A DNA stretch of 63,926 nt, the filler included, from Chrysochromulina tobinii (Eukaryota): NCBI GenBank assembly GCA_001275005.1. It is 6 parts of 6 records of this genome, joined end to end, with 100 filler letters (N's around TTAATTAATTAA, not from the genome) between each part and the next. Parts side by side here need not be neighbours in the genome. Positions count along the whole stretch, not along the records: positions 30,996 to 50,129 come from JWZX01000903.1; 5 more parts are not named here. One strand, written 5' to 3'. The stretch's first letter is position 1. Every line of letters begins with the position of its first letter. The notes beneath the pieces were generated by a model. The model was given only the letters and a program-made list of their open reading frames with translations, did no database searches and was not told where the DNA came from. A program made the translations under genes and the position numbers. This document shows positions 1 to 63,926 of the stretch, one piece after another.

Positions 1-611
1 GGCCGAGGCAGCGGCGGCGGCGGCAGGTCGAGGAGGGACAGAAGTGCGAACGTGCTGGGTGCGTGGTTGTAAGGGGAGGGGAGGTGTCCGTGTGGGCAAA
101 AGGGGCAAGCCGCGCGGATGCCGAGTCTGATCGCAGCCGCGCGGCGCCGCCACGCGCCGCAATAGAATATGGGAGGGCGCCTTCATGCCATTCCCCAAGT
201 GCACCCAGCCATGGGCCTCACGCCTCAGCCAAGTCAAGCGACTTGACTGTTGGCGGCCAGCCCGGCTGAGCCCGCCCCCTGCCAAGGACCCACGCGCCGC
301 TCGGCCGCCCGCCGCCATCACGGCGCACTCCGCGGCGGGTCTGTTCGGTGGCCGCGGCGCGCTCAGGCCCCACGCGTTATGACGGCGGGGCTATCGATGA
401 GGTCATCGGGGAGGCGTGGCGGGCCAACGCACGAGAGCCAAATTAGGCAAGTGCCCCCGCCTGACAGATAAGATCAAGTTGGGCGGGCGGCGTGGCGGTG
501 CACGGGTGGCGTGCGAGGGGGGCGGCGGGAAGGCACGGCCGGCGCCTTCCGTGGGGGGGGGGGATGGCAAGGTGTAGAGGGGAGTGTGTGGAGGGAGTGT
601 GCGCGTGCCTA

Positions 612-3600
612 TTATGGGACGAGGGCCAGGGCGACAGGGCGACGGGCGGCGTGTGCCCCCACCTGCTTGTTCTGTTCTGACGAAACTTGGTCGGGCATGT
701 TGCCCAGCTCGAGGAGGATGGCGGTCAGCGGGTTCTCCGAGGAGGAGACGACTTCCGAGTGGTGCCGGTAGAGGACAGAGTGGACCAGGTAGAGCGAGTT
801 GAGCTCAAAGGCGCGCGTGGGCGTGCGAGACTCCGTCGACTCCATGTACACGGTGATGCGCCGTTGCTCATCGAGCTCGGGCACGTCGGCTAGGTTTGAG
901 TAGAACTGCTTCATGAGCTCGGTGGAGACCTTGATTTTGGCAGAGAGTTCCAACATCCAAGGCTCGGCGTTGTCGTCAAAGTGGCGCAGGCAGCCAACCG
1001 CCTTGAGTGACGTGGCAATCCGGAGCAGATTGCGCTTCATCGCAGCCGTTGGGCGCGATGAAGCGGAGCACAACTCGAATGCTTCGGGCTGGATGATCGC
1101 AGGGCATAGGTACGTGGTGAAGACGAAGTTGGCCACGCCAGCCATCCTTTGCTCGTCCGTCGCTTTGGGGAAACGATCCTGCGTCATCTCGTACACCCTT
1201 TTGGCGAGCACGCGGATGCCGTACGGCAGCTGGTTGCGGCACGCGATCACGCGCGTCAGGAAGAGCTCGACAATCTCGACGAGCGTCTTCACCCGTGGCT
1301 GAATGATCTCGCGCACTTCGCGGAACTGCCAGGCCTCCTTGGAACTGAGCTTCTCTGGCAGATCTTCGCCGATCTTATGGCGGAGTACCTGGGCGCATGC
1401 CTGGTACACGCGCGCCGGGTCGATCTCGAGGTCGAGAGATTTGCGCGAGAGCACCGCCGCGAGCGGCTTGAAGAGCATGTCCTTGAGCGCCTCGATGTTG
1501 GGGCCGCGGCGCGTGTACGCGGCCATGAGCTTCGTCACGTAGTTGACGGAGGCAAGAATCTGTCGCGGCTCCTGCACGGAGGCCATGTCTTCGTTCGTCG
1601 CGTGGATGATGAGCGAGAGGATGTAGTACTCGTCTCGCGCCTTGTAGTGGTTCGAGTAGATGCGGTCGCAGATGATCGCCACGAGGCGGTTGGTCTCGTC
1701 ATTCTCGCTCTTGCCAAGCGCGGCCTCCGATTCCTCCACCTTCTTGAGCATCACGGACAGGTTAGCCGGCTCCAGGTACAGCACTGAGATCATCCGCTCG
1801 TAGAGCCCCTTGGGGAACCCGGAGGACTTGATGCCGGGCATGAGCTCGCGGTGCTGGTACGCGTTGTACCGGCACAGTGTCTCGTGCACCGTCTTGTGGT
1901 TCGCAAGGACGAGCTGCACCTTATTCTCGATCTCGAGGCACGCCGCCTCTGCCGCTTCGTTGATGACCACCGCCTCATCGAGCTTTGCCTTGAGCTGCTC
2001 GATCTGCTTCTGCTCGTTCTCGATCACTTCGGCGACATTGTAAGTCTGCGACTTGACCAGCTGCTGAAGCACGTCGAGGGAAGGCCGGATGGCACGCCCG
2101 GCCATCGCCACCGCCATCACTGTCGAGATCGTCGTCGAGTCGGCTTGCTCTCCGCTCGAGGGTTCCCCACTGCCAGTCGCGAGCGCTCCGGAGCCACCGC
2201 CTGAGTCGACCACCTGGGCCGCGCGCACCGCGACAGTCTGCGAGTCGTCGAGGATCTTTTGTGCCGTGGCCGCGTCGATGTCGGTCCCATGCAGTCGTCG
2301 AATCATCTCGGGGGTCAGGAGACGGGAAGGCTCATCGTCTCGTGACACGCTGGTCAGAGATGAGGAGCTCAGCTCAACAACCTCGAGGGGCAGGTCCTGC
2401 TCATCGATCCTGCCCGTGCCGAGGCGCGAGTTGGCGCCGTTGCCCCAGGTGAACACCTGAGGAGGGAGGCAATCAACAAGAACTCAGAGATGCGATTGCA
2501 TAGGCACTCACTCAGAGAGGCAAGCAGCAGAGATGCATCGCAAGGGTGCACTCAGAGAGGCACTCAGCACTCACCTTCGCCATGCCAGCCTCTTCCGAGG
2601 CGCCAAGAGCGACGGCTCCGGAATGGTTGGCGCCACACGCGACATGGATCACCTTTTGCCCTTCGAGATCATGGATGGGGGTGGGGGTGAGTCGAGGATC
2701 CAGCCCGCCGACGCCGAGCTGGCCGTAGTGCCCCGCTCCCCACGCATACACGCGCATCCGATCCTTGGTCGCTGCGAGGGAGTGCGCCTCGCCCGCCGCG
2801 ATCGCGCCGATCTCGATGCCCTGCAGGTGCTGGATCGCCTTGGGCGCGTTACGGTTCTCGAGGTCACCATGACCAAGCTGACCCCGCTCGCCGATGCCCC
2901 AAGTGTACAGGTCACCCGTCTGCGTGAGCGCCATCGTGTGGAAGGAGCCGCAACAGATCTCCTTGACCATCTTGCGCCGGAGGAGACGGATCTCTGTCGG
3001 CACGAGCCGATTCTGATCGTCGGAAAGTCCGAGCTTACCCTTGAATCCTGAGCCCCACGCGAGGACCTCGTAGCCAGCACACAGCGCCACCGAGTGGGCA
3101 TAGGCGCATGCAACCATGACGACCTTCTTGGCGTCGAGCGGCACCAGGCGCGGCGTGGTCTCATCCTCCGGCTCGCCGAGCCCGAGCTTGCCAAATGAGC
3201 CGCTGCCCCAGGTATACAGCCGACCGTCCGACGTGACGGCAGCCGAATGCTCTTCGCCCGCAGCCGCGTGAATGATTTGGCAGTGCCCCTTGAGAGTAGC
3301 GATGATGCGCGGCTCCTCGATCTTGCTCTGGTCGCCATGGCCGAGCCGGCCGAGCGTGCCATCGCCCCACGAGTAGATGGTGCCGTCGGAGGTCACTGCG
3401 AGTACGTGCCGTACCCCCGCAGCGAGCTGGATGACCGGCTTACGATGGCCTCCGAGAGAGAGGACGCGCATGGGCCTAGAGACCTCACGCTCGTCGAGAC
3501 GCGACAGGTCGTGGCCCGTGGCGCCGTAACGGCCATCGCCCCAAGTGTACACGTCACCTTGGTCCGACAGGGCCACCGAGTAGAAGCCGCCGAAACACAG

Positions 3601-4916
3601 GTAACGGATGTACTTGGGCGTGAGCGCCTTCTTATACGCCGCGTCCGCCGCGTCACCGCTGCTGCCGAAATTGCCCGAGTCATCGCGGTCGCTCATCACC
3701 TTCTCGAGATTCTTGATGTGGGCGGGTACGGTGCGTGACTTGCTCGGGTCGTTTTGGGCTCCCAGCCCGAGTCGGCCGTTGCCATTGTACCCAAATGTGA
3801 AGAGGTCGCCGTTCTTCGTGAGCGCGATCGTGTGGAAGGTGCCGCACTCGACCTGCACGAACATAAAGGCGCCCGCGGCTACATTCTTGACCGGACGCGG
3901 AGTGAGCGAGTTCATCAGATCTTGCTGTCCGAGCTTGCCGTAGGTGCCCCCCCCCACGTGTAGAGTGTGTGGCCGCTCACATCCGGCTGCGCGCATGCGG
4001 CCGAGTGGAAAGTGCCTCCCGCGCACCAGATCAGCTGCGCGTTGCGAAAGTATTCGAGGTGCCGGGGCAACAGCTGCGGCGTCGTGTCGCCGTGGCCGAG
4101 CTTGCCGTAGTCGCCCACCCCCCACGTGTAGCACTGCGCCTTCTCGGCGGTGATCGCCATTGAGTGTGACTCCCCCGCGGCGATCATCAGGCACGCTTGG
4201 TCCTTCAGATCGTTCACCAGCTTCGGCCGGAACATGCCTCGCGTGTCCCCACTGCCCAGCCGGCCGCCGCCGCCGTATCCCCACGTATACACACTCCCCG
4301 CGGCTGTGAGAGCGATCGTGTGCTTGCTGCCGCACGCGACGGAGATGCAGGCCTTGCCTAGCAGAGCCTCGACGATCTTGGGCGAGTACACGTTCGCGTT
4401 GTCGCCGTGGCCCAGGTTGCCGTAGCTACCCGCGCCCCATGTAAGCACCTCGCCACCCTCGGAGATGGCGGCCGAGTGGTCGGAACCGCAAGCGACGCGC
4501 GCGATGCGCTTGCGCTTGAACTCGACGGCCTTCGGGATGCGCACGTTCTGCTCGTCGCCGTGGCCGAGTTTGCCGAACGCGCCTGAGCCCCACGAGTACA
4601 CGTGCCCCTGCTGCGTCACCGCGAGCGAGTGAGACGAGCCGGCAGCCATCGTCACGATGCTGTCACCCTCCTTCTCAAGCGCGAGCAGCCGCTTGGGGTA
4701 GTGCTCATCCTGCGGCTCGCCGAGCATGGCCTCGGTCTTGCCGTTCCGCCGCTCCTTCTCCTTGATGAAGTCTGTGCCCAGCTGGAAGTTGCGGGCCATG
4801 CCGAAGGCCACGAGATGGCCATTCTCGAGCACGGCAAGCGAGTGGCCGAGGCCAGCGTCGATGAATTTCTTCTTCGTCTTGGTGTCACGCGTGCGCGTGG
4901 CCTGCTGCTGCAGCAT
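612..4916 (-). CDS. 14 RCC1 repeats (two 7-blade propellers) + coiled coil + IQGAP/Gap1-type RasGAP-related domain. One intron (2457-2574), one frameshift at a G9 run (3947-3955); 3' end uncertain
   Basis: ORFs 3915-4970, 2512-4335 and 612-2456 join. There are 14 (T/S/A)(W/F)GxGxxGxLG-type repeats. The GRD shows KLMAAYTRRGP, LPYGIRVLAK, YLCPAIIQPEAF and KRNLLRIA. First ATG at 4916. A probable donor CAG|GTGGGG at 662 suggests further 3' exon(s). Confidence 0.85.
2457..2574 (-). other. 118-nt GT-AG intron built of degenerate CTCTGAGTGC-like units, ending TGATTGCCTCCCTCCTCAG
   Basis: AAG|GTGAGT ... CTCAG|GTGTTCACCTGG. Removing it restores the last RCC1 repeat (AK-VFTWGNGANSRLG). Confidence 0.85.
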
Positions 4917-5051
4917 CGCGCTTGGCAAAAAAGACGAAAAAGCCGATTCCGCAGTCCCGTTTAGGGTCACGCGCCGTGTCGGGATATCTACACTCCAGTT
5001 ACCGTGTACAATTCACACCGCGTCGACAGCACAGCTCGTGTGTTGCGAAGG

Positions 5052-5669
5052 ATGCCAAAGATGGCGATGGTTTGGCGCGAGCAAGGTCGCTCGTCGTACT
5101 GGCGCAGCTTCATGTGCGGAGTGTCCGTGACCATCCTGCTGATGACCGTGATCATCTTTGGAACCTTGATGCTTTCGCCCGAGCGTGTCGAGCGCCTCTT
5201 CACGGACAGGCACTCGACAGTGGTGACCCCGGTGAACGTCGTCGGGGCTCGTGGGCAATCGCCGCCGCCGCCGCCTCACTTGCCGTCCAATGCCCCCGTG
5301 GTCCAGGCGGCCGCAACCGCGCTGCCACCGCCCGCCTCGGCCAGAAAGCAGCCGACGGATGCGGCGGAAGGTGCCCGCTACCTCGATGAGTTGTACCGTT
5401 GGCGCGCCAACATGCGCGAGCGGCGTAACGAGCGCAGGCAGCGCCAGCAGGTCGTGATGAACATGGTCATCGACGACCCGATGGCGCTCATGCGCGACAT
5501 GCTGGGCGACGTAGGCGGCGTCATGGGAGGCGCCGTGGGCGAGATGCTGAACGACGTGCAGAATGACCTGCGCCGCGACCAGAGCTTTGGCGCGGCCAAT
5601 GGTGGGGACCTCTTCTTCAGCCCCGGCGCGACCAATGGTGAGCCCTATGTGATCACCGTTGTGGCGTAA
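5052..5669 (+). CDS. Hypothetical single-pass membrane protein
   Basis: ORF 5004-5669 with first ATG at 5052; hydrophobic stretch FMCGVSVTILLMTVIIFGTLML; divergent from the RCC1 gene across about 135 bp. Confidence 0.6.
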   Translation: MPKMAMVWREQGRSSYWRSFMCGVSVTILLMTVIIFGTLMLSPERVERLFTDRHSTVVTPVNVVGARGQSPPPPPHLPSNAPVVQAAATALPPPASARKQPTDAAEGARYLDELYRWRANMRERRNERRQRQQVVMNMVIDDPMALMRDMLGDVGGVMGGAVGEMLNDVQNDLRRDQSFGAANGGDLFFSPGATNGEPYVITVVA

Positions 5670-6348
5670 CACGGCACGCGCGTCCCCCCCCTAAGCGAGC
5701 ACGGTAGGAGTAGTGACGTGAGAGAGTAGAGTCAAGGGCACTCGTTAAAACGCCGGGTCGATAGCCCTAGAAGCGAGTACGGTACCAGCAGGAGTAGTGA
5801 CGCAGGTGTCTTTAAATGGTCGAAGTTGACGCGCGTCACTCAAGTTCCAGGCCAAGCACAACCAGAGGCGATACTGCCTGTGTGGCCAATTGTGTGGCTT
5901 CACCGACGTTTGTCCATGATCGACGACTACCTATCTTCGAGGACTCACACGGGGCGACGGTGGCGGCGGCATGATCTCGGTGAAGGCCTGGACGGAGCGA
6001 ACTAAAGTAGAGTAAAGGGTACATTAAACGCGGGTCAATAGACAAATAGTAGCGTCCGTCCTGGTGCGAGTACGTCCAGCATGAAGCATGCCTTAGTATC
6101 CCTTAAGCTTAACGTAGCAGAAATCCGTTTTTCGATCAGTAATTTATATCGCTTGAAAATTATACGCCCGTTAACGCGCCTCAAGAGCCTCTAGAAGAGC
6201 CGAGCATCAGATCGCGCGAGACTCACAGCCGCGGCGAGACGGTCGGAGGTACGCGATCGGGTATGACTATGACGCTATATAACGCTAATGAGGAGATAAG
6301 TTCGGCCTACACAGCTAGTAGATGTACGGAGGCTTAAAAGCCGAACAC

Positions 6349-7887
6349 CTAGTTCACAATGAGTGGTGGCGAGAGCTCGTCCGGGGACCTCAGGGGCAAC
6401 CTCACGGGCAACGTCTCCTGGGCAGAGGAAGCCCCTGGTTGACTGTCGGACTGCGCGCGGCGCTCGATGATCAAGGAAAGCTTAGACCAGTCGGAGCACG
6501 CCAAGACCCCAAAGCCGAAGAGGACGAGCACAGTCTGCGCGAGAGCTGTGGCGCCCATGACGGCGCACATCTTGGCAAGGAGCGAATGGGTAGCCAAGTC
6601 TGTGAAGGCCATCACGAATGCGAACGGCACGGCTAGCAGATAGAAGGCGACCAGATTTGCACCCAGTCTCACGTAGCCAAGGCCGATCGGGTTGAACAAG
6701 CTGAACGCGTTGTTGTAGCTCATGCGCGTCTGCTGGTGCAGCGTGAGGACCCAGAGGAGCTTCCCAAACCAGCGCTGGACCTCGGGGTCATTCGAGATCA
6801 CGGCCGAAATACTCTCCGTGCACACGAGCAGTGGCAGATTCGAGACGCACACGAGCAGTGCTGAGAGGGTGCACATGAACGCGTACGCCCATGGTGCGCC
6901 GCGATCCTGTGCGCCAAGAAGTTTCAGCGCCCGCATCGACGTGGCCTGCGCCCAGCCCATTTGACAGGCAGAGCACAGCTGAGCGAACTGAACCCACACC
7001 GCACCGGCCGCGATGGCCTTGGACGGGAGGCCTGCGATGTGCGCGAGAGCAAGGATCTGTAACTCGAAGACGAACTCCGAACTGAGGGTGGAGAGCACTG
7101 CCGGCACGGAAAGGTTGACAAAGATCCGGGCCTCGGTGAGCGTAAACAGGCGCTCCCTGTTGCGCGGGAACACGAACATGACGCGCCCCAGCTGGAACCA
7201 ACACGCCAGCAGCGCCCAAACGACGAGCCGCGAGGCCTTGATACAAATTTGGACGAGCGCGGCACCGCGCATGCCCAGCTCCCACCTGTAGATGAACAGG
7301 TAGGTCACCACGACGTCCACGCCCATCCCCGTCACAAGCGAGTTGAAGGCTGCTGCCCGGGAATAGCCCAAGTTCATGAACAGTTGCTCTACTTGGCACT
7401 CCATCAAGAGCATCACCGCGGTGACGGACATCAGCCGACAATAAGTGGAGATGCCCGGTAGGAGTCGATCTTCGACCCCGACTGAGCCCATGATCTCGCC
7501 AGCAAACCAGCAGCAAATTAGAGACGGGATCAGAGCAAACGTCGAGAATAGCACAGACCTCCAGAAGTAGGCGGGGATCCTGTCCATGCGTCCCGCGCCG
7601 ATGCAGCCCGGGATGACCGACAAGATGTACGCATTCAGGCCCCATATGACCATATTGCAAGAGCAGGACCAAAATACTCGCGCAAATCCCAGACTCGCTT
7701 GAAGGTCAGCGCTCTGAGGCACATGCCCTGCCATCACGATGCTGAACATAGGCGGCACTCCCCACTCCAGAACGGCTGCAAAGCCAAGAGGTAACCCGTG
7801 CCGGAAGAAGTACCACAGCTCATATCGCCAGTGGTATGAAGCTTCTCGTGTACGAGCTTTGTGCTCGTCGTTCAGAGGCTCGAGCAT
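6349..7887 (-). CDS. MATE-family (multidrug and toxic compound extrusion) transporter
   Basis: About 510 aa with ~12 hydrophobic segments and MATE-like motifs (YLFIYRWELGMRGAAL, LSVPAVLSTLSSEFVFE, GANLVAFYLLAVP). Confidence 0.85.
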   Translation of the reverse strand: MLEPLNDEHKARTREASYHWRYELWYFFRHGLPLGFAAVLEWGVPPMFSIVMAGHVPQSADLQASLGFARVFWSCSCNMVIWGLNAYILSVIPGCIGAGRMDRIPAYFWRSVLFSTFALIPSLICCWFAGEIMGSVGVEDRLLPGISTYCRLMSVTAVMLLMECQVEQLFMNLGYSRAAAFNSLVTGMGVDVVVTYLFIYRWELGMRGAALVQICIKASRLVVWALLACWFQLGRVMFVFPRNRERLFTLTEARIFVNLSVPAVLSTLSSEFVFELQILALAHIAGLPSKAIAAGAVWVQFAQLCSACQMGWAQATSMRALKLLGAQDRGAPWAYAFMCTLSALLVCVSNLPLLVCTESISAVISNDPEVQRWFGKLLWVLTLHQQTRMSYNNAFSLFNPIGLGYVRLGANLVAFYLLAVPFAFVMAFTDLATHSLLAKMCAVMGATALAQTVLVLFGFGVLACSDWSKLSLIIERRAQSDSQPGASSAQETLPVRLPLRSPDELSPPLIVN

Positions 7888-8338
7888 TTGCACGGCGGCA
7901 CACCCACGCACGCGCACGCGCGTGTGATGTGTGCACGTAGCGGAAAGAGGGAATTTTCAGAATCACGTCCACATCGTTCACACGAGACTACTCACACTGA
8001 ACGTAAGGACAACCCTGACGCGACGACCACCGCGTCGATGCGCGTGCGGTCGGAGCGCACGGCGTTGGACTGAAGAGGTCGAGTGCCTGCTTGAATCCGT
8101 AAAACCCTACCGGTCACTACCGTACGTTACTGAAACGACATCGGGCCGTGCGTAACCCTACACTCACTAGTGCCGCGTTCGGACGAAGAGTCACACTTGG
8201 GTGTCCGTCGATATACTTGTAACCACACACTTGACCCTCTCGGGGGAAAATCCCTATCCACACCGTGCGATTCCTCTGTTTCCCTCGGCCCACAAGTCGC
8301 GGAACAGCAAAGTCCACACTCTGCCGCAGACTAAGTGG

Positions 8339-9748
8339 ATGGTCTTCATCCTGGACGATCCACAGCAATCTCTGCCGCATTATCCACAGCAAAGTCCAGA
8401 TCAAGTCCTCGACGCGCTCGAGCAGACCTCCAAAGAGCTGGGCCGAAGCGGCTCGACGGACTCAAAGCCGAAGCCGCCAAAGCCCGGTCGCGGTGATATT
8501 GCTCCGCCGCCGCAGCAGCAGCGAGACTCGCGCCTCCCCAAGCGCGATAGCACGAAGATGCATATGGACAAGTCCATGTTCAAGTCGTTCGACACGAATG
8601 GCGATGGCTACGTAAGCATGGAAGAGCTCGATCAGAACATAAAGCTCATTGGCCAACGCCGGCTGCTACCGGAGCCTCACGGGCCGTGGGCCAGGCGCCC
8701 ATGGCTTCAAGGCACGCCGTCAAAGTGTTCAAATGAGAAGCTGGCCAACTGGCTGTGCCCCGCGAGTGCACGGCTCTCGCCACGCGCCCTCTGCGATGCC
8801 CGCATCAAGTGGCGCGAGGCCCAGGTGCGCAGCTGGGTTATGACCCACTGCCCCGCTATGGTCATATCAGCCAAAGCGAAGAAGAACATACCGCCGGAAC
8901 GCCTAGAAGTGTTGCGCCGGGCTTTTGACCTCATGGATGCAGACGGGTCCGGTCGGATTGATTTCAAGGAGATGGCCGCCTCGATGCGAGCGCTGGGCTT
9001 CAACGATTCCGAGATTCGACAGACGATCAAGTCAGGCGACGTTGACGGTGATGGCGAGCTGGACTTCAATGAGTACCTCAGGCTCATAGACATCAGCGCG
9101 CGCTCCTCCACATCATCGAACCCTGAACGCGACTCGTTTCCGTTTGCGTTAGTCGCCGAGTCGATCCGCATCTCGCGCCTCGTCGATAGCTACTCTCCAG
9201 CAATTCGAGAGGCGCTTCCGCCCTTTCCCCAGCCCGTGCGGCCACCCGTCATTGGCCGAGCAAAATCAAGCAAAATCGATCTCGACGAAGGGCCCAACGC
9301 CCCGCCGATCCAGCAACAGATCGCGGCGGCGCTTCGCCAGAACGCGGCGAGGGTGCTCGACCTTTTCCGCCAGTGGGATGCCGATGGCGACGGCGAGGTG
9401 AGCAAGAAGGAGTTTCGCAAGGCTATGCCTGCCATCGGTCTCGATGTGTCCGTCCAGGAGGTGGATGCCCTCTTTGACAGCTGGGACCAGGACGGAGGTG
9501 GCGTACTCAACTTCAAGGAGCTAAGCAAGGTCCTGAGGAGCCCACCGCCGCCGCCCGCCATCGCAGCCGTTGCGATCGCGGCAGCAGCGACCACGAGACC
9601 GACACGAGGACTCGGCGTGACCACGCCACGTCTCGGTGTGACCGTAGCGGAGCCTGCGAGTCCTCGGTCGCCGCCGGCGACCTCGCATGGGCGCCGCCCG
9701 CGTCGACAGGGTGGGGGCCATCCAGCTCGCATATTATCATCGCGTTGA
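8339..9748 (+). CDS. Multi-EF-hand (centrin/calmodulin-like) Ca2+-binding protein
   Basis: Five EF loops: DTNGDGYVSMEE, DADGSGRIDFKE, DVDGDGELDFNE, DADGDGEVSKKE, DQDGGGVLNFKE. The start could instead be the ATG at 8558. Confidence 0.8.
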   Translation: MVFILDDPQQSLPHYPQQSPDQVLDALEQTSKELGRSGSTDSKPKPPKPGRGDIAPPPQQQRDSRLPKRDSTKMHMDKSMFKSFDTNGDGYVSMEELDQNIKLIGQRRLLPEPHGPWARRPWLQGTPSKCSNEKLANWLCPASARLSPRALCDARIKWREAQVRSWVMTHCPAMVISAKAKKNIPPERLEVLRRAFDLMDADGSGRIDFKEMAASMRALGFNDSEIRQTIKSGDVDGDGELDFNEYLRLIDISARSSTSSNPERDSFPFALVAESIRISRLVDSYSPAIREALPPFPQPVRPPVIGRAKSSKIDLDEGPNAPPIQQQIAAALRQNAARVLDLFRQWDADGDGEVSKKEFRKAMPAIGLDVSVQEVDALFDSWDQDGGGVLNFKELSKVLRSPPPPPAIAAVAIAAAATTRPTRGLGVTTPRLGVTVAEPASPRSPPATSHGRRPRRQGGGHPARILSSR

Positions 9749-10696
9749 CACCCCCATACGCCGCGTATGCCGTTCGGCTTTACGGGAACAGCTGATCTCG
9801 CGGGCGTCATTGCGTGCGGCGGAGATCCACGTGCCACGCGCTGCCCGCGCGGCGGCGGCGCCCGGGCTCAGGGTTCGCGGTTGGGTGGAACGGCTTCGTA
9901 GCGAGGCGAGCAGTACAGCTGTTGTGTAGTACCGAACCGAACGGAAAGCCGATCGGTCGACTACCGTTTTAGAAATTTGAATGTCCGCGGCCGCGCGACC
10001 GCCGTGGTCGGCCGTAGGCGAAGCCCGCCGTTCGGTAGGTTTGAGCGTCGGCGAACGAAAACTGGCTCCATTCAGTTTTCACCGCGCCGGCATTGACCCG
10101 CCGTTCGTGAGGACTCGACCGGACCGGCCGCGCGGGCGGCCGCGGCGGGTCTGGCGCGCCCGCGGCTTACCGGCTTTGACAATCCGCTTTGCGGCATTTT
10201 AGCGGCATTGCGGGTTTGTCCGCGGGAGAGAACCCGGGGCGGCAAGGTTGCGGCAAGGGGGCGCATTCCTCAATGCGAACGCCGCCACGAACGTGGAACG
10301 AGCACTCGAGTCTGCACCTTTGACTCCTTTGGCCAGCCCTTGAATTACCCTTACGCCCTTAACCAATTGATTCTTTTGAATGTGCTGCTATTCTGAATGC
10401 TTGAATCGGGGGAATTACTAACGGGGTATCAGGGTCGGACCGGCCCACGCCACCGCACGCCGATCGCGCGAGCTTCGCTCATCATTGGAGGGTGGACAAG
10501 CTCGGTCGACAGGGCGGCGACACGCGGGCCCATATCTGACTCACAGAAGCGACCAAGAGACGACCGCCACGCTTCACGCATCTCTGCGAGCGCACCAAGA
10601 TTCTCTGGGGAATGACGAACAGATTCTCCGGGGATGAGTAGGCTTCGTCCTCGTGTTCGCTGCGAAGATCGGCATGGATGCGGCTCGCTACTATTC

Positions 10697-11458
10697 TCAT
10701 TTGCGCCAAGCTCGTTGCATCTGATCGGCCAGCCACGCAATCCCGGCATCGATGCCCTCACCGGTTAGCGCGTTGCTTGCCGCTGCGCACGCACAGGAGC
10801 GACGTCATGAGAACACGCGAATTGAGTGGAGAGCTTCGCTTGTGCGAGGAGCTCGAGGCTCCGCCAGCGACCGCGCGCACCGATGTGCCACGGCTTATCC
10901 GTGATCCGATCGAGCTCGAGGAGCGACACGCATTCCACGGGCTGCTTCGCCGTCGGTAGGTCCATCTTGTTGGCGAAGAAGAGCAGCGGCACTGAGCGGA
11001 GGTCCTGATGCTGCAGCATCTGCTCAAGCTCGTCCTTGGCTACGCACATGCGGAGCGCGTCGGTCGAATCGATGCAGAAAATGATGCCACCCACATCTTT
11101 ATAGTAGTGCTCCCAGAGATTTCGATACCTCCCCTGCCCCGACATGTCAAAGATTGTGAAGTAGAGGCCGCTTTTCTGGAACTCTTCGACATTGAAGCCC
11201 ACGGTGGGCACAATCTCCTGGGTCACCGCCTGAGCAAAATCCGAGCCCAGGGCACAATCGCAGTGAGCGCCGATGGCGTGAGCAGCAACTGAGCCCCGCA
11301 GGTCAGGGCCGCAACGCACGCGTGCGCACCTTCTTTGGCTTCAGGTGCGCAATGATTGTGGTCTTACCACTATTGTCAAGCCCAACGCAGACTATCCGCA
11401 CCTTTTTGCTGTTACTGCTTAGGCCGAGCGAGCTTAAGAGCATCTTGAAGAGACCCAT
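10697..11458 (-). CDS. ARL6: Arf-like GTPase ARL6/BBS3; exons 11458-11330, 11229-10881, 10782-10697
   Basis: MGLF myristoylation start, [12 protein letters not shown]6-typical [20 protein letters not shown] and ASNALTGEG. Two GTGCGC...CAG introns restore the frame. Confidence 0.9.
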
Positions 11459-11658
11459 GGCGGCGCTGGCTTGTCGGCGTTGGCGCTGCTGGTGAAAGCG
11501 AAGGTCGTCAGCGGCAGAAACTTTACCGGCAAGTCTCTGTGGAATCACAGAAGTGCCTGGTTCGTTCGTTCATCTCAGAAGCATAGAGACTACTGTGACC
11601 AATCGACAACCTGAAACAACTCCTGAAACGTCGTGTGGTCTCGACATCCCTCGTCGCC

Positions 11659-12753
11659 ATGCTGGGTGGTGTGGCCTCTCTGCGGCCGGTGCTGTCGATG
11701 ATGATGATGGTGATCCCGCGGCCCGAACGCAGCGCACAGCGACGTGCGGTGGCGCCCGAGTTTCGTGAGGACTTTGCCAACACACGGTGCTTTGTTGAGA
11801 ACTTGAGTAAAAACACGGATTGGGCCGCGCTGAAAGATCACTTCAAGGCGGAAGGATATCCCGTCATTTATGCGTCGGTCTCCACCGACCGCGATGGGAG
11901 TTCCAAAGGCTGTGGCATCGTCCAGTTCGAAACCGTGCATGCAGCTCAGCACGCCATCGACTTCATGAAAGGCACGCTCCTTGATGGCCAAGACATCAAC
12001 ATCAGACCCGATTTCCAAGAGCAGAGCCGCCGAACGGCGGCGGGACCAAACGACGACCATTTCGAGAGCCGTGGCGGTCTTGGCAGGCGCGACAGGCGCG
12101 ACGATACTGGCGCCAGCAGCCGCAGCAGGCTGGGCGGGTTCTCGCGCGCAGCTGGAGACACGGCGCCAGTGGACATACCACTCGTCGAGTCGTTACTATC
12201 TGAGCGAACGGAGCTGCGCAAGCGGCGCGACTTCGACGGCGCGGACGCCATCCGGGAGGAGCTGCGGCGAATGGGCATCGGTGTCGACGATAAGGCGAGG
12301 ACGTGGGTTGCGATGGGCCGCGGTGGCAGTGGAGCGCCAGATGGTGACGACGCGAACGGCCGTAAAGGTCGGGCTGAGAGGTCTGAGGACGAGCGCGACG
12401 CGCAGCCGTGGATGAGCAAGCCGTGGACGAGGGTTGAAGGAACGGATGACGGGCGTGAGGTCGACGAGGCAGAGGTGCTCCTCCGGCTGGCTGCTCGGGA
12501 CGACGCGCGTGAGCGCCGCGATTTCGTCGGCGCGGACTCGATCCTTGAGGAGCTCATTCGCATGGGCGTGGGCGTGGATGATGCGCGGCGTCAGCGCTGC
12601 TGGTGGCTTGGACGGCGTGCTGACGGCCGAGAGCAGGACCAGATCGGCACAGGCGCCGCCCCAGGCCGGCGGAAGTGGTACCGAGGGGCCGAGGATGGCG
12701 GCGGTGCCGAGGGCTCCGGGGACGGGCGACGCAAGACACAGAGGCGCATGTGA
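11659..12753 (+). CDS. RRM protein with two CysRS anticodon-binding-like repeats and a possible N-terminal targeting peptide
   Basis: RNP2 CFVENL and RNP1 KGCGIVQF; repeats RKRRDFDGADAIREELRRMGIGVDD and RERRDFVGADSILEELIRMGVGVDD. Confidence 0.75.
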   Translation: MLGGVASLRPVLSMMMMVIPRPERSAQRRAVAPEFREDFANTRCFVENLSKNTDWAALKDHFKAEGYPVIYASVSTDRDGSSKGCGIVQFETVHAAQHAIDFMKGTLLDGQDINIRPDFQEQSRRTAAGPNDDHFESRGGLGRRDRRDDTGASSRSRLGGFSRAAGDTAPVDIPLVESLLSERTELRKRRDFDGADAIREELRRMGIGVDDKARTWVAMGRGGSGAPDGDDANGRKGRAERSEDERDAQPWMSKPWTRVEGTDDGREVDEAEVLLRLAARDDARERRDFVGADSILEELIRMGVGVDDARRQRCWWLGRRADGREQDQIGTGAAPGRRKWYRGAEDGGGAEGSGDGRRKTQRRM

Positions 12754-13265
12754 ACAGATGCGTCTGTGAACAGAGGCGACGCACGAAGTTCCCTTGTTCC
12801 TATCGCTTTGATCTGCTCACACAGCGCGGGCCGCGGGGCGCGGTGGGGCGGAGCAAGTCGGACGTGAGGGCAGGCGTCGGAATGTAGGCGAGGGACCACG
12901 TGGCAGAGGTGCGTTCAGTGTGTTAGCATTTCATGTGGTTCACGTTCACGTTCACGTTAACGTTAAATTGCCCTGAGTACTCCCCTCTCCCCTCTCGGCA
13001 ATGGTGGTGGTGTCTGGTGATCGATTCTCTTGTCGCGATTCTCACTCGAATGCCCTGAGAATATCCGGAACGCCGTTCACTCCAGGCGAAACTGGAATCG
13101 TTTAAACCCAAATCAAAAAGACTCAAAAAACAAAAACAGCAAAACACACCTACATCGCCTGTGAACCTGTCTCCGATGACCTCCGAAGTTGTTCGCCGGG
13201 ACTCCCGAAGGAAGAGAAGAATCACGAAGGATTCAGTCCGTGTTCTCCAGGACCGGTGCCGCCGA

Positions 13266-13864
13266 ATGCAGAAGCTCCTGATCACACTGCTGCACATTGC
13301 GTCTTGGGCGGGCAGCGCGTACGCGCATCGCCCTCCTCTGGGTGCCACCTACCGCCGGACGGTTTCGCTGCCTGTTATTGGGACCCAGACAGTGGTGCGT
13401 TTGGCCCAAATCGCCCAAACGCAAGCCTGACCTGCTCATGGCCCTTGAGTGGACCACTTCGGCGTCGCTCACCGTGTGTAGCTCCCTTCCTTGCGCAGCA
13501 ACTTACCATCCTCACTCGAAATATGGCGAGGCTGCAGCTTCAAGGACGTCTCCAACTTGATGAGCCTGTGGAGTATGACATCACAGACGAGGGCAAGCTG
13601 AGCTTCGCCCTTACCAACAGCACGAAGCAGCTGCTTCGCCGCTTTCGCACATCGCTTGACGCCGCTGCCTACGACATGTCGGACGACACTGCCCATGTTG
13701 TCGTATGGCCGCCTCTGCCCCTCTCCGTCACTATCAAGCTCCAGCGCGTCCCGAGTAGGGAGCCCAGCAAACTCGCCGCAGCATTGGAGGGCGCCCGCAT
13801 GCCCACCTTCATCCAGGGTTTATGGTCGCAGAAGCAAAAGGGTTCAGAAACGTCTGCCGCGTGA
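13266..13864 (+). CDS. Hypothetical secreted or organelle-targeted protein; intron 13395-13498
   Basis: Signal-like MQKLLITLLHIASWAGSAYA; a phase-0 GTGCGT...GCGCAG intron joins it to the ORF ending at 13864. Confidence 0.6.
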
Positions 13865-14080
13865 GCTCTCTAGCGAATGGCCACGCGGCGCTGCACAACT
13901 ATGCTCTCTCAGCGTCCTGATCCGACCAGACATTGGGGTCTTGTCAGGGCGGTCACGTAAGTCGTAACGGTACAAGGTAATGCGCGTATAGGAAATACGC
14001 TATACGGACAAATTTTACCGGTACTAGATCGGAACATGCATGTCGAGTGTCCTTGTTGCCGATCAATCATCCCGCGGTGA

Positions 14081-15718
14081 TCACTCATCCCGGCGCCACG
14101 CGCGCCGGGCACCTCGAGGTTCGCCCTCCTCCTCCTCCTCCTCCTCCTCCTTCTCCTCCTCCTCCTCCTGCGCTCTGCGCGCTCGCTTCTTGATCCCGAG
14201 CTTGAAGGAGCGCTTGCGGGAGAAGAGATGCTCCACCTCCTCTCCCGCCGTGAGCGCGTCCCGCAGACCTTCAACGAGATGAGATCGGTCCTCCGTATAG
14301 AGGGTGGTGGAGACGCCAGACCGGCCGGCACGTGCTGTGCGCCCGACGCGGTGGATGAACTCGACCGCGTTCGTGGCCACGTCGAACTGCACGACGTGCG
14401 CCACACCCACGAAGTCCAACCCCCGAGCGGCGAGTCCCGTGCATACAAGGACCCGCAGCCGTCCGTCGCCCACGATCGGCTCGTCGGCGATGCTGCCCTC
14501 TCCGAAGCGTTGGAGCAGGAGCCCGCGCTGCGGCACGGCGAGCTCGGCATGGAACAGGGCCGCCTCGCCCGGGCCCACCTCCCCCGCGACCTCCTCGAAC
14601 GCCTCCTTTGCCGTCTGCAGCGTGTTCGCAAAGACGAGCACGCGCCCCGCCGGCCCGTGGCGCACGGCCTGACGCAGCGCTTCGCCACGCTGCGCCGCGT
14701 CGACCTTGATGAAGTAGTGCGAGATCTCGTGCTTGTTCCTGTGCACTTGCGCGGCGCGGTGCCACCTCGCAAGCGGAAAGAGCCGTTTCACGTGCTCCTC
14801 GATGTTTCGCGTGCCCGCGTTGGGCATTGTCGCGCCCACGAGCAAGAATTGCTTCGATGCGTACACACGGTGCCGCGCGGCGCGCGCCTCGGCGCCGTGC
14901 CGCCCGCGCGGCCCGCCCTTCCATCCGCCGCCGCCCTCGCCGCCGCTGCTCAGCGCCTCCTCCTTGGCGCTGCGCTTCACCAAGGAGATGAGCTGCTCAA
15001 TAGGGTACGTCGAGCGCGCGGCGGGTTTAAACGAGCCCGCGAGCAGTGCGTCGGCCTCATCGAGAACAACTGTGCGCAGCCGCTCGGGCCCCAACCCAAT
15101 ATTGAGCGCGACGGCCGGCGTTGAAATCAAGATCGTCGCGTCCGTGTCCGCGTCCGTCTCCGACACGAGCGACGACGCACTCAGCCGACGGCGCTCGTCG
15201 GCAGGCAGCGAGGCAAGGAGCCCGGCGAAGACGGAGAGCACTTGCGCGCACAGGTCTCGGTTGGGAACGAGCACGAGGACTTGATCTGCCTGCCCTCGCA
15301 GCCGGCGCGGGCGCTCGACCGCCGCCTCGTCCTTCGCCTCCTCGATCTCTGCCGCCTCCTCGATCCTCGCCCCTCGGTCCAGCAGCCGGTGCAAGATCGG
15401 CAGCGCGTAAGCCAGCGTCTTACCGCTGCCGGTCTCGCTGAGCAGCACTGCATCGCCGCCACTCAGGACCGCTGCAAATGCCGAGCGCTGCACGTCCGTT
15501 GGCTGCTCGATGCCGGCGGCCGAGAGCGCGGGCAACAGCAGGGGCGAGAGCCCGAGCTCGCGAAAGCTGTTGGCCGTGGCTGGCGCCGCACACGCTCGTG
15601 GTGCAGCATGGCGCGCGCGGAGTGCACCGCAATCGACGACGACTCGACGCATCATCAGAGGCGCGAACCATCTGGCCGCGAAGATCAGGGCGCCGTGGCT
15701 CGTGCCCACTGCGCGCAT
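14081..15718 (-). CDS. DEAD-box RNA helicase, probably organelle-targeted
   Basis: Q motif (FRELGL..PTDVQ), SETGSGKT, VPNRDL, DEAD, GAT, AARGLD, HRVGRTAR. Confidence 0.92.
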   Translation of the reverse strand: MRAVGTSHGALIFAARWFAPLMMRRVVVDCGALRARHAAPRACAAPATANSFRELGLSPLLLPALSAAGIEQPTDVQRSAFAAVLSGGDAVLLSETGSGKTLAYALPILHRLLDRGARIEEAAEIEEAKDEAAVERPRRLRGQADQVLVLVPNRDLCAQVLSVFAGLLASLPADERRRLSASSLVSETDADTDATILISTPAVALNIGLGPERLRTVVLDEADALLAGSFKPAARSTYPIEQLISLVKRSAKEEALSSGGEGGGGWKGGPRGRHGAEARAARHRVYASKQFLLVGATMPNAGTRNIEEHVKRLFPLARWHRAAQVHRNKHEISHYFIKVDAAQRGEALRQAVRHGPAGRVLVFANTLQTAKEAFEEVAGEVGPGEAALFHAELAVPQRGLLLQRFGEGSIADEPIVGDGRLRVLVCTGLAARGLDFVGVAHVVQFDVATNAVEFIHRVGRTARAGRSGVSTTLYTEDRSHLVEGLRDALTAGEEVEHLFSRKRSFKLGIKKRARRAQEEEEEKEEEEEEEEGEPRGARRAWRRDE

Positions 15719-15839
15719 TGATGACGTCGAGCCTCGGAACGTGCAAAAGGATTTTTTCTCGCGAAACTTCTTTTCCAATATTCATATTCCGGTGAAGAAC
15801 ATTCGCGGGGGAATTGCGAAGAGTTCACACGTGGCTTCG

Positions 15840-17384
15840 ATGAGCGGCTTCCATGGCAGGCTTCCATATGCGCGATTCGCTAGACAACTCCATGCGTCGT
15901 CGTCGGCAGCTCGTCACGTCAAGCATGTCAAGCAGGTTACCGAGCAGCTGCACGAGACTGTGCTCGCACCGCTCAACTCCAGGCTGCACGGCCCGCTGGA
16001 GCGCCGGCCGTTTACAGAGGGCATCCCACTGCCGTCAGTGCTTCTCCTGGGCAACCACTCGTCGGGCAAGTCGTCGTTCATCAACTTCGTGCTTGGGCGC
16101 AATGTCCAGGCGACTGGCGTCGCGCCGACGGACGATGGCTTCACCGTCATCGCACCCGGCGCTGAGGATGCCGACCGCGACGGACCAAGCTTCATCGGCG
16201 ACCCAGGTCTCGGCTTTGCGCCGCTGCGCGTCTTCGGCCCAGCATTCATGAGCCACTTCCACCTCAAGGTTCGGTCGGGCCTCGCTACGCAGCTACTGCT
16301 CATCGATTCGCCGGGCATGATCGACTCTCCCGCTACGTCGGCGAGGCCCGCATTGGGCGTGGATTGGAGTACGACCGAGCGTGGGTACGACTTCCTGCGC
16401 GTGACGCAATGGCTGGCGGAGCACGCGGACGTCATCCTGCTCTTCTTCGACCCCGACAAGCCGGGCACGACGGGCGAGACGCTCCAGTGCCTCACGACGT
16501 CGCTGCGCACGCAGGAGCACAAGCTGCACATCATCATGAACAAGGTGGATCAGTTTGTGCACATTCACGACTTTGCGCGCGCGTACGGTTCCCTCTGCTG
16601 GAATCTATCCAAGGTGATCCCGCGCAAGGACCTGCCACGGATCTACACGATGTACCTGCCACCGAGTGCGCTCAAGGGCGGTGCGGGTGCGCGCGCGTCG
16701 GCGATGCAGCCGGGAGGTGCAGCCGCTTCGTCACTCTCGCATGCACTGGCCGAGCTCAGTTCCACACGCGACGAGGTGCTGCACGCGGTGCGCGCGGCGC
16801 CCGAGCGGCGCGTGGACAATCTGATCACGCGCACGCATGACGCGGCCGCGATGCTGCGCATGCACGCCGTCGTGCTCGAGGAGGCCCGCGCCGCTCTCAT
16901 CCAGTGCCGACGGCAGTATGCGGCCAGCGCGGGCGCATTGCTTGCCGTGGCGCCGGCCGCCGCGTACACGATGCTACACGGCCCGATGAGTGACCTCGCA
17001 CTCGTGCCGCTCAGCAGCGTGTCGGTCGCCGCAGGTTCGGCAGGCCTTTTTCTTGGGCTCGCGGCGCTCGCGGCGCTTCGCGGGCGGGCGGCCTTCCTTG
17101 CCCTGCATGCTCAGCTCGCGAGCGCGGCGGGGCTCGATGAAATTTTCGAGAGACTGCATGCCATCGAAGTGAATGAGGCAGATGAGTTCGCGCTTAGCCT
17201 GTGGCGGCGCGTGAGGCCGCAGCTGCAGAGGGCGATCGCGACGCTTGCCCTCACGGAGCTGGCGCCGCTCTCGTCGGGCGAGCGTTACGATCTGGACAAT
17301 ATCCTGCAGGGCGAGGTACCCAAGCTCAGGCGGCTCACCAGCTCTCATCCAGAGGCAGAGCAGGGCACGGGTCAGATAACGTGA
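15840..17384 (+). CDS. EHD/sarcalumenin-like dynamin-family GTPase with C-terminal hydrophobic hairpin
   Basis: GNHSSGKSSFIN, PTDDGFT, DSPG, FFDPDKPG, NKVD and AYGSLCWNLSKV; Arg/Ser-rich transit-like N-terminus. Confidence 0.88.
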   Translation: MSGFHGRLPYARFARQLHASSSAARHVKHVKQVTEQLHETVLAPLNSRLHGPLERRPFTEGIPLPSVLLLGNHSSGKSSFINFVLGRNVQATGVAPTDDGFTVIAPGAEDADRDGPSFIGDPGLGFAPLRVFGPAFMSHFHLKVRSGLATQLLLIDSPGMIDSPATSARPALGVDWSTTERGYDFLRVTQWLAEHADVILLFFDPDKPGTTGETLQCLTTSLRTQEHKLHIIMNKVDQFVHIHDFARAYGSLCWNLSKVIPRKDLPRIYTMYLPPSALKGGAGARASAMQPGGAAASSLSHALAELSSTRDEVLHAVRAAPERRVDNLITRTHDAAAMLRMHAVVLEEARAALIQCRRQYAASAGALLAVAPAAAYTMLHGPMSDLALVPLSSVSVAAGSAGLFLGLAALAALRGRAAFLALHAQLASAAGLDEIFERLHAIEVNEADEFALSLWRRVRPQLQRAIATLALTELAPLSSGERYDLDNILQGEVPKLRRLTSSHPEAEQGTGQIT

Positions 17385-17538
17385 TGCATGTAGTGGTGGG
17401 TTGTGGAGATGGAGGTTTGTGGAGGTGACAGTCAATCGCTGGGAATTATGGATGGTGGTCCGAAACCACTTTTTGTCAGCGCGTCCTACCGAGCACCGAA
17501 AGTCACTTCGCGAGTGTTCGCGCCTTTCGCCGACATCG

Positions 17539-20304
17539 ATGGACGAGGCCGACTTCATGGAGAGCTTCGACGACGACCTCGCCCTCGAGGCAGAGCTCGA
17601 GGCGGAGCTCCAGGCAGAGTCCGCGGCGGCACTCGCTGTCGACGACGAGGATATCCCCGAGGAGTTTGACGCTACAAGTACGATGCGGCCGGTGGAGGTC
17701 AGACAGCAGCGACAGGCGGTGGTGCCCATGGAGGAGGAGCGGGCACCAATCGCCGAGGCTTCAGCACCTGCGTCAGCAATGGAGCAGGAGGAGCAGGAGC
17801 TAGAGGAGGCCACCGCTCCGCAGCACGACCGCGAGGTGGTGCGTACCTTTTCGGTCTCTCTTGAGAACGGCCGTGAGCTGCCCCTGTGCTTACTCGCACC
17901 GCGGGACCACTCGCACTTTGCGGCGGCTCGCACTGGAAACCTGCTCTCGCAGCCAATCAGCGTGCTCCGTGACACCCTCGACCGACAGGCCTCAGCCGCC
18001 GAGCGGGCTGCCACACAAGCCTCGGAGCGTCTCTTTGCGCTCGGCGATGCGGACTTGAAGGAAGTTGTCCCCGACAGTGCGGGGTGCACCGCGCCGCCGC
18101 CCTCGCAGCTGTGGGTGGACAAGTACGCGCCGCAACGGTTCATGGAGCTGCTCTCGGACGAGCGCGTCAATCGGCAGGTGCTGGCGTGGATCAAGGGCTG
18201 GGACGAGCACGTCTTCCGTGGACAGCCGTCCACCGCGAAGAGCGTGGGTGCCAAGGCGGCGGCCGCCGCTGCGAGCGCGGCGCGGGCGCGCGGCGAATTC
18301 GGCGCGAAGCGCTCCACGCGCCCAGAGAAGCCGCTGCTGCTCCTCTCTGGACCGCCAGGCATGGGGAAGACGACGCTTGCGCATGTGGTCGCCAAGCACG
18401 CGGGCTACCGGCCCGTCGAGATCAATGCGTCCGACGAGCGTTCGGCCAAGGTCCTGAAGCAGCGCATCGCCGAGGCGACGGACATGCAGTCCGTCTTCTC
18501 CGACCACCGGCCGCCGCTCATCATTCTGGATGAGATCGATGGCGCGATGGGCGGCTCCGAAGGCACGAGTGCGATCCACGAGCTGCTCAAGCTCGCCAAC
18601 ATGACGGCGCGCCAGAGCAAGGGGAGCACCGACGACGCCGACGGCGAGGGCGGCGCCAAGGGCGCCAAGGGTAGCAAGGGCTTGCAGCGGCCGGTCATCT
18701 GCATCTGCAACGACGTGTACGCACCGGCGCTGCGCCCGTTGCGCGCGGTGGCCGAGTGCATCGAGTTCCGCGCCGCGAGCAATAGCCAGCTGCTCACGCG
18801 GCTGAAGCACGTGTGTCGCGTCGAGAAGCTGCATGCCGAGCCATCGATGCTGGACGCGCTCGCTCAGCTGGCGCACCAGGACGTGCGCACGTGCCTCAAC
18901 ACGCTGCAGTTTGTGCGCGGGAGAAGCTCGACGCTCAGCGAGGCGGTGCTCGCATCGGTGGGCGCCAAGTCGATGGCCAAGTCGCCGCTCGCCCTCTGGA
19001 AGCAGGTCTTCAGCGCCCCCCCCCCCAAGCGTGTGGGCCCCGATGGCGCCGCCGCGGCGGGTGGCGGCGGCCCCGGTGGCGGCGCGTGGGAGGCGGCGCG
19101 GAGCGCCGGGAGCAGCCGCGCGGCCCAGGCCAAGGCGGCGGCCGCGGCCAAGACGGTCACGTCGGCGGCGACGCTCTTTGCCGACCTCGAGAGAGCGGAC
19201 GTGGCGCGCGTGCTCGAGGGCGTGCATGAGAACTACCTGAACGTCTCGTACACGGACCCGCAGCTGCTTCGAACCGCCGAGGCGGCCGAGGCGCTCTCGG
19301 TGCTCGACCTGCGCACGCAGGCGGCGTACTCAAAGGGCCACTTTGCTCTCGAGGCGTACGCAAGCGCAGCAGTGGTCGAGGTGCACATGGCATGCGCAGT
19401 GCCTCACCTGCGCGAGAAGATCAGCTTCCCCAAGGCAGGGCGTGAGCAGCAGAAGCGGTGCGAGCAGCAGCAGGCCATCGTGCGTGGCTGGCAGGGGGGC
19501 ATGTCCCCCGCCCTGCACGCCGCCTACCCGCGCACCGCGCTGATCGTCGACGTGCTCTCGCCACTCCTCACCATCCTCACGCCGCCCATCAAGCCGGGTG
19601 CCACGCATCTGCTCGCCTCGGACGAGCGGCGCGTACTGAGCTCGCTCGTGGACGTAATGCTTGCCTTCGGGTTGAGCTACCAGCAACGGTCCACTGACGA
19701 GGGCGGTTACGCGTATCGGCTCGAGCCTCCGCTCGCCGAGCTGCTGCCCTCGATCGAGCCGCTGCACGAGCCGGACGCCAAGCCTGCGGCGCCCTCGGCT
19801 AGCGCGGAGGAGGGCACAGGCGCTGTGGTGGGCACAGGCTACGCCCCGGGCGCCAGCACCTCTGCCGCCTCGCGCGACGCCGCCGGCGCGGCGCCGCCGG
19901 TCAACAGCGGCCTCAGGCGCGAGCTCCCTGCGGCCGTGAAGCAGCTTCTGAGTGTGGAGCTCCACCGCGAGACGCTCCGCCGCCACCATGGGCTTGAAAA
20001 GGCAGGGGGCGCCAAGGAGGCAGGGGGCGGACTGGGCGTCGCGTCGCCGGCGCCACTGCCTGCCACGCGCCCGACCCTCTCCCTCAAGCCGCAGCCCCTT
20101 GCCCCCAAGGCCGCCCAGGTCGCCATGGCTCCCAAGGAGAAGCGTGACATGTTTGGGCGCGTCGTCCCGGTGGCAAAGGGGACGAAGCGCGGCGCGGGCG
20201 CTGTGGTGGGCACGCCCGAGGAGGTGTTTCCGATCCGCTTCAAGTACCAGGAAGGCGTCACCGACGCCGTGCGCCGTGTGGTGCGCGTACGCGACTTGCT
20301 TTGA
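17539..20304 (+). CDS. CTF18: Chromosome transmission fidelity factor 18 (RFC-like clamp loader large subunit)
   Basis: LWVDKYAP, GPPGMGKTTLAH, EINASDERS, DEIDG, RPVICICND and the CTF18-typical C-terminus FKYQEGVTDAVRRVVRVRDLL. Confidence 0.93.
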   Translation: MDEADFMESFDDDLALEAELEAELQAESAAALAVDDEDIPEEFDATSTMRPVEVRQQRQAVVPMEEERAPIAEASAPASAMEQEEQELEEATAPQHDREVVRTFSVSLENGRELPLCLLAPRDHSHFAAARTGNLLSQPISVLRDTLDRQASAAERAATQASERLFALGDADLKEVVPDSAGCTAPPPSQLWVDKYAPQRFMELLSDERVNRQVLAWIKGWDEHVFRGQPSTAKSVGAKAAAAAASAARARGEFGAKRSTRPEKPLLLLSGPPGMGKTTLAHVVAKHAGYRPVEINASDERSAKVLKQRIAEATDMQSVFSDHRPPLIILDEIDGAMGGSEGTSAIHELLKLANMTARQSKGSTDDADGEGGAKGAKGSKGLQRPVICICNDVYAPALRPLRAVAECIEFRAASNSQLLTRLKHVCRVEKLHAEPSMLDALAQLAHQDVRTCLNTLQFVRGRSSTLSEAVLASVGAKSMAKSPLALWKQVFSAPPPKRVGPDGAAAAGGGGPGGGAWEAARSAGSSRAAQAKAAAAAKTVTSAATLFADLERADVARVLEGVHENYLNVSYTDPQLLRTAEAAEALSVLDLRTQAAYSKGHFALEAYASAAVVEVHMACAVPHLREKISFPKAGREQQKRCEQQQAIVRGWQGGMSPALHAAYPRTALIVDVLSPLLTILTPPIKPGATHLLASDERRVLSSLVDVMLAFGLSYQQRSTDEGGYAYRLEPPLAELLPSIEPLHEPDAKPAAPSASAEEGTGAVVGTGYAPGASTSAASRDAAGAAPPVNSGLRRELPAAVKQLLSVELHRETLRRHHGLEKAGGAKEAGGGLGVASPAPLPATRPTLSLKPQPLAPKAAQVAMAPKEKRDMFGRVVPVAKGTKRGAGAVVGTPEEVFPIRFKYQEGVTDAVRRVVRVRDLL

Positions 20305-20845
20305 AAGGGACCGTGGTGGCGGCAGTGGCCGAAGCGGCTCGCGCACCTCGCAGTCTCGTTCTCATGGCACGCGTGATGACGCGATGACGACGTGATGACG
20401 CGATCGCGCGAGGAGAAGCGCCCGCAGCCCGCAAAAGGGCGCTGAGCACGTGATGGGCTCTAGCGAAGGGCGCACGATGTAGGCGTGGGAGCGAGGCGTG
20501 GAGTGTGCATATCGCAGCTGTGGTCGGAGCGTCGGAGGTGACGTGAGATGCGCGGGGGATGGATGGGTGCGCAGCTAGTCGGCTCGACCGGGGGGTTCCC
20601 GTCCACTATCGGTTCCACTGCACCGTTTGAAACTGGGGTTATCAGGGAGCGTGCACGCGTAGACCCTTTATTTTCTGGATCGCATGCACGCAAGAGTTCC
20701 GTCAAGCGGCCGATCCGGTTGGTCTTCGGAGCAACGAAGAAAAAAGGAAAGTAATGCAGGGGCTCTCAGCACTCAGCTCTCGATTGTACTCGGCAAAACC
20801 TCTTCTTCGAGGCATTCGGTGACGACGGAGGACCCTGTGGCCGGC

Positions 20846-23509
20846 ATGCCGGGCATCGACAAGAATGCCTACGCGCTCCTCACCAACATTCAAGGCTTCG
20901 ACTCCTTCTCGCTAGGCCCTCACAGCTCCATTGATGAGATCCAGCGCGCTTTCCACACGCAATCCCTCATTTGGCACCCGGACAAGAACCCGGGCGACAC
21001 GCAGGCGGTGCGCATCTACAAGAGAATGAAACGCTCGTACGATATTCTGATGGACCCGACATTGCGGAAGGCGCACGACGAGCGCATGACTGCAAACGCA
21101 TGCACTGCGACATCTGCCGGACGTGAGTCGCCACCCAGGAATGGGCGCTCCGGCGGCGCGGTGCGCCAGCCGCCGCCCGAGGATCTAGGTGCGCCCCCGC
21201 CGAGCGCCAAACCCTTTGCGTATGTCGACAGGGAGCCGCACGCTGCAACGCCCGCGTGCAAGGCTGGGCTGCGGCGCGGCGATGCGATCTTGCGGCTCGG
21301 CGAGGCGACGCACCTGCGCGAGGTGCCGGACCAGCTGATCGGCAGCGTGGGCGAGCCGCTCCCAGCGCTCGTAATAGACGTGCACGGCCGCTTCCTCAAG
21401 AAATGGGTGGTGCCCCACGCATGGGACAATCAAGCGCCTGCCTCTCTCCTCGGCTGCCAGATGTCCGACCAGTGCCCACTCGACTTGATCGCCACCCACC
21501 CCGTCGAAGTGAGCCGACACCGCCGCCTGAAGGCAGTCGAACAGGTGCTTGGAGTTCCGTGTCAAGACAACACCGTCAAGAACGGGGCCGCCTCAGCAAG
21601 CGCGCGCAGCAGCGCCAGAGGAGGCTCCAGCCGAGTCGTGGGGCCGGCGTGCGGCCACAGCAACGGCATGAGTAGGAGACAGCCCGGCAGCGGCCCCGGC
21701 GCGCCATCTGGCAACAGTATGCTGCAGCGCAGCGCGCAGGGCGTGCGCAACGAAGCGAGTGCAGCAGTGCGTACGGTGTCCAGGGGCGGCAACTGGATGC
21801 CGCGGATAATTCTGTTCCTCGCCTCGCTCGCAAATGTGGGACTAGGTCTGACGATCATGATCTTCCCGGCGGTCTCGTATGGCGTCTTCAACGTGTGGGA
21901 GCTGCCCTTCCTTCATTGCAACCAGGTCATCGCGTATCGGTACCGGTATGCCTACCCGCCCTTCCCGCCTGGGCTGGCGCCGCACCCGCCCTCGTTGCTC
22001 TCGCCTCCCTCGCCGTTGTCCTCGCTGCCAACGAGGCTGCAGCATGAGGAATTGCGCGCGCGCCAGCTGCTGAAAGGCGACAGCTTCGTGCCCGCCGTCG
22101 GCGAGGCGCTGCCGCCCGCATGGCCGCCGATGCCGTCAGGTTCGTCAGGTTCGCCAGGTTCGCCCGCACGGCCGCCAACACACGGCCAGGACACGGCGAC
22201 GCCGCCTCGGCCGCCGCTGCGCGGCACGGCTCAGCCGTCGGCGCATAAGGGGTTCTTTGCGCCGCCGCCGCCGCCGCCACCGCCGCCGCACCTCTTGGCG
22301 CCGCCTAGCCCCTCGAGCGACAGCGTCTTCGGCCAGGGAATCGTCCAGTCAGAGAGCACGCCGTCGGCCGCGGCCCACACGGACGCGCCGATGGCCGCTT
22401 TCGTGCACGAGTGGACGGCGACCAATCTCGGGGTAGACCTGATCCGCAACGCGATGCTTTACATTCTGATGGGCTCCGCGGTGATGATCGCGATCTCCCT
22501 CGTTGGGCTCGTGCTCGCATGCCTGCCCCCATCGCGGCTGCGCGGTGCGCTGATGGCGCTCTACCTGTGCGCGGGGCTCCCCTCCTGGGTCTTCCTCGTC
22601 TTCGTGGCGGTCGGCGCCGTGGCGCTGCGAGATTCGGCCGCGGCGCTCGTCACCACGTACTGGGACTGCCTCAAGGACCTCTCGCCCACGCATGCCTCGT
22701 CCATCCCACACAGGTTCACCGAGATGGAGGCGGCCGCGGGCTGCTGCATCGCCGCGGCCGTGCTCCTGCTCGTCGGACTGCTCGCTGCGTGCCGCGTCGT
22801 TGGCTGGCGCCACCTCGCGCGCCACACCGTCGGCATCGTCTCGCTCTTCAGAGGGCTCGTCGGCGTCTCATTCCTCGGGCTGGGCATCGTGCTCAAGCTC
22901 ACCTCCCAGGTGGAGGACGTCCTCTTCGACTGGCTGGTGATAGGGCTCGGCGGCGCGACGCTCTGCATCTCTTTGCTCGGCGTCTGTGGCTCGCGGAACG
23001 AGTCGAAGCGCCTGCTGCGCGTCTACACGCTCCTGCTCTTCGCGCTTCTCAGCGCCATCTTCGGAGTCGCCGTCTACCTGCTCGTCGATGTCACCGACGC
23101 GCTCTCATCGTGGTTCGATGCGAGCTGGGCTGCGATGGCCACGCACGTGTGCGCCTCGGCGCTCTCGCCGTCGTGCGCCGCGGCCGCCGCTCTCGACCCG
23201 AACGAGTGGATGAATGCGAGCTCGTGGACGTCCTCGCCCGTCATCACGCGTCAGGAGGTGCATGCGCTCGCCGCATCGCACCTGCTCTCGATCACGACGC
23301 TCGTGGTGCTCCTCTTCCTCGTGCTCCTCTTCGACCTGGTCATGGCGTGCGTACTCCAGTACCTCGTTGGCACGTACGGGCGCGAGGAGCCCTCTGCCGA
23401 CGAGCGCGAGATGCTGGCGCCCGCCGGAGACGACGAGGAGGTGCGCGGCTACGGCGCCAACTACGACCATGGCGAGGACGAGGACGAGGACGAGGACTAC
23501 CGCATGTAG
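20846..23509 (+). CDS. J-domain + PSMD9/Nas2-type PDZ + Pro-rich loop + about 8-TM (tandem tetraspanin-like) membrane protein
   Basis: HPDKNPGD J-domain; PFAYV..TPACKAGLRRGDAI..VPHAW..LLGC PDZ; repeated ISL(V/L)G and LLGVCGSRNESKRLLRVY tetraspanin-like TM2-TM3 motifs. Confidence 0.7.
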   Translation: MPGIDKNAYALLTNIQGFDSFSLGPHSSIDEIQRAFHTQSLIWHPDKNPGDTQAVRIYKRMKRSYDILMDPTLRKAHDERMTANACTATSAGRESPPRNGRSGGAVRQPPPEDLGAPPPSAKPFAYVDREPHAATPACKAGLRRGDAILRLGEATHLREVPDQLIGSVGEPLPALVIDVHGRFLKKWVVPHAWDNQAPASLLGCQMSDQCPLDLIATHPVEVSRHRRLKAVEQVLGVPCQDNTVKNGAASASARSSARGGSSRVVGPACGHSNGMSRRQPGSGPGAPSGNSMLQRSAQGVRNEASAAVRTVSRGGNWMPRIILFLASLANVGLGLTIMIFPAVSYGVFNVWELPFLHCNQVIAYRYRYAYPPFPPGLAPHPPSLLSPPSPLSSLPTRLQHEELRARQLLKGDSFVPAVGEALPPAWPPMPSGSSGSPGSPARPPTHGQDTATPPRPPLRGTAQPSAHKGFFAPPPPPPPPPHLLAPPSPSSDSVFGQGIVQSESTPSAAAHTDAPMAAFVHEWTATNLGVDLIRNAMLYILMGSAVMIAISLVGLVLACLPPSRLRGALMALYLCAGLPSWVFLVFVAVGAVALRDSAAALVTTYWDCLKDLSPTHASSIPHRFTEMEAAAGCCIAAAVLLLVGLLAACRVVGWRHLARHTVGIVSLFRGLVGVSFLGLGIVLKLTSQVEDVLFDWLVIGLGGATLCISLLGVCGSRNESKRLLRVYTLLLFALLSAIFGVAVYLLVDVTDALSSWFDASWAAMATHVCASALSPSCAAAAALDPNEWMNASSWTSSPVITRQEVHALAASHLLSITTLVVLLFLVLLFDLVMACVLQYLVGTYGREEPSADEREMLAPAGDDEEVRGYGANYDHGEDEDEDEDYRM

Positions 23510-23882
23510 AGAGAGGGCGCGGGCGTCCCCGTCCGCAGCTCAGATATGTCAGATTAATGTCAGATACAGCGCATACAGAATGTGTGCTCTGCACAGCACA
23601 GCTCACCTTACGGTGCAAGCTCCTCTGCGAAACAAACGTGAGCACTTTACACCCGACGGTCGCACGTCCCGATACAACGAGACACGGGTTACGTACGTTT
23701 AAAAACGAGGCTTCGCTCTCCACCCTGAGTCTCGCGTGAGTCCGCTCCACAACTCGCACGGTCCTCACGCCGGTCCTCACGTGCGCCAAATGGTCAAGCG
23801 TGGCGTGTGATACGCTGCGACGGCGCCGTGGCCACGCACGGTGCCCACCGCACGCGCTCCGGCCATCAAAGACCAAACGACT

Positions 23883-25316
23883 TCAGAAGAGGTAACACCG
23901 CGAGTGGAGCGCTGTCGCGCCGACCGCGGCAGCAAGCACCAGCATCCCCCACGTGCGCTGGCGGCGGGTGGCGCCGGACAGCGCCGCGCGCTCGAGTGCC
24001 AGTTCGTCCACCTCGATGTCAGACGTATCGACGCCGAGCCGACGGCTCACCTCCATAGCGGACTTGACGCCGTTCTCGAGCAGGGGCATGCTGTAGCGCG
24101 CGTACGCGCCCACGAACCAGATGTGCCCGACACCCTGCGACGTGGCGAGCTGCGCCATCCCCGCTTCGCTCGCGGGTGTCACCACCGGTCGCTCGAAGCT
24201 GTAGTCGGCGAGCACACTCCCTTTAGAAGGCTCCACATCCGGGTTCCACGTCTGGAAGATGGGGCCTTTGAGCTCGCGCCGGAGATCGCCGTCGATGCGA
24301 TTCATCCAGACGGTGACCGAAGCTGCGTCCGCGCCCGGTGCGGCGACGATGTTGAGCGGCGACCAGTCGCGCTCGTTGGGCGGCATGAGGCTCGCGTCCG
24401 TGTGCAGCACGACGCGCTTGGACTCATACTTGAAGGACGCGAGCGCCTCGATCTGGCTGAGCTCGCGCGTCTTGAGCACGCGCAGGCTCGCGTTGGCCTG
24501 CATCGCGAGCACGACCTCGTCGAACTCTTCCGAGAGCTCGCGCCCGTCGGCGCCGCGCCACGTCACCAGCGCGCGCTCGCGCCCGCCGGCGAACGGCTGC
24601 GCCGCGTCCACTCGCGTGATCGTCGCTGAGGTGATCACCCGCTCCACTGGCTGCGTGATGCGATCGACCACGTCTCGCGTGCCCTCATAAGCGCGGCACT
24701 GCGCGCCCGAGAGGCCGTACTTGTTGGCAAAGTAGTCCACCACGATCGACGCGGGGTACGCCTCCACCGACGCGTAGGAACACGTGCAGACCACAGAAAG
24801 CATCGGGTACAGCAGGCACGTGGCAAACTCCTTGCTGTAGCCGTGCCGCTCGAGGAAGGTACCCAATCGAAGCTCGCCCGCCTCGGCTGCGAGCTTGGCA
24901 GGTGCGCGGTTGACGAAATGCGCAAACTGGAAGGCGAGCCGCACGCACTTGAAGAGCTCCCGCACATTCAGGCAGAGCGGCAATGGCAGCGCCATGTCCG
25001 CCACGAAGAAGTTGATGTAACGGAAGTAAGAGGCGGCGGCGGCGGCGGGACGGCACGAGAAGGAGTAATCGGCGTGCCGGTACTTGACGCCGAGGTGCTT
25101 GTAGATGCTGCATAGATTCGGATAGTACGACTCTGAGAAGACACGGAGCGGAATATCCATCCGGGCGCCGTGGGCATCAAGCGAGTGCGCGTCCATCCCG
25201 ACCGCGGCCTCTCGCTCGAAGATGGTCACCGTATGCTCCCGGCTCAGAAGGTACGCCGTCGACAAACCCGCCACGCCGGAGCCGACGACTGCAACCTTCT
25301 TGCCCTTCATCGGCAT
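23883..25316 (-). CDS. FAD-dependent oxidoreductase (amine oxidase-like, resembling the cyclopropane-synthase-associated flavoprotein) with C-terminal membrane anchor
   Basis: VAVVGSGVAGLSTAY Rossmann motif, DIPLRVFSESYYPN, VVLHTDASLMP, QGVGHIWFVGAY, LENGVKSA. Confidence 0.85.
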   Translation of the reverse strand: MPMKGKKVAVVGSGVAGLSTAYLLSREHTVTIFEREAAVGMDAHSLDAHGARMDIPLRVFSESYYPNLCSIYKHLGVKYRHADYSFSCRPAAAAASYFRYINFFVADMALPLPLCLNVRELFKCVRLAFQFAHFVNRAPAKLAAEAGELRLGTFLERHGYSKEFATCLLYPMLSVVCTCSYASVEAYPASIVVDYFANKYGLSGAQCRAYEGTRDVVDRITQPVERVITSATITRVDAAQPFAGGRERALVTWRGADGRELSEEFDEVVLAMQANASLRVLKTRELSQIEALASFKYESKRVVLHTDASLMPPNERDWSPLNIVAAPGADAASVTVWMNRIDGDLRRELKGPIFQTWNPDVEPSKGSVLADYSFERPVVTPASEAGMAQLATSQGVGHIWFVGAYARYSMPLLENGVKSAMEVSRRLGVDTSDIEVDELALERAALSGATRRQRTWGMLVLAAAVGATALHSRCYLF

Positions 25317-25967
25317 CGCGGAGTAGTGCTTGATGAAGAATGCTTGCGTCCTTGGAAACTCCTGTGAATTTCCTACTCTTCAGCGCGCTTCTTCACAGCC
25401 AATGTTTATATGTCGAAACCAAGAACACCGGACCGGCGTACAAACGGATGCGGTGGACGCTAGCTCATAAGGAAGTCCCGTGGCCTCCGGGTTGGGTCCC
25501 CCTTCCTTTGTCTTCTTAAAACCGCCAACGACCACAGGTAAGCGCGGATGTGCGCGGTGTTCACGACTTCACGTCATTATGACATTATCTCTCGGGGGTC
25601 GGGATCTCACACAGTGGCGACGCAGAGACCAGAGTGGCGGCTGGCGGTCGAACCAGCACGATCTTGCATCGTCAGCCTACAGGTTACAGGACTTGGGCCT
25701 ACCTGCGCTACCTGATACTTACAGGCGCGGCCCGGCCGCCCCCGGCCCCGCCGCGCCGTAGGAAGACGTATTTGTGCGCAGTCGACAAGAGGACCAATAA
25801 ATATACTTTTATAGTACAGGATAGAGCCGCCGCTTCGCTTGGAGGCCGGCTGATGTTGTTCAATTGAAGAATTGTGTACATGTGCTGCCTAGGAATAATT
25901 CCTAGTCGGAAGTCGCTAGTCCGAAGTCCCGATCCGTCGAAATGCAGACCCGAGAGGACCGGTGGAT

Positions 25968-27803
25968 TCATATCCGGCTGCGCAGCCTCGAGCCGACCCG
26001 CATCTGCGCAAAGCGCGCCACGAAGCTCGCGATCTTGGCGGGCCACGCGCGCAGACCGAGCCGCTGCGGCCCGCCGCCGAGCAGCAGCTGCGCGAGCGCG
26101 GCGCAATCCTCCTTGCCCGGGCCGCTGCTCACGTGCTCGTGCCCAATGGCCTGTAGCTCGCGCAACTTGGGTAGGCTCGTCTCATCGAGCGAGTAGCGCG
26201 GGATGGCCGGGTTGAAGCGGAAGTAGGGCACGTGGAGGATGGGCAGCATATCAGAGAGCATTTGGTGCACCTCCTCGGTCCGTGTGGCGGCGCCGACGAG
26301 CGTCTGCACGGTACTCGAGATGGAGCCCACCTCGCGCTCACTCCGCTCCATCGAGATGAACTGTCCCGTACCGAACGAGGCAAGCAGCGCGATCGGCGTG
26401 TCCGGATAGAGCAGCCGCGCCTCATGAAGCGCGAGCGCCGCCGGGTTGTTCGCCAGCAGCGCACCGTCCTGGAAGACAAGGGATCGGGATGCCGGCGCCG
26501 AGGCATGCGGGATGCCGCTCCCCGTACCAGTGTTGCTGCTGCTGCTGCTGCTGCTCCTGCTGCTCCTCCTGCTGCTGCTGCTACCAGAGACAGATGCGCC
26601 CGCGTCGGGCACCGCTGCCGCCGCTGCCATCGCCAATGCCTCGGCCGCCTCCGCGGCTTCGGCAGCCTCTGCTGCGGCGAGCGCGGCGGCCGCCTCCGTG
26701 CCAGCCGCGTGGCTCGTCGCCACGTCGTGATCCACCCGCGCCGCCGGGAAGAAGGAGGGCGCCGCGGTGGTCGCGCGGAGCGCCTGCCATAGCGGCACCG
26801 CAGAGGAGCCCTCGCTGTGGCTATTCGCGCCGAGCCGGCGAGTGGGAGAGCGACTCGGCGCCGTACTGGGCGAGGCTCCCGAGGCTCCAACGTCGGCCAG
26901 CGAGGTGGCAGGATACTCGTAGTTGCGGAAGAGGTAGGGGACGACGGGCGCGCGCGAGGTGAGGCACGCGACGATGAGCAGGTGTAGCGGCGGAGGAGGC
27001 GGCACGGGCGGCGCGGCCGCCACCGCCGCCGCCGCTGCCGCCGCCGCTGCCGCCGGTTCGAGCGACGGCGCGGACGTGGACGGTCCAGGACCCGCGGCGG
27101 TTGCGTGCTTGGCCGCGGACGAGGCAGCGCGGTTGTGCATGTGCGTGTACCATGTGGCGTTGGCCGAGGCGCACGCGAGCTCCTGCAGCGCACGGCGCTC
27201 GAGCATGCTCAGGCTATCCGAGGCCGCGTCGGGAGCGTTCTCAAGCTTGGGCAGCTGTGCTAGCGTCTGCTTGAGCAGCGCCTCGAGCCGCGACGCCTGG
27301 TACGTGGCGCCCGTGAGCGCGAGCTGAACCCCCTTGAGGCGCGGCTTCTTGAAGATCTGCGCAGCAAGCTCGAGGTAGAGTTCTTCGATCTCCTCGATCG
27401 GCAGCCGCTCCTGGATGCCAGCGGCGAGGATGCCACCGGTGGACGTACCTGCCACTACGTCAAACATCTCGTGAACGCGCCGGCCAGTCTCACGCTCGAG
27501 ACCCTTGAGCATTTCGATGGTGACGAGCGCGCGCGTGCCGCCGCCATCGAGGGAGAGGATGCGCACCCCACCGCGGCCCGGCGCGATCATCCTGCCGTCG
27601 CGCCCACGTATGCGCGACGGCGGGCAGCCAAGAAGTGTCAGGAGGAGCGCCGCTCTATAGGAGACCGCGGTGCCGGAGACGACGGCGGCGGCAAGCCGGG
27701 CACGCAGCCGTGAGTCCAGCGAGAGGATTGCGCGCTGAGCGGGATCTTTGGTCGCCGCAGACAACCATTTGTCCAGTTCGGTCGCCTCGACAGGGGCGAC
27801 CAT
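25968..27803 (-). CDS. Patatin-like phospholipase (iPLA2-gamma/PNPLA8-like)
   Basis: ILSLDGGGTR, GTSTGG nucleophile elbow, WQALRATTAAPSFF, DGALLANNP, SFGTG, YFRFNP. Confidence 0.9.
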   Translation of the reverse strand: MVAPVEATELDKWLSAATKDPAQRAILSLDSRLRARLAAAVVSGTAVSYRAALLLTLLGCPPSRIRGRDGRMIAPGRGGVRILSLDGGGTRALVTIEMLKGLERETGRRVHEMFDVVAGTSTGGILAAGIQERLPIEEIEELYLELAAQIFKKPRLKGVQLALTGATYQASRLEALLKQTLAQLPKLENAPDAASDSLSMLERRALQELACASANATWYTHMHNRAASSAAKHATAAGPGPSTSAPSLEPAAAAAAAAAAVAAAPPVPPPPPLHLLIVACLTSRAPVVPYLFRNYEYPATSLADVGASGASPSTAPSRSPTRRLGANSHSEGSSAVPLWQALRATTAAPSFFPAARVDHDVATSHAAGTEAAAALAAAEAAEAAEAAEALAMAAAAAVPDAGASVSGSSSSRRSSRSSSSSSSNTGTGSGIPHASAPASRSLVFQDGALLANNPAALALHEARLLYPDTPIALLASFGTGQFISMERSEREVGSISSTVQTLVGAATRTEEVHQMLSDMLPILHVPYFRFNPAIPRYSLDETSLPKLRELQAIGHEHVSSGPGKEDCAALAQLLLGGGPQRLGLRAWPAKIASFVARFAQMRVGSRLRSRI

Positions 27804-28026
27804 CGTCCCGTCCGCCCGCGAGATTCAGGAAGATTTTATACACAGTAAGACTCAGGATGATTCGGACAGTTGAGGATGCAACAGCGCGCCTCCAGGGTCA
27901 CCGTTTAAAAAATTTCGCGATAGCGTAACCACCGTCGTGTGTCAAAGCAACGCTGCCACGCCGCAGCTTGTGTCCAGCGCGCGCCCGGCTCGGGTTTAAC
28001 GCGTCTCGTGTCAGTCAGCGCGCGGC

Positions 28027-30469
28027 ATGTACCGCGACGACGACCGCAGGCGGCCGGATGACCGGCGCGATCGCGACTACGACCGGCGCGATCGCGACGA
28101 CGACGACCGGCGCCGCGACGACCGGTACAGCTACCGTGACGACCGCGAGAGCGATCGAGACCGCTACGACTCGCACCGCCGCGAGGAGGACCGCCGAGCA
28201 CGTGAGCGTGAACGCGCGCGCGAGCGTGAGAGCGAGAGAGACCGCGACCGCGACCGCTTGCCTAAACGCAGCGGCGCTCCTGTGATCAACGATCGGGGCT
28301 TTGGCAGCGCGATTCAGGCCGCGACGAGTGGACAAGGCGGCGGCGGCAAGGCCGGCGGCGGCGGCGGCGGCGGCGGCAGCAGCAGCCTTGGTCAGTCTGC
28401 GGCGGCGCGTCAGGCCGAGGAGGCGGCGGCACGCGAGGAGCGCGCGCGCAAGAAGGCTGAGGAGGAGGCCGAGTACCAGCGTCGCGTGGCCGAGCAGCTC
28501 GAGGAGGTGGAGGAGGACGAGGAGGAGGCTGAGGCGCGGCGCATCGAGGAGGCACGCAAGAAGCGCGCCGAGATTGCCGCGCGGCACGCGGCGCAACCAA
28601 AGGCTGCGCCTCCCGCAGAGGGAGGAGCCTCAACACAGGTGGTTGCACATCGCACGCACGTCGCAGCGGAGTTGATGCCATCCGCTCCCCCAATCTCGGG
28701 CCCCGCTGCGTGCGCGGGTCCCGCCGCGCCCGCGGGGTCTTGCTCGCAGCCCAGCGCCTGTCTGCCCGCGGCGTCCGCAGGTCAGAGTCCGCTTACGGCC
28801 GCCGACGATGTCATCATGTCCGAGGCGACTGAGCAGGGCGGTGCTCATATCCAGGGCGGTGCGCACAAGGGGGATAGCGCCGCGCCGCCCGGCCTGCCCG
28901 GCCTGCCCACTGATGATTTGGCCGTCGCAGACGGACAGGAGAACGATGAGGACTCTGATGAGGACCGTCCGAGGCCAGAGTTGAGGCGCGTGACATCGAC
29001 CGACGAGGAGGGCAAGCGCAAGGAGGCCGAACTGCGCCAGTACCTCGCGAATCACCGGCGCCGCTCCGAAGCTTTTGGCTCCGGGCCGAAGAATCCAAAG
29101 GCAGACGAGGCCGGGGGCGAGCCGAGCGAGGCCGCCACTGGGGTCGGTGCGGCGGCGGGCAGCAGCAGCGATACCAAGGCGGCGGGGGGCGCGGAGGGTG
29201 CGGGGGGCTTCGACATGTTTAGCGAGACGTTCACCGAAAAGGAGATTGACGGACCCAACATGGAGGAGGTGGATGAGGCAGCCCTTATGGACCGTGGCGA
29301 CAACTACGACGATAAGGAGGGCTATTACGCGCATCGGGTGGGTGACATCCTCAATGATCGTTACAAGGTGCGCCGTGCCAGAATGCGCCGCCTGCTCCTT
29401 CACGTCCTCCTGGGCACTTCGCGTCCTTGTGCTTTGCCCAAGGGCTGACGCAGCCTGCGCTCGTCTCTCTCGTGCCGTCGGTGCTGGTGCGCAGGTGCTC
29501 GGTTCGTACGGCAAGGGCGTCTTTTCGACGGTGGTGCGCTGCCTCGACATGAAGAACGCGGTGCCGGGCACCGAGGTGGCCATCAAGGTGCAGCGCAACA
29601 ACGAGATGATGCGCCGTGCGGGTGAGAAGGAGATCGCATTCCTTATGCAGATTGAGCAAAACGACCCCGAGCGCAAGCGGCACTGCATCATCTTCCTCGA
29701 CCAGTTCGACCACGAGGACCACTTGTGCATGGTCTTCGAGGCGATGCACCAAAACCTGCGCTCGGCCGTCAAGCAGCATGGGCACAAGCGCGGGATCGCG
29801 ATGGAGGCCGTCAAGACCTATGCTCGCCAGATGTTTATTGCGCTGCGCTATCTCGAGCGGCTCAATATCATGCACGCCGACCTCAAGCCGGATAACATGG
29901 TCGTCAACGACAAGTACAACCTGCTCAAGATCTGCGACTTTGGCTCGGCCTCGACGGGCGACGACAACGAGGTCACTCCGTACCTTGTCTCTCGCTTTTA
30001 CCGAGCGCCAGAGGTGATGATGGGGCTGCAGTACGGCTGCCCGATCGACATGTGGGCGGCGGCCGTGTCCATCTTCGAGCTGTACACGGGCAAGATCATG
30101 TTCCAAGGCACGTCGAACAATGCGATGCTCAAGCTCATCCAGGAGGTCAAGGGCAAGATGCCGCACAAGCTCATCCGCAAGGGTGTCTTCTCAGAGCTCC
30201 ATTTCGATCCCGACTACGACTTCCTCTTCAAGGAGCGAGATCGCGTCTCGGGGCGCGAGATTGTGCGCGTGCTCAAGTTTGAGCAGCGGCCGATGCCCGG
30301 CAAGGACCTCAAGTCGCTCCTGATGCCCATGAAGCTTCCAGAGGCCGAGGCGCGCAAAGTGATGCAACTCGCCGACCTGCTCGAAAAGGCACTCATGCTT
30401 GACCCTTCCAAGCGCCTGACCCCTTCGGAAGCTCTCAAGCATCCCTTCTGCGACGTCAGCCGCAAGTGA
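28027..30469 (+). CDS. PRP4K: Spliceosomal PRP4 serine/threonine kinase; intron 29368-29494
   Basis: RD-rich N-terminus, NYDDKEGYY, GKGVFSTVV, HADLKPDN, CDFGSA, TPYLVSRFYRAPE; phase-0 AAG|GTGCGC...CAG|GTGCTC intron. Confidence 0.93.
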
Positions 30470-30895
30470 AGCTCAGGCGCTTGTGTGTGTCAAACGCGAA
30501 GACGCGATGCGAGAAGTTTGACACACGATCGGATGGAACCGGACGTGAGCCGAGACAGGATTGAGGAGACCGAAGAATGCGAGGCGTGACTGACTCGTCA
30601 CTGACTCCGTACGTGGCGGGTGGCGCGTGGAGTTTGCAGATTGGAGATTGCACACGTCTCTGCTGTCTTCACGGCGCGCGACGGGGCCCGACACCGACGG
30701 CCGACACGCGCCGGAACCCGTGGGCGTGCGGCAGGCCCGATTTGCCGATTACCGTCCGGGTCCGCCGCTCCGCCCGTTTACCCTTTACCCTTTTCCGCCG
30801 GCACAAGGAGCGGTTCTGAGGTCAGGTCGGACCGCTGAGGAAATGACGCTTTTTTTTGCCCAGGAGGTGTCCAGAGGGTGTTTCGAGACTCCCTG

Positions 30896-30995
30896 NNNNN
30901 NNNNNNNNNNNNNNNNNNNNNNNNNNNNNNNNNNNNNNNTTAATTAATTAANNNNNNNNNNNNNNNNNNNNNNNNNNNNNNNNNNNNNNNNNNNN
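30896..30995. other. Artificial contig spacer (N-run with TTAATTAATTAA six-frame stop linker)
   Basis: Exactly 100 nt, same layout at five positions. Confidence 0.98.
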
Positions 30996-31047
<52 letters not shown>

Positions 31048-32192
31048 AGTGGCCGCGCCTCCGTCCGGGGAGATGCGCGTGGCGAAGTGATCGATCCGTC
31101 GGCGGAACGCGAGGTGGAAGCGGCGGCACCATTGCCATTGCGCGTCGAGGCGCCGTCAGCGCTGCGCGAGGATGGGGCGGGAGGCGCCGCGGACGGTGCG
31201 AACGCGAGCGCACTCGCGCCGTCGCCGCCCGCCCCGTCGCCGCCACCCGCCGCACCGCTCGTGCCCAGCGCGCCGAGGTGGGCGGCCACGGCGCGGGGAC
31301 GCGCGGCGGTCAACAAAAGTGCATGCAGCCGACGCAGCCGCCTTCGCGCCGTCTCGAGCTCGTGCTGCGCGTAGGAGGGGGTGTGCTTTAGAGAGGTGAG
31401 CGCGTCGGTCAGAGACGCGGTGCGCGTGAGCGCCTTCATCGAGGCCGCTTGCTCGAGGAGCTCGCGCACGAGCTTGACTGAGGTGCGCGTAGGCTCACCG
31501 GCCTCCGTCTTCAGCCCCTCCTCCGCCGCCGGCGCCGCCTCCCCGCCCGCCGCCTCCCTAGCCTCATTGTCGGCGGCGATCTGGGCAGCCGCACCGAGCA
31601 CGTCGTTGCGCAGCTGGATCAACGAGAGCCGCTCGCGCTCGCGGTGCTGCAGCGTACGGAGCGCCGCCTCGAGCGAGCCGCCGTCCTTCGAATGCACACC
31701 CGCGAAGGCACGAATGCGCGCCTCGAGGTGGCGAGCGGCCTCGACCTCGGCGGCGACGGCGCGCCACCCGTCCAAACCGAGCGTCGCGCCCATCACCTTC
31801 TCCGCCTCCTTGAGCTCGGTGAGCGCGCGCATCGCGTCCTCGATTGAGTCGAGCGCCGCTTCCACCGACATCTGGTTGGTGCTCTGCAGCAGCCGGTTTT
31901 GGAGCTCGCGCAGCTCGCCCACCTCGCGCAGCAGCGAGGTGAGCGCGGCGAGCGGGTCGCTCTCGCCCGTCATCGTGCGCACCTCGCTCATCTGCAGCAG
32001 CAGCCGGCTGCCCGGGCCGGCCGGCGCCGAGGCCGCCGACTTGGCGCTCGAGAAGCGCGAGCGCACGATGCCGTCAACGTCGCCCTCCTCGAGGCGCGAG
32101 CGCACAGTCGCGTGCACGTCCGCGCAGATCGAGGGCGAGCACAGAGTGCTCGCGCCGAAAAGGCCAGGAGCGGTGGCCGCAAAGGGCATCAT
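30996..32192 (-). CDS. Hypothetical coiled-coil protein, 3'-truncated at a (GGC)n poly-Gly run at the gap
   Basis: Open frame from the ATG at 32192 to the gap; heptad-like Ala/Glu/Leu-rich sequence. Confidence 0.65.
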
Positions 32193-32367
32193 TTTGATTC
32201 TGTGAATTCTGTGTGAATAATTTCTCAAGGGGGGCTACCACTCCGAGCGCGAGATCCGGCGCGCCCGCGCCGGGCCGCCTCCCTGTCGAGAATACGGCAT
32301 TCTAGATCTTATTCACGCGCTGGACCCAATCGGGTCGTCGGCGCGAGACTCCGACGCCGCTCGGCAC

Positions 32368-35300
32368 ATGGCCGACTTCCCGCGACGTCCCGAATCGCCT
32401 GGACCGACACGCGAGGAAGTGGGCTCCGAGTATTGGGATCCGCCCTGCCGCGTCTGCAAGGTGGTCGACGACGAAGCCAACGTCCTGTGCGAGCTGTGCA
32501 ACGACGCGTACCACCTCGCTTGCATCGATAAGATCAACAAGCCGCCGCTGCCGCGGTCGCCAGAAGACGACGAGTGGTTCTGCCGCGCGTGCGTCAAGCG
32601 CGGCGTGCCCGAGGTCATCCTGGACCGCGTCGGCCGCGACTCGTCGGCGCACTACCTCGTCCAGTGGCTCGGCAAGCCCAAGTGGGACGTGTCATGGGAG
32701 CACGCCAAGATCCTCGACACGGCCTGGAGCCGCAAGCTCATCAGCAAGTACGTGGTCGAGACGGAGCCCGCCCGCAAGGGCATATCGCCCATCCTGCCGC
32801 CGTGCCACGAGCTCGTCGACCTGCGCCGCTCGCACGCCGACGCCGCCGCCAGCGCGGCCGCCGCGTGCCCGACGTCGCCGTACGTCTCGGAGCCGGCACC
32901 GGGCGGCGCTGGCCGCGGGCGTGGCACTCCTGCAGGCGCTGCGCGCCGTGTGCCTGCGCGTGCCCGAGTCCCATCCGCTCGGTGCGCTCGCCGCCGCCGC
33001 CGCGCGCCTCGCGCGGCTGCATCGGCATCCGCGCTGCGCCTCACTCGCACAGTGGTCAACGGCCGCCGGGGAGTCGCGCGCCGCGGCGGGCATGGCCATC
33101 GCGCGCGCCGTCGCCGCACTCAAGCCGCTGAGCACCCTCGCCAACACGCTGGGCAAGCGCGGCACTGCCAAGCGCCTCGCTGCCTTGCAATCCGCCGCCG
33201 CCGAGGCCGCGCACGCTCCATCCACTGATGAGGCTGCCATATTAGGCAAGCCGACCGAGGAGCTCGCGCAGGCGAGCGGCGGCAAGGCGGCGAGACTAGG
33301 CCGCGGCAAGGCGGCGGCCGGGGGCACCGCGACGAGCGGCGGCAAGGCGGTAAGCCTACCGGTAGGTAAGAAGCGCGCCGGCTCGCCGGAGATCGCCGGA
33401 GATCGCTCGTCGGAGAGTCGAGTGGAGGGCAGTGCGCCGGCGGCGGTGCGCCTCAGGTTAGTGGGCGAGGCACCGCTCACACTCGCCTCCGCGTCCGCCG
33501 CCGCTAGTCGCGCCGCCGCCCTCCCCTGCGCCGCCTCCCTGGCGAACTCTTCCGCGGCGGCCGCGGCGGCCGCGGTGGCCGCGGTGGCACTGCACGTGGG
33601 TGGCACCGGCGCGAGCCACGTGAACGGCCCGACGTACGAGCAGCTCGCCGAGCTGCGGGAGCTGTGCTCGCGCCGACCGGCACCGGCCCATGTGCTCTCG
33701 CCGGTGGCTTTGGTCCTCGGACGCGCCCTGAGTGTCGCAGAGCATGCGGAGTGGGGTGTAACGACGGCGCCCGCGCTCTGTGCGGCCGAGGCGCTGCGCA
33801 CGCTGCTCACGGAGCTCATGGCCTTCCTCGGACCGTTACCACCAGCGGCGGCCTCGGAGGATACCCTCGCCGCCGCCAAGGCTGCATGCACGCCCAATGC
33901 CTATCGCTCCTTTCTCATGCATCTGAAGGAGCAGCGGGCCGGAGGCGGCGGCAATGATGCCATGGGCGACGCCGCGACGCTTGTAGTGCCGCGCGAGGCA
34001 GCCGCCGCAGCCGCCGCGTTCGTACCGAGCGCCGTTCCGAGCGCCGTTCCGAGCGCCCTTCGCACCCTTTTTGTGGCGCCACGCGAGGCGGCCGCCGCGG
34101 CCGACGCGTTCGCCGCGCTCGCGCCGAGCGCCCTTCGCACCCTCGGTGATCGCGCCAATGCCGAGTACCGCTCCCGGCTCGGTTCCCTCCCCAATGATCT
34201 CCTCGGGCTCGAGCGCCGTGGCGGCGGCGGCGGCGGGCGTGGCGGCGAGCGTGGCGGTGGCCCGTGCAGCGTTTGCCGCGAGTCGGACCGGCGGGACTGC
34301 CTCATCTGCCACCGGTGCGACCAACTCACGCATCTCATGTGCTTCTTCCCGCCAAAGGTCTCAGCCGACGAGGCGGACGAGGCGCACTGGACGTGCGACA
34401 TCTGCTCAGCGAAATTGCCGCCGCCGCTCGCGATGCCCAAGCAAGGAGATGAGCTCGAAGCCGAGGTGGCCGAGCCGGAGGGCGGGGCACCCGTGTGGAA
34501 GCGTGCTATCGTGCTCAAGGTGCTCCCGCGCGCCACCTTCCGGCTCATGATCAACCCCGACGAGGAGGACGACTTCATCGAGGAGTATGGGATGCACGAA
34601 CTCAACAAGGAGTGGCGATGGCCGCAGGCCGCCCTTGCGGCCAATGCGGCCGCCCGCGCCGCAGCCGAGCAGTGCGCAGCTTCCGTCGCCGAGAAGCAAG
34701 CGGCCGAGAAGGCGGCGCTCGTTGCGGACCAAGAGAGCGCGCCATCGGATCCTCTCCTCTTGGAGCTCGTCAAACAGTTCTACGACGAAGGGTTCTGTGT
34801 GCTCAAAGACGGGTTGAGCGCAGATCAGGTGGACGCGTGCGACATGGTCGTCGATCGCGGCTACAAGCAGTACATGCACTGCGTCAAGACCCTCGAGCTG
34901 CAGGAGAGGCTGAGCGAGGTGGGCTTCATGGAGATCAAGAAGCGCTCCGCCTGATTGCCTCCCTCATTGCACCTGATTGCCACCCTCATCAGGTGGGCTT
35001 CATGGAGATCAAGATGCGCTCCGCCGGGAGATACGATCTGCAACTGCCCGAGCTCTCGACGCCCGCCTTCTCGTTTGTCACCCATGACGCCCCCTGGATG
35101 GCGCTTGTGCATGCATTGCTCGGCAAGGACGCGGTGAGTGCCCCCCCACCTGCCATGGAAGAGTCCCTGATTGCTGGACGATGTGCCACGTCACCGACGC
35201 TTGATTGCTGGACGATGTGCCACGTCACCGACGCTTGATTCTGGACGATGTGCCACGTCACCGACGCTTGAAGCGCTCGCGGTGACGCCCGTGGCGATGC

Positions 35301-35948
35301 TCGCAGGTCCTCACACACTTTGGCTGCATGCTCTCTTTCCCGGGCTCCGCCACACAGCCTTGGCACTCGGACGGTCCCCACATCAGGGGCTGCGGCGAGG
35401 CGGCGCATCGAGTTGGATACGGGATGGCTGGTGCCCCAGAACCGGACGCCAAGTTCAACCCCAACGGCTTTCATGCTGGCAAGGAGGCGGCGGCCGCTAA
35501 CGCCGCGGCCCCTGGGCGCAAGGACAAGGGGAGCGTCGTCCCGGGCACTCCTGCGGACGATGAGGAGGCGGAGGCGGAGGGGGCTCCCGGAGTGCAGCCC
35601 TTCTACGCGCCCGTACATGCCCTCAATGTGTTCGTACCTTTGGTCGATCTCAGCGAGGATAGGGGCCCGACGGAGTTCGTGCCAGGATCTCACCGCGACT
35701 ACGACGTTGACGCGCCGAGCAAGAAAGAGACCCTCCTCAAAGGGCAGGCGCTGCTATTCGACTACCGCCTCAAGCACCGCGGGCTGGGGAACAACTCGAC
35801 GACCGAGAGGCCGCTCCTCTACATCACCTACGCACGTCCCTTTTGGGTCGACGTGGACAACTTTGACAAGGCGCGCTACGAGAATCTGCCCGCGTGCAAA
35901 GAGTTCATGTCGCGCGAGGAGCGCTTACTAAAGCGCCAGCGCGGCTGA
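32368..35948 (+). CDS. PHD finger - chromodomain - Ala-rich helical region - PHD finger - Tudor/Agenet-like - PhyH-family 2OG-Fe(II) dioxygenase. Introns 34919-34992 and 35134-35306; unresolved frame change near 32860-32935
   Basis: CRVC..CELCNDAYHLAC..WFCRAC; EVILDR..YLVQWLG..SWE; CSVC..CHRC..HLMC..WTCDIC; GDELEAEV..WKRAIV; FYDEGFCVL..QPWHSDG..LNVFVPLVD..GPTEFVPGSH..LFDYRLKHRGLGN..RPLLY. Confidence 0.8.
34919..34992 (+). other. 74-nt intron = 33-nt copy of the downstream exon start + two TGATTGCC(T/A)CCCTCAT units + CAG
   Basis: 34919-34951 matches 34993-35025 at 32/33. The unspliced frame stops at 34954; splicing gives ERLSE-VGFMEIKMRSAGRYDL. Confidence 0.9.
35134..35306 (+). other. 173-nt intron containing three tandem ~33-bp units (TGATT(G)CTGGACGATGTGCCACGTCACCGACGCT)
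   Basis: GCG|GTGAGT...CGCAG|GTCCTC, phase 0; repeats at about 35168-35270. Confidence 0.85.
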
Positions 35949-36550
35949 GAGCGGCTGAGCAAGAGATCTCTTGTCGACGGGTGTGGGGCAACGGAGCTAC
36001 CGGCTTCCGGCCACGGGGGGAGGAAGCCCCAAGGGCCGCCTCGCGCAAGTCCCACGGTCTCAGGCAACGAGGGGTGCAGAGCCTAGAGCCCGGCCCGAAT
36101 GCAGGGACTCTGCTAAGCGGCGTGCCGAAGGTATGCACAGAGTGCATCCTTTTCCAGGGAGGAGTCGCTCTGAGGCCGTGCGACAGTAGCGGAGTCCGTT
36201 GCCCTGCGCGAGGGGCGGGCTGGGACCTGGGTGCTGTGGCGGAGCGGTTGGCGGCGTTGCTTCCCGTCCTGAAAGAGGATCTTGTTGATGTCGTGTGCGG
36301 TGCACGTGCGGCGATGCATATATCAATTATTCTTTGCATATATTAATTAATACGACGGAGTAGCCGGCCGGAGCTCAGTACCCGTCGCTTTGTTCGTTCG
36401 GGTTCGTGGGCGGCATGCGATTTCCTGTGCGTTCTTGTGCCGGTCAACCATCGCGTTCCTGTGCCGCACCCGCTCTCGGTCGCGAGCGATGAAAGAACCG
36501 AGCGCAACTGCTATGCCTAGTTGCTACGCGCGCCTCGCGTGACGACAAGT

Positions 36551-36635
36551 ACAGCCAAAGGGGAGGCTCCGGGCTCCTTCGGTCTCGGCGGTTACAGCCA
36601 AAGGGGAGGCTCCGGGCTCGTTTGGTCTCGGCGGT
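36551..36635. repeat. 43-bp tandem duplication just 3' of the CRAL-TRIO gene stop codon
   Basis: ACAGCCAAAGGGGAGGCTCCGGGCTC(C/G)TT(C/T)GGTCTCGGCGGT occurs twice. Confidence 0.9.
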
Positions 36636-36636
36636 C

Positions 36637-37838
36637 TCACTTCTTAAGCTGGGTAGGGAGCAGCGTGGGCTCTATCAGCCCTGGCTTGCGATCGATCCAC
36701 GCGATGGCCTTCTCCACGTTGTCTACATTCGAGGGCAGGAAGAAGGTCTTCGAAAGTATCTCCGCATCGAGGAGCGGCGAGACGATCTTCCACACGGGAT
36801 GGAAATAGGGCGGCACGTTAATGAAGGCGGCAATCCCAAGCCGACCCGGGTAGTGATTACGGAGGACATCAATGCACTCCTTGATCTGTGGGAGCGTGGT
36901 CGGGCGGAAGCCCGTCATGTCAAGCACGATGCACGCGCGCTGCACGCGCCGCCCTCGGCCACGTAGCGGCATGCGACGAATGTAATGCTCCATTTGGTAA
37001 GCGACGTGCCTGATGAGGGAGGCCATCGGAGGCACTCAGTAGCCATCAGGGGCGCACACAGACTCATGTCATCCTCCGTTTGGCAAGCGACGTACCGGAT
37101 TCGTTCCTCATGGGGCACGTGCTCGGGGTGCCATGCCTTCGCTAGAAAGTAGGTGAGGGGCATGCCGTTGCGCGTGTACCGCCACTGCTGCATCGTAGGG
37201 CGGGTGTGTGGCGGGTGCAATTCGAGCTTCCCGCTCCGCCAGCGCCTTCGGATCGCGCTGGCGGCGCTGGCGGCGCTGGCGGCGCTGGCGGCGCTGGCGG
37301 CGCTGCCAGTGCTGCCGGTGCTGCCGGTGCTGCCGGTGCTGCTGCTGACGCTGCTGACGCTGCTGCTGACGCCGCTACTGCTGCTACTAATGCTATCGCT
37401 GCTAGTGCCGGGCCTGATGCCGCAGGTGACGAGGGCCTCCTCCAGCGTCGCCTCTGTCTTCTGACCATTGGCGGGAGTCATCATCACGACCCAGCCCCGC
37501 TGCGAGCATGCGATGGGCATGTCGCTCGGCTTGAGCAAGCGTGGTTTGTACTTGGCGCGCCACACGAAATCCCTTCGGAGGAGCTTCGCTGCGCGCTCGG
37601 CGTCCCATTCGCATACGGCCAGGAACCGAGCGTACGTATCTGCCGTCACGCGCTCGCCCAGCTTGAAGACTGGCGGCGGTGGCACGAGGCGGCGGAGTTC
37701 GGCAATCGCCCGATGGCGCTGATCGGTGCTCACGTGTGGCGTTGAGCGCTGCAGCACGGTGCGTCGAGTGAGCAGTGCTAGCACCAGCGCGGCGCGAAGC
37801 GGGTGTTTCCACACGATTGCCGGCAGCGACAGGCGCAT
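36637..37838 (-). CDS. CRAL-TRIO/Sec14-like lipid-binding protein; intron 37010-37095
   Basis: YARFLAVCEWDAERA..DFVWR (CRAL-TRIO N domain), IVLDMTGF, LRNHYPGRLGIAAFINVPPYFHPVWKIVSPLLD. Confidence 0.88.
37010..37095 (-). other. 86-nt intron = 30-nt degenerate copy of the downstream exon start + CTGA(T/G)-type filler ending GATGGCCTCCCTCATCAG
   Basis: GTACGTCGCTTGCCAAACGGAGGATGACAT versus exon GCACGTCGCTTACCAAATGGAGCATTACAT (25/30). Splicing joins the two ORFs as ERIR-HVAYQMEHY. Confidence 0.88.
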
Positions 37839-38673
37839 GCCTCTCCGGCGGTGGCGACGCCCAGTGCTCGGGGTCGGAGCTCGCTCGATCTAAATGTGAC
37901 ACACTCGACGGGAAACCAAATGACGGTTGGCTATACAAAATGCGACATAGACGCATCTCCTTGGTGCACCCATAGGTGACACCTTAGCGCGCGCCCACGG
38001 GCTGGGCGCGCGTGTGGCCACAGGCCAGGGGCCACGCGTGCGCACCGACCGGTACCCCTCGCTACCCCACACGTGCTACCCGTGGACCTTTCCAACAGCT
38101 GACAACCGCTCTCGTGTCCTGAACGGCTGGTGCGATTGTGAGCTTTCACGGCGTCGGCCGTTTAGTCTGACGTGGCGGCGAGAGCGCGTGGCGGGTTGGA
38201 GAGACAGCACGTGCTGTGAGGGCACGGGGAGAGCGTGGGTGGAGGGATCGCCCACTCACATCAATGCTTCGCAATGGACGCGCGCTCGGCTCAATTTGTG
38301 GTTTATTTGTGGTAGTGCCAATGGCCTTGGCGCTGTGAACGGTCGCAACGCCGACGGCCTTGGTGTTCTCGAAGGACTGCTCTACGAAGTTAGGGCAAGT
38401 GTTAGGGATCAGAGCCCCGGGCGGAGACGGATGCAATGTCTCCGATTCCTCGACCGGCTCCGTTCCCGGCAGCGCATGGCGGCAAATGTTTATGACAGTC
38501 ATAGTCGATAGCTGATAGTCATAGACGTTAGGACCTCACTTGCATTGTCCACTGTGTTGGAGAGCGCCGGAGACGCGACCGAATCGAGAACACAATCACA
38601 ATTTTCCTTGCAATTTTCTTCCAGTGACGGACGCACTCTGGTCTCTTTATTCATTCCCTAACCAAGCCGTTTT

Positions 38674-39963
38674 TCACTCTTCAATCTCTCGCGGCGGATG
38701 CATGCACATGTTCAAGAAGTTATCGATGGCGCCGACAGGGGGCCCAGCGCGCATGATGACCTTGAACTCGGCGAGGTCAATCTCGCCGTCCTTGTTCGTG
38801 TCGGCTGCTGCCATCATCTGAGCGATTTTTCGGTTGTCGAGGCCCTTCGGGTACACGCTCAGGATGTACGCCTTCATCTCTTCAGCATTGATCTTGCCGC
38901 TCTTGTCCGTGTCCACCTTGACAAACGACGCCTCCAGGCCTGCATCCGACTTGTCGATATCCTCTGCAAAAGCAGCCTGAAAGCCCTGGGTGACGCCGAG
39001 AGTGTCGAACGTCTTCTCGAGTCCGATGACCACAAAGCCGCCGGTAGCCTTGACGCCTCTGACCGTGGCCTTGCCGACAAAGACGGCGCCATCGCCGATG
39101 GTCTTGACGCCCCCGACCGTGGCGCCGATGCCAGCGTCAACGGCGCCGCCGATGGCCCCGTCTGCTGCCTTCTTGGGTCCAGCGCGCATGATGACCTTGA
39201 ACTCGGCGAGGTCAATTTCGCCATCCTTGTTCGTGTCCGCCGCCGCCATCATCTCGCCGATGGTCTTGTCATTTACACCCTTCTCGTACACGCTCTGGAT
39301 GTACGCCTTCATCTCTTCATGGTTGATCTTGCCGCTCTTGTCCGTGTCCACCTTGACAAACGACGCCTCCAGGCCTGCATCCGACTTGTCGATCCCCTTG
39401 CCAAAGACCGCTTGGAAGCCCGCAGTCACGCCCGTCTTCTGAAGTCCTGTGACGACAAGGCCACCTGTAGCCTTGGCACCGTTGACCGTTGCCGTACCAA
39501 CGACCTTGGCTCCCTCAACAACAGCCCCGTCTGACTTTTTGGGGCCGGCACGCATGATGACCTTGAACTCGGCGAGGTCGATCTCGCCATTCTTGTTCGT
39601 GTCCGCCGTCATCATTTCATCGATGATCTTGAGGTCGAGTTCCTTGTCGTACACACTCAGGATGTACGCCTTCATCTCTGCGGCATCGATCTTGCCGTTC
39701 TTGTCCGAGTCCATCTTTGCAAATGCCGCCTCGAGGCCGCTATCCGTCTTGTCGATGCCCTCGCCAAAGACAGCTAGGAAGCCAGCGCCGACGCCGCCTC
39801 CAACAAACTTGACACCATTGACTGTGGCCGCGCCGATGGCCATGGCGCCGTCAAAGGTGCCTGAGCCGACTCTCTTGATGCCCTCAACGGCCAGCTCGAT
39901 AAAGTTAGGCTTTGGCGCCTCGGCTTGGACAAATGGCGGCGCCGGCTCCTCGACCGGCACCAT
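38674..39963 (-). CDS. Protein with three tandem modules, each made of 11-mer Gly/Val/Ala repeats plus an EF-hand pair (6 EF-hands)
   Basis: Three copies of D(S/T)DK(N/S)GKI..EMKAYI and DTNK(N/D)GEIDLAEFKVIMRAGP; the DNA-level repeats are near identical. Confidence 0.88.
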   Translation of the reverse strand: MVPVEEPAPPFVQAEAPKPNFIELAVEGIKRVGSGTFDGAMAIGAATVNGVKFVGGGVGAGFLAVFGEGIDKTDSGLEAAFAKMDSDKNGKIDAAEMKAYILSVYDKELDLKIIDEMMTADTNKNGEIDLAEFKVIMRAGPKKSDGAVVEGAKVVGTATVNGAKATGGLVVTGLQKTGVTAGFQAVFGKGIDKSDAGLEASFVKVDTDKSGKINHEEMKAYIQSVYEKGVNDKTIGEMMAAADTNKDGEIDLAEFKVIMRAGPKKAADGAIGGAVDAGIGATVGGVKTIGDGAVFVGKATVRGVKATGGFVVIGLEKTFDTLGVTQGFQAAFAEDIDKSDAGLEASFVKVDTDKSGKINAEEMKAYILSVYPKGLDNRKIAQMMAAADTNKDGEIDLAEFKVIMRAGPPVGAIDNFLNMCMHPPREIEE

Positions 39964-40261
39964 CTTCTTGTGTGTGTGTATTGCAGCGGAGGTACATGAA
40001 GAGCAAGATTGAATCCCCATTTTTGGTTCGAGCCGCCCGAATGCATGCCCGAGCTACGATTCGTTCCGTGAGCTCGTCCCTTCATCTCTTCCGATACAGT
40101 GTCCTCCACTCCACGTGCAGCGCTTAAAGACGCTATTGACTTGAGATCTCGGTGTTTGAGATCTCAAGACTTCCAAACGGATTCCGTCCCGTCAGGGAGA
40201 GCTGCGGCCCGTCATGGGGTCACACTCGCGCGGCGGGGCGGGCGGCGCGCACACTCCCGCC

Positions 40262-42178
40262 ATGTCTGCCTCCGATATGGACATGGACGGCATGGAGATT
40301 GAGGAGGAACCAGACAAGGGCAACGATGAGGGCTTCTACCAATCGACCATCCGACTCTTGAATCCAAGCCCCCCAGTGCAGCACATTGATCCGGACGAGT
40401 TCCGTGAGTACTTCTTCTTGGCATACTCGAGTCGATTCGTCAACTCTATCTATGTCCTGCTCGCCATCTTCGGCGCGCAATTGCTTCTGCAACTGTTTCT
40501 GCACATGGATAGCAGTAGCTTCACCCAGTCCCTGACCGAAGTGCTCGCATCGAATGGGTACTTGGCCAAACAGGATGCTGCTCTTTCCTCCCGCTCCTTG
40601 AGCAGCTTTAGTGAGCAGCAGCTCTTTCTCATACAGATGATTCTGCCATTGTTGGCCGTCGTCATCGCAGCTATGGTGTGCTCATCATCATCGCTCTTTA
40701 ACGCTAGGACACACAACTGGATCGTCGCCGGGATAGGAATCTCCATGCAGCTCGCCATCGGCTTCACGCCGCACCTCGCGCAAGCGGCGGAACTCCTCGG
40801 CTGGGAGAGCATCCCGTCCAACTGCTCCATCAGCGAAGCTGCACTGGTCATGCGATGCGATGTGACCATGTCGACGACGCCGACCTGCAACGCGGCTGCG
40901 CCAATGAGTAACGACTTATTCATCGTGCTGATCCTTCGGCGCGCTGCCTTCCACGCTGGCCAATCGCTCCTTCATTACGCGCTGGTCGCCCTCTTCATAC
41001 CAGACCTGTTCCATGCGGCCGTCGTCATGGTGACCATCGCGGCGCTCAACTGCGCGCGCGCACAGTACCTGTGGAAGCAGGCGTTCTGCATCAACCTGCT
41101 CGCGGCGACTTTGCCGTCGCACGTCACGTCGATCGCCGTGGCGCTCGCGGCGTGCCATCAGCAGAGGCAGCTCGTGCGACGGCAGCTGCTTCTGCAGAAG
41201 CAGCTGCAGGTGGCCAAGGACATCCGCATCGAGCAGTTGCAATGTGAAAAGGAGAGGCTTGACTTTGATCGCAAGGCCGCCCTCCAACGGGTGAGCCCGA
41301 TGCGCCAAAGTGAACACGCTGCCGATGACGATGGCGGCCGCTCATATCTCGGTGATATCTCGGTGACCGAAACGGCCAGCTGTGAAATTGCTGAGTTGTT
41401 GGCCGACAACGGCCGGGGCAACAAATCCCCGTTCAGCTTTGCGGGGGATCGCTTCTACTCTGGGCGGCCGAGCTGCGATCTCCGCGAGATCTCGACCCTT
41501 TCCCCGAGCTCGCCCCGATCTCCGAATAAGGACGCGGCCTCCAGATTGTACCACCTGCTTCCCCAGTACAGTTTCGAAGCCACCGACGAGAACGTCGTGT
41601 GGTTTCGCACGTCCGCCTCGCGCGAGCCCTACCGGCTTCACGTCTCTGACGGCCTGCTGCTCGGCGCGGATGGGCATCCCCTCGGGGGGGGAGCATGCGG
41701 AGCGGCGGAGGCAGACTATCTCTTCGTCATCAGCGCGGAGGGCGATTTGCTCGCGGCGAGGCGGCCGCCCTTGGAATCGGCCCCGGCAGAGAGCTCGCCA
41801 TCGCTGGCGTCGGGATCGACGAAAGAGGCGCCGCCGACGCTCGCGATGCATCATTCATCCCTCGTCGCTGGCGCCGCTGTCGCCGCCGCGGGCGAGATGA
41901 CCGTCAAGAATGGCGCGCTGCTCTCCGTCTCGAATTGGTCGGGCCACTACGCGCCGCGCCCCTCGTGCCTTCGAGTCTTGTTAGACAAGCTCGAGGAGAT
42001 GGGCGTCTCCGGCCTGGGGCACGTGCAGGTCCATGCGTGTGGGGCTCCGCCCCGGCGCACCGAGCAGAAGCGTGCGATGGAGGACAGCTTCAAATCGAGC
42101 GCAGCCTCAGATGCGGGCTGCTCCACAGTGGCCTCGTCGGTGTACGATCCGGCGCAGGCCATGAAGACGGACGACTGA
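40262..42178 (+). CDS. Polytopic membrane protein + short coiled coil + C-terminal IQM-type HSS...SGHY domain
   Basis: About 6 TM segments; RIEQLQCEKERLDFDR; REPYRLHVSDGLL..YLFVISAEGDL..HHSSLVAGAAVAAAGEMTVKNG..SNWSGHYAP. Confidence 0.7.
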   Translation: MSASDMDMDGMEIEEEPDKGNDEGFYQSTIRLLNPSPPVQHIDPDEFREYFFLAYSSRFVNSIYVLLAIFGAQLLLQLFLHMDSSSFTQSLTEVLASNGYLAKQDAALSSRSLSSFSEQQLFLIQMILPLLAVVIAAMVCSSSSLFNARTHNWIVAGIGISMQLAIGFTPHLAQAAELLGWESIPSNCSISEAALVMRCDVTMSTTPTCNAAAPMSNDLFIVLILRRAAFHAGQSLLHYALVALFIPDLFHAAVVMVTIAALNCARAQYLWKQAFCINLLAATLPSHVTSIAVALAACHQQRQLVRRQLLLQKQLQVAKDIRIEQLQCEKERLDFDRKAALQRVSPMRQSEHAADDDGGRSYLGDISVTETASCEIAELLADNGRGNKSPFSFAGDRFYSGRPSCDLREISTLSPSSPRSPNKDAASRLYHLLPQYSFEATDENVVWFRTSASREPYRLHVSDGLLLGADGHPLGGGACGAAEADYLFVISAEGDLLAARRPPLESAPAESSPSLASGSTKEAPPTLAMHHSSLVAGAAVAAAGEMTVKNGALLSVSNWSGHYAPRPSCLRVLLDKLEEMGVSGLGHVQVHACGAPPRRTEQKRAMEDSFKSSAASDAGCSTVASSVYDPAQAMKTDD

Positions 42179-42710
42179 TGAATCGGTCGACTCGACTAGC
42201 GAGAGCGGAGGAGCAAGGAGCTCGGGACGACGCGGAGTGACTCCATCGTGATGCCCACCAGGCCGATGGATCGACGGGTCGACGGGAAAATGGGACGTGG
42301 CTGGCGCTGCGCTGCACTTCGTCAGACCGGTAGGGTCGTCCCATCGAGCTGTCGCCCCTCGCGATGTACGATGTCGCGTTGTCGTGTCGGGTCGCGGAGT
42401 ACTCGATGTCAACTAGTGATGTGTACGTGCGGTGTGTGAACGTGAATACGTATACTGTGATGGTGAATACGTATATTGTAATTAGTATATTGTATACTAA
42501 TCGTACTGTGATACGTATACTAATTATGGTGATCGGCGGTAATATTAATCACCAAAATTGGACATCGGAAGGAGCGGCCCGGCAGTCACAGACTTGTTCC
42601 GTCGGCAAGTTGCGACCGATTCTCGTGACCATTGACGCGAACTCACCTCGCTGCGGGCTCGTCTCACTGTCTCGGGCCCCAGGCGGCGCGCATCAGGCGG
42701 CTCCGCGCGC

Positions 42711-42801
42711 CTCATGTTGAGCTGGCTAGCGCTTCCGTTTGGCCGACGGTCGGTCGCTCATGTTGAGCTGGCTAGCGCTTCCGTTTGGCCGACGGGCGGT
42801 C
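42711..42801. repeat. 46-bp tandem duplication covering the last codons and stop codon of MFAP1
   Basis: CTCATGTTGAGCTGGCTAGCGCTTCCGTTTGGCCGACGG(T/G)CGGTC at 42711 and 42757. Confidence 0.92.
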
Positions 42802-44337
42802 AAAGTCGTTCGCCCCCTTGAGCCCGGCCTGCTTGGACTGCGCCTTTTGCTGCAGCTGCTTCTCCTCTGCCCAGAGGGGCGTGGGCGTGGCGCCGTGTTG
42901 GGCGACGAGATCGTGAAGCGAAGGGCCGGTGCCGGCTGGGGCGGCGATACCGGTCGAGCGGCCGCCGCTCGAGGCTCCCTTGCGGCTGAACCCGGACGTG
43001 TCCTCATTCGATAGGTGCGTCCATTTCACCTGGGAGCGGAAGCCAAAGTTCTTGACCTGCATGGGCGCGGGCATCGCCGCCTTATCTCCGATGGCGTCCT
43101 TACCGGTCGCATGGCCGTAGTCGCGCATGAGGACAGGGCCGAGCCTCGCGTCGCCCTTCTCGTCCTCATCCTGGAAGTAGGCGCCCTTGTGGTAGTACTT
43201 TTGGAGGAATTTCCATTGCGCCTTCTCCTCGTGCGCGTTCGCCTTCCCTGCCCTGAACTTGGCGTCTTCCTCCGCCCTCTGCTCATCAGTCAAGCTGCGT
43301 CGTCGATCAAGCTCCGCCTTCTCCCGCTCAGCGGCAGCACGCTCGGCGCGCTCGCGCCGCACGCGCTGGAGCTCGCGCAGCTTCCACGCGTCGAACTCCT
43401 CGAGCTCATTCACTTCGTCATCATCCTCTGGCAGGGCGCCGAACTCGAGCGCCGTGTCGAGCACCCCGCTCTCCTCCTTGCGCACTGCCTCGACGAGGAG
43501 CGCCTTGGACTCGGCCTGCCGGCGCGCAGCGGCGTCGCGCTTGCGCTCGCGCTCGGCCTCGGCCGCGGCCTCCAGCGCCTCCCGCTCCTTGACTGTCTCA
43601 CGCGCGCTCGCTGCGATGAAAACTGGCTTGAGCAGCGGCCGCCCGCGCGACGCTGCCGCCTCGTCGTCGTCGTCGTCGTCGTCGGTCTCGTAAGAGGACG
43701 AACCACTCTCGTCGTCCGACGCAGCGGCGGCCGGCCGGCCTGCTAGCCTGCCCGCCGCCGCAGACGGCTCCTCACGATCCTCCTCACGCTCCTCCTCCTC
43801 CTCGTCCCCTGCACTGCCCGTCGCACGTGCCGCCGTCTCCTCCTCCTCCTGTCGCCTGCGCCGCTGCACAGCACGCAGCCGCTCGCGTCGCGCCTCGACG
43901 GCGTCATCATCCTCCTCATTCACCTCCTCGGCCACCGGGCGGCCGCCCCGCTCGAGCACCGCGCTGCTGCCACCGCCGACGCGCTCGAGCACCTCGGGCG
44001 CCGCCGGCCGGCGCCGCCGGTGGCGCTCGCCGTCGTCGTCGCCGCCGCCGACGACGACTACGACGCCGCTCGTTGCCGCACCGGCCAACCGCCCCTGCCG
44101 TGGATCGAGAGCCGATGGCGGTGGCTTCGCAGCAGCTGCGCCAGCAGCTGCGAGACCTCCATGGCTGGCGGCCGAAGCCGTCTCCTCGACCGGAGCAGCC
44201 ACGGGCGCCTTGCCAGGCCAATAGCGCGGAACGGTCACCTTTTCTACGACGCGCTCGGCGATACCACCGTCGCGGCGGGAGCCCACCAGCGAGTTGGCCT
44301 TGGCCTTCACCTCACTCTGGGCAGCGCGTGCTTGCAT
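42772..44337 (-). CDS. MFAP1: Microfibrillar-associated protein 1 (spliceosomal B-complex factor)
   Basis: RYWPGKAP, LKPVF, WKLRELQR, FLQKYYHKGAYFQD, MQVKNFG..KWTHL..EDTS. Confidence 0.92.
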   Translation of the reverse strand: MQARAAQSEVKAKANSLVGSRRDGGIAERVVEKVTVPRYWPGKAPVAAPVEETASAASHGGLAAAGAAAAKPPPSALDPRQGRLAGAATSGVVVVVGGGDDDGERHRRRRPAAPEVLERVGGGSSAVLERGGRPVAEEVNEEDDDAVEARRERLRAVQRRRRQEEEETAARATGSAGDEEEEEREEDREEPSAAAGRLAGRPAAAASDDESGSSSYETDDDDDDDEAAASRGRPLLKPVFIAASARETVKEREALEAAAEAERERKRDAAARRQAESKALLVEAVRKEESGVLDTALEFGALPEDDDEVNELEEFDAWKLRELQRVRRERAERAAAEREKAELDRRRSLTDEQRAEEDAKFRAGKANAHEEKAQWKFLQKYYHKGAYFQDEDEKGDARLGPVLMRDYGHATGKDAIGDKAAMPAPMQVKNFGFRSQVKWTHLSNEDTSGFSRKGASSGGRSTGIAAPAGTGPSLHDLVAQHGATPTPLWAEEKQLQQKAQSKQAGLKGANDFDRPSAKRKR

Positions 44338-44491
44338 CGCGAGACTCGCTACAAACCATATGAATATGAGAGAAGACGCAGGGTTAGTGTAGCCTTCAGT
44401 GGCCAAGCCGGTGCGGCATACTGCCGCCGTCGAGCTGCCGCTGCCTCCGAAACACACAAGAATTCGTGTGTTTCGGACGGACGGGGCGCCC

Positions 44492-45208
44492 ATGATGCTG
44501 CCGTGCTGCCTGCTTCTTCTGCTGCCATTCGCCTTCCTTCCCGTCGAGCCCCGCTCTCCGGCGTGCACGATATACGTGCTGGCCTTCCACGCCATCGCGT
44601 GGCCCGCCGTCTTCTCAGCACACACTTGGAAGCTCCGCGCTGCCGCCTACACGGTGCTGGCAGTGGGAGCAGTACGCCAGTGGGCTTACCTGGGAGTGCA
44701 CTCCGAGTTCCTTGGGCACGTCATCGCCGGCATTGCGCTCATTCGAGGCGGCGCCGGCGTGCTGCGCACCGAGCACGGCGGGCCGATGAAAGCAACGCTG
44801 CCCACCGGCATGCTCGGCGTAGCGATTTTTGTGGTCGCTGGCGTGCTGCAGATCCAGACGACGCTCTGGCGGAAGGGCATGACGCTGCGGCACACGGCGC
44901 ACGTTTTCATCGATTTGGTCGGCGCTCTCATCTCGCTCGGCGTGCTGCTCTCCGCGGCCGCAGCGGCCGCCGGCTGCCTGCGCGCGGCCGCCGCGATCGG
45001 CCGTGCGCGTGCGCTCCTCGAGCCCGCGGCTTACCTCGCACTGGGCGTACTACTGTACACGCACAGGCACGACGGCGCAGACCTCGCCATCCAAATGCAT
45101 GCCGTCCTCGGCGTGCTGCTCATGGCGCTCGCGGCCGCGCAGCTCCTCAACAATGCCGTGCACGCCGCCACTGGCGTGACGCCGCAGCACCAGCAGCAGC
45201 AGCAGCAC

Positions 45209-45301
<93 letters not shown>

Positions 45302-48300
45302 AACGAGGCCCTCGAGGCGCAGCTCCTGGCTTTGGAGAGCGCGCACAAGGTGACGATCGCAACGGCAGGCGCACAGCACGCCGAGTGCACGGAGGCGCTC
45401 GTCACCACCCGAGAGAGCTTGGTCGCATGCGAGATCAAGGGAGGTCAAGGGAGATCAAGGGAGGTCGCATGCGAGATCGCTCTGGACGCATGCGAGATTG
45501 CACAGCAGACTGCATGGCAGCGCGTGGCGAACGCGACTGTGGCCGCCGAGGCTGCCCAGACGGAGATCGTCGCCACACAGGTTTCCCTCGCCGAGTGCCT
45601 GGCGGCGCTCGAGGCTACACAGCACGCATCGCGTCGCGTCGACGAGGCAGCCGACGGCGCTGCCGGCGCCGCGCCTGCGAGTACGACCCATAGCGGCAGC
45701 TTGCAGATGTGGCCGCCCTCGCCCTCCCTGCTGCTGTTCGCAGCGTCCGTGTGGGTGTTGTCGCTGATGGCGAGCGCAGCAGTCGGTGCGGCGCGCGTCC
45801 GGGACGACAGCGCGGTGGCGGGCGATGTGGTGAAGGTGGTGCCCGAGACGGTGATCAAAGAAGTCAAGGTGGAGGTCATCAAGGAGGTGCCCTTCGAGGT
45901 CATCAAGGAGGTCGAGGTCATCAAGGAGGTGCCCTTCGAGGTCATCAAGGAAATTGAGGTCATCAAGGAGGTCGAAGTGATCAAGGAGGTGGAGGTCATC
46001 AAGGAGGTGCTTGTCGAAGTGATCAAGGAGGTGCCCGTTGAGGTGATCAAGGAGATTGAGAAGGTGGTGGTCAGGGAGATGGAGGAAGACGAGGCAGCCA
46101 GGGCCGAGGCGGCCCAGGCGCGGGCTGAGATGGCCCTGGCACGGGCAGACGCAGTGACCACCAGGGCAGAGGCCGCAGCTGCCCAGATGGCACATCAGCA
46201 GGCTCTGGCCGCAGCTAAGGCGGCGGCGCAGGCAGCGCAGGAGGAGGCAGTAGCGGCGGCCGTCTCAGAGGCACAGGCGGCGGCGGTATCGGAGCTGCAG
46301 GCGGCGCTGATGGCGGCGGCTGAGGCAGCCACGCTGGCGCAGGAGGAGGCGGTAGCGGCGGCCAGGCAAACAGCTCGCTCAGCGCAGGAGATTGCAGTCG
46401 CAGCGGCCGTCTCAGAGGCACAGCTGGCGGCGGCGACAGTGCGCGAGGAGGCGGCGACAGCCATCTTGGAAGCTCAGCTGGCGGCGGCCGCGGAGCATGA
46501 GGCAGCCACACAAGCACTCCGCTCGCGACTGGAGACAGCTGCGGCCGAGCTGAGCACAGTGCAAGCCGATACTCAGAGGTGCCTTGAGGCGGCACGCATT
46601 GAGCATGCGGCCGAGCTGTGCGCAGCTCATGCCAAGCACATGAGCGTGCTGGGCGGCGCGCGCGCCGAGTTGGCAGCTGAGTTCACTCGGCGGCTAGGTG
46701 TCGAGCTGCATGCACTCCGGGCTGAGCTCGAGGAGCAGCTCAACACAGCGCGAGTACACGCCGAGGAGCAGCTCAACACAGCGCGAGTACACGCCGAGGA
46801 GCAGCTCAGCACAGCGCGAGCACACGCCGAGGAGCAGCTCAACACGGCGCGAGCACACGCCGAGGAGCAGCTCAACACGGCGCGAGCGCACGCAGAAGAG
46901 AAACTGGTGGTGGCGCAAGACGAGGTGACAATCGCGGTCAGGCGTGCTTTGACGGCGGAGACGGCGATGGCGGAGATGGCCGCACGAGCTGCAGCACAGG
47001 CGGTGGCGCTCGAGGAGGTGAAGGCCGCATCGGCTCTGAGCACACGACTCGCTGTGAACACGGCGAGCAGCTGTGAAGCTACCTCCGCGCCTGTGCTCGA
47101 GGCAGAGTCAGACGGAGATGAGACGGCGTCGCAAGACTCGGAGATTGGCGCGACGGTGACCGTCGCGTCAGTGTTTGCACTCGAGCCCTCGCGACGAAGC
47201 CTGTCTCGCTGTGAACTCGCTGTGAACTCGGGCGTGAGTGGCACTCGGGCGCACGCTGCGCGCTGCGGCGGGCGCTCAAGTCGGCGCTTTTGCGACTCGA
47301 GCGTCTCGAGAGCGAACTCTGCGGCGGGGTCGCCTGCTAGAGCCTCGCCGACGGCGAGGGAGGCTGTGGAGGTGGTGAGGGAGTTGGAGGTCATCAAAGA
47401 GATCGAGGTCTTCAAGGAGGTCGTCAAGGAGGTGGAAGTCATCAAAGAGGTGCCCTTCGAGGTCATCAAGGAGATCGAGGTCATCAAGGAGATCGAGGTC
47501 TTCAAGGAGATCGAGGTCTTCAAGGAGATTGAAGTGATCAAGGAGGTTGAAGTGATCAAGGAGGTCGAGGTCATCAAGGAGGTGCCCTTTGAGGTCATCA
47601 AGGAGGTTGAAGTCATCAAGGAGGTCGAGGTCATCAAGGAGGTGCCCTTTGAGGTCATCAAGGAGGTTGAAGTCATCAAGGAGGTCGAGATCATCAAGGA
47701 GGTGCCCTTCGAGGTCATCAAGGAGGTTGAAGTGATCAAGGAAGTCGAGGTCATCAAGGAGGTGCCCTTCGAGGTCATCAAGGAGATTGAAGTGATCAAG
47801 GAGGTGGAGGTCATCAAGGAGGTCATCAAGGAGGTGCCAATCGAGGTGCCGGACGCGGCAGCGAGGGCAGAGGCGCAGCAGGCAAGGGCAGAGGCGGAGG
47901 CCTCGCGCGCAGAGGCGCAGGCAGCCACGGCCGCGGCGACGGCCGAGCGAGATGCGGCGAGATGCGGCGAGATGCGAGCGAGATGCGAGCGAGATGCGGC
48001 GGCGGTGGCGGCGGCGGCGGCGGCGAAGGAGTTCAGCACGGCGCGCATGAAGGCTGACGAAACGATCATTCGGCTCAAGGAGAAGGCCAAGGAGCGCATC
48101 GCGGAGCTTGAGTCTGCAATCCAGAGCACCAAGCAAGTGGCGCATGAGGCCGAGCAGAAGGCCAAAGCAGAGGCAGAGGCCGCGAAAGCCGATGAGCAGA
48201 AGGCGAAAGTCGAGGCGGAGAAGGCGAAAGCAGAGTTGAAGGCCGCGAAAGCCGATGCAGAGAAGGCGATAGCTGAGATGGAGGCGGCGCAAGCTGAGAT

Positions 48301-50129
48301 GGAGGTAGCGCAGGCACACGTGCAGGAGCTCGAGGCGCGGTTGGCCGAGTCGACAAGCACTATCCAGGTGACTGAGGCGGCGCGGGTGGCCGCGGAGGTG
48401 GCTCAGTCGGCGGCGCAGGCGCAGGCGGTTCACAAGGTGTCAGAGGCGAGAGCACTAGCACTCGAGGCTCAAGCGGCGACGCAGGCGTGTCTAGAGGCCC
48501 AAAATAGGCAAGCGAGTCTAGAGGCCCAAAATAGGCAAGCGAGTCTAGAGGCTTCAATGGCGGCGCTCGAAGCGTCACACCGGCAACAGGAGACCCTTTT
48601 CGCCTTGACGGGGGCAGCACATGAGGCAGCTCTTCGAGCGATGATTTCAGAGCATGAGGCTGCGATTGCGGCGATGCAGTCAGAGCACGAGGCGGCATTC
48701 ACAGCGAAGACAGCCGAGCATGAGGCGGCAGTCGCAAAAATGAAGGTCGAGCATGAGGCATCTCTCGCTGCGCGGACCGAGCAGATGATCGAGCAGCAGG
48801 AGCAACAGCGGCAGGCCTTGGAAGCAGGCTGGCAGGCCGAGCGTGCAGCTGCCTCGTGGCAGCATGAGGCTGCACTTGAAGAGCTGAGGGCGGGTTGGCA
48901 GGCGGAGCGCGGCGCCATGTCGATGCTCAAGAGGCAGCTCAGCGCCGCCCAACACGGCGCGGAGCTCGCGCTGGCGCAGGTGCAGGCGCAGCTTGAGGCG
49001 GCGCGGGGAGAGGCGGAGAGCCACCAGGCGGCAGTGATCGAGGAGAGGCGGCTGCACGTCGAGCTTCGCCAGCAGCATGAGAGCCTCCAGGCATCCTTGG
49101 TGCAGGAACGCGAGAGCCTCAAGGAGAAGGCGCGGGGGCAGATGCGCAAACTGCTCGATGAGCACCAGAGGCTCGAAAAGGAACGGAGCGTCGCCCAGCA
49201 GGATGCGGAGGCGGCGCGGGCGGAGGCGGTGGCGGCGCGGGCAGAGGCGGAGGCGGCGCGGGCGGAGGCGGAGGCGGCGTGGGCGGAGGTGCAGGTAGCC
49301 AAGGATGAGGCACAGGGAGAGGCAACGGAGCGCGTTCGACAAGTGCTCGCGGCGGCGCAGGCGGCGCAGGAGGAGGCAGTAGCGGCGGCCGTCTCAGAGG
49401 CACAGGCGGCGGCGGTATCGGATCTGCAGGCGGCGCTGATGGCGGCGGCTGAGGCAGCCAAGCTAGCGCAGGAGGAGGCGGTAGCGGCGGCGACTGAGGC
49501 AGCCAAGCTAGCACAGGAGGAGGCGGTAGCGGCGGCCAGGCAAGCAGCTCGCTCAGCGCAGGAGATTGCGGTGGCGACAGCGCAGTCGCAGCTTCAGGAG
49601 GCGTTGGCGGCGGCCAAGGCGGATGCATCAGACGAGTTAGCCGCTGCGTTGGCGGCGGTTGATGCCATGAAGTCGGAGCACGAGGCGGCAGTGACGGCGA
49701 TTGCAGCCGATCATGAGGCCGCCATGCATGCGGCGAGGGCGGAGGCTGAGGCAGCCTCGCAGCAGCGCGAGGCTGCGCTTGAGGAGCTGAGGGCGTCGTG
49801 GCAGACGGAGCATGCCACGTTGCACGAGCAGCTCGAACGAGTGCAGCAGCGTAGTGACAACCTTGAGGCGGCAGTGATCGAGGAGAGGCGGCTGCACGTC
49901 GAGCTTCGCCAGCAGCATGAGAGCCTCCAGGCATCCTCGGTGCAGGAACGCGAGAGCCTCAAGGAGAAGGCACGGGAGCAGATGCGCAAGCTGCTCGATG
50001 AGCACCAGAGGCTCGAAAAGGAACGGAGCGTCGCCCAGCAGGATGCGGAGGCGGCGCGGGCGGAGGCGGAGGCGGCGCGGGCGGAGGCGGAGGCGGCGTG
50101 GGCGGAGGCGGAGGCGGCGTGGGCGGAGG
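44492..50129 (+). CDS. Giant (>1870 aa) ORF: His-containing multi-TM N-terminus (TMEM45/DUF716-like), poly-Q, TM, two EVIKEV(P) repeat blocks and long Ala/Glu coiled coils; 3'-truncated at the gap
   Basis: Uninterrupted frame; GHVIAG/HTAH/HRHD/QMHAVLG; (CAG)n at 45185-45301; internal DNA duplications (about 46215-46430 with 49345-49575, and 49025-49290 with 49866-50129). Confidence 0.7.
45185..45301 (+). repeat. (CAG)n microsatellite, 39 codons of Q/H
   Basis: Read directly from the sequence. Confidence 0.95.
47365..47848 (+). repeat. Coding minisatellite GAGGTCATCAAGGAG (EVIKE/EVPF); second block at about 45826-46075
   Basis: Read directly; mixed 18- and 24-nt units. Confidence 0.95.
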
Positions 50130-50229
50130 NNNNNNNNNNNNNNNNNNNNNNNNNNNNNNNNNNNNNNNNNNNNTTAATTAATTAANNNNNNNNNNNNNNN
50201 NNNNNNNNNNNNNNNNNNNNNNNNNNNNN
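50130..50229. other. Artificial contig spacer
   Basis: N-run with TTAATTAATTAA. Confidence 0.98.
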
Positions 50230-52480
50230 GAGGGTCGTGGGGAGGAACGAGCGATCCGCGGGTGGGGATGCCTGCGTGCGCGCGCCGCAGTCGGTGCAGT
50301 CGGTGCCGAGGGAGCAGGTGGCGAAATCAAAGCCCGGACCGCCGTCGTCGCATTGACCGTCGGAGGCGACGGTGCACGTCTCAGTGCAGGCGTTGAAGAT
50401 CGGGACGAACCATCCCTCGGCGGTGTTGTCGATGCCGCACAGGAAGGTGGGGTTGGAGGTGTTGCCCACGTACGCGAGCAGCTGGTCACCACTCTGGTCG
50501 CTGGCCGCGAGGGTGCCGGTGAAGTTGCGCAGCTGGAGCACCGTCCCCTCTGGCACGTCCACGACGCCGTTTCGGTACGAGAGGTGGGACTCGGTCATCG
50601 CAAACGGTCCGTTTAGCGAGGTCCACTGGTTGTCGGTGACGTAGAGCGTCTCCGAGTAGCCGAGCGTCTTGAGGAGCAGCAGCCCAAAGTTGTCCGGATT
50701 GTCCGTCTTCAGAGCGACGAAGAGGCAGTCGCCCGGGCCCAGCGGCGGCGGCGGCGGCGCGGCCGGTGGCAGCGGCGGCCGACCGGGCGGCCGCGGCGGC
50801 GGAGACCTCGGCGGCGGAGGTGAGGGCGACGGTGGCGGTGGCGACGGTGGCGGTGGGCAAAAGGGCGCCCCTGACGGAGGCGGCGGCCTCGACGGTGGCG
50901 GCGACGGCGGCGGAGGCGATGGCGGCGGTGGCAGTGGCGGTGGCGGCGGTGGCATCGACGGGGGCAGGTTCGTGATGAAGTACCCGCCGGTGGGGATGAC
51001 GTCCTGCATGGGGATGGAGAGTGAGTTGCTTTTGAACCAGTTGCTGCTGTCGCTGATGGCTGCCAGCAAAGCCTGGCGGGAGCCGGTCGTGGGGGCATTC
51101 TGCCCGGTCGCGCGCGTGTCGTAGATCCACTGATCGTACAGTCCGTACGAAGTGGCGGTGTGGAAGAAGTTGAAGACACCAGCGAACATGCCTGAAGCGC
51201 CTGGGATGCTCTCGAAACCGCAGCTCGCCGCCCGGTTGCAGAAGCCGCACAGGAACTGAGGGGCGGCCCGGGAGCCTCGGTAGATGAGAATCTCATCTCC
51301 GCCGGATTCAAGGGAAAGCGCCGCGCCCGAAAAGTTCCTATAGGTGAGCACGGAGCCGGCGGGCACCTCGGCGGTGGCCGTGTAAGTCAGATGGGTCTCA
51401 ACGGTGGCGAACGCCAGAGCGCGGCTGCCGCAGTCGGTGCAGTCGGAACCGAAGGCGCAGGTCGTGGTCTCACTGCCTGGGCCGCCGTCGTCGCAATGGC
51501 CGTCGGAGGTGGAGGCGCACGTATTGGCGCAGCCGCCCTGGAACGCAGCGTCGGTCGCGAAGATCGACTCGCCGGCTGAGAGGTGATCGAAGAGCACGAT
51601 GGCGAAGTCGTCGGGGCTGTCGTGCTTCATGTAAACGACGGCGCACTCGCCCTGATCCAGCAGCGGGGCGAACGGCGGGAGCGGGGGCGAGTGCGGAGGC
51701 CGAGCCGGGGACGGTGGAGGCGGAGCCTTGGGCGAAGGTGGGGGCATTTCTGGAGGCGCAGGCGGATCCAGAGGCGGGCTTGGGGGGGAGGACGGCATCG
51801 GCGGCGGGGCGAACGTGTAACGCGGGCCGCAGTCGTTGCAATCGTCACCGAGCACGCACTGCGCAAACTCAGCGCCTTCGCCACCGTCGGCGCAGAGGCC
51901 ATCGGAGGCCAGCGAAACCTCCGACTCGAGCACCTGAGTCGTGCATGCGTTCGTGCACCTGACTATCTTACCCGGAGGGGCGGGCGAGGGAGGGGAGCAA
52001 GTGCCGCACGAGACCGGACAGTTTTGGCGCGCGACGGCGTAGGAAGCGCACGCGGAGGGGGACGTTGCGAAGGTGGAACATGGCACAGGAAGGCCGTTGG
52101 CGGAGGAGACGCCGCTGTTGATCTGGTCGGAGCAGAACAGCGGAGGCGGAGGCGACGGGGGCGGTGGCCTTGGAGGCGGAGGCGACGGCGGCGGTGGCCT
52201 TGGAGGCGGAGGCGACGGTGATGGTGGAGAAGGCGGCGGTGGCATGGGAGGCGGAGGCGACGGGGGCGGTGGCCTTGGAGGCGGAGGCGACGGCGGCGGT
52301 GGCCTTGGAGGAGGCAGCGACGGCGATGGCGGGGAAGGCGGTGGTGGCCTTGGAGGCGGCGGCGACGGCGGCGGTGGCCTTGGAGGCGGAGGCGACGGCG
52401 ATGGTGGGGAAGGCGGTGGTGGCATGGGAGGTGGCGGCGACGCGGCTTGGAGGCGGCGGCGACGGCTTACATGCTTGAGT
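50230..52480 (-). CDS. Extracellular Pro-rich (SPPP extensin-like) modular protein: ShK-like domain, three Cys-rich DGxCxDGG modules, two DxPDxF beta-domains. Partial, with a frame break near 52430-52445
   Basis: CPVSCGTC; ASDGLCADGGEG, SDGHCDDGGPG and ASDGQCDDGGPG..C..GxDCxDCG; GECAVVYMKHDSPDDFAIVL and GDCLFVALKTDNPDNFGLLL; candidate acceptor TTCTCCAG| at 52481. Confidence 0.75.
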
Positions 52481-52520
52481 CTGGAGAACTAAAGTGTCTA
52501 AAGTAAGAAAACGACAAACT

Positions 52521-53391
52521 GGTAGCACTCTGGACATACTGTGTGGGCCGTCGCGTCGTCGTAGGCGCCCCGCCGCCCTTTTTTCTCGTCCCTCGGCGTC
52601 CCTCCCCTTGTTCGCGCGCGCACATCGGGAGCCGATGCTGCCCTCGATGCATCAGCCGGAGGTGGCACCTACGGCCACGATGTGGATGCACCTGGGCGAT
52701 CTCACCGGCGAGATTGAGCACTACGAGCATGCGTGGACCCTCTCCAACCAGCATTTCGCGCGCGCAAAGCTCAAGCTCGGCTCGAAAGCAACGAACCTAG
52801 AGCAATGGGAAGAGGCCCGTATAGAAGGAGCCAGCACGCATCCAGCAGGCGGCTTGGCCACATCCAGCTGCGGCCAAGCCAGTGGCCAAGCCGCATGCTG
52901 GCATCAGAATGCCGACGCAGATCATCAGCGTCGGCAGCAGCAGCTACAGCAGCAGCGGTGGGCGCGGGAAGATAGGCCCATGGCCAGCAGCTGGCATTTT
53001 GCCAGCGGGTCTTATGTTGGCACAGGCGACCCCGGCCTTTAACCGCCGAAACCGCCACCTCAGACCGCCGACCTTGTGAACCCTCAGCAAGTGTAACCTC
53101 AGCAATCAGCACATTCAGACCTCAGTACAGCCATCAGCCCGTGCCGTCTCTCCCATGTTCACCACCGCCGCCGTTGCCTCCACCACCTTCACCACCGCCC
53201 TCACCTCCTCCGCCAAGCCCACCGCCATCATCACCGCCGCCCTCGCCGCCGCCATCGCCGCCGCCGCCATCGCCGCCGCCTCCGTCACCGCCACCACCTT
53301 CACCTCCTCCGTCGCCAGCACCTCCATCGCCTCTGGCGGCGGGGCGCCTACGACGACGCGACGGCCCACACAGTATGTCTAGAGTGCTACC
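52521..53391. mobile_element. Putative non-autonomous TIR (Pack/fold-back-like) element with 57-bp TIRs, carrying a TPR-gene fragment and a Pro-rich fragment
   Basis: 52521-52577 and 53335-53391 are reverse complements at 56/57 (GGTAGCACTCTRGACATACTGTGTGGGCCGTCGCGTCGTCGTAGGCGCCCCGCCGCC). No TSD or transposase seen. Confidence 0.55.
52630..52830 (+). pseudogene. TPR-gene fragment resembling TTC27/Emw1 (second copy at about 54085-54290, minus strand)
   Basis: PTATMWMHLGDLTGEIEHYEHAWTLSNQHFARAKLKLG resembles, from memory, the TTC27 segment LWCxLGDxxxDxxxYEKAWExSxxRxARA. Confidence 0.5.
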
Positions 53392-53673
53392 GCCGGCTTC
53401 ACCACCAAGAAAGGGACGATTCGAGGATACGTATCTAAGGGTGGGTATGGTGATTTTTGTTTTTGACACCCATCATGCAAACAACATACTCACTGATTCT
53501 CCAGACACCAGAGCATGGGGATAGTCTCTCTCAGACGCACTCACCGCTGGTCGCCGTTACGCAGCATTCCCGGTTCCTAGCGCTTTCGTCGCTCTTCGTG
53601 CGAGTCAAAGTGAACCATAAATGGTCGCGAAAAGCCTTTCGTGCTCGTTCGAACCGGTTCGAAATGTCATGCG

Positions 53674-54395
53674 TAGCACTCTAGCTGGTGTGGGCCGTCG
53701 CGTCGTCGTAGGCGCCCCGCCGCCCTTTTCTCTGCGTCCCTCGGCGTCCCTCGAAGTCCCTAGAGACGGCACGGGCTGATGGCTGTACTGAGGTCTGAAT
53801 GTGCTGATTGCTGAGGTTACACTTGCTGAGGGTTCACAAGGTCGGCGGTCTGAGGTGGCGGTTTCGGCGGTTAAAGGCCGGGGTCGCCTGTGCCAACATA
53901 AGACCCCATGGCAAAATGCCAGCTGCTGGCCATGGGCCTATCTTCCCGCGCCCACCGCTGCTGCTGTAGCTGCTGCTGCCGACGCTGATGATCTGCGTCG
54001 GCATTCTGATGCCAGCATGCGGCTTGGCCAGTGGCTTGGCCGCAGCTGGATGTGGCCAAGCCGCCTGCTGGATGCGTGCTGGCTCCTTCTGTACGGGCCT
54101 CCTCCCACTGCTCTAGGCTCTTTGCTTTCGAGCAGAGCTTGAGCTTTGCGCGCGCGAGATGCTGGTTGGAGAGGGTCCACGCATGCTCGTAGTGCTCAAT
54201 CCCGCCAATGACACTGCCTAGGTGCATCCACATCGTGGCCGTAGGTGCCGCCTCGAGCAAATGCATCGAGGGCAGCTTCGGCTCCCGATGTGCGAGCGCG
54301 AACAAGGGACTTCGAGGGACGCCGAGGGACGCAGAAAAAGGGCGGCGGGGCGCCTACGACGACGCGACGGCCCACAGTTTGTCCAGAGTGCTACC
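53674..54395. mobile_element. Second TIR-bounded unit (about 88-bp TIRs, 53674-53761 and 54305-54395) with an inverted copy of the same cargo
   Basis: Same GTAGCACTCT...GTGGGCCGTCGCGTCGTCGTAGGCGCCCCGCCGCC terminus at both ends, extended by CCCTCGGCGTCCCTCGAAGTCCCT. Confidence 0.5.
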
Positions 54396-54467
54396 GTTTG
54401 TCGTTTTCTTACTTTAGACACTTTAGTTCTCCAGACTCAAGCATGTAAGCCGTCGCCGCCGCCTCCA

Positions 54468-54567
54468 NNNNNNNNNNNNNNNNNNNNNNNNNNNNNNNNN
54501 NNNNNNNNNNNTTAATTAATTAANNNNNNNNNNNNNNNNNNNNNNNNNNNNNNNNNNNNNNNNNNNN
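54468..54567. other. Artificial contig spacer
   Basis: N-run with TTAATTAATTAA. Confidence 0.98.
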
Positions 54568-54800
54568 CGTATGCCTTCTGGGCCTGCACGTCGCGTGCGG
54601 CGCGCATCCGCTCCCGACGCGCAGGCGACCTTCGTGAATCGCCCGCCACCGCTAAAATCGTGCTAAAATCGGAAATTAGCAAATCACTGTCAAGTCAAGT
54701 CAATATCAAGTTCTCGAACCGCGAAACCGGCCGTTGACGGAGCTCGCGAGCACGCCAAACGACACACCGTGGGACGAAACTGCAGGACGAAACCTCGAAC

Positions 54801-55470
54801 ATGGTGATCGCGACCTTCTTCGTGGCACCTAGGGCTCCGACGTTCATCGCATCGACCACGCCAGGCTCCTGCGTGCCACGTTGCCGCATACGCCTCTGCG
54901 ACAGCGAGAGTCCGCGCGCCTCAATAGAGGCACCTGTCGCATTGAGCGCATTTGAGCAGTACTACCGCGCACAGCGCCTGCTGGGCGAGGACGAGCTCCC
55001 GGCCTTCTTTGAGCAGCTACGGCGGCCTTTGCCGCTCGACGTACGTGCGTCTGCTCGCGCGAGCCTGGCCTCCCGCGCGGTGAGCGCGTTGCAGCAGCTG
55101 CAGCAAGACGATGCCGTGCACGGCCGCGCGCTGCACTGGGCCGGCGAGGGCGTCTGGCAGTGGCCGGCATGCGCGCAGGAGTCTCGCCAGTTCCTGCACC
55201 AGCAGATGCTCCGAGGCGCGCTGCAACGGCAAGAGTCCGCGTCGATGCTGCCCGCGCTCGTGCTCGCGCCGCGCGCCTCGCACGCCGTGCTCGACATGTG
55301 CGCCGCTCCGGGGAGTAAGTCGATCCAGGCGATCGAGCTCATGGAGATCGACTGGGCGCTGGGCGAGGCGCTGGCGGAGGCGGAGGCCGAGGCGGCGGCG
55401 GCGGAGGAGGAGGAGGAGGAGGAGGAGGAGGCGGCGGCCGAGGCGGCGGCGGAGGCGGCGACGCGTTCGC
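54801..55470 (+). pseudogene. N-terminal part of an NSUN2/RsmB-NOL1-family RNA m5C methyltransferase, cut off after motif I (fragment or chimeric join; the ORF runs on to 56279)
   Basis: FEQYYRAQ, LRRPLPLDVR, RQESASMLPALVL, VLDMCAAPGSKS. Downstream AND, DxPC and TCS motifs are absent after the poly-E/A tract. Confidence 0.65.
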
Positions 55471-56647
55471 GCCGTGTCGAGCGTATGCGCCGTGTCGAGC
55501 GTGCGCGCCGTGTCGAGCGTTCACGCCGTCTGCTCCTCGACCAGGCAGCCGGCCTCCCTAATTTGGCAGCCGGCCTCCACGTACAGGCGACGCTCGCTTT
55601 TGGCGTCGTCGCCACGGCTCTCGCCTCTGCCGATGGGATCGTGACGGAGATCGTGACGGAGATCGAGCCCCCACGCAGGGGCATGGTACTTTGGGGAGTC
55701 GTACTTTGGGGGCACCCCTCGTGCTCCCTCCCGTGCTGCCCAACTCGGCGCTCAAGGCGTCCAACTCGGCGCTCGAGGCGCCCAACTCGGCGCTCACACC
55801 CGTCGTGCTCTCACCCGTGCTGCCCCCCTGCCTTCCCCCTGCCTTCCCCCTGCGCTCTCCGTACCACGATCAAAGGGGTCGACCCTCCTGTTGCACCGCC
55901 CCTTGCCCCTGATCCCCCGCTCAAGACGACGCTTCCGCCCGCGGCCACGTCGTGCTCGTCCCATATTAGGAAGTCATCGTCGGATGTGGCGGGGGACACG
56001 AGAGAGAGCGCCGCGTCGAGCGCTCGGGAGAGCGCCGCGGTTGGCATAAACGGCGCAACCAACGGCGGCGGCATCATGAGCTTTCCCGTGAGCGGCGGCC
56101 CGTGCAGCAGCGGCTCCTCGTGCCACGTGCCATGCAGCGGCTCATTAGTCCTCCGACCCTACAAGCAGCCGAGCGTCGACACCTCCGACATCACCCGTCG
56201 CATCGCGGAGGCGGTCGACTCGCCACTCGCGCTGCTTGCCTCGTGCGCTCCCGTCGCGCACTTATTCACGCAGATGTGAGCGCTCCTCATTTGACAGGCG
56301 CTCGCGCTCATTCACACCTCTTCACGCAGATGTTACGCTGATGTGAGCTAGCAGTCGAGTGAGCGCAGTGTGGAGCATGCGAGGCCCACGTGAGCGCACA
56401 CACGCCACACACGCGCGACGCACACACGCGCGACGCACTGTGGATCTACAGAGTACAGATCGAGAGTACAGATAGGAGTGTGACCGTGACGGGAGGGACC
56501 TGAGAGAGCGGAGCGTGTGACGACTGTCGTGCGGTGTATGTACATGTGGACAATGAAGACACACAAGAACTTTCAACTTAACTCACGTCCGGTCACATGT
56601 CTATAAGCCGCGTCGCGGGCCGGCCGTCGCCCGACTGGGCTTCGATC

Positions 56648-56739
56648 GGATCCCCACCGCTGGGCGGGATCACCTTCGGTACCGACGTTACACGGATCCC
56701 CACCGCTGGGCGGGATCACCTTCGGTACCGACGTTACAC
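56648..56739. repeat. Perfect 46-bp tandem duplication
   Basis: GGATCCCCACCGCTGGGCGGGATCACCTTCGGTACCGACGTTACAC occurs twice. Confidence 0.95.
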
Positions 56740-57285
56740 ATGTTGCTGCGACCCCTGCGAGAATAAGGCACAGTGCACGACAAATCGAATAGAAGCGTCC
56801 ATGGCATGGTCCATGGTCACGCCTAGGGACGAGCCCCTTTTCATGGACCTGTGGACGTGGTCGCTTCGGGAGGCGGCCAGGGGGTCGCGAGTGCAGCGCC
56901 CCGCTCCGCACCACTCAGAACGCGTGCCTCCCCCTCTCAAGCCGCATGCCCCCACTTCCCCCCATCTCCTCTCAACCATGCGCGCGGCCGCTCACACGAG
57001 GCATTCCGGAAACGCCGCGCATGCCGAACGCGGCCCCACATGCATGTGCGTGCGGCGGGCGCCCTCTCGCGCGAGGCCGTGTGTGGCGCCACCGGGGAGT
57101 GCGTGCTCGCGACGCCTGTGTCCCGCCGTCCGTTGGAGTGACCGAGCCCACGCCGCCGCGCGGGGCAACCCCGATGAGTCGGTCGCGGCTGATGCCTCCG
57201 GGGCATCGCACGGCGCGCGGCGGGCACACGCCAGAGAGAGATGTGGGGCCTGTTGGTCTTCCACGCAGCGCGCTCCAGAGCCGGC

Positions 57286-58705
57286 CTATGCGCGGGTGAC
57301 ATGAGTGTGCTCGCTGAAGGCCGATGGGTCGACGACGGTCGCTGATGGGATCGTGATCGACAAAAGCGAGGTGCAGCCGTCAAAGGCTTCCCTACCAATC
57401 TGCGTCACCGATGCGGGGAGCGTGATCGACGCGAGCGAGGCGCAGCCCTCAAAGGCCCACGCACCAATCTGCGTCACCGACTTGGGGATCGTGATTGACG
57501 CGAGCGATTTGCAGCCGTTAAAGGCGTACCCACCAATCTGCGTCACCGACTCAGGGAGCGTGATCGACGCGAGCGAGGTGCAGCCGGAAAAGGCGCCACT
57601 CAGCAATCTGCGTCACCGACTCGGGGATCGTGATCGACGCGAGCGAGGTGCAGAAGGAAAAGGCGCCCCCACCAATCTGCGTCACCGACGCGGGGATCGT
57701 GATCGACGCAAGCGAGGCGCAGTCGCGAAAGGCTTGATCACCAATCTGCGTCACCGACGCGGGGAGCGTGATCGACGCGAGCGAGGTGCAGTCGCGAAAG
57801 GTTTGATCACCAATCTGCGTCACTGACGCGGGGAGCGTGATCGACGCGAGCGAGGTGCAGCCGTGAAAGGATTGATCACCAATCTGCGTCACCGACTCGG
57901 GGAGCGTGATCGACGCGAGCGAGGTGCAGCCGTGAAAGGCGTGCGCATCAATCTGCGTCACCGACTCGGGGAGCGTGATCGACGCGAGCGAGGTGCAGCC
58001 GTGAAAGGCGTGCGCACCAATCTGCGTCACCGACGCGGGGAGCGTGATCGACGCGAGCGAGGTGCAGCCGTGAAAGGCGTTCACACCAATCTGCGTCACC
58101 GACGCGGGGAGCGTGATCGACGCGAGCGAGGTGCAGCCGTGAAAGGCGCGCTCACCAATCTGCGTCACCGACGCGGGGAGCGTGATCGACGCGAGCGAGG
58201 TGCAGCCTTGAAAGGCGCGCTCACCAATCTGCGTCACCGACGCGGGGAGCGTGATCGACGCGAGCGAGTCGCAGCGGAAAAAGGCATACCCACCAATCTG
58301 AGTGATCGACGCGGGGAGGTTCGCGACCGACTTGAGCGACTTGCAGTCTCGCATCGTGAGCTCTCGCAGCGCCGTCAGCCTCGCCACAGACGCCGGCAGC
58401 GCCTCCCCCTTCCACTTCACGCTCAGTTCCAGCCCGCCCACGCGCCCCTCCTCCTTGTCCGCCGTGAGCGCCCTGCCGAGCCCGTCCCGGCCGCCCTCCA
58501 TCCCCGCCAGCCACTCGGGATCCTCCAGGATCCACGCGTCCTCAAACGCCCCAATGAGCTCCACGTCTGTCGCCCCCGCCGCCACCATGCTCCGCACCGC
58601 CTCCCGGCGCAGCTCGCGCTCGCGCCCGCACGATTCGATGAGCTCCATCGCGCTGCGCACGATGCCGTAGATGGCGTGGCCGGGCAGCCCCTTGCGCGCG
58701 GTCAA
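57286..58705 (-). CDS. BspA/TpLRR (LRR_5)-type leucine-rich repeat protein, 14 x 23-aa (69-bp) repeats. 5'-truncated at the gap; 1-nt frameshift near 57600
   Basis: Consensus CTSLASITLPxSVTQIGxxAFxG; ORFs 57551-58705 and 57286-57606 overlap in different frames. Confidence 0.9.
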
Positions 58706-58805
58706 NNNNNNNNNNNNNNNNNNNNNNNNNNNNNNNNNNNNNNNNNNNNTTAATTAATTAANNNNNNNNNNNNNNNNNNNNNNNNNNNNNNNNNNNNNNN
58801 NNNNN
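58706..58805. other. Artificial contig spacer
   Basis: N-run with TTAATTAATTAA. Confidence 0.98.
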
Positions 58806-59887
58806 TGCCGCCTGCTGCCCTCGTGCGTCAGAACTCGGCTCTGTCCAGCTCGGCAGACAAGGAGCGGCCCGAGAGTCGGCATCGTCCCGAGGCGCCGGCT
58901 GCTCCACCGACTGGAGGCAAGTCGCCATCCGACAGCACTCGATCGGCCTCGACGACTCTGTCGATGCGCGAGCAGCTCGAGGAGCGACGCCGTCAACTGG
59001 AGGACCGTAAGGCTGACCGGATGGCCAAGCAGGCGCAGGTTGCATCCCCGCCGTCAGCGCCGCACGTCCTCGAGCGCGAGAACAGTGCGCTGGCCTCCTC
59101 AGCCAGCAAGGCTCGCCCCGAGAACGCCAAACGTCCGTCAGTGGTGTCCGCATGGCCGTTGCCATCGTTGCGGGCGTCGCTGCAGCGTGACAACTCAGCC
59201 CTTTACTCCAACGCCGATAAAGAGGGACCCGAGAAGAGGCCGAGCACTCCGCCCACACCGAGCTCGCTCCGGCGCCCGGTGCCGCCTCGGGCGCCCATCT
59301 CGGCGCCCTGGTTCTCGGGCGGTCACGACGGCGACAGCGAGATCGGCGGTAGCGAGGGCGGCGGCATCGAGGGCGGTGTCGGCGCATCGGCCCGCTCATC
59401 CACCAATAGCATCCAGTCCCAAAAGGAGGAGCTCGCCGAGCGTCGCCGCGCACTCGAGGCTCGTCAGGCGGCACGGCTGGCTGCAGAGGCGGCCGTGCTT
59501 GCCTCTGGTGGGTCCTCTTCGCACGCCTCGCCTACTGGAACCTCAGCAGCCGGCACTGCGGCCTTGGCGCCGCACGAGCTCAGCCGCGACAACAGCGCCC
59601 TCTTGTCTTCAGCGACCAAGGAGCGGCCCTCGCTGCCGACCTCCTCGGCCTCCTCCTCCGCCGCCTCCTCGGCCAAGCTCGACGAGATTGCGGAGCGCCG
59701 GCGCGTGCTTGCGGCTCGCAAGGCCGCGCGCGACGCCAGGGCCGCCGGTGGCGGCAGCGGCAGCGGCTCGATGCCACTAGCCGCTCTGCGGCGGCACAAC
59801 TCCGCCTTGGCCTCGGGAGCTTCGAAGGAGCGTCCGACGTCGAGACGCGAGGGAGAGGCGGATGTGGATGACGATCATGAGGCATGA
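58806..59887 (+). CDS. 3' part of a disordered protein with five LxRxNSALxSxAxKxRP repeats and three ERRRxLxxR helices
   Basis: ORF 58823-59887; motif repetition is seen only in this frame. Confidence 0.7.
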
Positions 59888-60704
59888 TGCTGCGTGCGGC
59901 TTGACGAAGCGTGACTGGTAGACCTTACTACGTACATCCGGCTGGTAAGGGGGCGGTCTCGTGTGAGGTGAGGAGGAAGGACCGTTGGGGCGGGCGGGCT
60001 CTGACTGAGAGACTAAGTGAGGGAAAGTGAGGAGCGCCGTCCTGTCTGTGGGGCTGGGGGTCGGCGAGTGACGAACGATGATGGCCAGAGTGTACAGATG
60101 AGACATGAGCGTAGCGTGTCCATGATGTGTTGAGCGCCTCGGGCTCGGCCATGATCCTGGGTTTCGCCCCGCGGCCAAGCGCCAACCCGCTGCACTTCGA
60201 TCTTCGTTGGGACCCGAGCTCGTACAAGTACAATCACTGGTTGTTATATGTTAAGGTTCGTACCGGACCCCGGTGTCGTTCATCATGCATGGTAGCAGCC
60301 CCCGCAAGAGACTCAGTGATTGAGGTTTACCTTTTATTTCGTGCGCGCTTGGGACTGGCGGCACTGGGGCCATGACTGGGGCGTCCAGTGACTTCTTTTG
60401 CGTTCCCTTCGGGGGCGCGCCAACGGGGCGCGTCTGCCGACAGTACTTACAACGCCGCTAAGCCCGAAGCCGCCACCACAGCCGCCGCCCGACCTCCGCG
60501 CCAAGCCCCCGCCTCTCTGCGCCCGCCTGCCGCAGGCGCTTGTGGAGGTAGGCTACCCCGCCGGCGCCGGCGGACCCGCCAGCCGAAGGCGCCGCCCGCC
60601 GCCGTACGGTACGTAGGCTCGTCGGCCGCTCGTCGCAGGGACGCAGGCGCCCGCCCACCGCTGGTGCCCCCGTAGGCCAGCCCGCCGCAGGCGCCCGGAG
60701 GCCA

Positions 60705-61135
60705 GCCGCCGCCCTCGCCGCCGCCATCGTCGCCGCCTCTACCATCGCTGCCTCCACCATCGCCGCCTCCACCATCGCCGCCACCATCACCATCGCCACA
60801 CCGTCGCCACCGCCACCATCACCACCGCCGTCACCAACGCCGCCTTCGCCGCCGCCATGCCAACCGACACCATCACCATAACCGTCGCCAGTGCCACCCT
60901 CACCGCCACCCTCACCGCCACCCTCGCCGCCGCCCTCGCCGCCGCCCTCGCCGCCACCCAGGCCGCCGCTGTCCTCGCCGTCCTCGCCGCTGTCCTCGCC
61001 GTCCTCGCCGCCGCCCTCGCCCGCTCGCCGCCACCGCCCTCGCCGCCACCGCCCTCGCCTCTTCCGCCCAAGCCTCCGCCCAAGCCTCCTCCGTCCACAC
61101 CGCCGCTCTCGCCGCCGCCGCCCTCGATCCACTCG
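60705..61135 (+). repeat. Pro/Ser (CCG/TCG) low-complexity tract with frame breaks, probably an extensin-like gene relic
   Basis: SPPP-type codon repeats without a continuous ORF. Confidence 0.55.
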
Positions 61136-61903
61136 TGAGCGCGGCCGGCGCGGTGCTTATCTTCCTTCCCAGGTACACCGAGATCTCTGAGACACTCAAG
61201 GCGCTCCGAGGTGCTGCGCCGTCTCGGCGGGCACAGGCTGCTGCTGCTGTCCCTCCATTCACTGCTTACCCGGTCATGTTTGCCGACTAACTGCGCGAAT
61301 TCCACCCTGCACTTCGCCTCGAAGGGTTCACGAAGGGCTCGGCCGCTAACTGCTCTCCTATGTTGGATGCTGGGTGCGATATCTCTCCGGGGGTTGAAGC
61401 TGTGGCTGCCTTGTCCGTTGTCCTATGGCAATGCCGCTTTTTACCTCGACCAATGTCGAGAAATGGCGGCGAAGGGCTCCACGTTGTGTGCAGCGGCCGG
61501 CCTTGGGCCGCGGCGGGCGCCGCCCGCGCTGGTATGAAACCCATTATCGTATGATGTATAGCTCGATGGGTACCCCGAGGATGGCACCTTATATCCATAG
61601 TGATGCCCGGAGCGAGGATGGCGCTTCATCGCGTTTGGCTGTAAAATAGTCCGTGTAGCCGCTGGGTCAAAACGCGTCAACTTTGAGAATTGAACAAACT
61701 TTAACTTGGTCGTTACTATTTTATCTCAATCTCAAATTCATCAGTACGAATCGATCGACGCCGCCTCGTGCCTCGTCCACGACGAGCGTACGCACAATCG
61801 CAGCGCAGGTCCCCCGGCGTACCCCACCGCACTACCAGCTACTAGTACGGTACTTGGCTAGTACCAGGCATCCAAGCATCCCGACCAGCACCACACTAAA
61901 TTA

Positions 61904-62364
61904 AGACCCCCCGCCCTCCTATACCCGGGGCAGGTGGGCGGGGGTGTTATCGAGTTTGGGTGGGTTTGTTTTTCAGGATACGTCGACAGGATACGTATCC
62001 TGATCTTGTATAACGTAATCTTGACATTTTGGCATGTATTTTGACAATGTAAAACATCATGTATCCCAAAGAAGTCACGGATACATTTGGGATACATGTC
62101 AGATACATCAAGATATATGTATCTTGGGCGCTTCCTTGATGGTGTTACTTCTATACCAGAACTACCAGGAGGACATGCGGCGCGTGCGATTTCACTTCAG
62201 GATGTGTGATTATTCGCAGGTAGGTATGAATTCATAGGTTTCTGTGAAATCACACACCCACCTGCGAAGTCACAGGACCCCTCAAACCCTAATGTGGGAT
62301 GACCCGCAGCTGGGACGACCCAGTCAAAACTGGGACAACCCAGTAAACTCAGGACAACCTACCC
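61904..62364. mobile_element. AT-rich probable DNA-transposon/MITE end with multiple GATAC/GTATC and GGGAC(G/A)ACCCAG subterminal motifs, running into the gap
   Basis: Abrupt GC drop; several GATAC(A/G)T / ATGTATC motifs in both orientations at 61975-62125; the assembly breaks immediately after. Confidence 0.4.
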
Positions 62365-62464
62365 NNNNNNNNNNNNNNNNNNNNNNNNNNNNNNNNNNNN
62401 NNNNNNNNTTAATTAATTAANNNNNNNNNNNNNNNNNNNNNNNNNNNNNNNNNNNNNNNNNNNN
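62365..62464. other. Artificial contig spacer
   Basis: N-run with TTAATTAATTAA. Confidence 0.98.
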
Positions 62465-63926
62465 AGGTGGGCCGCGCGTGTGCGCGCCGAGGCCGGCGAG
62501 AGCGCGGACGAGGTCGCGCCCGAGCCGCCGCCCATGGTGACCACGCCCAAAGGCAGGAAGCCGGCGACGCCGAAGGCGCCGAAGGCCCAGACGCCGGCGA
62601 ACCTCGTGGACAAGGACCTGTTCTACGTGCTCGCAGAGAACGACCTGATGCACTACGCCCCGCTCCTCGTCAAGGCCGGGGTGGTGACGAAACGGGCGTT
62701 CTTGAAGCACACGTGCGACGAGCTCTTCGAGTCGCTCACGCGCAAGCACGTCTGGCCGCACTTTAAGGCGTCGAGCGTCGAGGTCAAGGCCCTCGTTGCC
62801 ATCGGCCTGGAAGCACCGGCGACGATGACGCCGCCGAAACCCACGTGGGAGCAGGCGCTCGCGCCCGTCGCGCCGACTTCTACGGGCTCCTTCGGCGCCT
62901 CCTTCGGCGTCCCGAAGCCCGCAGCCGCCAAACCGGCTCCGCGCGTCTCGTTTGTCCCCGCGAGCGCCCCCCCGGGGCACCTGCCCGGTGCCTCGGAACC
63001 GATCCAGGTCTACGCGCGCGCACCACCGTCACCGTTGGTGCGCGACGTGGGCAACCCGATGCTCGGCGCCGTCGAAATGTCGCCGTACGTCAAGGCCCTC
63101 TTCGCGCGCGTCGCGGACTCGGAGCTCAAGCCCGAGATCTTCTGGAAACTCGCAGCGTCGCTTAACGGGCCGATGACGCAGGCGGCGATGGCCATCGACG
63201 ACTCCCCGGAGGACGGCGTCGGCGTTCTCGAGCTCATCCTCGCGGATAGGCTCGGCAACGGCATGGCTCTGAGCGAACTCAACATGCCCGACGATGGGCT
63301 GCGCCAGGTCAAGAACAGAGTGATCGCGTGGAGCCAGCCGTCGCCAACGGCCCAAGTGCCGCCGACTCCCGCCCCGCACGGCCGAGACGGCGAAGCGCAC
63401 GCCCCAGAGGCGAGCATGGCGTCATTCGCCGGCCTCGCCGCTGCGGCCGCGTCGGGCATGGGGCGCCAGCATGACGGCAAGACCGGCGAGGAAACTTCCG
63501 CGTCCGAGTCCCGTTTGCAGGAGGCTTACAAGGACGCCTCGGTGAAAAGCGCCATCTTCGACCTCCAGAGCGTCATGCTGTCGGAGGCGAAGGATGCTGA
63601 GAAGCTGGCCGCGTTCAAGCGCGAGGTCGAGCGCAACGCGAAGCTCGCGCCGGTCCTCGCGTCGGCTTTCCACCGGCGCCCGCAAGGTGCGTTCGCCATA
63701 ATGCCGCGCGCGATAGAGCTAGAAGCGGCGGTCCGAGATGTCATGTCCGGGGCGCGGCAGGCTATGCGCGCGACGGCCGAGGCGCTAGGGACGGTGCCGC
63801 CCCATGCCGAGGTCGACGCGCTCCTCAAGGCTGTCCAAGCTGCCCGCCTTCACGGCTGCTCCAACGGCCAGAACAATCTGTCCCTCAAGGTCCTCGCCGA
63901 CGCCGGGGCTAAGATCGACTGGCTGT
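62465..63926 (+). CDS. Stop-free ~487-codon frame (missing from the supplied ORF track), hypothetical protein with a possible SAM-like domain; open at both ends
   Basis: Manual translation from 62465: RWAARVRAE..MVTTPKG..DLFYVLAENDLMHYAPLLVKAGVVTKRAFLKHTCDELFESL..KVLADAGAKIDWL. No stop codon and strong GC3 bias. Confidence 0.7.

What the first reader, a model, noticed from the sequence alone, without database searches (positions are those of the whole stretch)
34919..35025. Intron apparently born by insertion: 33-nt target-site duplication plus a short repeated splice-signal filler
Seen: the intron's first 33 nt (GTGGGCTTCATGGAGATCAAGAAGCGCTCCGCC) copy the first 33 nt of the next exon at 32/33, and both copies are preceded by AG. 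The remaining 41 nt are two units of TGATTGCC(T/A)CCCTCAT ending in CAG. Splicing regenerates the pre-insertion mRNA exactly. Knowledge: described introner elements typically derive from DNA transposons with short TSDs (a few nt to about 10) and often TIRs. Inference: here the TSD is long, there are no TIRs, the 3' end is constant and the 5' side is variable and repetitive. That fits a staggered cut at an AG|GT site with templated addition of a short motif (target-primed RT or telomerase-like) that supplies a branch point (CTGAT) and acceptor, i.e. a possibly undescribed intron-generating system.
Basis: partly seen in the sequence, partly recalled or inferred. Interest (0 to 1): 0.9.

Follow-up and report, generated by a model that had tools for sequence, protein, structure and literature searches.

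The report
Introns born by copying neighbours' ends
A 74-base intron in an algal gene begins with a copy of the next exon's first 33 bases, and about half of its look-alike introns carry the same footprint; they likely arise when DNA repair copies one end of an existing intron into a new spot, which would make new introns without a transposon.

Summary
Intron 34919-34992 starts with a 32/33 copy of the next exon and is skipped in an RNA contig. It is young: genomic-looking orthologues lack it, and 1 of 5 close alleles lacks it while keeping intron 2. It is not a one-off: 92 of 201 motif-ending introns from related contigs carry an 11-60-nt copy of the next exon's start (null 0.3%).

A mirror class exists (20 of 51 filler-starting introns end in a copy of the previous exon). 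Fillers often match a neighbouring intron (9 of 48, 0.45 expected). Junctions show excess microhomology.

Best reading (0.55): host template-switch repair copies an existing intron's end into a new site and duplicates the target; selection keeps the spliceable products. Rivals: an RNA template, or rewriting of older introns (about 15 of 83 sites look like intermediates). No enzyme or template is shown.

This scan noted the downstream-copy class before, on another piece of this genome (e1-2577349). The mirror class, local sourcing and the intronless allele are added here.

The parts
34919..34992 (+). Intron 1 of a PHD/PhyH-domain gene, 74 nt, GT-AG, phase 0
   Evidence: frame, orthologues; 74-nt skip in RNA contig; PhyH, PHD
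34919..34951 (+). Intronic copy of the next exon's first 33 nt; supplies the GT donor; carries the derived mismatch
34952..34992 (+). 41-nt filler of two repeat units; supplies the acceptor and a predicted branch point (consensus recalled). Closest match is a 22-nt-unit array in an intron on another contig (L037)
34993..35025 (+). Exonic copy of the duplicated 33 nt (start of exon 2, 34993-35133)
35134..35306 (+). Intron 2, 173 nt, with a 34-nt unit x3.1; not of the duplication class; retained in the allele that lacks intron 1
   Evidence: (173-nt skip in X15 and X17)
35307..35948 (+). Last exon, PhyH domain (PF05721)
37010..37095 (-). Second case: 86-nt intron of a CRAL-TRIO gene; first 30 nt match the next exon at 25/30; same motif end
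   Evidence: splicing inferred from X17 record 21 and X15 record 14 piece ends; 21 of 21 homologues read through
36980..37009 (-). Exonic copy for the second case
2457..2574 (-). Third motif-ending intron (118 nt, boundaries inferred from sequence), no detectable exon copy

Best explanation
This is a young, spliced intron made of a duplicated piece of exon plus a repeat filler, and it likely formed when host DNA repair or replication switched template onto the end of an existing intron and then returned upstream of where it left. Shown: the anatomy, the RNA skip, absence in orthologues and one allele, the genome-wide excess of such copies in both polarities, local filler sharing and junction microhomology. 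Inferred: a staggered break or stalled fork in an exon; a 3' end pairs by a few bases with the repeat of another intron (often in the same gene), copies about 20-90 nt through that intron's splice site, and rejoins the target 10-60 nt back, duplicating it. Copying an intron's 3' end survives when the duplicated exon begins GT/GC; copying a 5' end survives when the duplicated exon ends AG. Splicing then restores the old mRNA exactly. Each new intron would be a template for the next, and its direct repeats would allow later amplification into arrays or precise loss. No element-encoded enzyme is needed; the polymerase is not identified.
For: Downstream-exon copy in 92 of 201 motif-ending introns vs 0.33% null, 11-60 nt, median 25 (strict motif 60 of 135 vs 0.5%). 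33 of 82 ungapped copies are perfect. Mirror class in 20 of 51 filler-starting introns (18 distinct) vs 0.8%. Best filler match within 3 kb in 9.0 of 48 vs 0.45 expected, after removing arrays and paralogues; one pair counts twice. Microhomology at the copy/filler junction: mean 3.9 nt (3.2 without one outlier) vs 1.4; 20 of 24 above their own null. Filled/empty paralogue pair L143/L104: a new non-GT insertion whose filler equals the adjacent intron's end. Allele P0140 (9.2-kb contig, 239/246 identical) lacks intron 1 but reads into intron 2. Genomic-looking orthologues P0127, P0139, P0098, P0103, P0011 and P0123 read through. Copy plus filler is 50-109 nt, negatively correlated (rho -0.60), as a minimum intron size would give.
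Against: About 15 of 83 placed sites have the first exon copy directly behind an older motif acceptor, so some copies arise at existing introns. The focal filler has no local source in the window, and its own microhomology (5 nt vs null 3.4) is not significant. P0140 shares variants with intron-bearing alleles, so it may be a secondary precise loss or an assembly collapse. 39 of 48 targets have no local best match. All 11 listed local pairs are same-strand, which also fits a nascent-RNA template; only 7 of 176 near pairs are opposite-strand, so strand could not be tested. Non-filler control acceptors are also often followed by GT (25 of 88), so exon-start bias is weak evidence. Loci were chosen by the motif, and no whole genome was held.
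Confidence: 0.55

Rival explanations
1. RNA-templated insertion. A reverse transcriptase (retroelement, telomerase-like, or a repair polymerase) primed at a staggered nick copies intron-containing RNA, either the nascent pre-mRNA or an excised intron ending in CAG.
For: Long variable target copies with a fixed 3' end and a variable 5' side resemble target-primed RT (established knowledge). Local matches are all same-strand. The constant end runs from a predicted branch point to the acceptor (consensus recalled).
Against: The mirror class has the opposite polarity. Near-identical local copies extend about 50 nt, well past the predicted branch point. No poly(A) tail is evident in the fillers. 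0 of 2158 ORFs in 621 kb had a crude RT motif pair. Rfam gave nothing at the locus.
Confidence: 0.2
2. Turnover of older introns. The position was gained earlier by another route; a duplication across the splice site followed by deletion of the old half (or partial repair from spliced mRNA) rewrote it, so the copy dates a rewrite rather than a birth.
For: About 15 of 83 sites show old-intron plus new-unit intermediates, and 29 of 83 are arrays. Paralogues differ in unit number (L104 one, L143 three). The nearest orthologue without the intron is only about 66% identical.
Against: 67 of 83 begin with the exon copy at the apparent donor. L143 shows a new insertion where L104 has none. An intronless close allele exists. 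Short copies are in excess even among 'no-copy' introns (>=5 nt in 13 of 81 vs 5%).
Confidence: 0.18
3. Classical introner: a non-autonomous DNA transposon with a fixed short target duplication.
For: Shared end motif across many loci. A conserved 5'-anchored family of about 55 nt occurs on several contigs. Chrysochromulina MAGs have introners.
Against: Duplications vary from 11 to 60 nt, against 3-8 nt fixed per class in bioRxiv 10.1101/2020.10.14.339549. No inverted ends in the focal filler (longest self-inverted word 5 nt). No end-to-end shared body; local sourcing.
Confidence: 0.05
4. Assembly artefact or chance.
For: X1 may be the window's own source; raw reads were not available.
Against: The mismatch between copies recurs in four other alleles. 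RNA skips exactly the unit. The pattern recurs in 92 of 201 loci from many records.
Confidence: 0.02

Closest known systems
Daphnia pulex neointrons from staggered double-strand-break repair (PMC4202315, passages read; PMC3443670, passages)
   Same: [quoted passage not shown]
   Different: There the exon repeats are 4-12 bp and the source of most inserts is unknown. Here they are 11-60 nt, and the insert is a shared splice-signal repeat traceable to other introns, often neighbours.
Introners / introner-like elements, including Chrysochromulina sp. and Polarella (10.1101/2022.06.06.494994 passages; 10.1101/2020.10.14.339549 parts 1-2 of 4; PMC12130899 passages)
   Same: [quoted passage not shown]
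   Different: Those have fixed 3-8-nt duplications, often inverted ends, and a conserved body. Here length is variable, there are two polarities and only one end is shared. C. tobinii is listed with 0 introner families in PMC12130899 supplement file 7; whether this organism is that species was not determined.
Intron gain by tandem genomic duplication of an AGGT-containing exon segment (PMC3443670 passages; PMC4974935 listing only)
   Same: The donor comes from duplicated exon sequence; precise gain.
   Different: In that model the whole intron is exon-derived. Here 41 of 74 nt are foreign filler.
Templated insertions of synthesis-dependent microhomology-mediated end joining, and rice partial tandem duplications with nearby-templated inserts (review PMC7407515, passages)
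   Same: Duplication plus an insert copied from near the break, with microhomology.
   Different: Not described there as a recurrent intron source in the passages seen; the enzyme is untested here.

Membership tests
Introner (DNA-transposon type) | Many introns similar along their whole length | tested here: not met
   Only one end is shared; fillers differ and the other end is locus-specific. One 5'-anchored family shares about 55 nt.
Introner (DNA-transposon type) | Short target duplication of fixed length | tested here: not met
   11-60 nt, continuous
Introner (DNA-transposon type) | Terminal inverted repeats | tested here: not met
   Focal filler's longest self-inverted word is 5 nt; tested on the focal filler only
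Introner (broad sense) | One splice site carried, one recruited from the duplication; mRNA restored | tested here: met
Non-LTR retroelement / target-primed RT insertion | Fixed 3' end with 5' truncation, single polarity | tested here: not met
   True for the downstream-copy class, but a mirror class exists
Non-LTR retroelement / target-primed RT insertion | Autonomous RT-encoding partner with the same end | tested here: inconclusive
   0 of 2158 ORFs in 621 kb with a recalled motif pair; profile search of the records was not possible
Break-repair neointron (Daphnia type) | Direct repeat of the adjacent exon end at the opposite intron end | tested here: met
Break-repair neointron (Daphnia type) | Absent in outgroups and polymorphic within the species | tested here: met
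   From predicted proteins only; direction of the allele change not settled
Break-repair neointron (Daphnia type) | Origin by end-joining repair enzymes | not testable with these tools
   Microhomology excess only
Tandem genomic duplication intron | Whole intron derived from flanking exon | tested here: not met
   The 41-nt filler is unrelated to the upstream exon

The most novel reading that the evidence does not exclude
A self-seeding, transposon-free route to mass intron gain. Introns built from tandem branch-point repeats act as templates that host repair copies, from either end, into nearby exons with a long target duplication, so introns beget introns along a gene. It is still active and segregating, and similarity-based introner scans miss it because copies share only one end.
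Probability: 0.4. Interest if true: 0.9.

Novelty: new variant of a known kind. Interest (0 to 1): 0.74.

Why it matters
How new spliceosomal introns arise is a long-standing question. Most recent work credits transposon-like introners, while break-repair gains usually have no traceable source. Here many recent events keep a readable record: the duplicated target dates them, and the filler points to the source intron. The organism occurs in runs labelled mixed culture and in freshwater metagenomes, so gain, amplification and precise loss could be tested directly.

Tried and rejected
No whole genome is held, and the contig records could not be profile-searched for RT. The 13 viral-contig motif hits showed no filler in the 10 distinct contexts printed and were treated as chance. 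Rfam: one weak irrelevant hit. A nucleotide search for empty sites among the loci showed only self matches in the part seen; two distant protein paralogues read through. Allele pairs L002/L004 and L008/L048/L090 had introns in both, with repeat-number changes in the first pair. The exon-start GT bias was dropped as strong evidence after the control. The first microhomology run was contaminated by own-array copies and redone. The first local-source count (12.3 of 46) included arrays and was redone. The CRAL-TRIO frame was wrong and was corrected. Nine exact look-ups of window ORFs found nothing. A polymerase gene in L098-L101 looked like Pol theta by eye, but its best match is Pol nu or Pol I, so it is no evidence for the enzyme. 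Eight paper searches found no description of this class; subscription papers are not covered. Supplement files 13-14 of PMC12130899 and the cut part of the PMC9860276 table were not seen and may list these families.

Full report
Observation. The intron is 34919-34992. Its first 33 nt match the next exon at 32/33, both copies follow AG, and a 41-nt two-unit filler ends in CAG. Removal restores a frame that aligns without a gap to PhyH-family orthologues, which share the exon copy's Met. The named closest orthologues are from Isochrysis, Pleurochrysis and Phaeocystis, so the organism is inferred to be a haptophyte; its runs are labelled mixed culture or freshwater. DNA contigs of X1 cover the intron with 0 differences. 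RNA contig 20 of X17 skips 74 nt there and 173 nt at intron 2. X17 is another population, but its transcript carries five replacement variants of the intron-bearing allele P0126. A second, older case lies in the window: 37095-37010 on the minus strand, 25/30. A third motif intron (2574-2457) has no copy.

Age. Proteins called on genomic-looking contigs read through the site: P0127 and P0139 (about 66% identical, ending in an intron-like tail further on), P0098 (26.6-kb contig), P0103 (48.5 kb), P0011 and P0123. Among five close alleles, four stop inside intron 1 with the same mismatch (P0090, P0093, P0095, P0126). One, P0140, is 239/246 identical, lacks intron 1 and runs into intron 2. That is a presence/absence difference seen at protein level only. 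P0140 shares variants with intron-bearing alleles, so ancestral absence, precise loss between the repeats and assembly collapse cannot be told apart. All 21 homologues of the CRAL-TRIO gene read through the second site; many may be transcripts, one lies on a 28.5-kb contig.

Class. With the strict motif, 60 of 135 terminal acceptors had an ungapped copy of the next exon's start within 300 nt upstream (null 0.5%). For the relaxed set I dropped 13 viral loci, 5 chance-looking loci and 7 redundant loci; 92 of 201 had a copy, 11-60 nt, median 25 (null 0.33%). Of 82 ungapped copies, 33 are perfect, 25 have one mismatch and 24 have more. Copy plus filler spans 50-109 nt in 72 single-unit cases. A motif-free repeat scan revealed the mirror geometry: 20 of 51 introns that begin with filler end in a copy of the previous exon's end, 18 distinct (null 0.8%). 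Some cases place the splice site in mid-copy, and 25 of 56 non-redundant repeat pairs had no in-register splice site and remain unexplained.

Source of filler. Fillers of same-strand introns within 1.5 kb are more alike than those on different contigs (>=26/30 in 4 of 109, one an array artefact, vs 82 of 20779). After removing arrays and paralogues, the best match among the relaxed acceptor sites (367 in all) lay within 3 kb for 9.0 of 48 targets against 0.45 expected; sources lay upstream in 5 and downstream in 6 of 11 listed pairs. The copy/filler junction shows excess microhomology (20 of 24 above null). L143, against its paralogue L104, has an extra 25-nt duplication with a filler equal to the adjacent intron's end and no GT start; the target also resembles that intron's following exon start. 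The focal filler's nearest match is not local but an array in L037.

Mechanism. Two polarities, variable length, local templates and microhomology fit a double template switch during host repair or replication, filtered by selection for in-register splice sites (inferred, 0.55). An RNA template would also give same-strand local sources (0.2). Rewriting of older introns has visible intermediates: 16 of 83 placed sites, one doubtful, have the first copy behind an older acceptor; 9 of 92 could not be placed. It probably contributes to the class even if most positions were born this way (0.18 as the main explanation). No enzyme is shown. A crude RT motif scan found 0 of 2158 ORFs in 621 kb.

Comparison. 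It works like Daphnia break-repair neointrons (exon repeats 4-12 bp; PMC4202315 passages) and recruits splice sites like an introner. It fails the introner tests of fixed short duplication, inverted ends and shared body, and the tandem-duplication test of a wholly exon-derived intron. PMC11782384 (abstract only) reports 4-30-bp repeats near intron borders in general. PMC8469720 and PMC11282704 (passages) describe no such class. Eight searches found no paper on it.

Verdict. Real, young and general in this genome; a new variant of a known kind, with a fair chance of being a distinct intron-making route. Interest 0.74.

Noticed in passing
L056, L045, L012, L022: A 5'-anchored intron family sharing about 55 nt from a GTACGTTGAT start, followed by a variable-length copy of the upstream exon; closest to a discrete introner.
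   Followed up: partly
window 35134-35306: Intron 2 has a 34-nt unit x3.1; allele P0140 appears to have one unit, and relative P0007 seems to have an intron at the same position.
   Followed up: partly
window, around 53100 (-) and 53800 (+): An inverted repeat of about 100 nt, roughly 700 nt apart, seen; possible transposon ends or inverted duplication.
   Followed up: no
L098-L101: A family-A DNA polymerase gene (best match Pol nu, then Pol I) interrupted by several motif introns.
   Followed up: partly
L053/L054: About a dozen motif introns within 7 kb; such introns look clustered (median 677 nt between successive acceptors) against 3 in the 64-kb window, with ascertainment bias.
   Followed up: partly
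L023 near 11635; L018 near 5559; L069: Apparent micro-exons of 9-33 nt between adjacent filler introns.
   Followed up: no
window 32306-35948; P0140: The host gene may fuse PHD and chromo-like domains to a PhyH dioxygenase domain; RNA cover starts only at 34290.
   Followed up: partly
window 57347-58318: Tandem array of a 69-nt unit, 14 copies.
   Followed up: no
L010 10018, L072 10060, L023 10282 (numbering): Copies starting GG or GA rather than GT; some lie inside an older intron, others may use shifted or non-canonical donors.
   Followed up: partly

What the first reader, a model, noticed from the sequence alone, without database searches (positions are those of the whole stretch)
32368..35948. 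Multi-reader chromatin protein fused to a PhyH-type 2OG-Fe(II) dioxygenase: candidate non-JmjC chromatin-modifying enzyme
Seen: two C4HC3 PHD fingers, a chromodomain (YLVQWLG..SWE), a Tudor/Agenet-like segment, and a C-terminal domain with an intact HxD...H triad (WHSDG...KHRG), GPTEFVPGSH and the 2OG-binding Arg (ERPLLY). PHD2, the Tudor-like segment and the dioxygenase start lie in one ORF, and two clean phase-0 introns complete it. Knowledge: the standard chromatin 2OG oxygenases are JmjC, TET/JBP and AlkB, while PhyH enzymes normally act on small molecules or acyl-CoAs. Inference: a histone-mark-guided demethylase or hydroxylase of a different lineage.
Basis: partly seen in the sequence, partly recalled or inferred. 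Interest (0 to 1): 0.75.

Follow-up and report, generated by a model that had tools for sequence, protein, structure and literature searches.

The report
PhyH-type oxygenase fused to chromatin readers
An expressed algal gene joins five chromatin-binding modules to an iron/2-oxoglutarate oxygenase of a class known from small-molecule chemistry, and it belongs to a widespread protist enzyme family, not found described in print, that likely modifies histones or DNA by a route separate from the known erasers.

Summary
The apparent frameshift is one extra base at 32901, absent from DNA contigs of both DNA runs laid. RNA contigs splice both introns. The catalytic domain is PhyH, not JmjC; its closest solved structure is KanJ (Z 21.6). 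It lies in a clade (IQ-TREE 99/96) with members named from haptophytes, diatoms, rhizarians, choanoflagellates, Thecamonas, Vitrella, Telonema, Picozoa and a prasinophyte. All 54 rows fused to chromatin domains (PHD, chromo, HMG, MBD, MBT, Tudor) fall inside this clade; 0 of 35 outside rows are fused. The iron ligands and the 2OG arginine are 99-100% conserved. 'Methyl-mark-guided' is weakened for this protein: PHD1 is the unmodified-H3 type and its chromo cage is incomplete, although 9 of 9 non-haptophyte chromo members have full cages. The substrate is untested: histone about 0.42, DNA base about 0.28, other about 0.25. Six literature searches found no description; two likely relevant reviews were not available.

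The parts
32368..34918 (+). Exon 1 (aa 1-850), read without the extra base at 32901
32446..32592 (+). PHD1 (aa 27-75), unmodified-H3-tail type, no K4me3-cage Trp
   Evidence: Pfam E 1.4e-7; best solved relatives UHRF2, Lid/KDM5 PHD1, CHD4, WSTF, UHRF1
32608..32751 (+). Chromodomain (aa 81-128) abutting PHD1; 1 of 3 cage aromatics
32901..32901 (+). Extra base in the window, likely an assembly error, causing the apparent frameshift
   Evidence: missing from contigs of DNA runs X9 and X2; GC3 frame switch; homologue alignment
32915..33073 (+). Helical module repeat 1 (aa 183-235; C-x3-P-x2-H motif), no Pfam family
33638..33775 (+). Helical module repeat 2 (aa 424-469), predicted to pack with repeat 1
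33881..34204 (+). HMG box (aa 505-612) interrupted by a low-complexity internal duplication
   Evidence: Pfam HMG hits in homologues; alignment; Z 6.8 to SSRP1 HMG
34265..34408 (+). PHD2 (aa 633-680)
   Evidence: Pfam E 6.3e-5; BAZ2A/B and ORC1b PHD fold matches
34436..34624 (+). Tudor/Agenet-like barrel (aa 690-752), cage degenerate by eye
34757..35945 (+). PhyH/KanJ-type Fe(II)/2OG dioxygenase domain (aa 797-1110) over three exons
34919..34992 (+). Intron 1 (74 nt, phase 0); its first 33 nt copy the start of exon 2 (32 of 33 identical)
34993..35133 (+). Exon 2, holding the K-x-R-x-x-G-R-Y-D hairpin (K857, R859, R863, D865 at 35011-35037)
35134..35306 (+). Intron 2 (173 nt, phase 0) with a 34-nt tandem repeat
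35307..35948 (+). Exon 3: H917 (35364), D919 (35370), H1054 (35775), 2OG-binding R1065 (35808), about 70-aa low-complexity insert after HxD
35859..35936 (+). C-terminal extension N-F-x3-R-Y plus a basic helix (R1100, R1103, R1107); R1087, Y1088 and the helix are clade-specific

Best explanation
This is a transcribed gene for a 1,110-residue protein with five chromatin-type modules and an intact PhyH-type Fe(II)/2-oxoglutarate catalytic site, which likely docks on nucleosomes and likely oxidises a methyl group on a histone side chain, working like a JmjC demethylase without being one. Shown: one frame, splicing, domain order, catalytic residues, and a clade in which this domain is repeatedly joined to chromatin modules. 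Inferred steps: (1) the enzyme is active (about 0.9); (2) it works in the nucleus on chromatin (about 0.85); (3) PHD1 binds the unmodified H3 N-terminus, while the HMG box and the basic C-terminal helix grip nucleosomal DNA or the acidic patch. In other members, HP1-type chromodomains and MBDs would aim it at H3K9/K27-methylated, DNA-methylated, H3K4-unmethylated (silent) chromatin; (4) the Fe(IV)-oxo species hydroxylates the carbon next to a histone nitrogen, releasing formaldehyde or leaving a stable hydroxyl (about 0.42 for the whole chain).
For: Fe ligands H917/D919/H1054 and R1065 are 99-100% conserved in 121 clade rows. All 5 strain variants in exon 3 (the catalytic core) are synonymous; overall 12 of 20 are. 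The clade is one side of a 99/96 branch (60 rows). All 54 rows with a chromatin Pfam domain are inside it and 0 of 35 outside rows have one. The fused domains are PHD, chromo, HMG, MBD, MBT, Tudor and MSL3-chromo; apart from one WW, one weak UIM and a few stray below-cut-off hits, no other companion domain, and no metabolic one, turned up in 210 proteins scanned. The list nearly repeats the fusions given for KDM4 (PHD, Tudor, chromo, MBD; PMC2938197 Table 1, passage seen). 9 of 9 non-haptophyte chromo members have all three cage aromatics. The nearest solved enzyme, KanJ (E 1e-31; Z 21.6, rmsd 2.6, 207 aligned), performs oxidative deamination, a C-N cleavage (PMC13707489 passages). PHYHD1 shows the PhyH fold can demethylate (PMC12709175 abstract).
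Against: No substrate evidence exists. The clade-specific changes are basic: K/R857 in 100% against V in 71% outside, loss of the outside E855, and gain of R1087, R1100, R1103 and R1107; mean net charge is +2.7 against -2.6. That fits a polyanion better than a cationic lysine. This protein's own readers lack complete methyl-lysine cages. The PhyH-type enzymes listed among the solved relatives act on small molecules, and PHYHD1 does not act on nucleotides or the RNA substrates tested. The plant non-JmjC candidate ICU11 gave no reproducible in vitro demethylase activity (PMC7368280 section 7). The 54 of 121 count is inflated, because fused rows were kept without redundancy filtering; in the unbiased top 150, 28 have a chromatin Pfam hit, with 21 short rows not scanned.
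Confidence: 0.42

Rival explanations
1. Same chromatin targeting, but the substrate is a DNA base (5mC, thymine or 6mA): a TET/JBP/AlkB-like writer or eraser built from a PhyH domain.
For: Clade-specific gains at the predicted substrate hairpin and the C-terminus are basic. DNA-binding companions are common: HMG in 23 of 121 rows, MBD in P0022, P0206 and P0289, four AT-hook motifs in P0011, and an MBD-like motif in diatom-type rows (hhalign probability 70, selected by the same motif, so only a lead).
Against: PHYHD1 acts on free nucleosides, not on nucleotides or the RNA substrates tested. The trypanosome PhyH protein in an RNA complex is described as probably inactive (PMC5855954 passages). 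The basic helix may be only a nuclear-import or nucleosome-docking element (inference). ALKBH6 and thymine hydroxylase score Z 12.2 against 21.6 for KanJ.
Confidence: 0.28
2. A chromatin-tethered enzyme whose substrate is a non-histone protein, RNA, or a small metabolite like that of its stand-alone relatives, or which acts mainly as a scaffold or oxygen/2OG sensor.
For: Most conserved active-site positions (R859, R863, D865, Q914, H922, D1079, N1082) are shared with stand-alone relatives that lack chromatin domains. The solved PhyH-type relatives act on small molecules. ICU11 and MRB7260 are precedents for indirect or non-catalytic roles.
Against: Repeated fusion to many different nucleosome readers, plus clade-specific changes beside the active site, point to a changed, chromatin-borne substrate. 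Strict catalytic conservation argues against a pure scaffold.
Confidence: 0.25
3. Artefact or ordinary gene: two adjacent genes or a pseudogene joined by chance, or a mislabelled JmjC.
For: The window as given has a frameshift at 32901.
Against: The base is missing in both DNA runs laid. P0002, P0003, P0005, P0006 and P0007 (Prymnesium parvum) carry PHD, chromo and PhyH in one chain. No JmjC Pfam hit was found.
Confidence: 0.03

Closest known systems
KanJ, kanamycin B dioxygenase (PDB 7cl2, 6s0r), and PhyH-type enzymes (PF05721: PHYH, PHYHD1, EctD, AsqJ, FtmOx1)
   Same: Fold, HxD...H triad, 2OG arginine; best match by sequence profile (E 1e-31) and by structure (Z 21.6).
   Different: Those are stand-alone enzymes of small molecules or acyl-CoA. 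Here the domain is joined to five chromatin modules and has a basic K/R-x-R hairpin and a basic C-terminal helix.
JmjC histone demethylases (KDM4, KDM5, KDM7/PHF8)
   Same: Fe(II)/2OG chemistry and the same companion domains (PHD, Tudor, chromo, MBD; PMC2938197 passage); PHD1 resembles the Lid/KDM5 PHD1.
   Different: The catalytic domain is PhyH, with no JmjC Pfam hit, and 2OG is bound by a late-strand Arg. No activity has been shown.
TET/JBP and AlkB nucleic-acid oxygenases
   Same: Classical 2OG-Fe(II) superfamily; chromatin- or DNA-binding fusions; basic surfaces.
   Different: No Pfam hit to either family; ALKBH6 Z 12.2 against KanJ 21.6.
Arabidopsis ICU11/CP2
   Same: A non-JmjC 2OG oxygenase acting in chromatin regulation and a candidate histone demethylase (PMC7368280 abstract and section 7).
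   Different: Recalled as a different 2OG subfamily without fused readers; not compared by sequence here. Its activity is unproven in vitro.
Trypanosome MRB7260 (RESC)
   Same: A PhyH domain recruited to a nucleic-acid-processing complex; a RESC-C chain scores Z 18.4.
   Different: Mitochondrial, lacks most iron and 2OG ligands (passage), and carries no chromatin readers.

Membership tests
PhyH-type 2OG dioxygenase (PF05721) | Profile score above the curated cut-off | tested here: met
   41.1 bits against 22 for exon 3 alone
PhyH-type 2OG dioxygenase (PF05721) | HxD...H iron triad and late-strand Arg for 2OG | tested here: met
   H917, D919, H1054, R1065; aligned to KanJ; 99-100% conserved in 121 rows
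PhyH-type 2OG dioxygenase (PF05721) | PhyH-type DSBH fold | tested here: met
   Model of close homologue P0002: top 20 VIA rows are PhyH-type, KanJ Z 21.6; Foldseek E 2.6e-12
PhyH-type 2OG dioxygenase (PF05721) | Small-molecule or acyl-CoA substrate | not testable with these tools
   needs an enzyme assay
JmjC histone demethylase | JmjC domain profile match | tested here: not met
   No JmjC family at E up to 1 for the window's pieces, nor in 210 relatives at E up to 0.003-0.01
JmjC histone demethylase | JmjC fold as nearest structure | tested here: inconclusive
   PhyH-type chains fill the top of the list; an unlisted family is not excluded
JmjC histone demethylase | Demethylation of methyl-lysine | not testable with these tools
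   needs an assay
TET/JBP or AlkB | Family profile match | tested here: not met
   No such Pfam family reported
TET/JBP or AlkB | Oxidation of a base in DNA or RNA | not testable with these tools
   needs an assay
H3K4me3-reading PHD finger | Invariant cage Trp (PMC3241642 passage; its place two residues before the His is recalled) | tested here: not met
   0 of 39 distinct PHDs matched by the pattern, both window PHDs included
Unmodified-H3K4-reading PHD finger | Acidic residues before Cys1, hydrophobic residue before Cys3, no cage (PMC3241642 passage) | tested here: met
   Met by PHD1 in sequence; nearest solved PHDs UHRF1/2, KDM5 PHD1, CHD4, BAZ2, AIRE. PHD2 lacks the acidic stretch. Binding itself is untested.
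HP1-type methyl-lysine chromodomain | Three-aromatic cage (positions recalled from HP1) | tested here: not met
   Window protein has 1 of 3; 0 of 8 haptophyte-type chromodomains are complete; 9 of 9 other chromo-bearing members have a complete one
Tudor/Agenet | Five-strand barrel | tested here: met
   AF2 strands at pLDDT about 90; many Tudor matches, best Z 6.9, a middling value; no Pfam hit
Tudor/Agenet | Methyl-lysine aromatic cage | tested here: inconclusive
   Looks degenerate by eye in the alignment; no coordinates were available to check

The most novel reading that the evidence does not exclude
An ancient, so far undescribed lineage of chromatin oxygenase, recruited from KanJ/PhyH-type small-molecule enzymes independently of JmjC, TET/JBP and AlkB and kept across both major halves of the eukaryote tree. 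It writes or erases a mark on silent chromatin: either a third class of histone demethylase or the enzyme for an unknown histone or DNA modification in protists.
Probability: 0.5. Interest if true: 0.88.

Novelty: new variant of a known kind. Interest (0 to 1): 0.72.

Why it matters
Histone methyl marks are known to be removed by LSD1-type and JmjC enzymes, and DNA bases to be oxidised by TET/JBP and AlkB (established knowledge). A PhyH-derived enzyme joined to nucleosome readers in haptophytes, diatoms, rhizarians, choanoflagellates and apusozoans would add an independent branch of chromatin chemistry. A broad survey of chromatin evolution does not mention PhyH in its main text. The question is directly testable: compact natural members exist (chromo plus catalytic domain, about 400-440 aa: P0010, P0286, P0304), and diatoms carry the gene.

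Tried and rejected
No whole genome is held for this window. An intron bridging the two frames near 32860-32935 was considered and rejected in favour of a one-base insertion. None of the 6 RNA runs laid has a listed contig covering 32901, so a cDNA link from PHD1-chromo to the rest was not seen (contigs show presence, not absence). A complex prediction of the catalytic domain with a histone H3 tail gave no verdict, so histone binding stays untested. Phage and giant-virus context: only 3 distant loci (E about 1e-4); the two read lie among genes that look by eye like sugar-biosynthesis genes, and a second scan found none. The one bacterial locus found sits upstream of genes that look by eye like methylmalonyl-CoA mutase, with no clear functional link. 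NCBIfam gave no family. The ESM Atlas gave generic PhyH clusters and Tudor/Agenet leads under 0.9. The paired helical module matched DinB-like bundles at Z about 6, too low for helical bundles to mean anything. No JmjC or TET chain appeared in the top 50 VIA rows, which does not exclude them. A first tree run timed out. Literature searches for the fusion showed no paper describing it, judged from listings plus passages of three papers. Two Aravind-group reviews of 2009 and 2011 on oxidative base modification and chromatin methylation (recalled) were not held, and no supplements were read; either could already list this family.
Full report
Observation. The window holds, on the + strand, PHD1 (Pfam E 1.4e-7) and a chromodomain (E 3.5e-5, just under the cut-off) in one frame from ATG 32368. 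PHD2 (E 6.3e-5), a Tudor-like segment and the start of a dioxygenase follow in a second frame, and a PhyH match (E 3.1e-10, 41 bits against a cut-off of 22) lies in the last exon. Two GT-AG phase-0 introns (34919-34992, 35134-35306) are spliced in RNA contigs: the first in 3 of 3 RNA runs, the second in 2 of 3. One contig runs from 34290, inside PHD2, to beyond the stop. Contigs of both DNA runs laid lack one base at 32901 (they may be the window's source). Third-position GC switches frame there, and homologue P0064 aligns through the junction without a gap. The corrected model has 1,110 residues and one terminal stop. Of 20 coding variants in another strain, 12 are synonymous, including all 5 in exon 3.

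Anatomy. The order is PHD1, chromo, helical repeat 1, linker, helical repeat 2, HMG box, PHD2, Tudor-like, long helix, PhyH domain. AlphaFold2 models of homologue P0002 (pLDDT 79.6) and of window residues after the junction (pLDDT 67.5) support this. Structure search gives Tudor (Z 6.9), HMG (Z 6.8) and PHD (Z 6.7) matches, all middling values for small domains in a large model. The catalytic domain is closest to KanJ by profile (E 1e-31), Foldseek (E 2.6e-12) and VIA-align (Z 21.6, rmsd 2.6, 207 aligned). The top 20 VIA rows are PhyH-type, and ALKBH6 and thymine hydroxylase score 12.2. No JmjC, TET/JBP or AlkB Pfam family was hit. Nearest named relatives are from Emiliania and Prymnesium, so the organism is likely a haptophyte.

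Family. Three searches gave about 310 proteins; the profile search counted 1,136 representatives at E up to 1e-30, which includes stand-alone relatives. Of 229 near-complete domains, 156 went into a FastTree tree: labelled rows were all kept and unlabelled rows were thinned at 72% identity. A branch of 121 rows holds all 54 rows with a chromatin Pfam domain (PHD 29, HMG 23, chromo 14, MBT 3, MBD 2, Tudor 1, MSL3 1; some HMG and MBT hits are below the curated cut-offs); 0 of the 35 outside rows has one. An IQ-TREE run on 60 chosen rows gives this branch 99/96, with the bootstrap not fully settled and the root by midpoint only. Outside the diatom-type group, 36 of 46 rows of 400 aa or more are fused. 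In the unbiased top 150, 28 have a chromatin Pfam hit and 44 have the diatom-type motif; 21 short rows were not scanned. Named members come from Emiliania, Prymnesium, Diacronema, Nitzschia, Pseudo-nitzschia, Vitrella, Thecamonas, Paulinella, Chlorarachnion, Mataza, Telonema, Picozoa, Nephroselmis, Salpingoeca and Stephanoeca.

Catalytic signature. H917, D919, H1054 and R1065 are 99-100% conserved in the clade. R859, R863, D865, Q914 and N1082 are shared with stand-alone relatives. Specific to the clade are K/R857 (100%, against V in 71% outside), loss of the outside E855, G852-F853, R1087, Y1088 and a C-terminal helix with R1100, R1103 and R1107 (91-93%). Mean net charge is +2.7 inside and -2.6 outside. 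That these residues line the substrate site is inferred from their position; I had no coordinates.

Readers. None of 39 distinct PHDs has the cage Trp of H3K4me3 readers (criterion from passages of PMC3241642). PHD1 has the acidic lead-in of unmodified-H3 readers, and its nearest solved relatives are UHRF1/2, Lid/KDM5 PHD1, CHD4, WSTF and BAZ2. The window's chromodomain has 1 of 3 cage aromatics, and 0 of 8 haptophyte-type ones are complete. In contrast, 9 of 9 other chromo-bearing members have a complete HP1-type cage (cage positions recalled). Taken with the MBDs, this suggests that the family is aimed at silent chromatin (inference).

Mechanism. The most likely reading is a nucleosome-docked oxygenase that hydroxylates a histone methyl group (0.42). 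Against it are the basic clade signature, which favours DNA (0.28), and the small-molecule habit of PhyH enzymes together with the failed in vitro assays for ICU11 (PMC7368280, abstract and section 7), which keep another substrate or an indirect role open (0.25). An artefact or a JmjC is nearly excluded (0.03).

Novelty. Searches listed no paper on this fusion. Passages of PMC2938197 treat phytanoyl-CoA hydroxylases only in bacterial metabolite contexts, and passages of PMC4738411 do not mention the family. The chromatin-evolution preprint 10.1101/2021.11.30.470311 has 0 occurrences of PhyH, phytanoyl or oxygenase in its main text. Two recalled Aravind-group reviews were not held and no supplements were seen, so an earlier prediction is possible. 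Two earlier AI notes of this scan describe a PHD nested inside PhyH domains. They are leads, not support, and none of 267 rows here has that arrangement.

Verdict. The feature is real. It is a member of the PhyH class by every testable feature and not a JmjC, TET or AlkB by profile. It likely works like a chromatin eraser or writer, with the substrate untested. New variant of a known kind; interest 0.72.

Noticed in passing
window 34919-34992: Intron 1 starts with a 33-nt copy (32 of 33 identical) of the start of the next exon, spanning AG|GT. It looks like an intron made or extended by local duplication.
   Followed up: partly
window 32915-33073 and 33638-33775; P0016, P0018, P0026, P0027, P0033, P0108, P0220 and others: An unannotated helical module with a C-x3-P-x2-H motif occurs twice here and once in many clade members (24 proteins hit by a local HMM, one of them a false catalytic-domain match). 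The two copies are predicted to pack together, so it may be a dimerisation module.
   Followed up: partly
diatom-type rows, e.g. P0045 (Nitzschia inconspicua): A conserved N-terminal W-x-S-P...F-x-S-R motif resembles half of an MBD (81 proteins matched; hhalign probability 70), followed by divergent HMG boxes.
   Followed up: partly
P0147, P0171, P0303, P0184, P0282; L004:6001-6714: The sister group is a set of stand-alone KanJ-like dioxygenases, at least one bacterial and one algal by record, sharing the R-x-x-G-R-(F/Y)-D hairpin; no NCBIfam family for the three scanned; substrate unknown.
   Followed up: partly
other genomes (earlier notes e1-9538686, e1-9770064): Earlier AI notes report a PHD nested inside a PhyH domain in two parasites. 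None of my 267 rows has a PHD after HxD, and a sequence look-up found no look-alike, so this may be a second PhyH-chromatin lineage. The window protein has a low-complexity insert at the same site.
   Followed up: partly
window 30996-32192 (-): A divergently transcribed helical-looking ORF starts 175 bp from this gene's ATG; no meaningful Pfam hit and no NCBIfam hit; its 3' end runs into an assembly gap.
   Followed up: partly
window 28000-30469 (+), 36637-37889 (-), 38674-40053 (-): Neighbours: a protein kinase (Pfam E 2e-43; PRP4-like by eye), a CRAL-TRIO-like gene (by eye, recalled motif), and an EF-hand repeat protein (by eye).
   Followed up: no
window 34952-34992 (+), 37048 (-), 2475 (-): A recurring TGATTGC-CTCCCTC-AG-type motif at likely intron 3' ends.
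   Followed up: no
window 30896-30995 and four other places: Assembly gaps padded as 44 N, 12 bases, 44 N.
   Followed up: no
P0007 (Prymnesium parvum), about aa 300-345: An extra segment that looks like an AP2 DNA-binding domain by eye; Pfam did not report it at E 0.01.
   Followed up: no

Follow-up and report, generated by a model that had tools for sequence, protein, structure and literature searches.

The window analyzed here, a stretch of 63,926 nucleotides from Chrysochromulina tobinii (GenBank assembly GCA_001275005.1), is joined from pieces. The joins, at 30896-30995, 50130-50229, 54468-54567, 58706-58805, and 62365-62464, each consist of two runs of 44 N's around 12 bases, and distant parts of the window therefore need not be neighbors. 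One piece contains a gene for a CRAL-TRIO domain protein on the minus strand, interrupted by what we call the focal intron, and a PHD + PhyH gene on the plus strand that carries a sister intron of the same family. The features are as follows:

37096..37838, minus strand: exon 1 of the CRAL-TRIO gene, open for 247 codons; its start codon is predicted from the open frame and relatives
37096..37100, minus strand: last five exon bases 5' of the donor, matching the last five intron bases at 4/5 positions
37010..37095, minus strand: focal GT-AG spliceosomal intron, 86 nt, phase 2; the frame is restored only on its removal, and RNA contigs support it
37061..37095, minus strand: intronic copy of the exon start, the supplier of the donor (GT now, GC ancestrally); it bears all five substitutions
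37010..37060, minus strand: repeat cassette of decayed 10- to 11-nt units of the CTGATGGC/CTGAGTGC type, followed by the 3' end typical of the family, which holds the acceptor AG
36975..37009, minus strand: exonic copy, the start of exon 2, with conserved codons H-V-A-Y-Q-M-E-H-Y-I
36637..37009, minus strand: exon 2, CRAL-TRIO domain through the stop codon (Pfam CRAL_TRIO, E value 2.6e-18)
34919..34992, plus strand: younger sister intron of the same family in the PHD + PhyH gene, 74 nt

A sequence-only reading of this stretch had claimed that the 86-nt intron starts with a 30-nt copy of the downstream exon. We confirmed that the first 30 nt of the focal intron match the first 30 nt of exon 2 (37009..36980) at 25/30 positions, and found the match to be slightly longer than claimed, extending to 28/35 downstream and, with 4/5 before each junction, to 32/40. 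The intronic copy opens with GT and the exonic copy with GC. The 4/5 match at 37096..37100 is possibly priming microhomology or part of the duplication. The upstream exon ends in CG rather than AG, and about 51 nt of the intron consists of the nonexonic cassette, in which a CTGAY-like unit is the predicted branch site. Exon 1 is open, and no further introns were seen in it. Directly 3' of the stop codon begins a 43-nt tandem duplication (36550-36635).

Retention of the focal intron causes a frameshift, and its removal joins the open exon 1 to the CRAL-TRIO domain. The splice junction predicted by the sequence-only reading is present in the RNA: contigs of runs X16 and X17 omit exactly these 86 nt (CT..AC on the plus strand), and run X15 has no contig spanning the joint. 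A single contig of DNA run X13 covers 35242-37284 with 0 differences and retains the intron, although X13 may be the window's own source and its contig is therefore not independent. The segment 37009-37039 recurs in eight other X13 contigs, which then diverge. Under an independent-base approximation, a match of at least 25/30 has a probability of 2.3e-10 per pair, or about 1e-4 over 500,000 GY..AG pairs, and is thus beyond what chance would give. Among the matches listed, the other high-scoring GY..AG pairs are mostly located in coding tandem repeats.

The sister intron has the same architecture in an unrelated gene. Its copy at 34917-34951 matches 34991-35025 at 34/35 positions, preceding AG included (29/30 in the 30-nt copy itself), its splicing is supported by the same two RNA runs, and the two introns agree at 16 of their last 18 nt, which bears out the near-identity of ends noted earlier. 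We examined the sister site in 16 relative proteins, 15 of which reach it. As judged by protein read-throughs rather than DNA alignments, here and at the focal site, it is empty in 14 of these 15, comprising 13 from a 90% identical lineage and P0020, which is 97% identical; P0011, also 97% identical, has the intron. The next intron of P0020 is nearly the same as that in the window's gene, and its empty site could reflect an exact 24-nt repeat that was collapsed during assembly.

Two further observations come from nearby positions. A third intron at 35134-35306 (plus strand), spliced in X15 and X17, contains three internal 34-nt repeats. At the corresponding position, the 90% identical lineage has an intron whose repeat content is very different, indicating that intron interiors turn over fast. 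Run X17 represents a different strain: 1 to 2% of its letters differ from the window, and at window position 36000 it carries an insertion of 14 nt within the 3' untranslated region of the PhyH gene.

In a set of 10 proteins homologous to exon 2, the residues of the exonic copy at the five differing sites are kept: His at the first codon (9/10), followed by Tyr, Met (9/10), His, and Tyr. The translated intronic copy has Tyr, Cys, Thr, Asp, and Asp at these sites. All five changes on the intronic copy are nonsynonymous. The substitutions thus polarize as the sequence-only reading had expected for most of them, and all five lie on the intronic copy. The His codon (CAC) kept in 9/10 homologs further implies that the duplicated target began with GC. 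The focal donor, which is GT now, was accordingly GC at the time of duplication, and the proposed change from GC to GT gains support from an excess of exon-GC/intron-GT pairs across loci, described below.

We also used homologs to place the gain of the focal intron. Four of the 10 homologs (P0004, P0008, P0009, and P0010) are unbroken at the focal site in protein read-throughs. These four read into other introns, showing that they derive from genomic DNA, and the focal intron was therefore gained after the split from them. These distant CRAL-TRIO relatives have introns at two exon 2 positions, none of which are in the window's gene; either the introns were lost there or they were gained in the relatives. 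A second set comprised 12 proteins of closer relatives, 94 to 99% identical in exon 1, 3 of which end short of the focal site; the intron is present in all 9 that reach it. Their intronic copies have Tyr, Cys, and the first Asp in common with the window and still keep Met, so decay continued after that split. Taken together with the absence of the sister intron from the 90% identical lineage and from one 97% identical relative, these comparisons indicate that the focal intron is older than the intron at 34919-34992, and the earlier view of an independent, older, and more decayed event in an unrelated gene is upheld. Alternatively, recombination between the copies could have removed an intron precisely and left an empty site.

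The recurrence of one architecture in two unrelated genes extends to a large family. We scanned metagenome contigs with a 19-base pattern built from the two intron ends and found that at least 147 loci, which derive from several related genomes and not one, share the family 3' end. The 263 pattern matches reduced to 219 unique ones and then to 118 terminal sites, after exclusion of those that had fewer than 250 upstream or 90 downstream bases or lay within 70 bases of another cassette. At 52/118 terminal sites, the exon start has an upstream copy (score of at least 10), compared with 2/1175 permuted and 1/117 shifted controls. Scores of 6 to 9 were likewise more frequent than in controls, showing that there are also shorter or worn copies. 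When the motif was loosened and gaps were allowed in the alignment, 65/151 clusters exceeded the 99th percentile of the null.

For analysis of the copies we set aside 10 of the 52 sites, where the copy farthest upstream lies behind another cassette. The remaining 42 copies are 9 to 55 nt long (median, 23; the lower bound is set by the score threshold), with 0 to 17% mismatch. The base before the target is G at 35/42 sites; AG precedes 23/42 and RG precedes 26/42, and 7/42 targets have no base in common with AG. At 19/42 sites, the exon upstream has an ending other than AG, so the acceptor AG is borne by the cassette. At the joint between copy and cassette, testable at 26/42 sites, microhomology averages 2.6 nt versus 1.1 nt (P = 4e-4). 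Copy length is inversely related to cassette length (rho = -0.51, P = 0.003, n = 32), and 31/32 introns are at least 65 nt long, which suggests that minimum intron length filters which insertions survive.

The terminal sites are followed by GT (89) or GC (15) in 104/118 cases, relative to backgrounds of 4% and 13%, and this holds for 55/66 sites without a long copy. Exon-GC/intron-GT pairs occur at 3/8 sites, compared with C-to-T changes at 8/323 other C positions (P = 0.0014); the opposite donor case was seen once among 33 exon-GT sites. Sense-strand coding sequence follows 109/118 sites according to a codon model that was correct for 153/170 of its own training pieces. Removal of the intron restores the frame at all 13 informative sites, the other 29/42 being uninformative, and the host genes are unrelated, with diverse Pfam families beside family loci. 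Across loci, the mismatches fall at third (11), second (8), and first (7) codon positions, with 15 nonsynonymous and 11 synonymous; this test is weak, and polarity therefore rests on the homologs of the focal gene.

The inserts themselves have a defined 3' end and a diffuse 5' side. They have in common only their last 20 to 40 bases and a vocabulary of 10- to 11-nt units; the consensus weakens more than about 40 nt away from the AG, and the 5' parts have a median identity of 33%, with at least 80% in only 15/435 pairs. They end in CATCAG, with no poly(A) or simple-repeat 3' tail, although the constant 3' end of terminal sites is partly built into the search pattern. A 5- to 7-bp palindrome lies between a unit and the cassette 3' end, with no fixed 5' end; it was the only inverted repeat found in a search for terminal repeats at both insert ends. 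As a structural RNA signal, the cassette hairpin was no better than shuffles (z scores of 0.40, -1.80, 1.62, and 0.77). Pattern scans of viral contigs gave no match, and no reverse transcriptase or transposase was found in 40 window frames and the 62/229 long locus frames scanned.

Elsewhere in the window, a likely intron at 2457-2574 (minus strand, 118 nt) in an RCC1 + RasGAP gene is predicted to contain a variant of the family cassette; its ends share only AG|GTG, and it is 75% like loci L047/L048 over 115 nt. A MITE-like element at 52850-54063 consists of a 600-bp core flanked by near-perfect inverted repeats of about 300 bp (at least 52850-53149 and 53764-54063). Its arms contain CTGATGGC and CTGATTGC words resembling cassette units; BLAST gave no link to family loci, and we took the resemblance as chance.

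Many loci contain arrays, with more than one cassette in 45/151 clusters of the looser motif set. In 51 multicassette clusters, the number of exon-start bases after the first cassette is 0 to 1 in 23, 2 to 6 in 9, and at least 10 in 19. The first group comprises internal cassettes that end within 0 to 1 nt of the AG (0 nt of return homology in 15/51) and resume in other sequence, often upstream sequence with any first base (L113 and L038). In L147, a later cassette jumps 24 nt back into the upstream exon. These ends suggest that the AG is a mechanical end point and that selection or targeting imposes the GT or GC found where a cassette meets an exon. Of the exact-AG internal ends, about half are 20- to 23-nt unit repeats, which hairpin slippage could also make. 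Arrays of up to seven cassette units occur in L147, L089, and L024, where each internal AG followed by GT is a possible recursive splice site.

The arrays also bear on when long copies form. In at least 6/24 arrays, every exon-start copy sits behind an earlier cassette, and the later of the copies in L134 exceeds the first in length. Loci L024, L062, L087, L094, L116, and L121 directly show duplications that span the 3' junction of an existing intron. Long copies thus also arise locally at existing introns. Since such later duplication resets the clock, the age distribution from duplication divergence that the sequence-only reading proposed is unsafe.

How, then, did the focal intron arise? 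On balance, we favor a reading in which the 3' end of a family intron was copied into a donor-like exon site and some 30 to 35 target bases were duplicated. We hold its parts with different confidence. That an insertion with target duplication made the focal intron is quite likely, and the long duplication was probably already there at its birth. That the template was RNA (an excised family intron, used in target-primed reverse transcription [TPRT]) and not DNA is more tentative, and we would give it not quite even weight. We propose the RNA step because three features, namely an end exactly at the AG, a duplication of variable length, and microhomology on the 5' side, are hallmarks of TPRT.

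In such an event, two offset nicks, or one nick and a template switch, would lie 10 to 55 nt apart. The G of the future donor would prime synthesis along a template whose end is exactly the AG, most likely the RNA of an excised intron copied by a borrowed reverse transcriptase, and the truncated cassette would be joined to the end of the target copy via 2 to 8 nt of microhomology. The cassette would supply the branch site and acceptor AG and the upstream target copy the donor, so that splicing would restore the old mRNA exactly. Thereafter the intronic copy would decay and GC would change to GT, probably under selection. A cassette by itself falls short of intron length, which would probably favor long duplications. 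Intergenic and antisense copies are nearly absent and nearly all copies start with GT or GC, which argues against a freely inserting retroelement and would call for strong targeting. The lack of a poly(A) tail and the failure to find a reverse transcriptase in the 40 window and 62/229 locus frames also speak against the RNA step.

The process that makes these introns is unusual and probably still active. A bolder form of the proposal, which we consider possible but doubtful, is a self-feeding intron factory without a transposon of its own, in which excised family-intron RNA is reverse transcribed into donor-like sites of transcribed genes with long target duplication. The spliceosome would fix the free end of this RNA at the AG, and each new intron would be a further template. 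If this were true, introns could also vanish without trace by recombination between the repeats, and fast, reversible intron turnover would be visible between strains of one species.

Alternatively, the long copy could be a later scar rather than the footprint of an insertion. An earlier intron, gained with a short duplication or simply older, would have undergone tandem duplication over its 3' junction, followed by deletion of the first unit between the two donor-like ends. We regard this as unlikely for the focal intron, though it deserves serious attention: duplications of this kind are directly seen at the six loci listed above, multicassette clusters are common, the sense-strand, in-gene distribution would follow without any targeting, and the first step corresponds to a described case in the potato RdRp gene (PMC4974935). 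However, two or three events per intron would be needed at no less than 44% of sites, and the arrival of the cassette at new positions would be left without explanation. In addition, the sister intron already has a 35-nt copy though it is absent in 90 to 97% identical relatives, and the GT or GC after 55/66 sites lacking a long copy is as expected if the target gave the donor at birth.

Repair templated by DNA, with no RNA step and no element-encoded enzyme, would also yield a cassette beside a target copy. Here a staggered break would be filled while one strand borrowed the 3' junction of another family intron by microhomology, in a polymerase-theta or template-switch type of reaction. The microhomology at the copy/cassette joint fits such a reaction, as do targets that resemble the junction 3' of existing cassettes (G at 35/42 and AG at 23/42) and the failure to find a partner element in the 40 window and 62/229 locus frames; new introns in Daphnia are flanked by footprints of staggered breaks (PMC4202315). 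Nevertheless, we judge this explanation to be quite improbable. At 7/42 sites the target has no base in common with AG, internal cassettes end exactly at the AG without return homology (0 nt in 15/51), and the antisense and intergenic copies predicted at donor-like words are rare. The Daphnia repeats, moreover, are 4 to 12 bp long, with insert sources mostly unknown.

A classical DNA transposon or HUH-type introner (MITE-like or Replitron-like) with decayed ends is very improbable. A donor from target duplication, as in classes from Symbiodinium and Polarella, and a cassette end closed by a 5- to 7-bp palindrome are compatible with such an element, and Replitron-1 makes variable duplications at RG sites (PMC10288648), RG being what precedes 26/42 sites here. 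Against this, the duplication length is not fixed (9 to 55 nt), the hairpin is no better than shuffles, and no 5' end is defined, as the low identity of the 5' parts indicates. Chance similarity or an assembly artifact, for which the many coding tandem repeats in the window might speak, is already refuted by RNA-supported splicing, the family controls, the chance level of about 1e-4, and the presence in relatives of the same intron with its own substitutions.

The origin of new spliceosomal introns is a long-standing open question, and most of the mass sources known so far are DNA transposons whose duplications are short and fixed. The intron class described here is common and consists of a short cassette of splice signals and a long target copy, and its focal member documents the replacement of a GC donor by GT. 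Searches that rely on whole-intron similarity would likely miss this class. Because close relatives show young, old, and empty states and RNA data exist for a cultured source, the mechanism is directly testable.

We class the focal intron and its relatives as an introner-like intron gain that is spliced and combines a cassette with a long target copy. Introner hallmarks found here are exact splicing, occurrence in many unrelated genes, a donor from target duplication, and an empty orthologous site (at the protein level); end-to-end similarity between copies is lacking. Duplications of 9 to 55 nt (median, 23; n = 42) also differ from the fixed 3- to 9-nt target site duplication (TSD) of introners with terminal inverted repeats or of the MITE type. 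Given these results for TSD length, inverted repeats, and end-to-end similarity, we do not class the family as a DNA-transposon introner. A literature search, with most subscription papers outside its scope, gave no description of this intron family.

Non-LTR elements and SINEs that use TPRT are recognized by a variable TSD, a fixed 3' end abutting the TSD, and a truncated 5' end joined by microhomology. The family resembles them in each of these respects, its 3' constancy being partly a product of pattern design, but unlike them it lacks both a poly(A) or simple tail and an element body, hardly occurs in intergenic DNA or in antisense orientation, and has no partner in the 40 window and 62/229 locus frames. 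Non-LTR elements are the source of about 5% of the introners that have been classified (PMC12130899). Replitron-1 of Chlamydomonas likewise has variable-length target duplications, an RG target, a terminal hairpin, and one fuzzy end; unlike the cassettes, Replitron-1 elements are 0.9 to 3.6 kb long with direct terminal repeats and a Rep transposase, and the accessible part of the source reports no intron-making (PMC10288648).

Direct repeats of 4 to 30 bp near intron borders have been described in general (PMC11782384). In Daphnia, neointrons from staggered double-strand breaks (PMC4202315) also have a direct repeat common to the intron end and the adjacent exon, and young introns have secondary internal duplications. 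Unlike their short repeats and AT-rich inserts of mostly unknown source, the introns here have long repeats and one common GC-rich cassette. In potato RdRp, an intron was gained by tandem duplication over an intron-exon boundary, in a report that also describes the AGGT duplication model (PMC4974935). There, as here, the new intron consists of a former exon piece with the donor and an intron 3' end with branch site and acceptor. That single case has its parent intron directly upstream, whereas the focal intron has no upstream parent and its layout is found again in dozens of unrelated genes; an upstream parent is present at a minimum of six arrays elsewhere. The AGGT model itself, in which the whole intron is exon derived and both splice sites come from the duplication, does not fit the focal intron, with its roughly 51 nt of nonexonic sequence and an exon ending in CG.

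Among algal introners, a family from a Chrysochromulina metagenome-assembled genome has the opposite polarity, carrying the donor, with a 4-bp TSD (PMC9860276); in the accessible part of the supplement, two named Chrysochromulina genomes are mentioned nowhere but in the list of surveyed genomes. Introner classes 4/5 and 6/8/10 of Symbiodinium and Polarella bring their own 3' splice site, and their donor is supplied by the TSD (bioRxiv 10.1101/2020.10.14.339549; PMC9860276); such acceptor-carrying introners are also covered in a review (PMC11282704) and in PMC12130899. The family described here is like them in being multicopy and exactly spliced, in drawing its acceptor from the insert and its donor from the target duplication, and in having GY behind the 3' splice site, a strong gene bias, and later conversion of the donor dinucleotide. 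The Symbiodinium and Polarella TSDs are short and fixed (3 to 9 nt) and most of the elements have inverted repeats and end-to-end similarity, whereas the duplication here is long and variable and the insert has an undefined 5' side made of 10- to 11-nt units.
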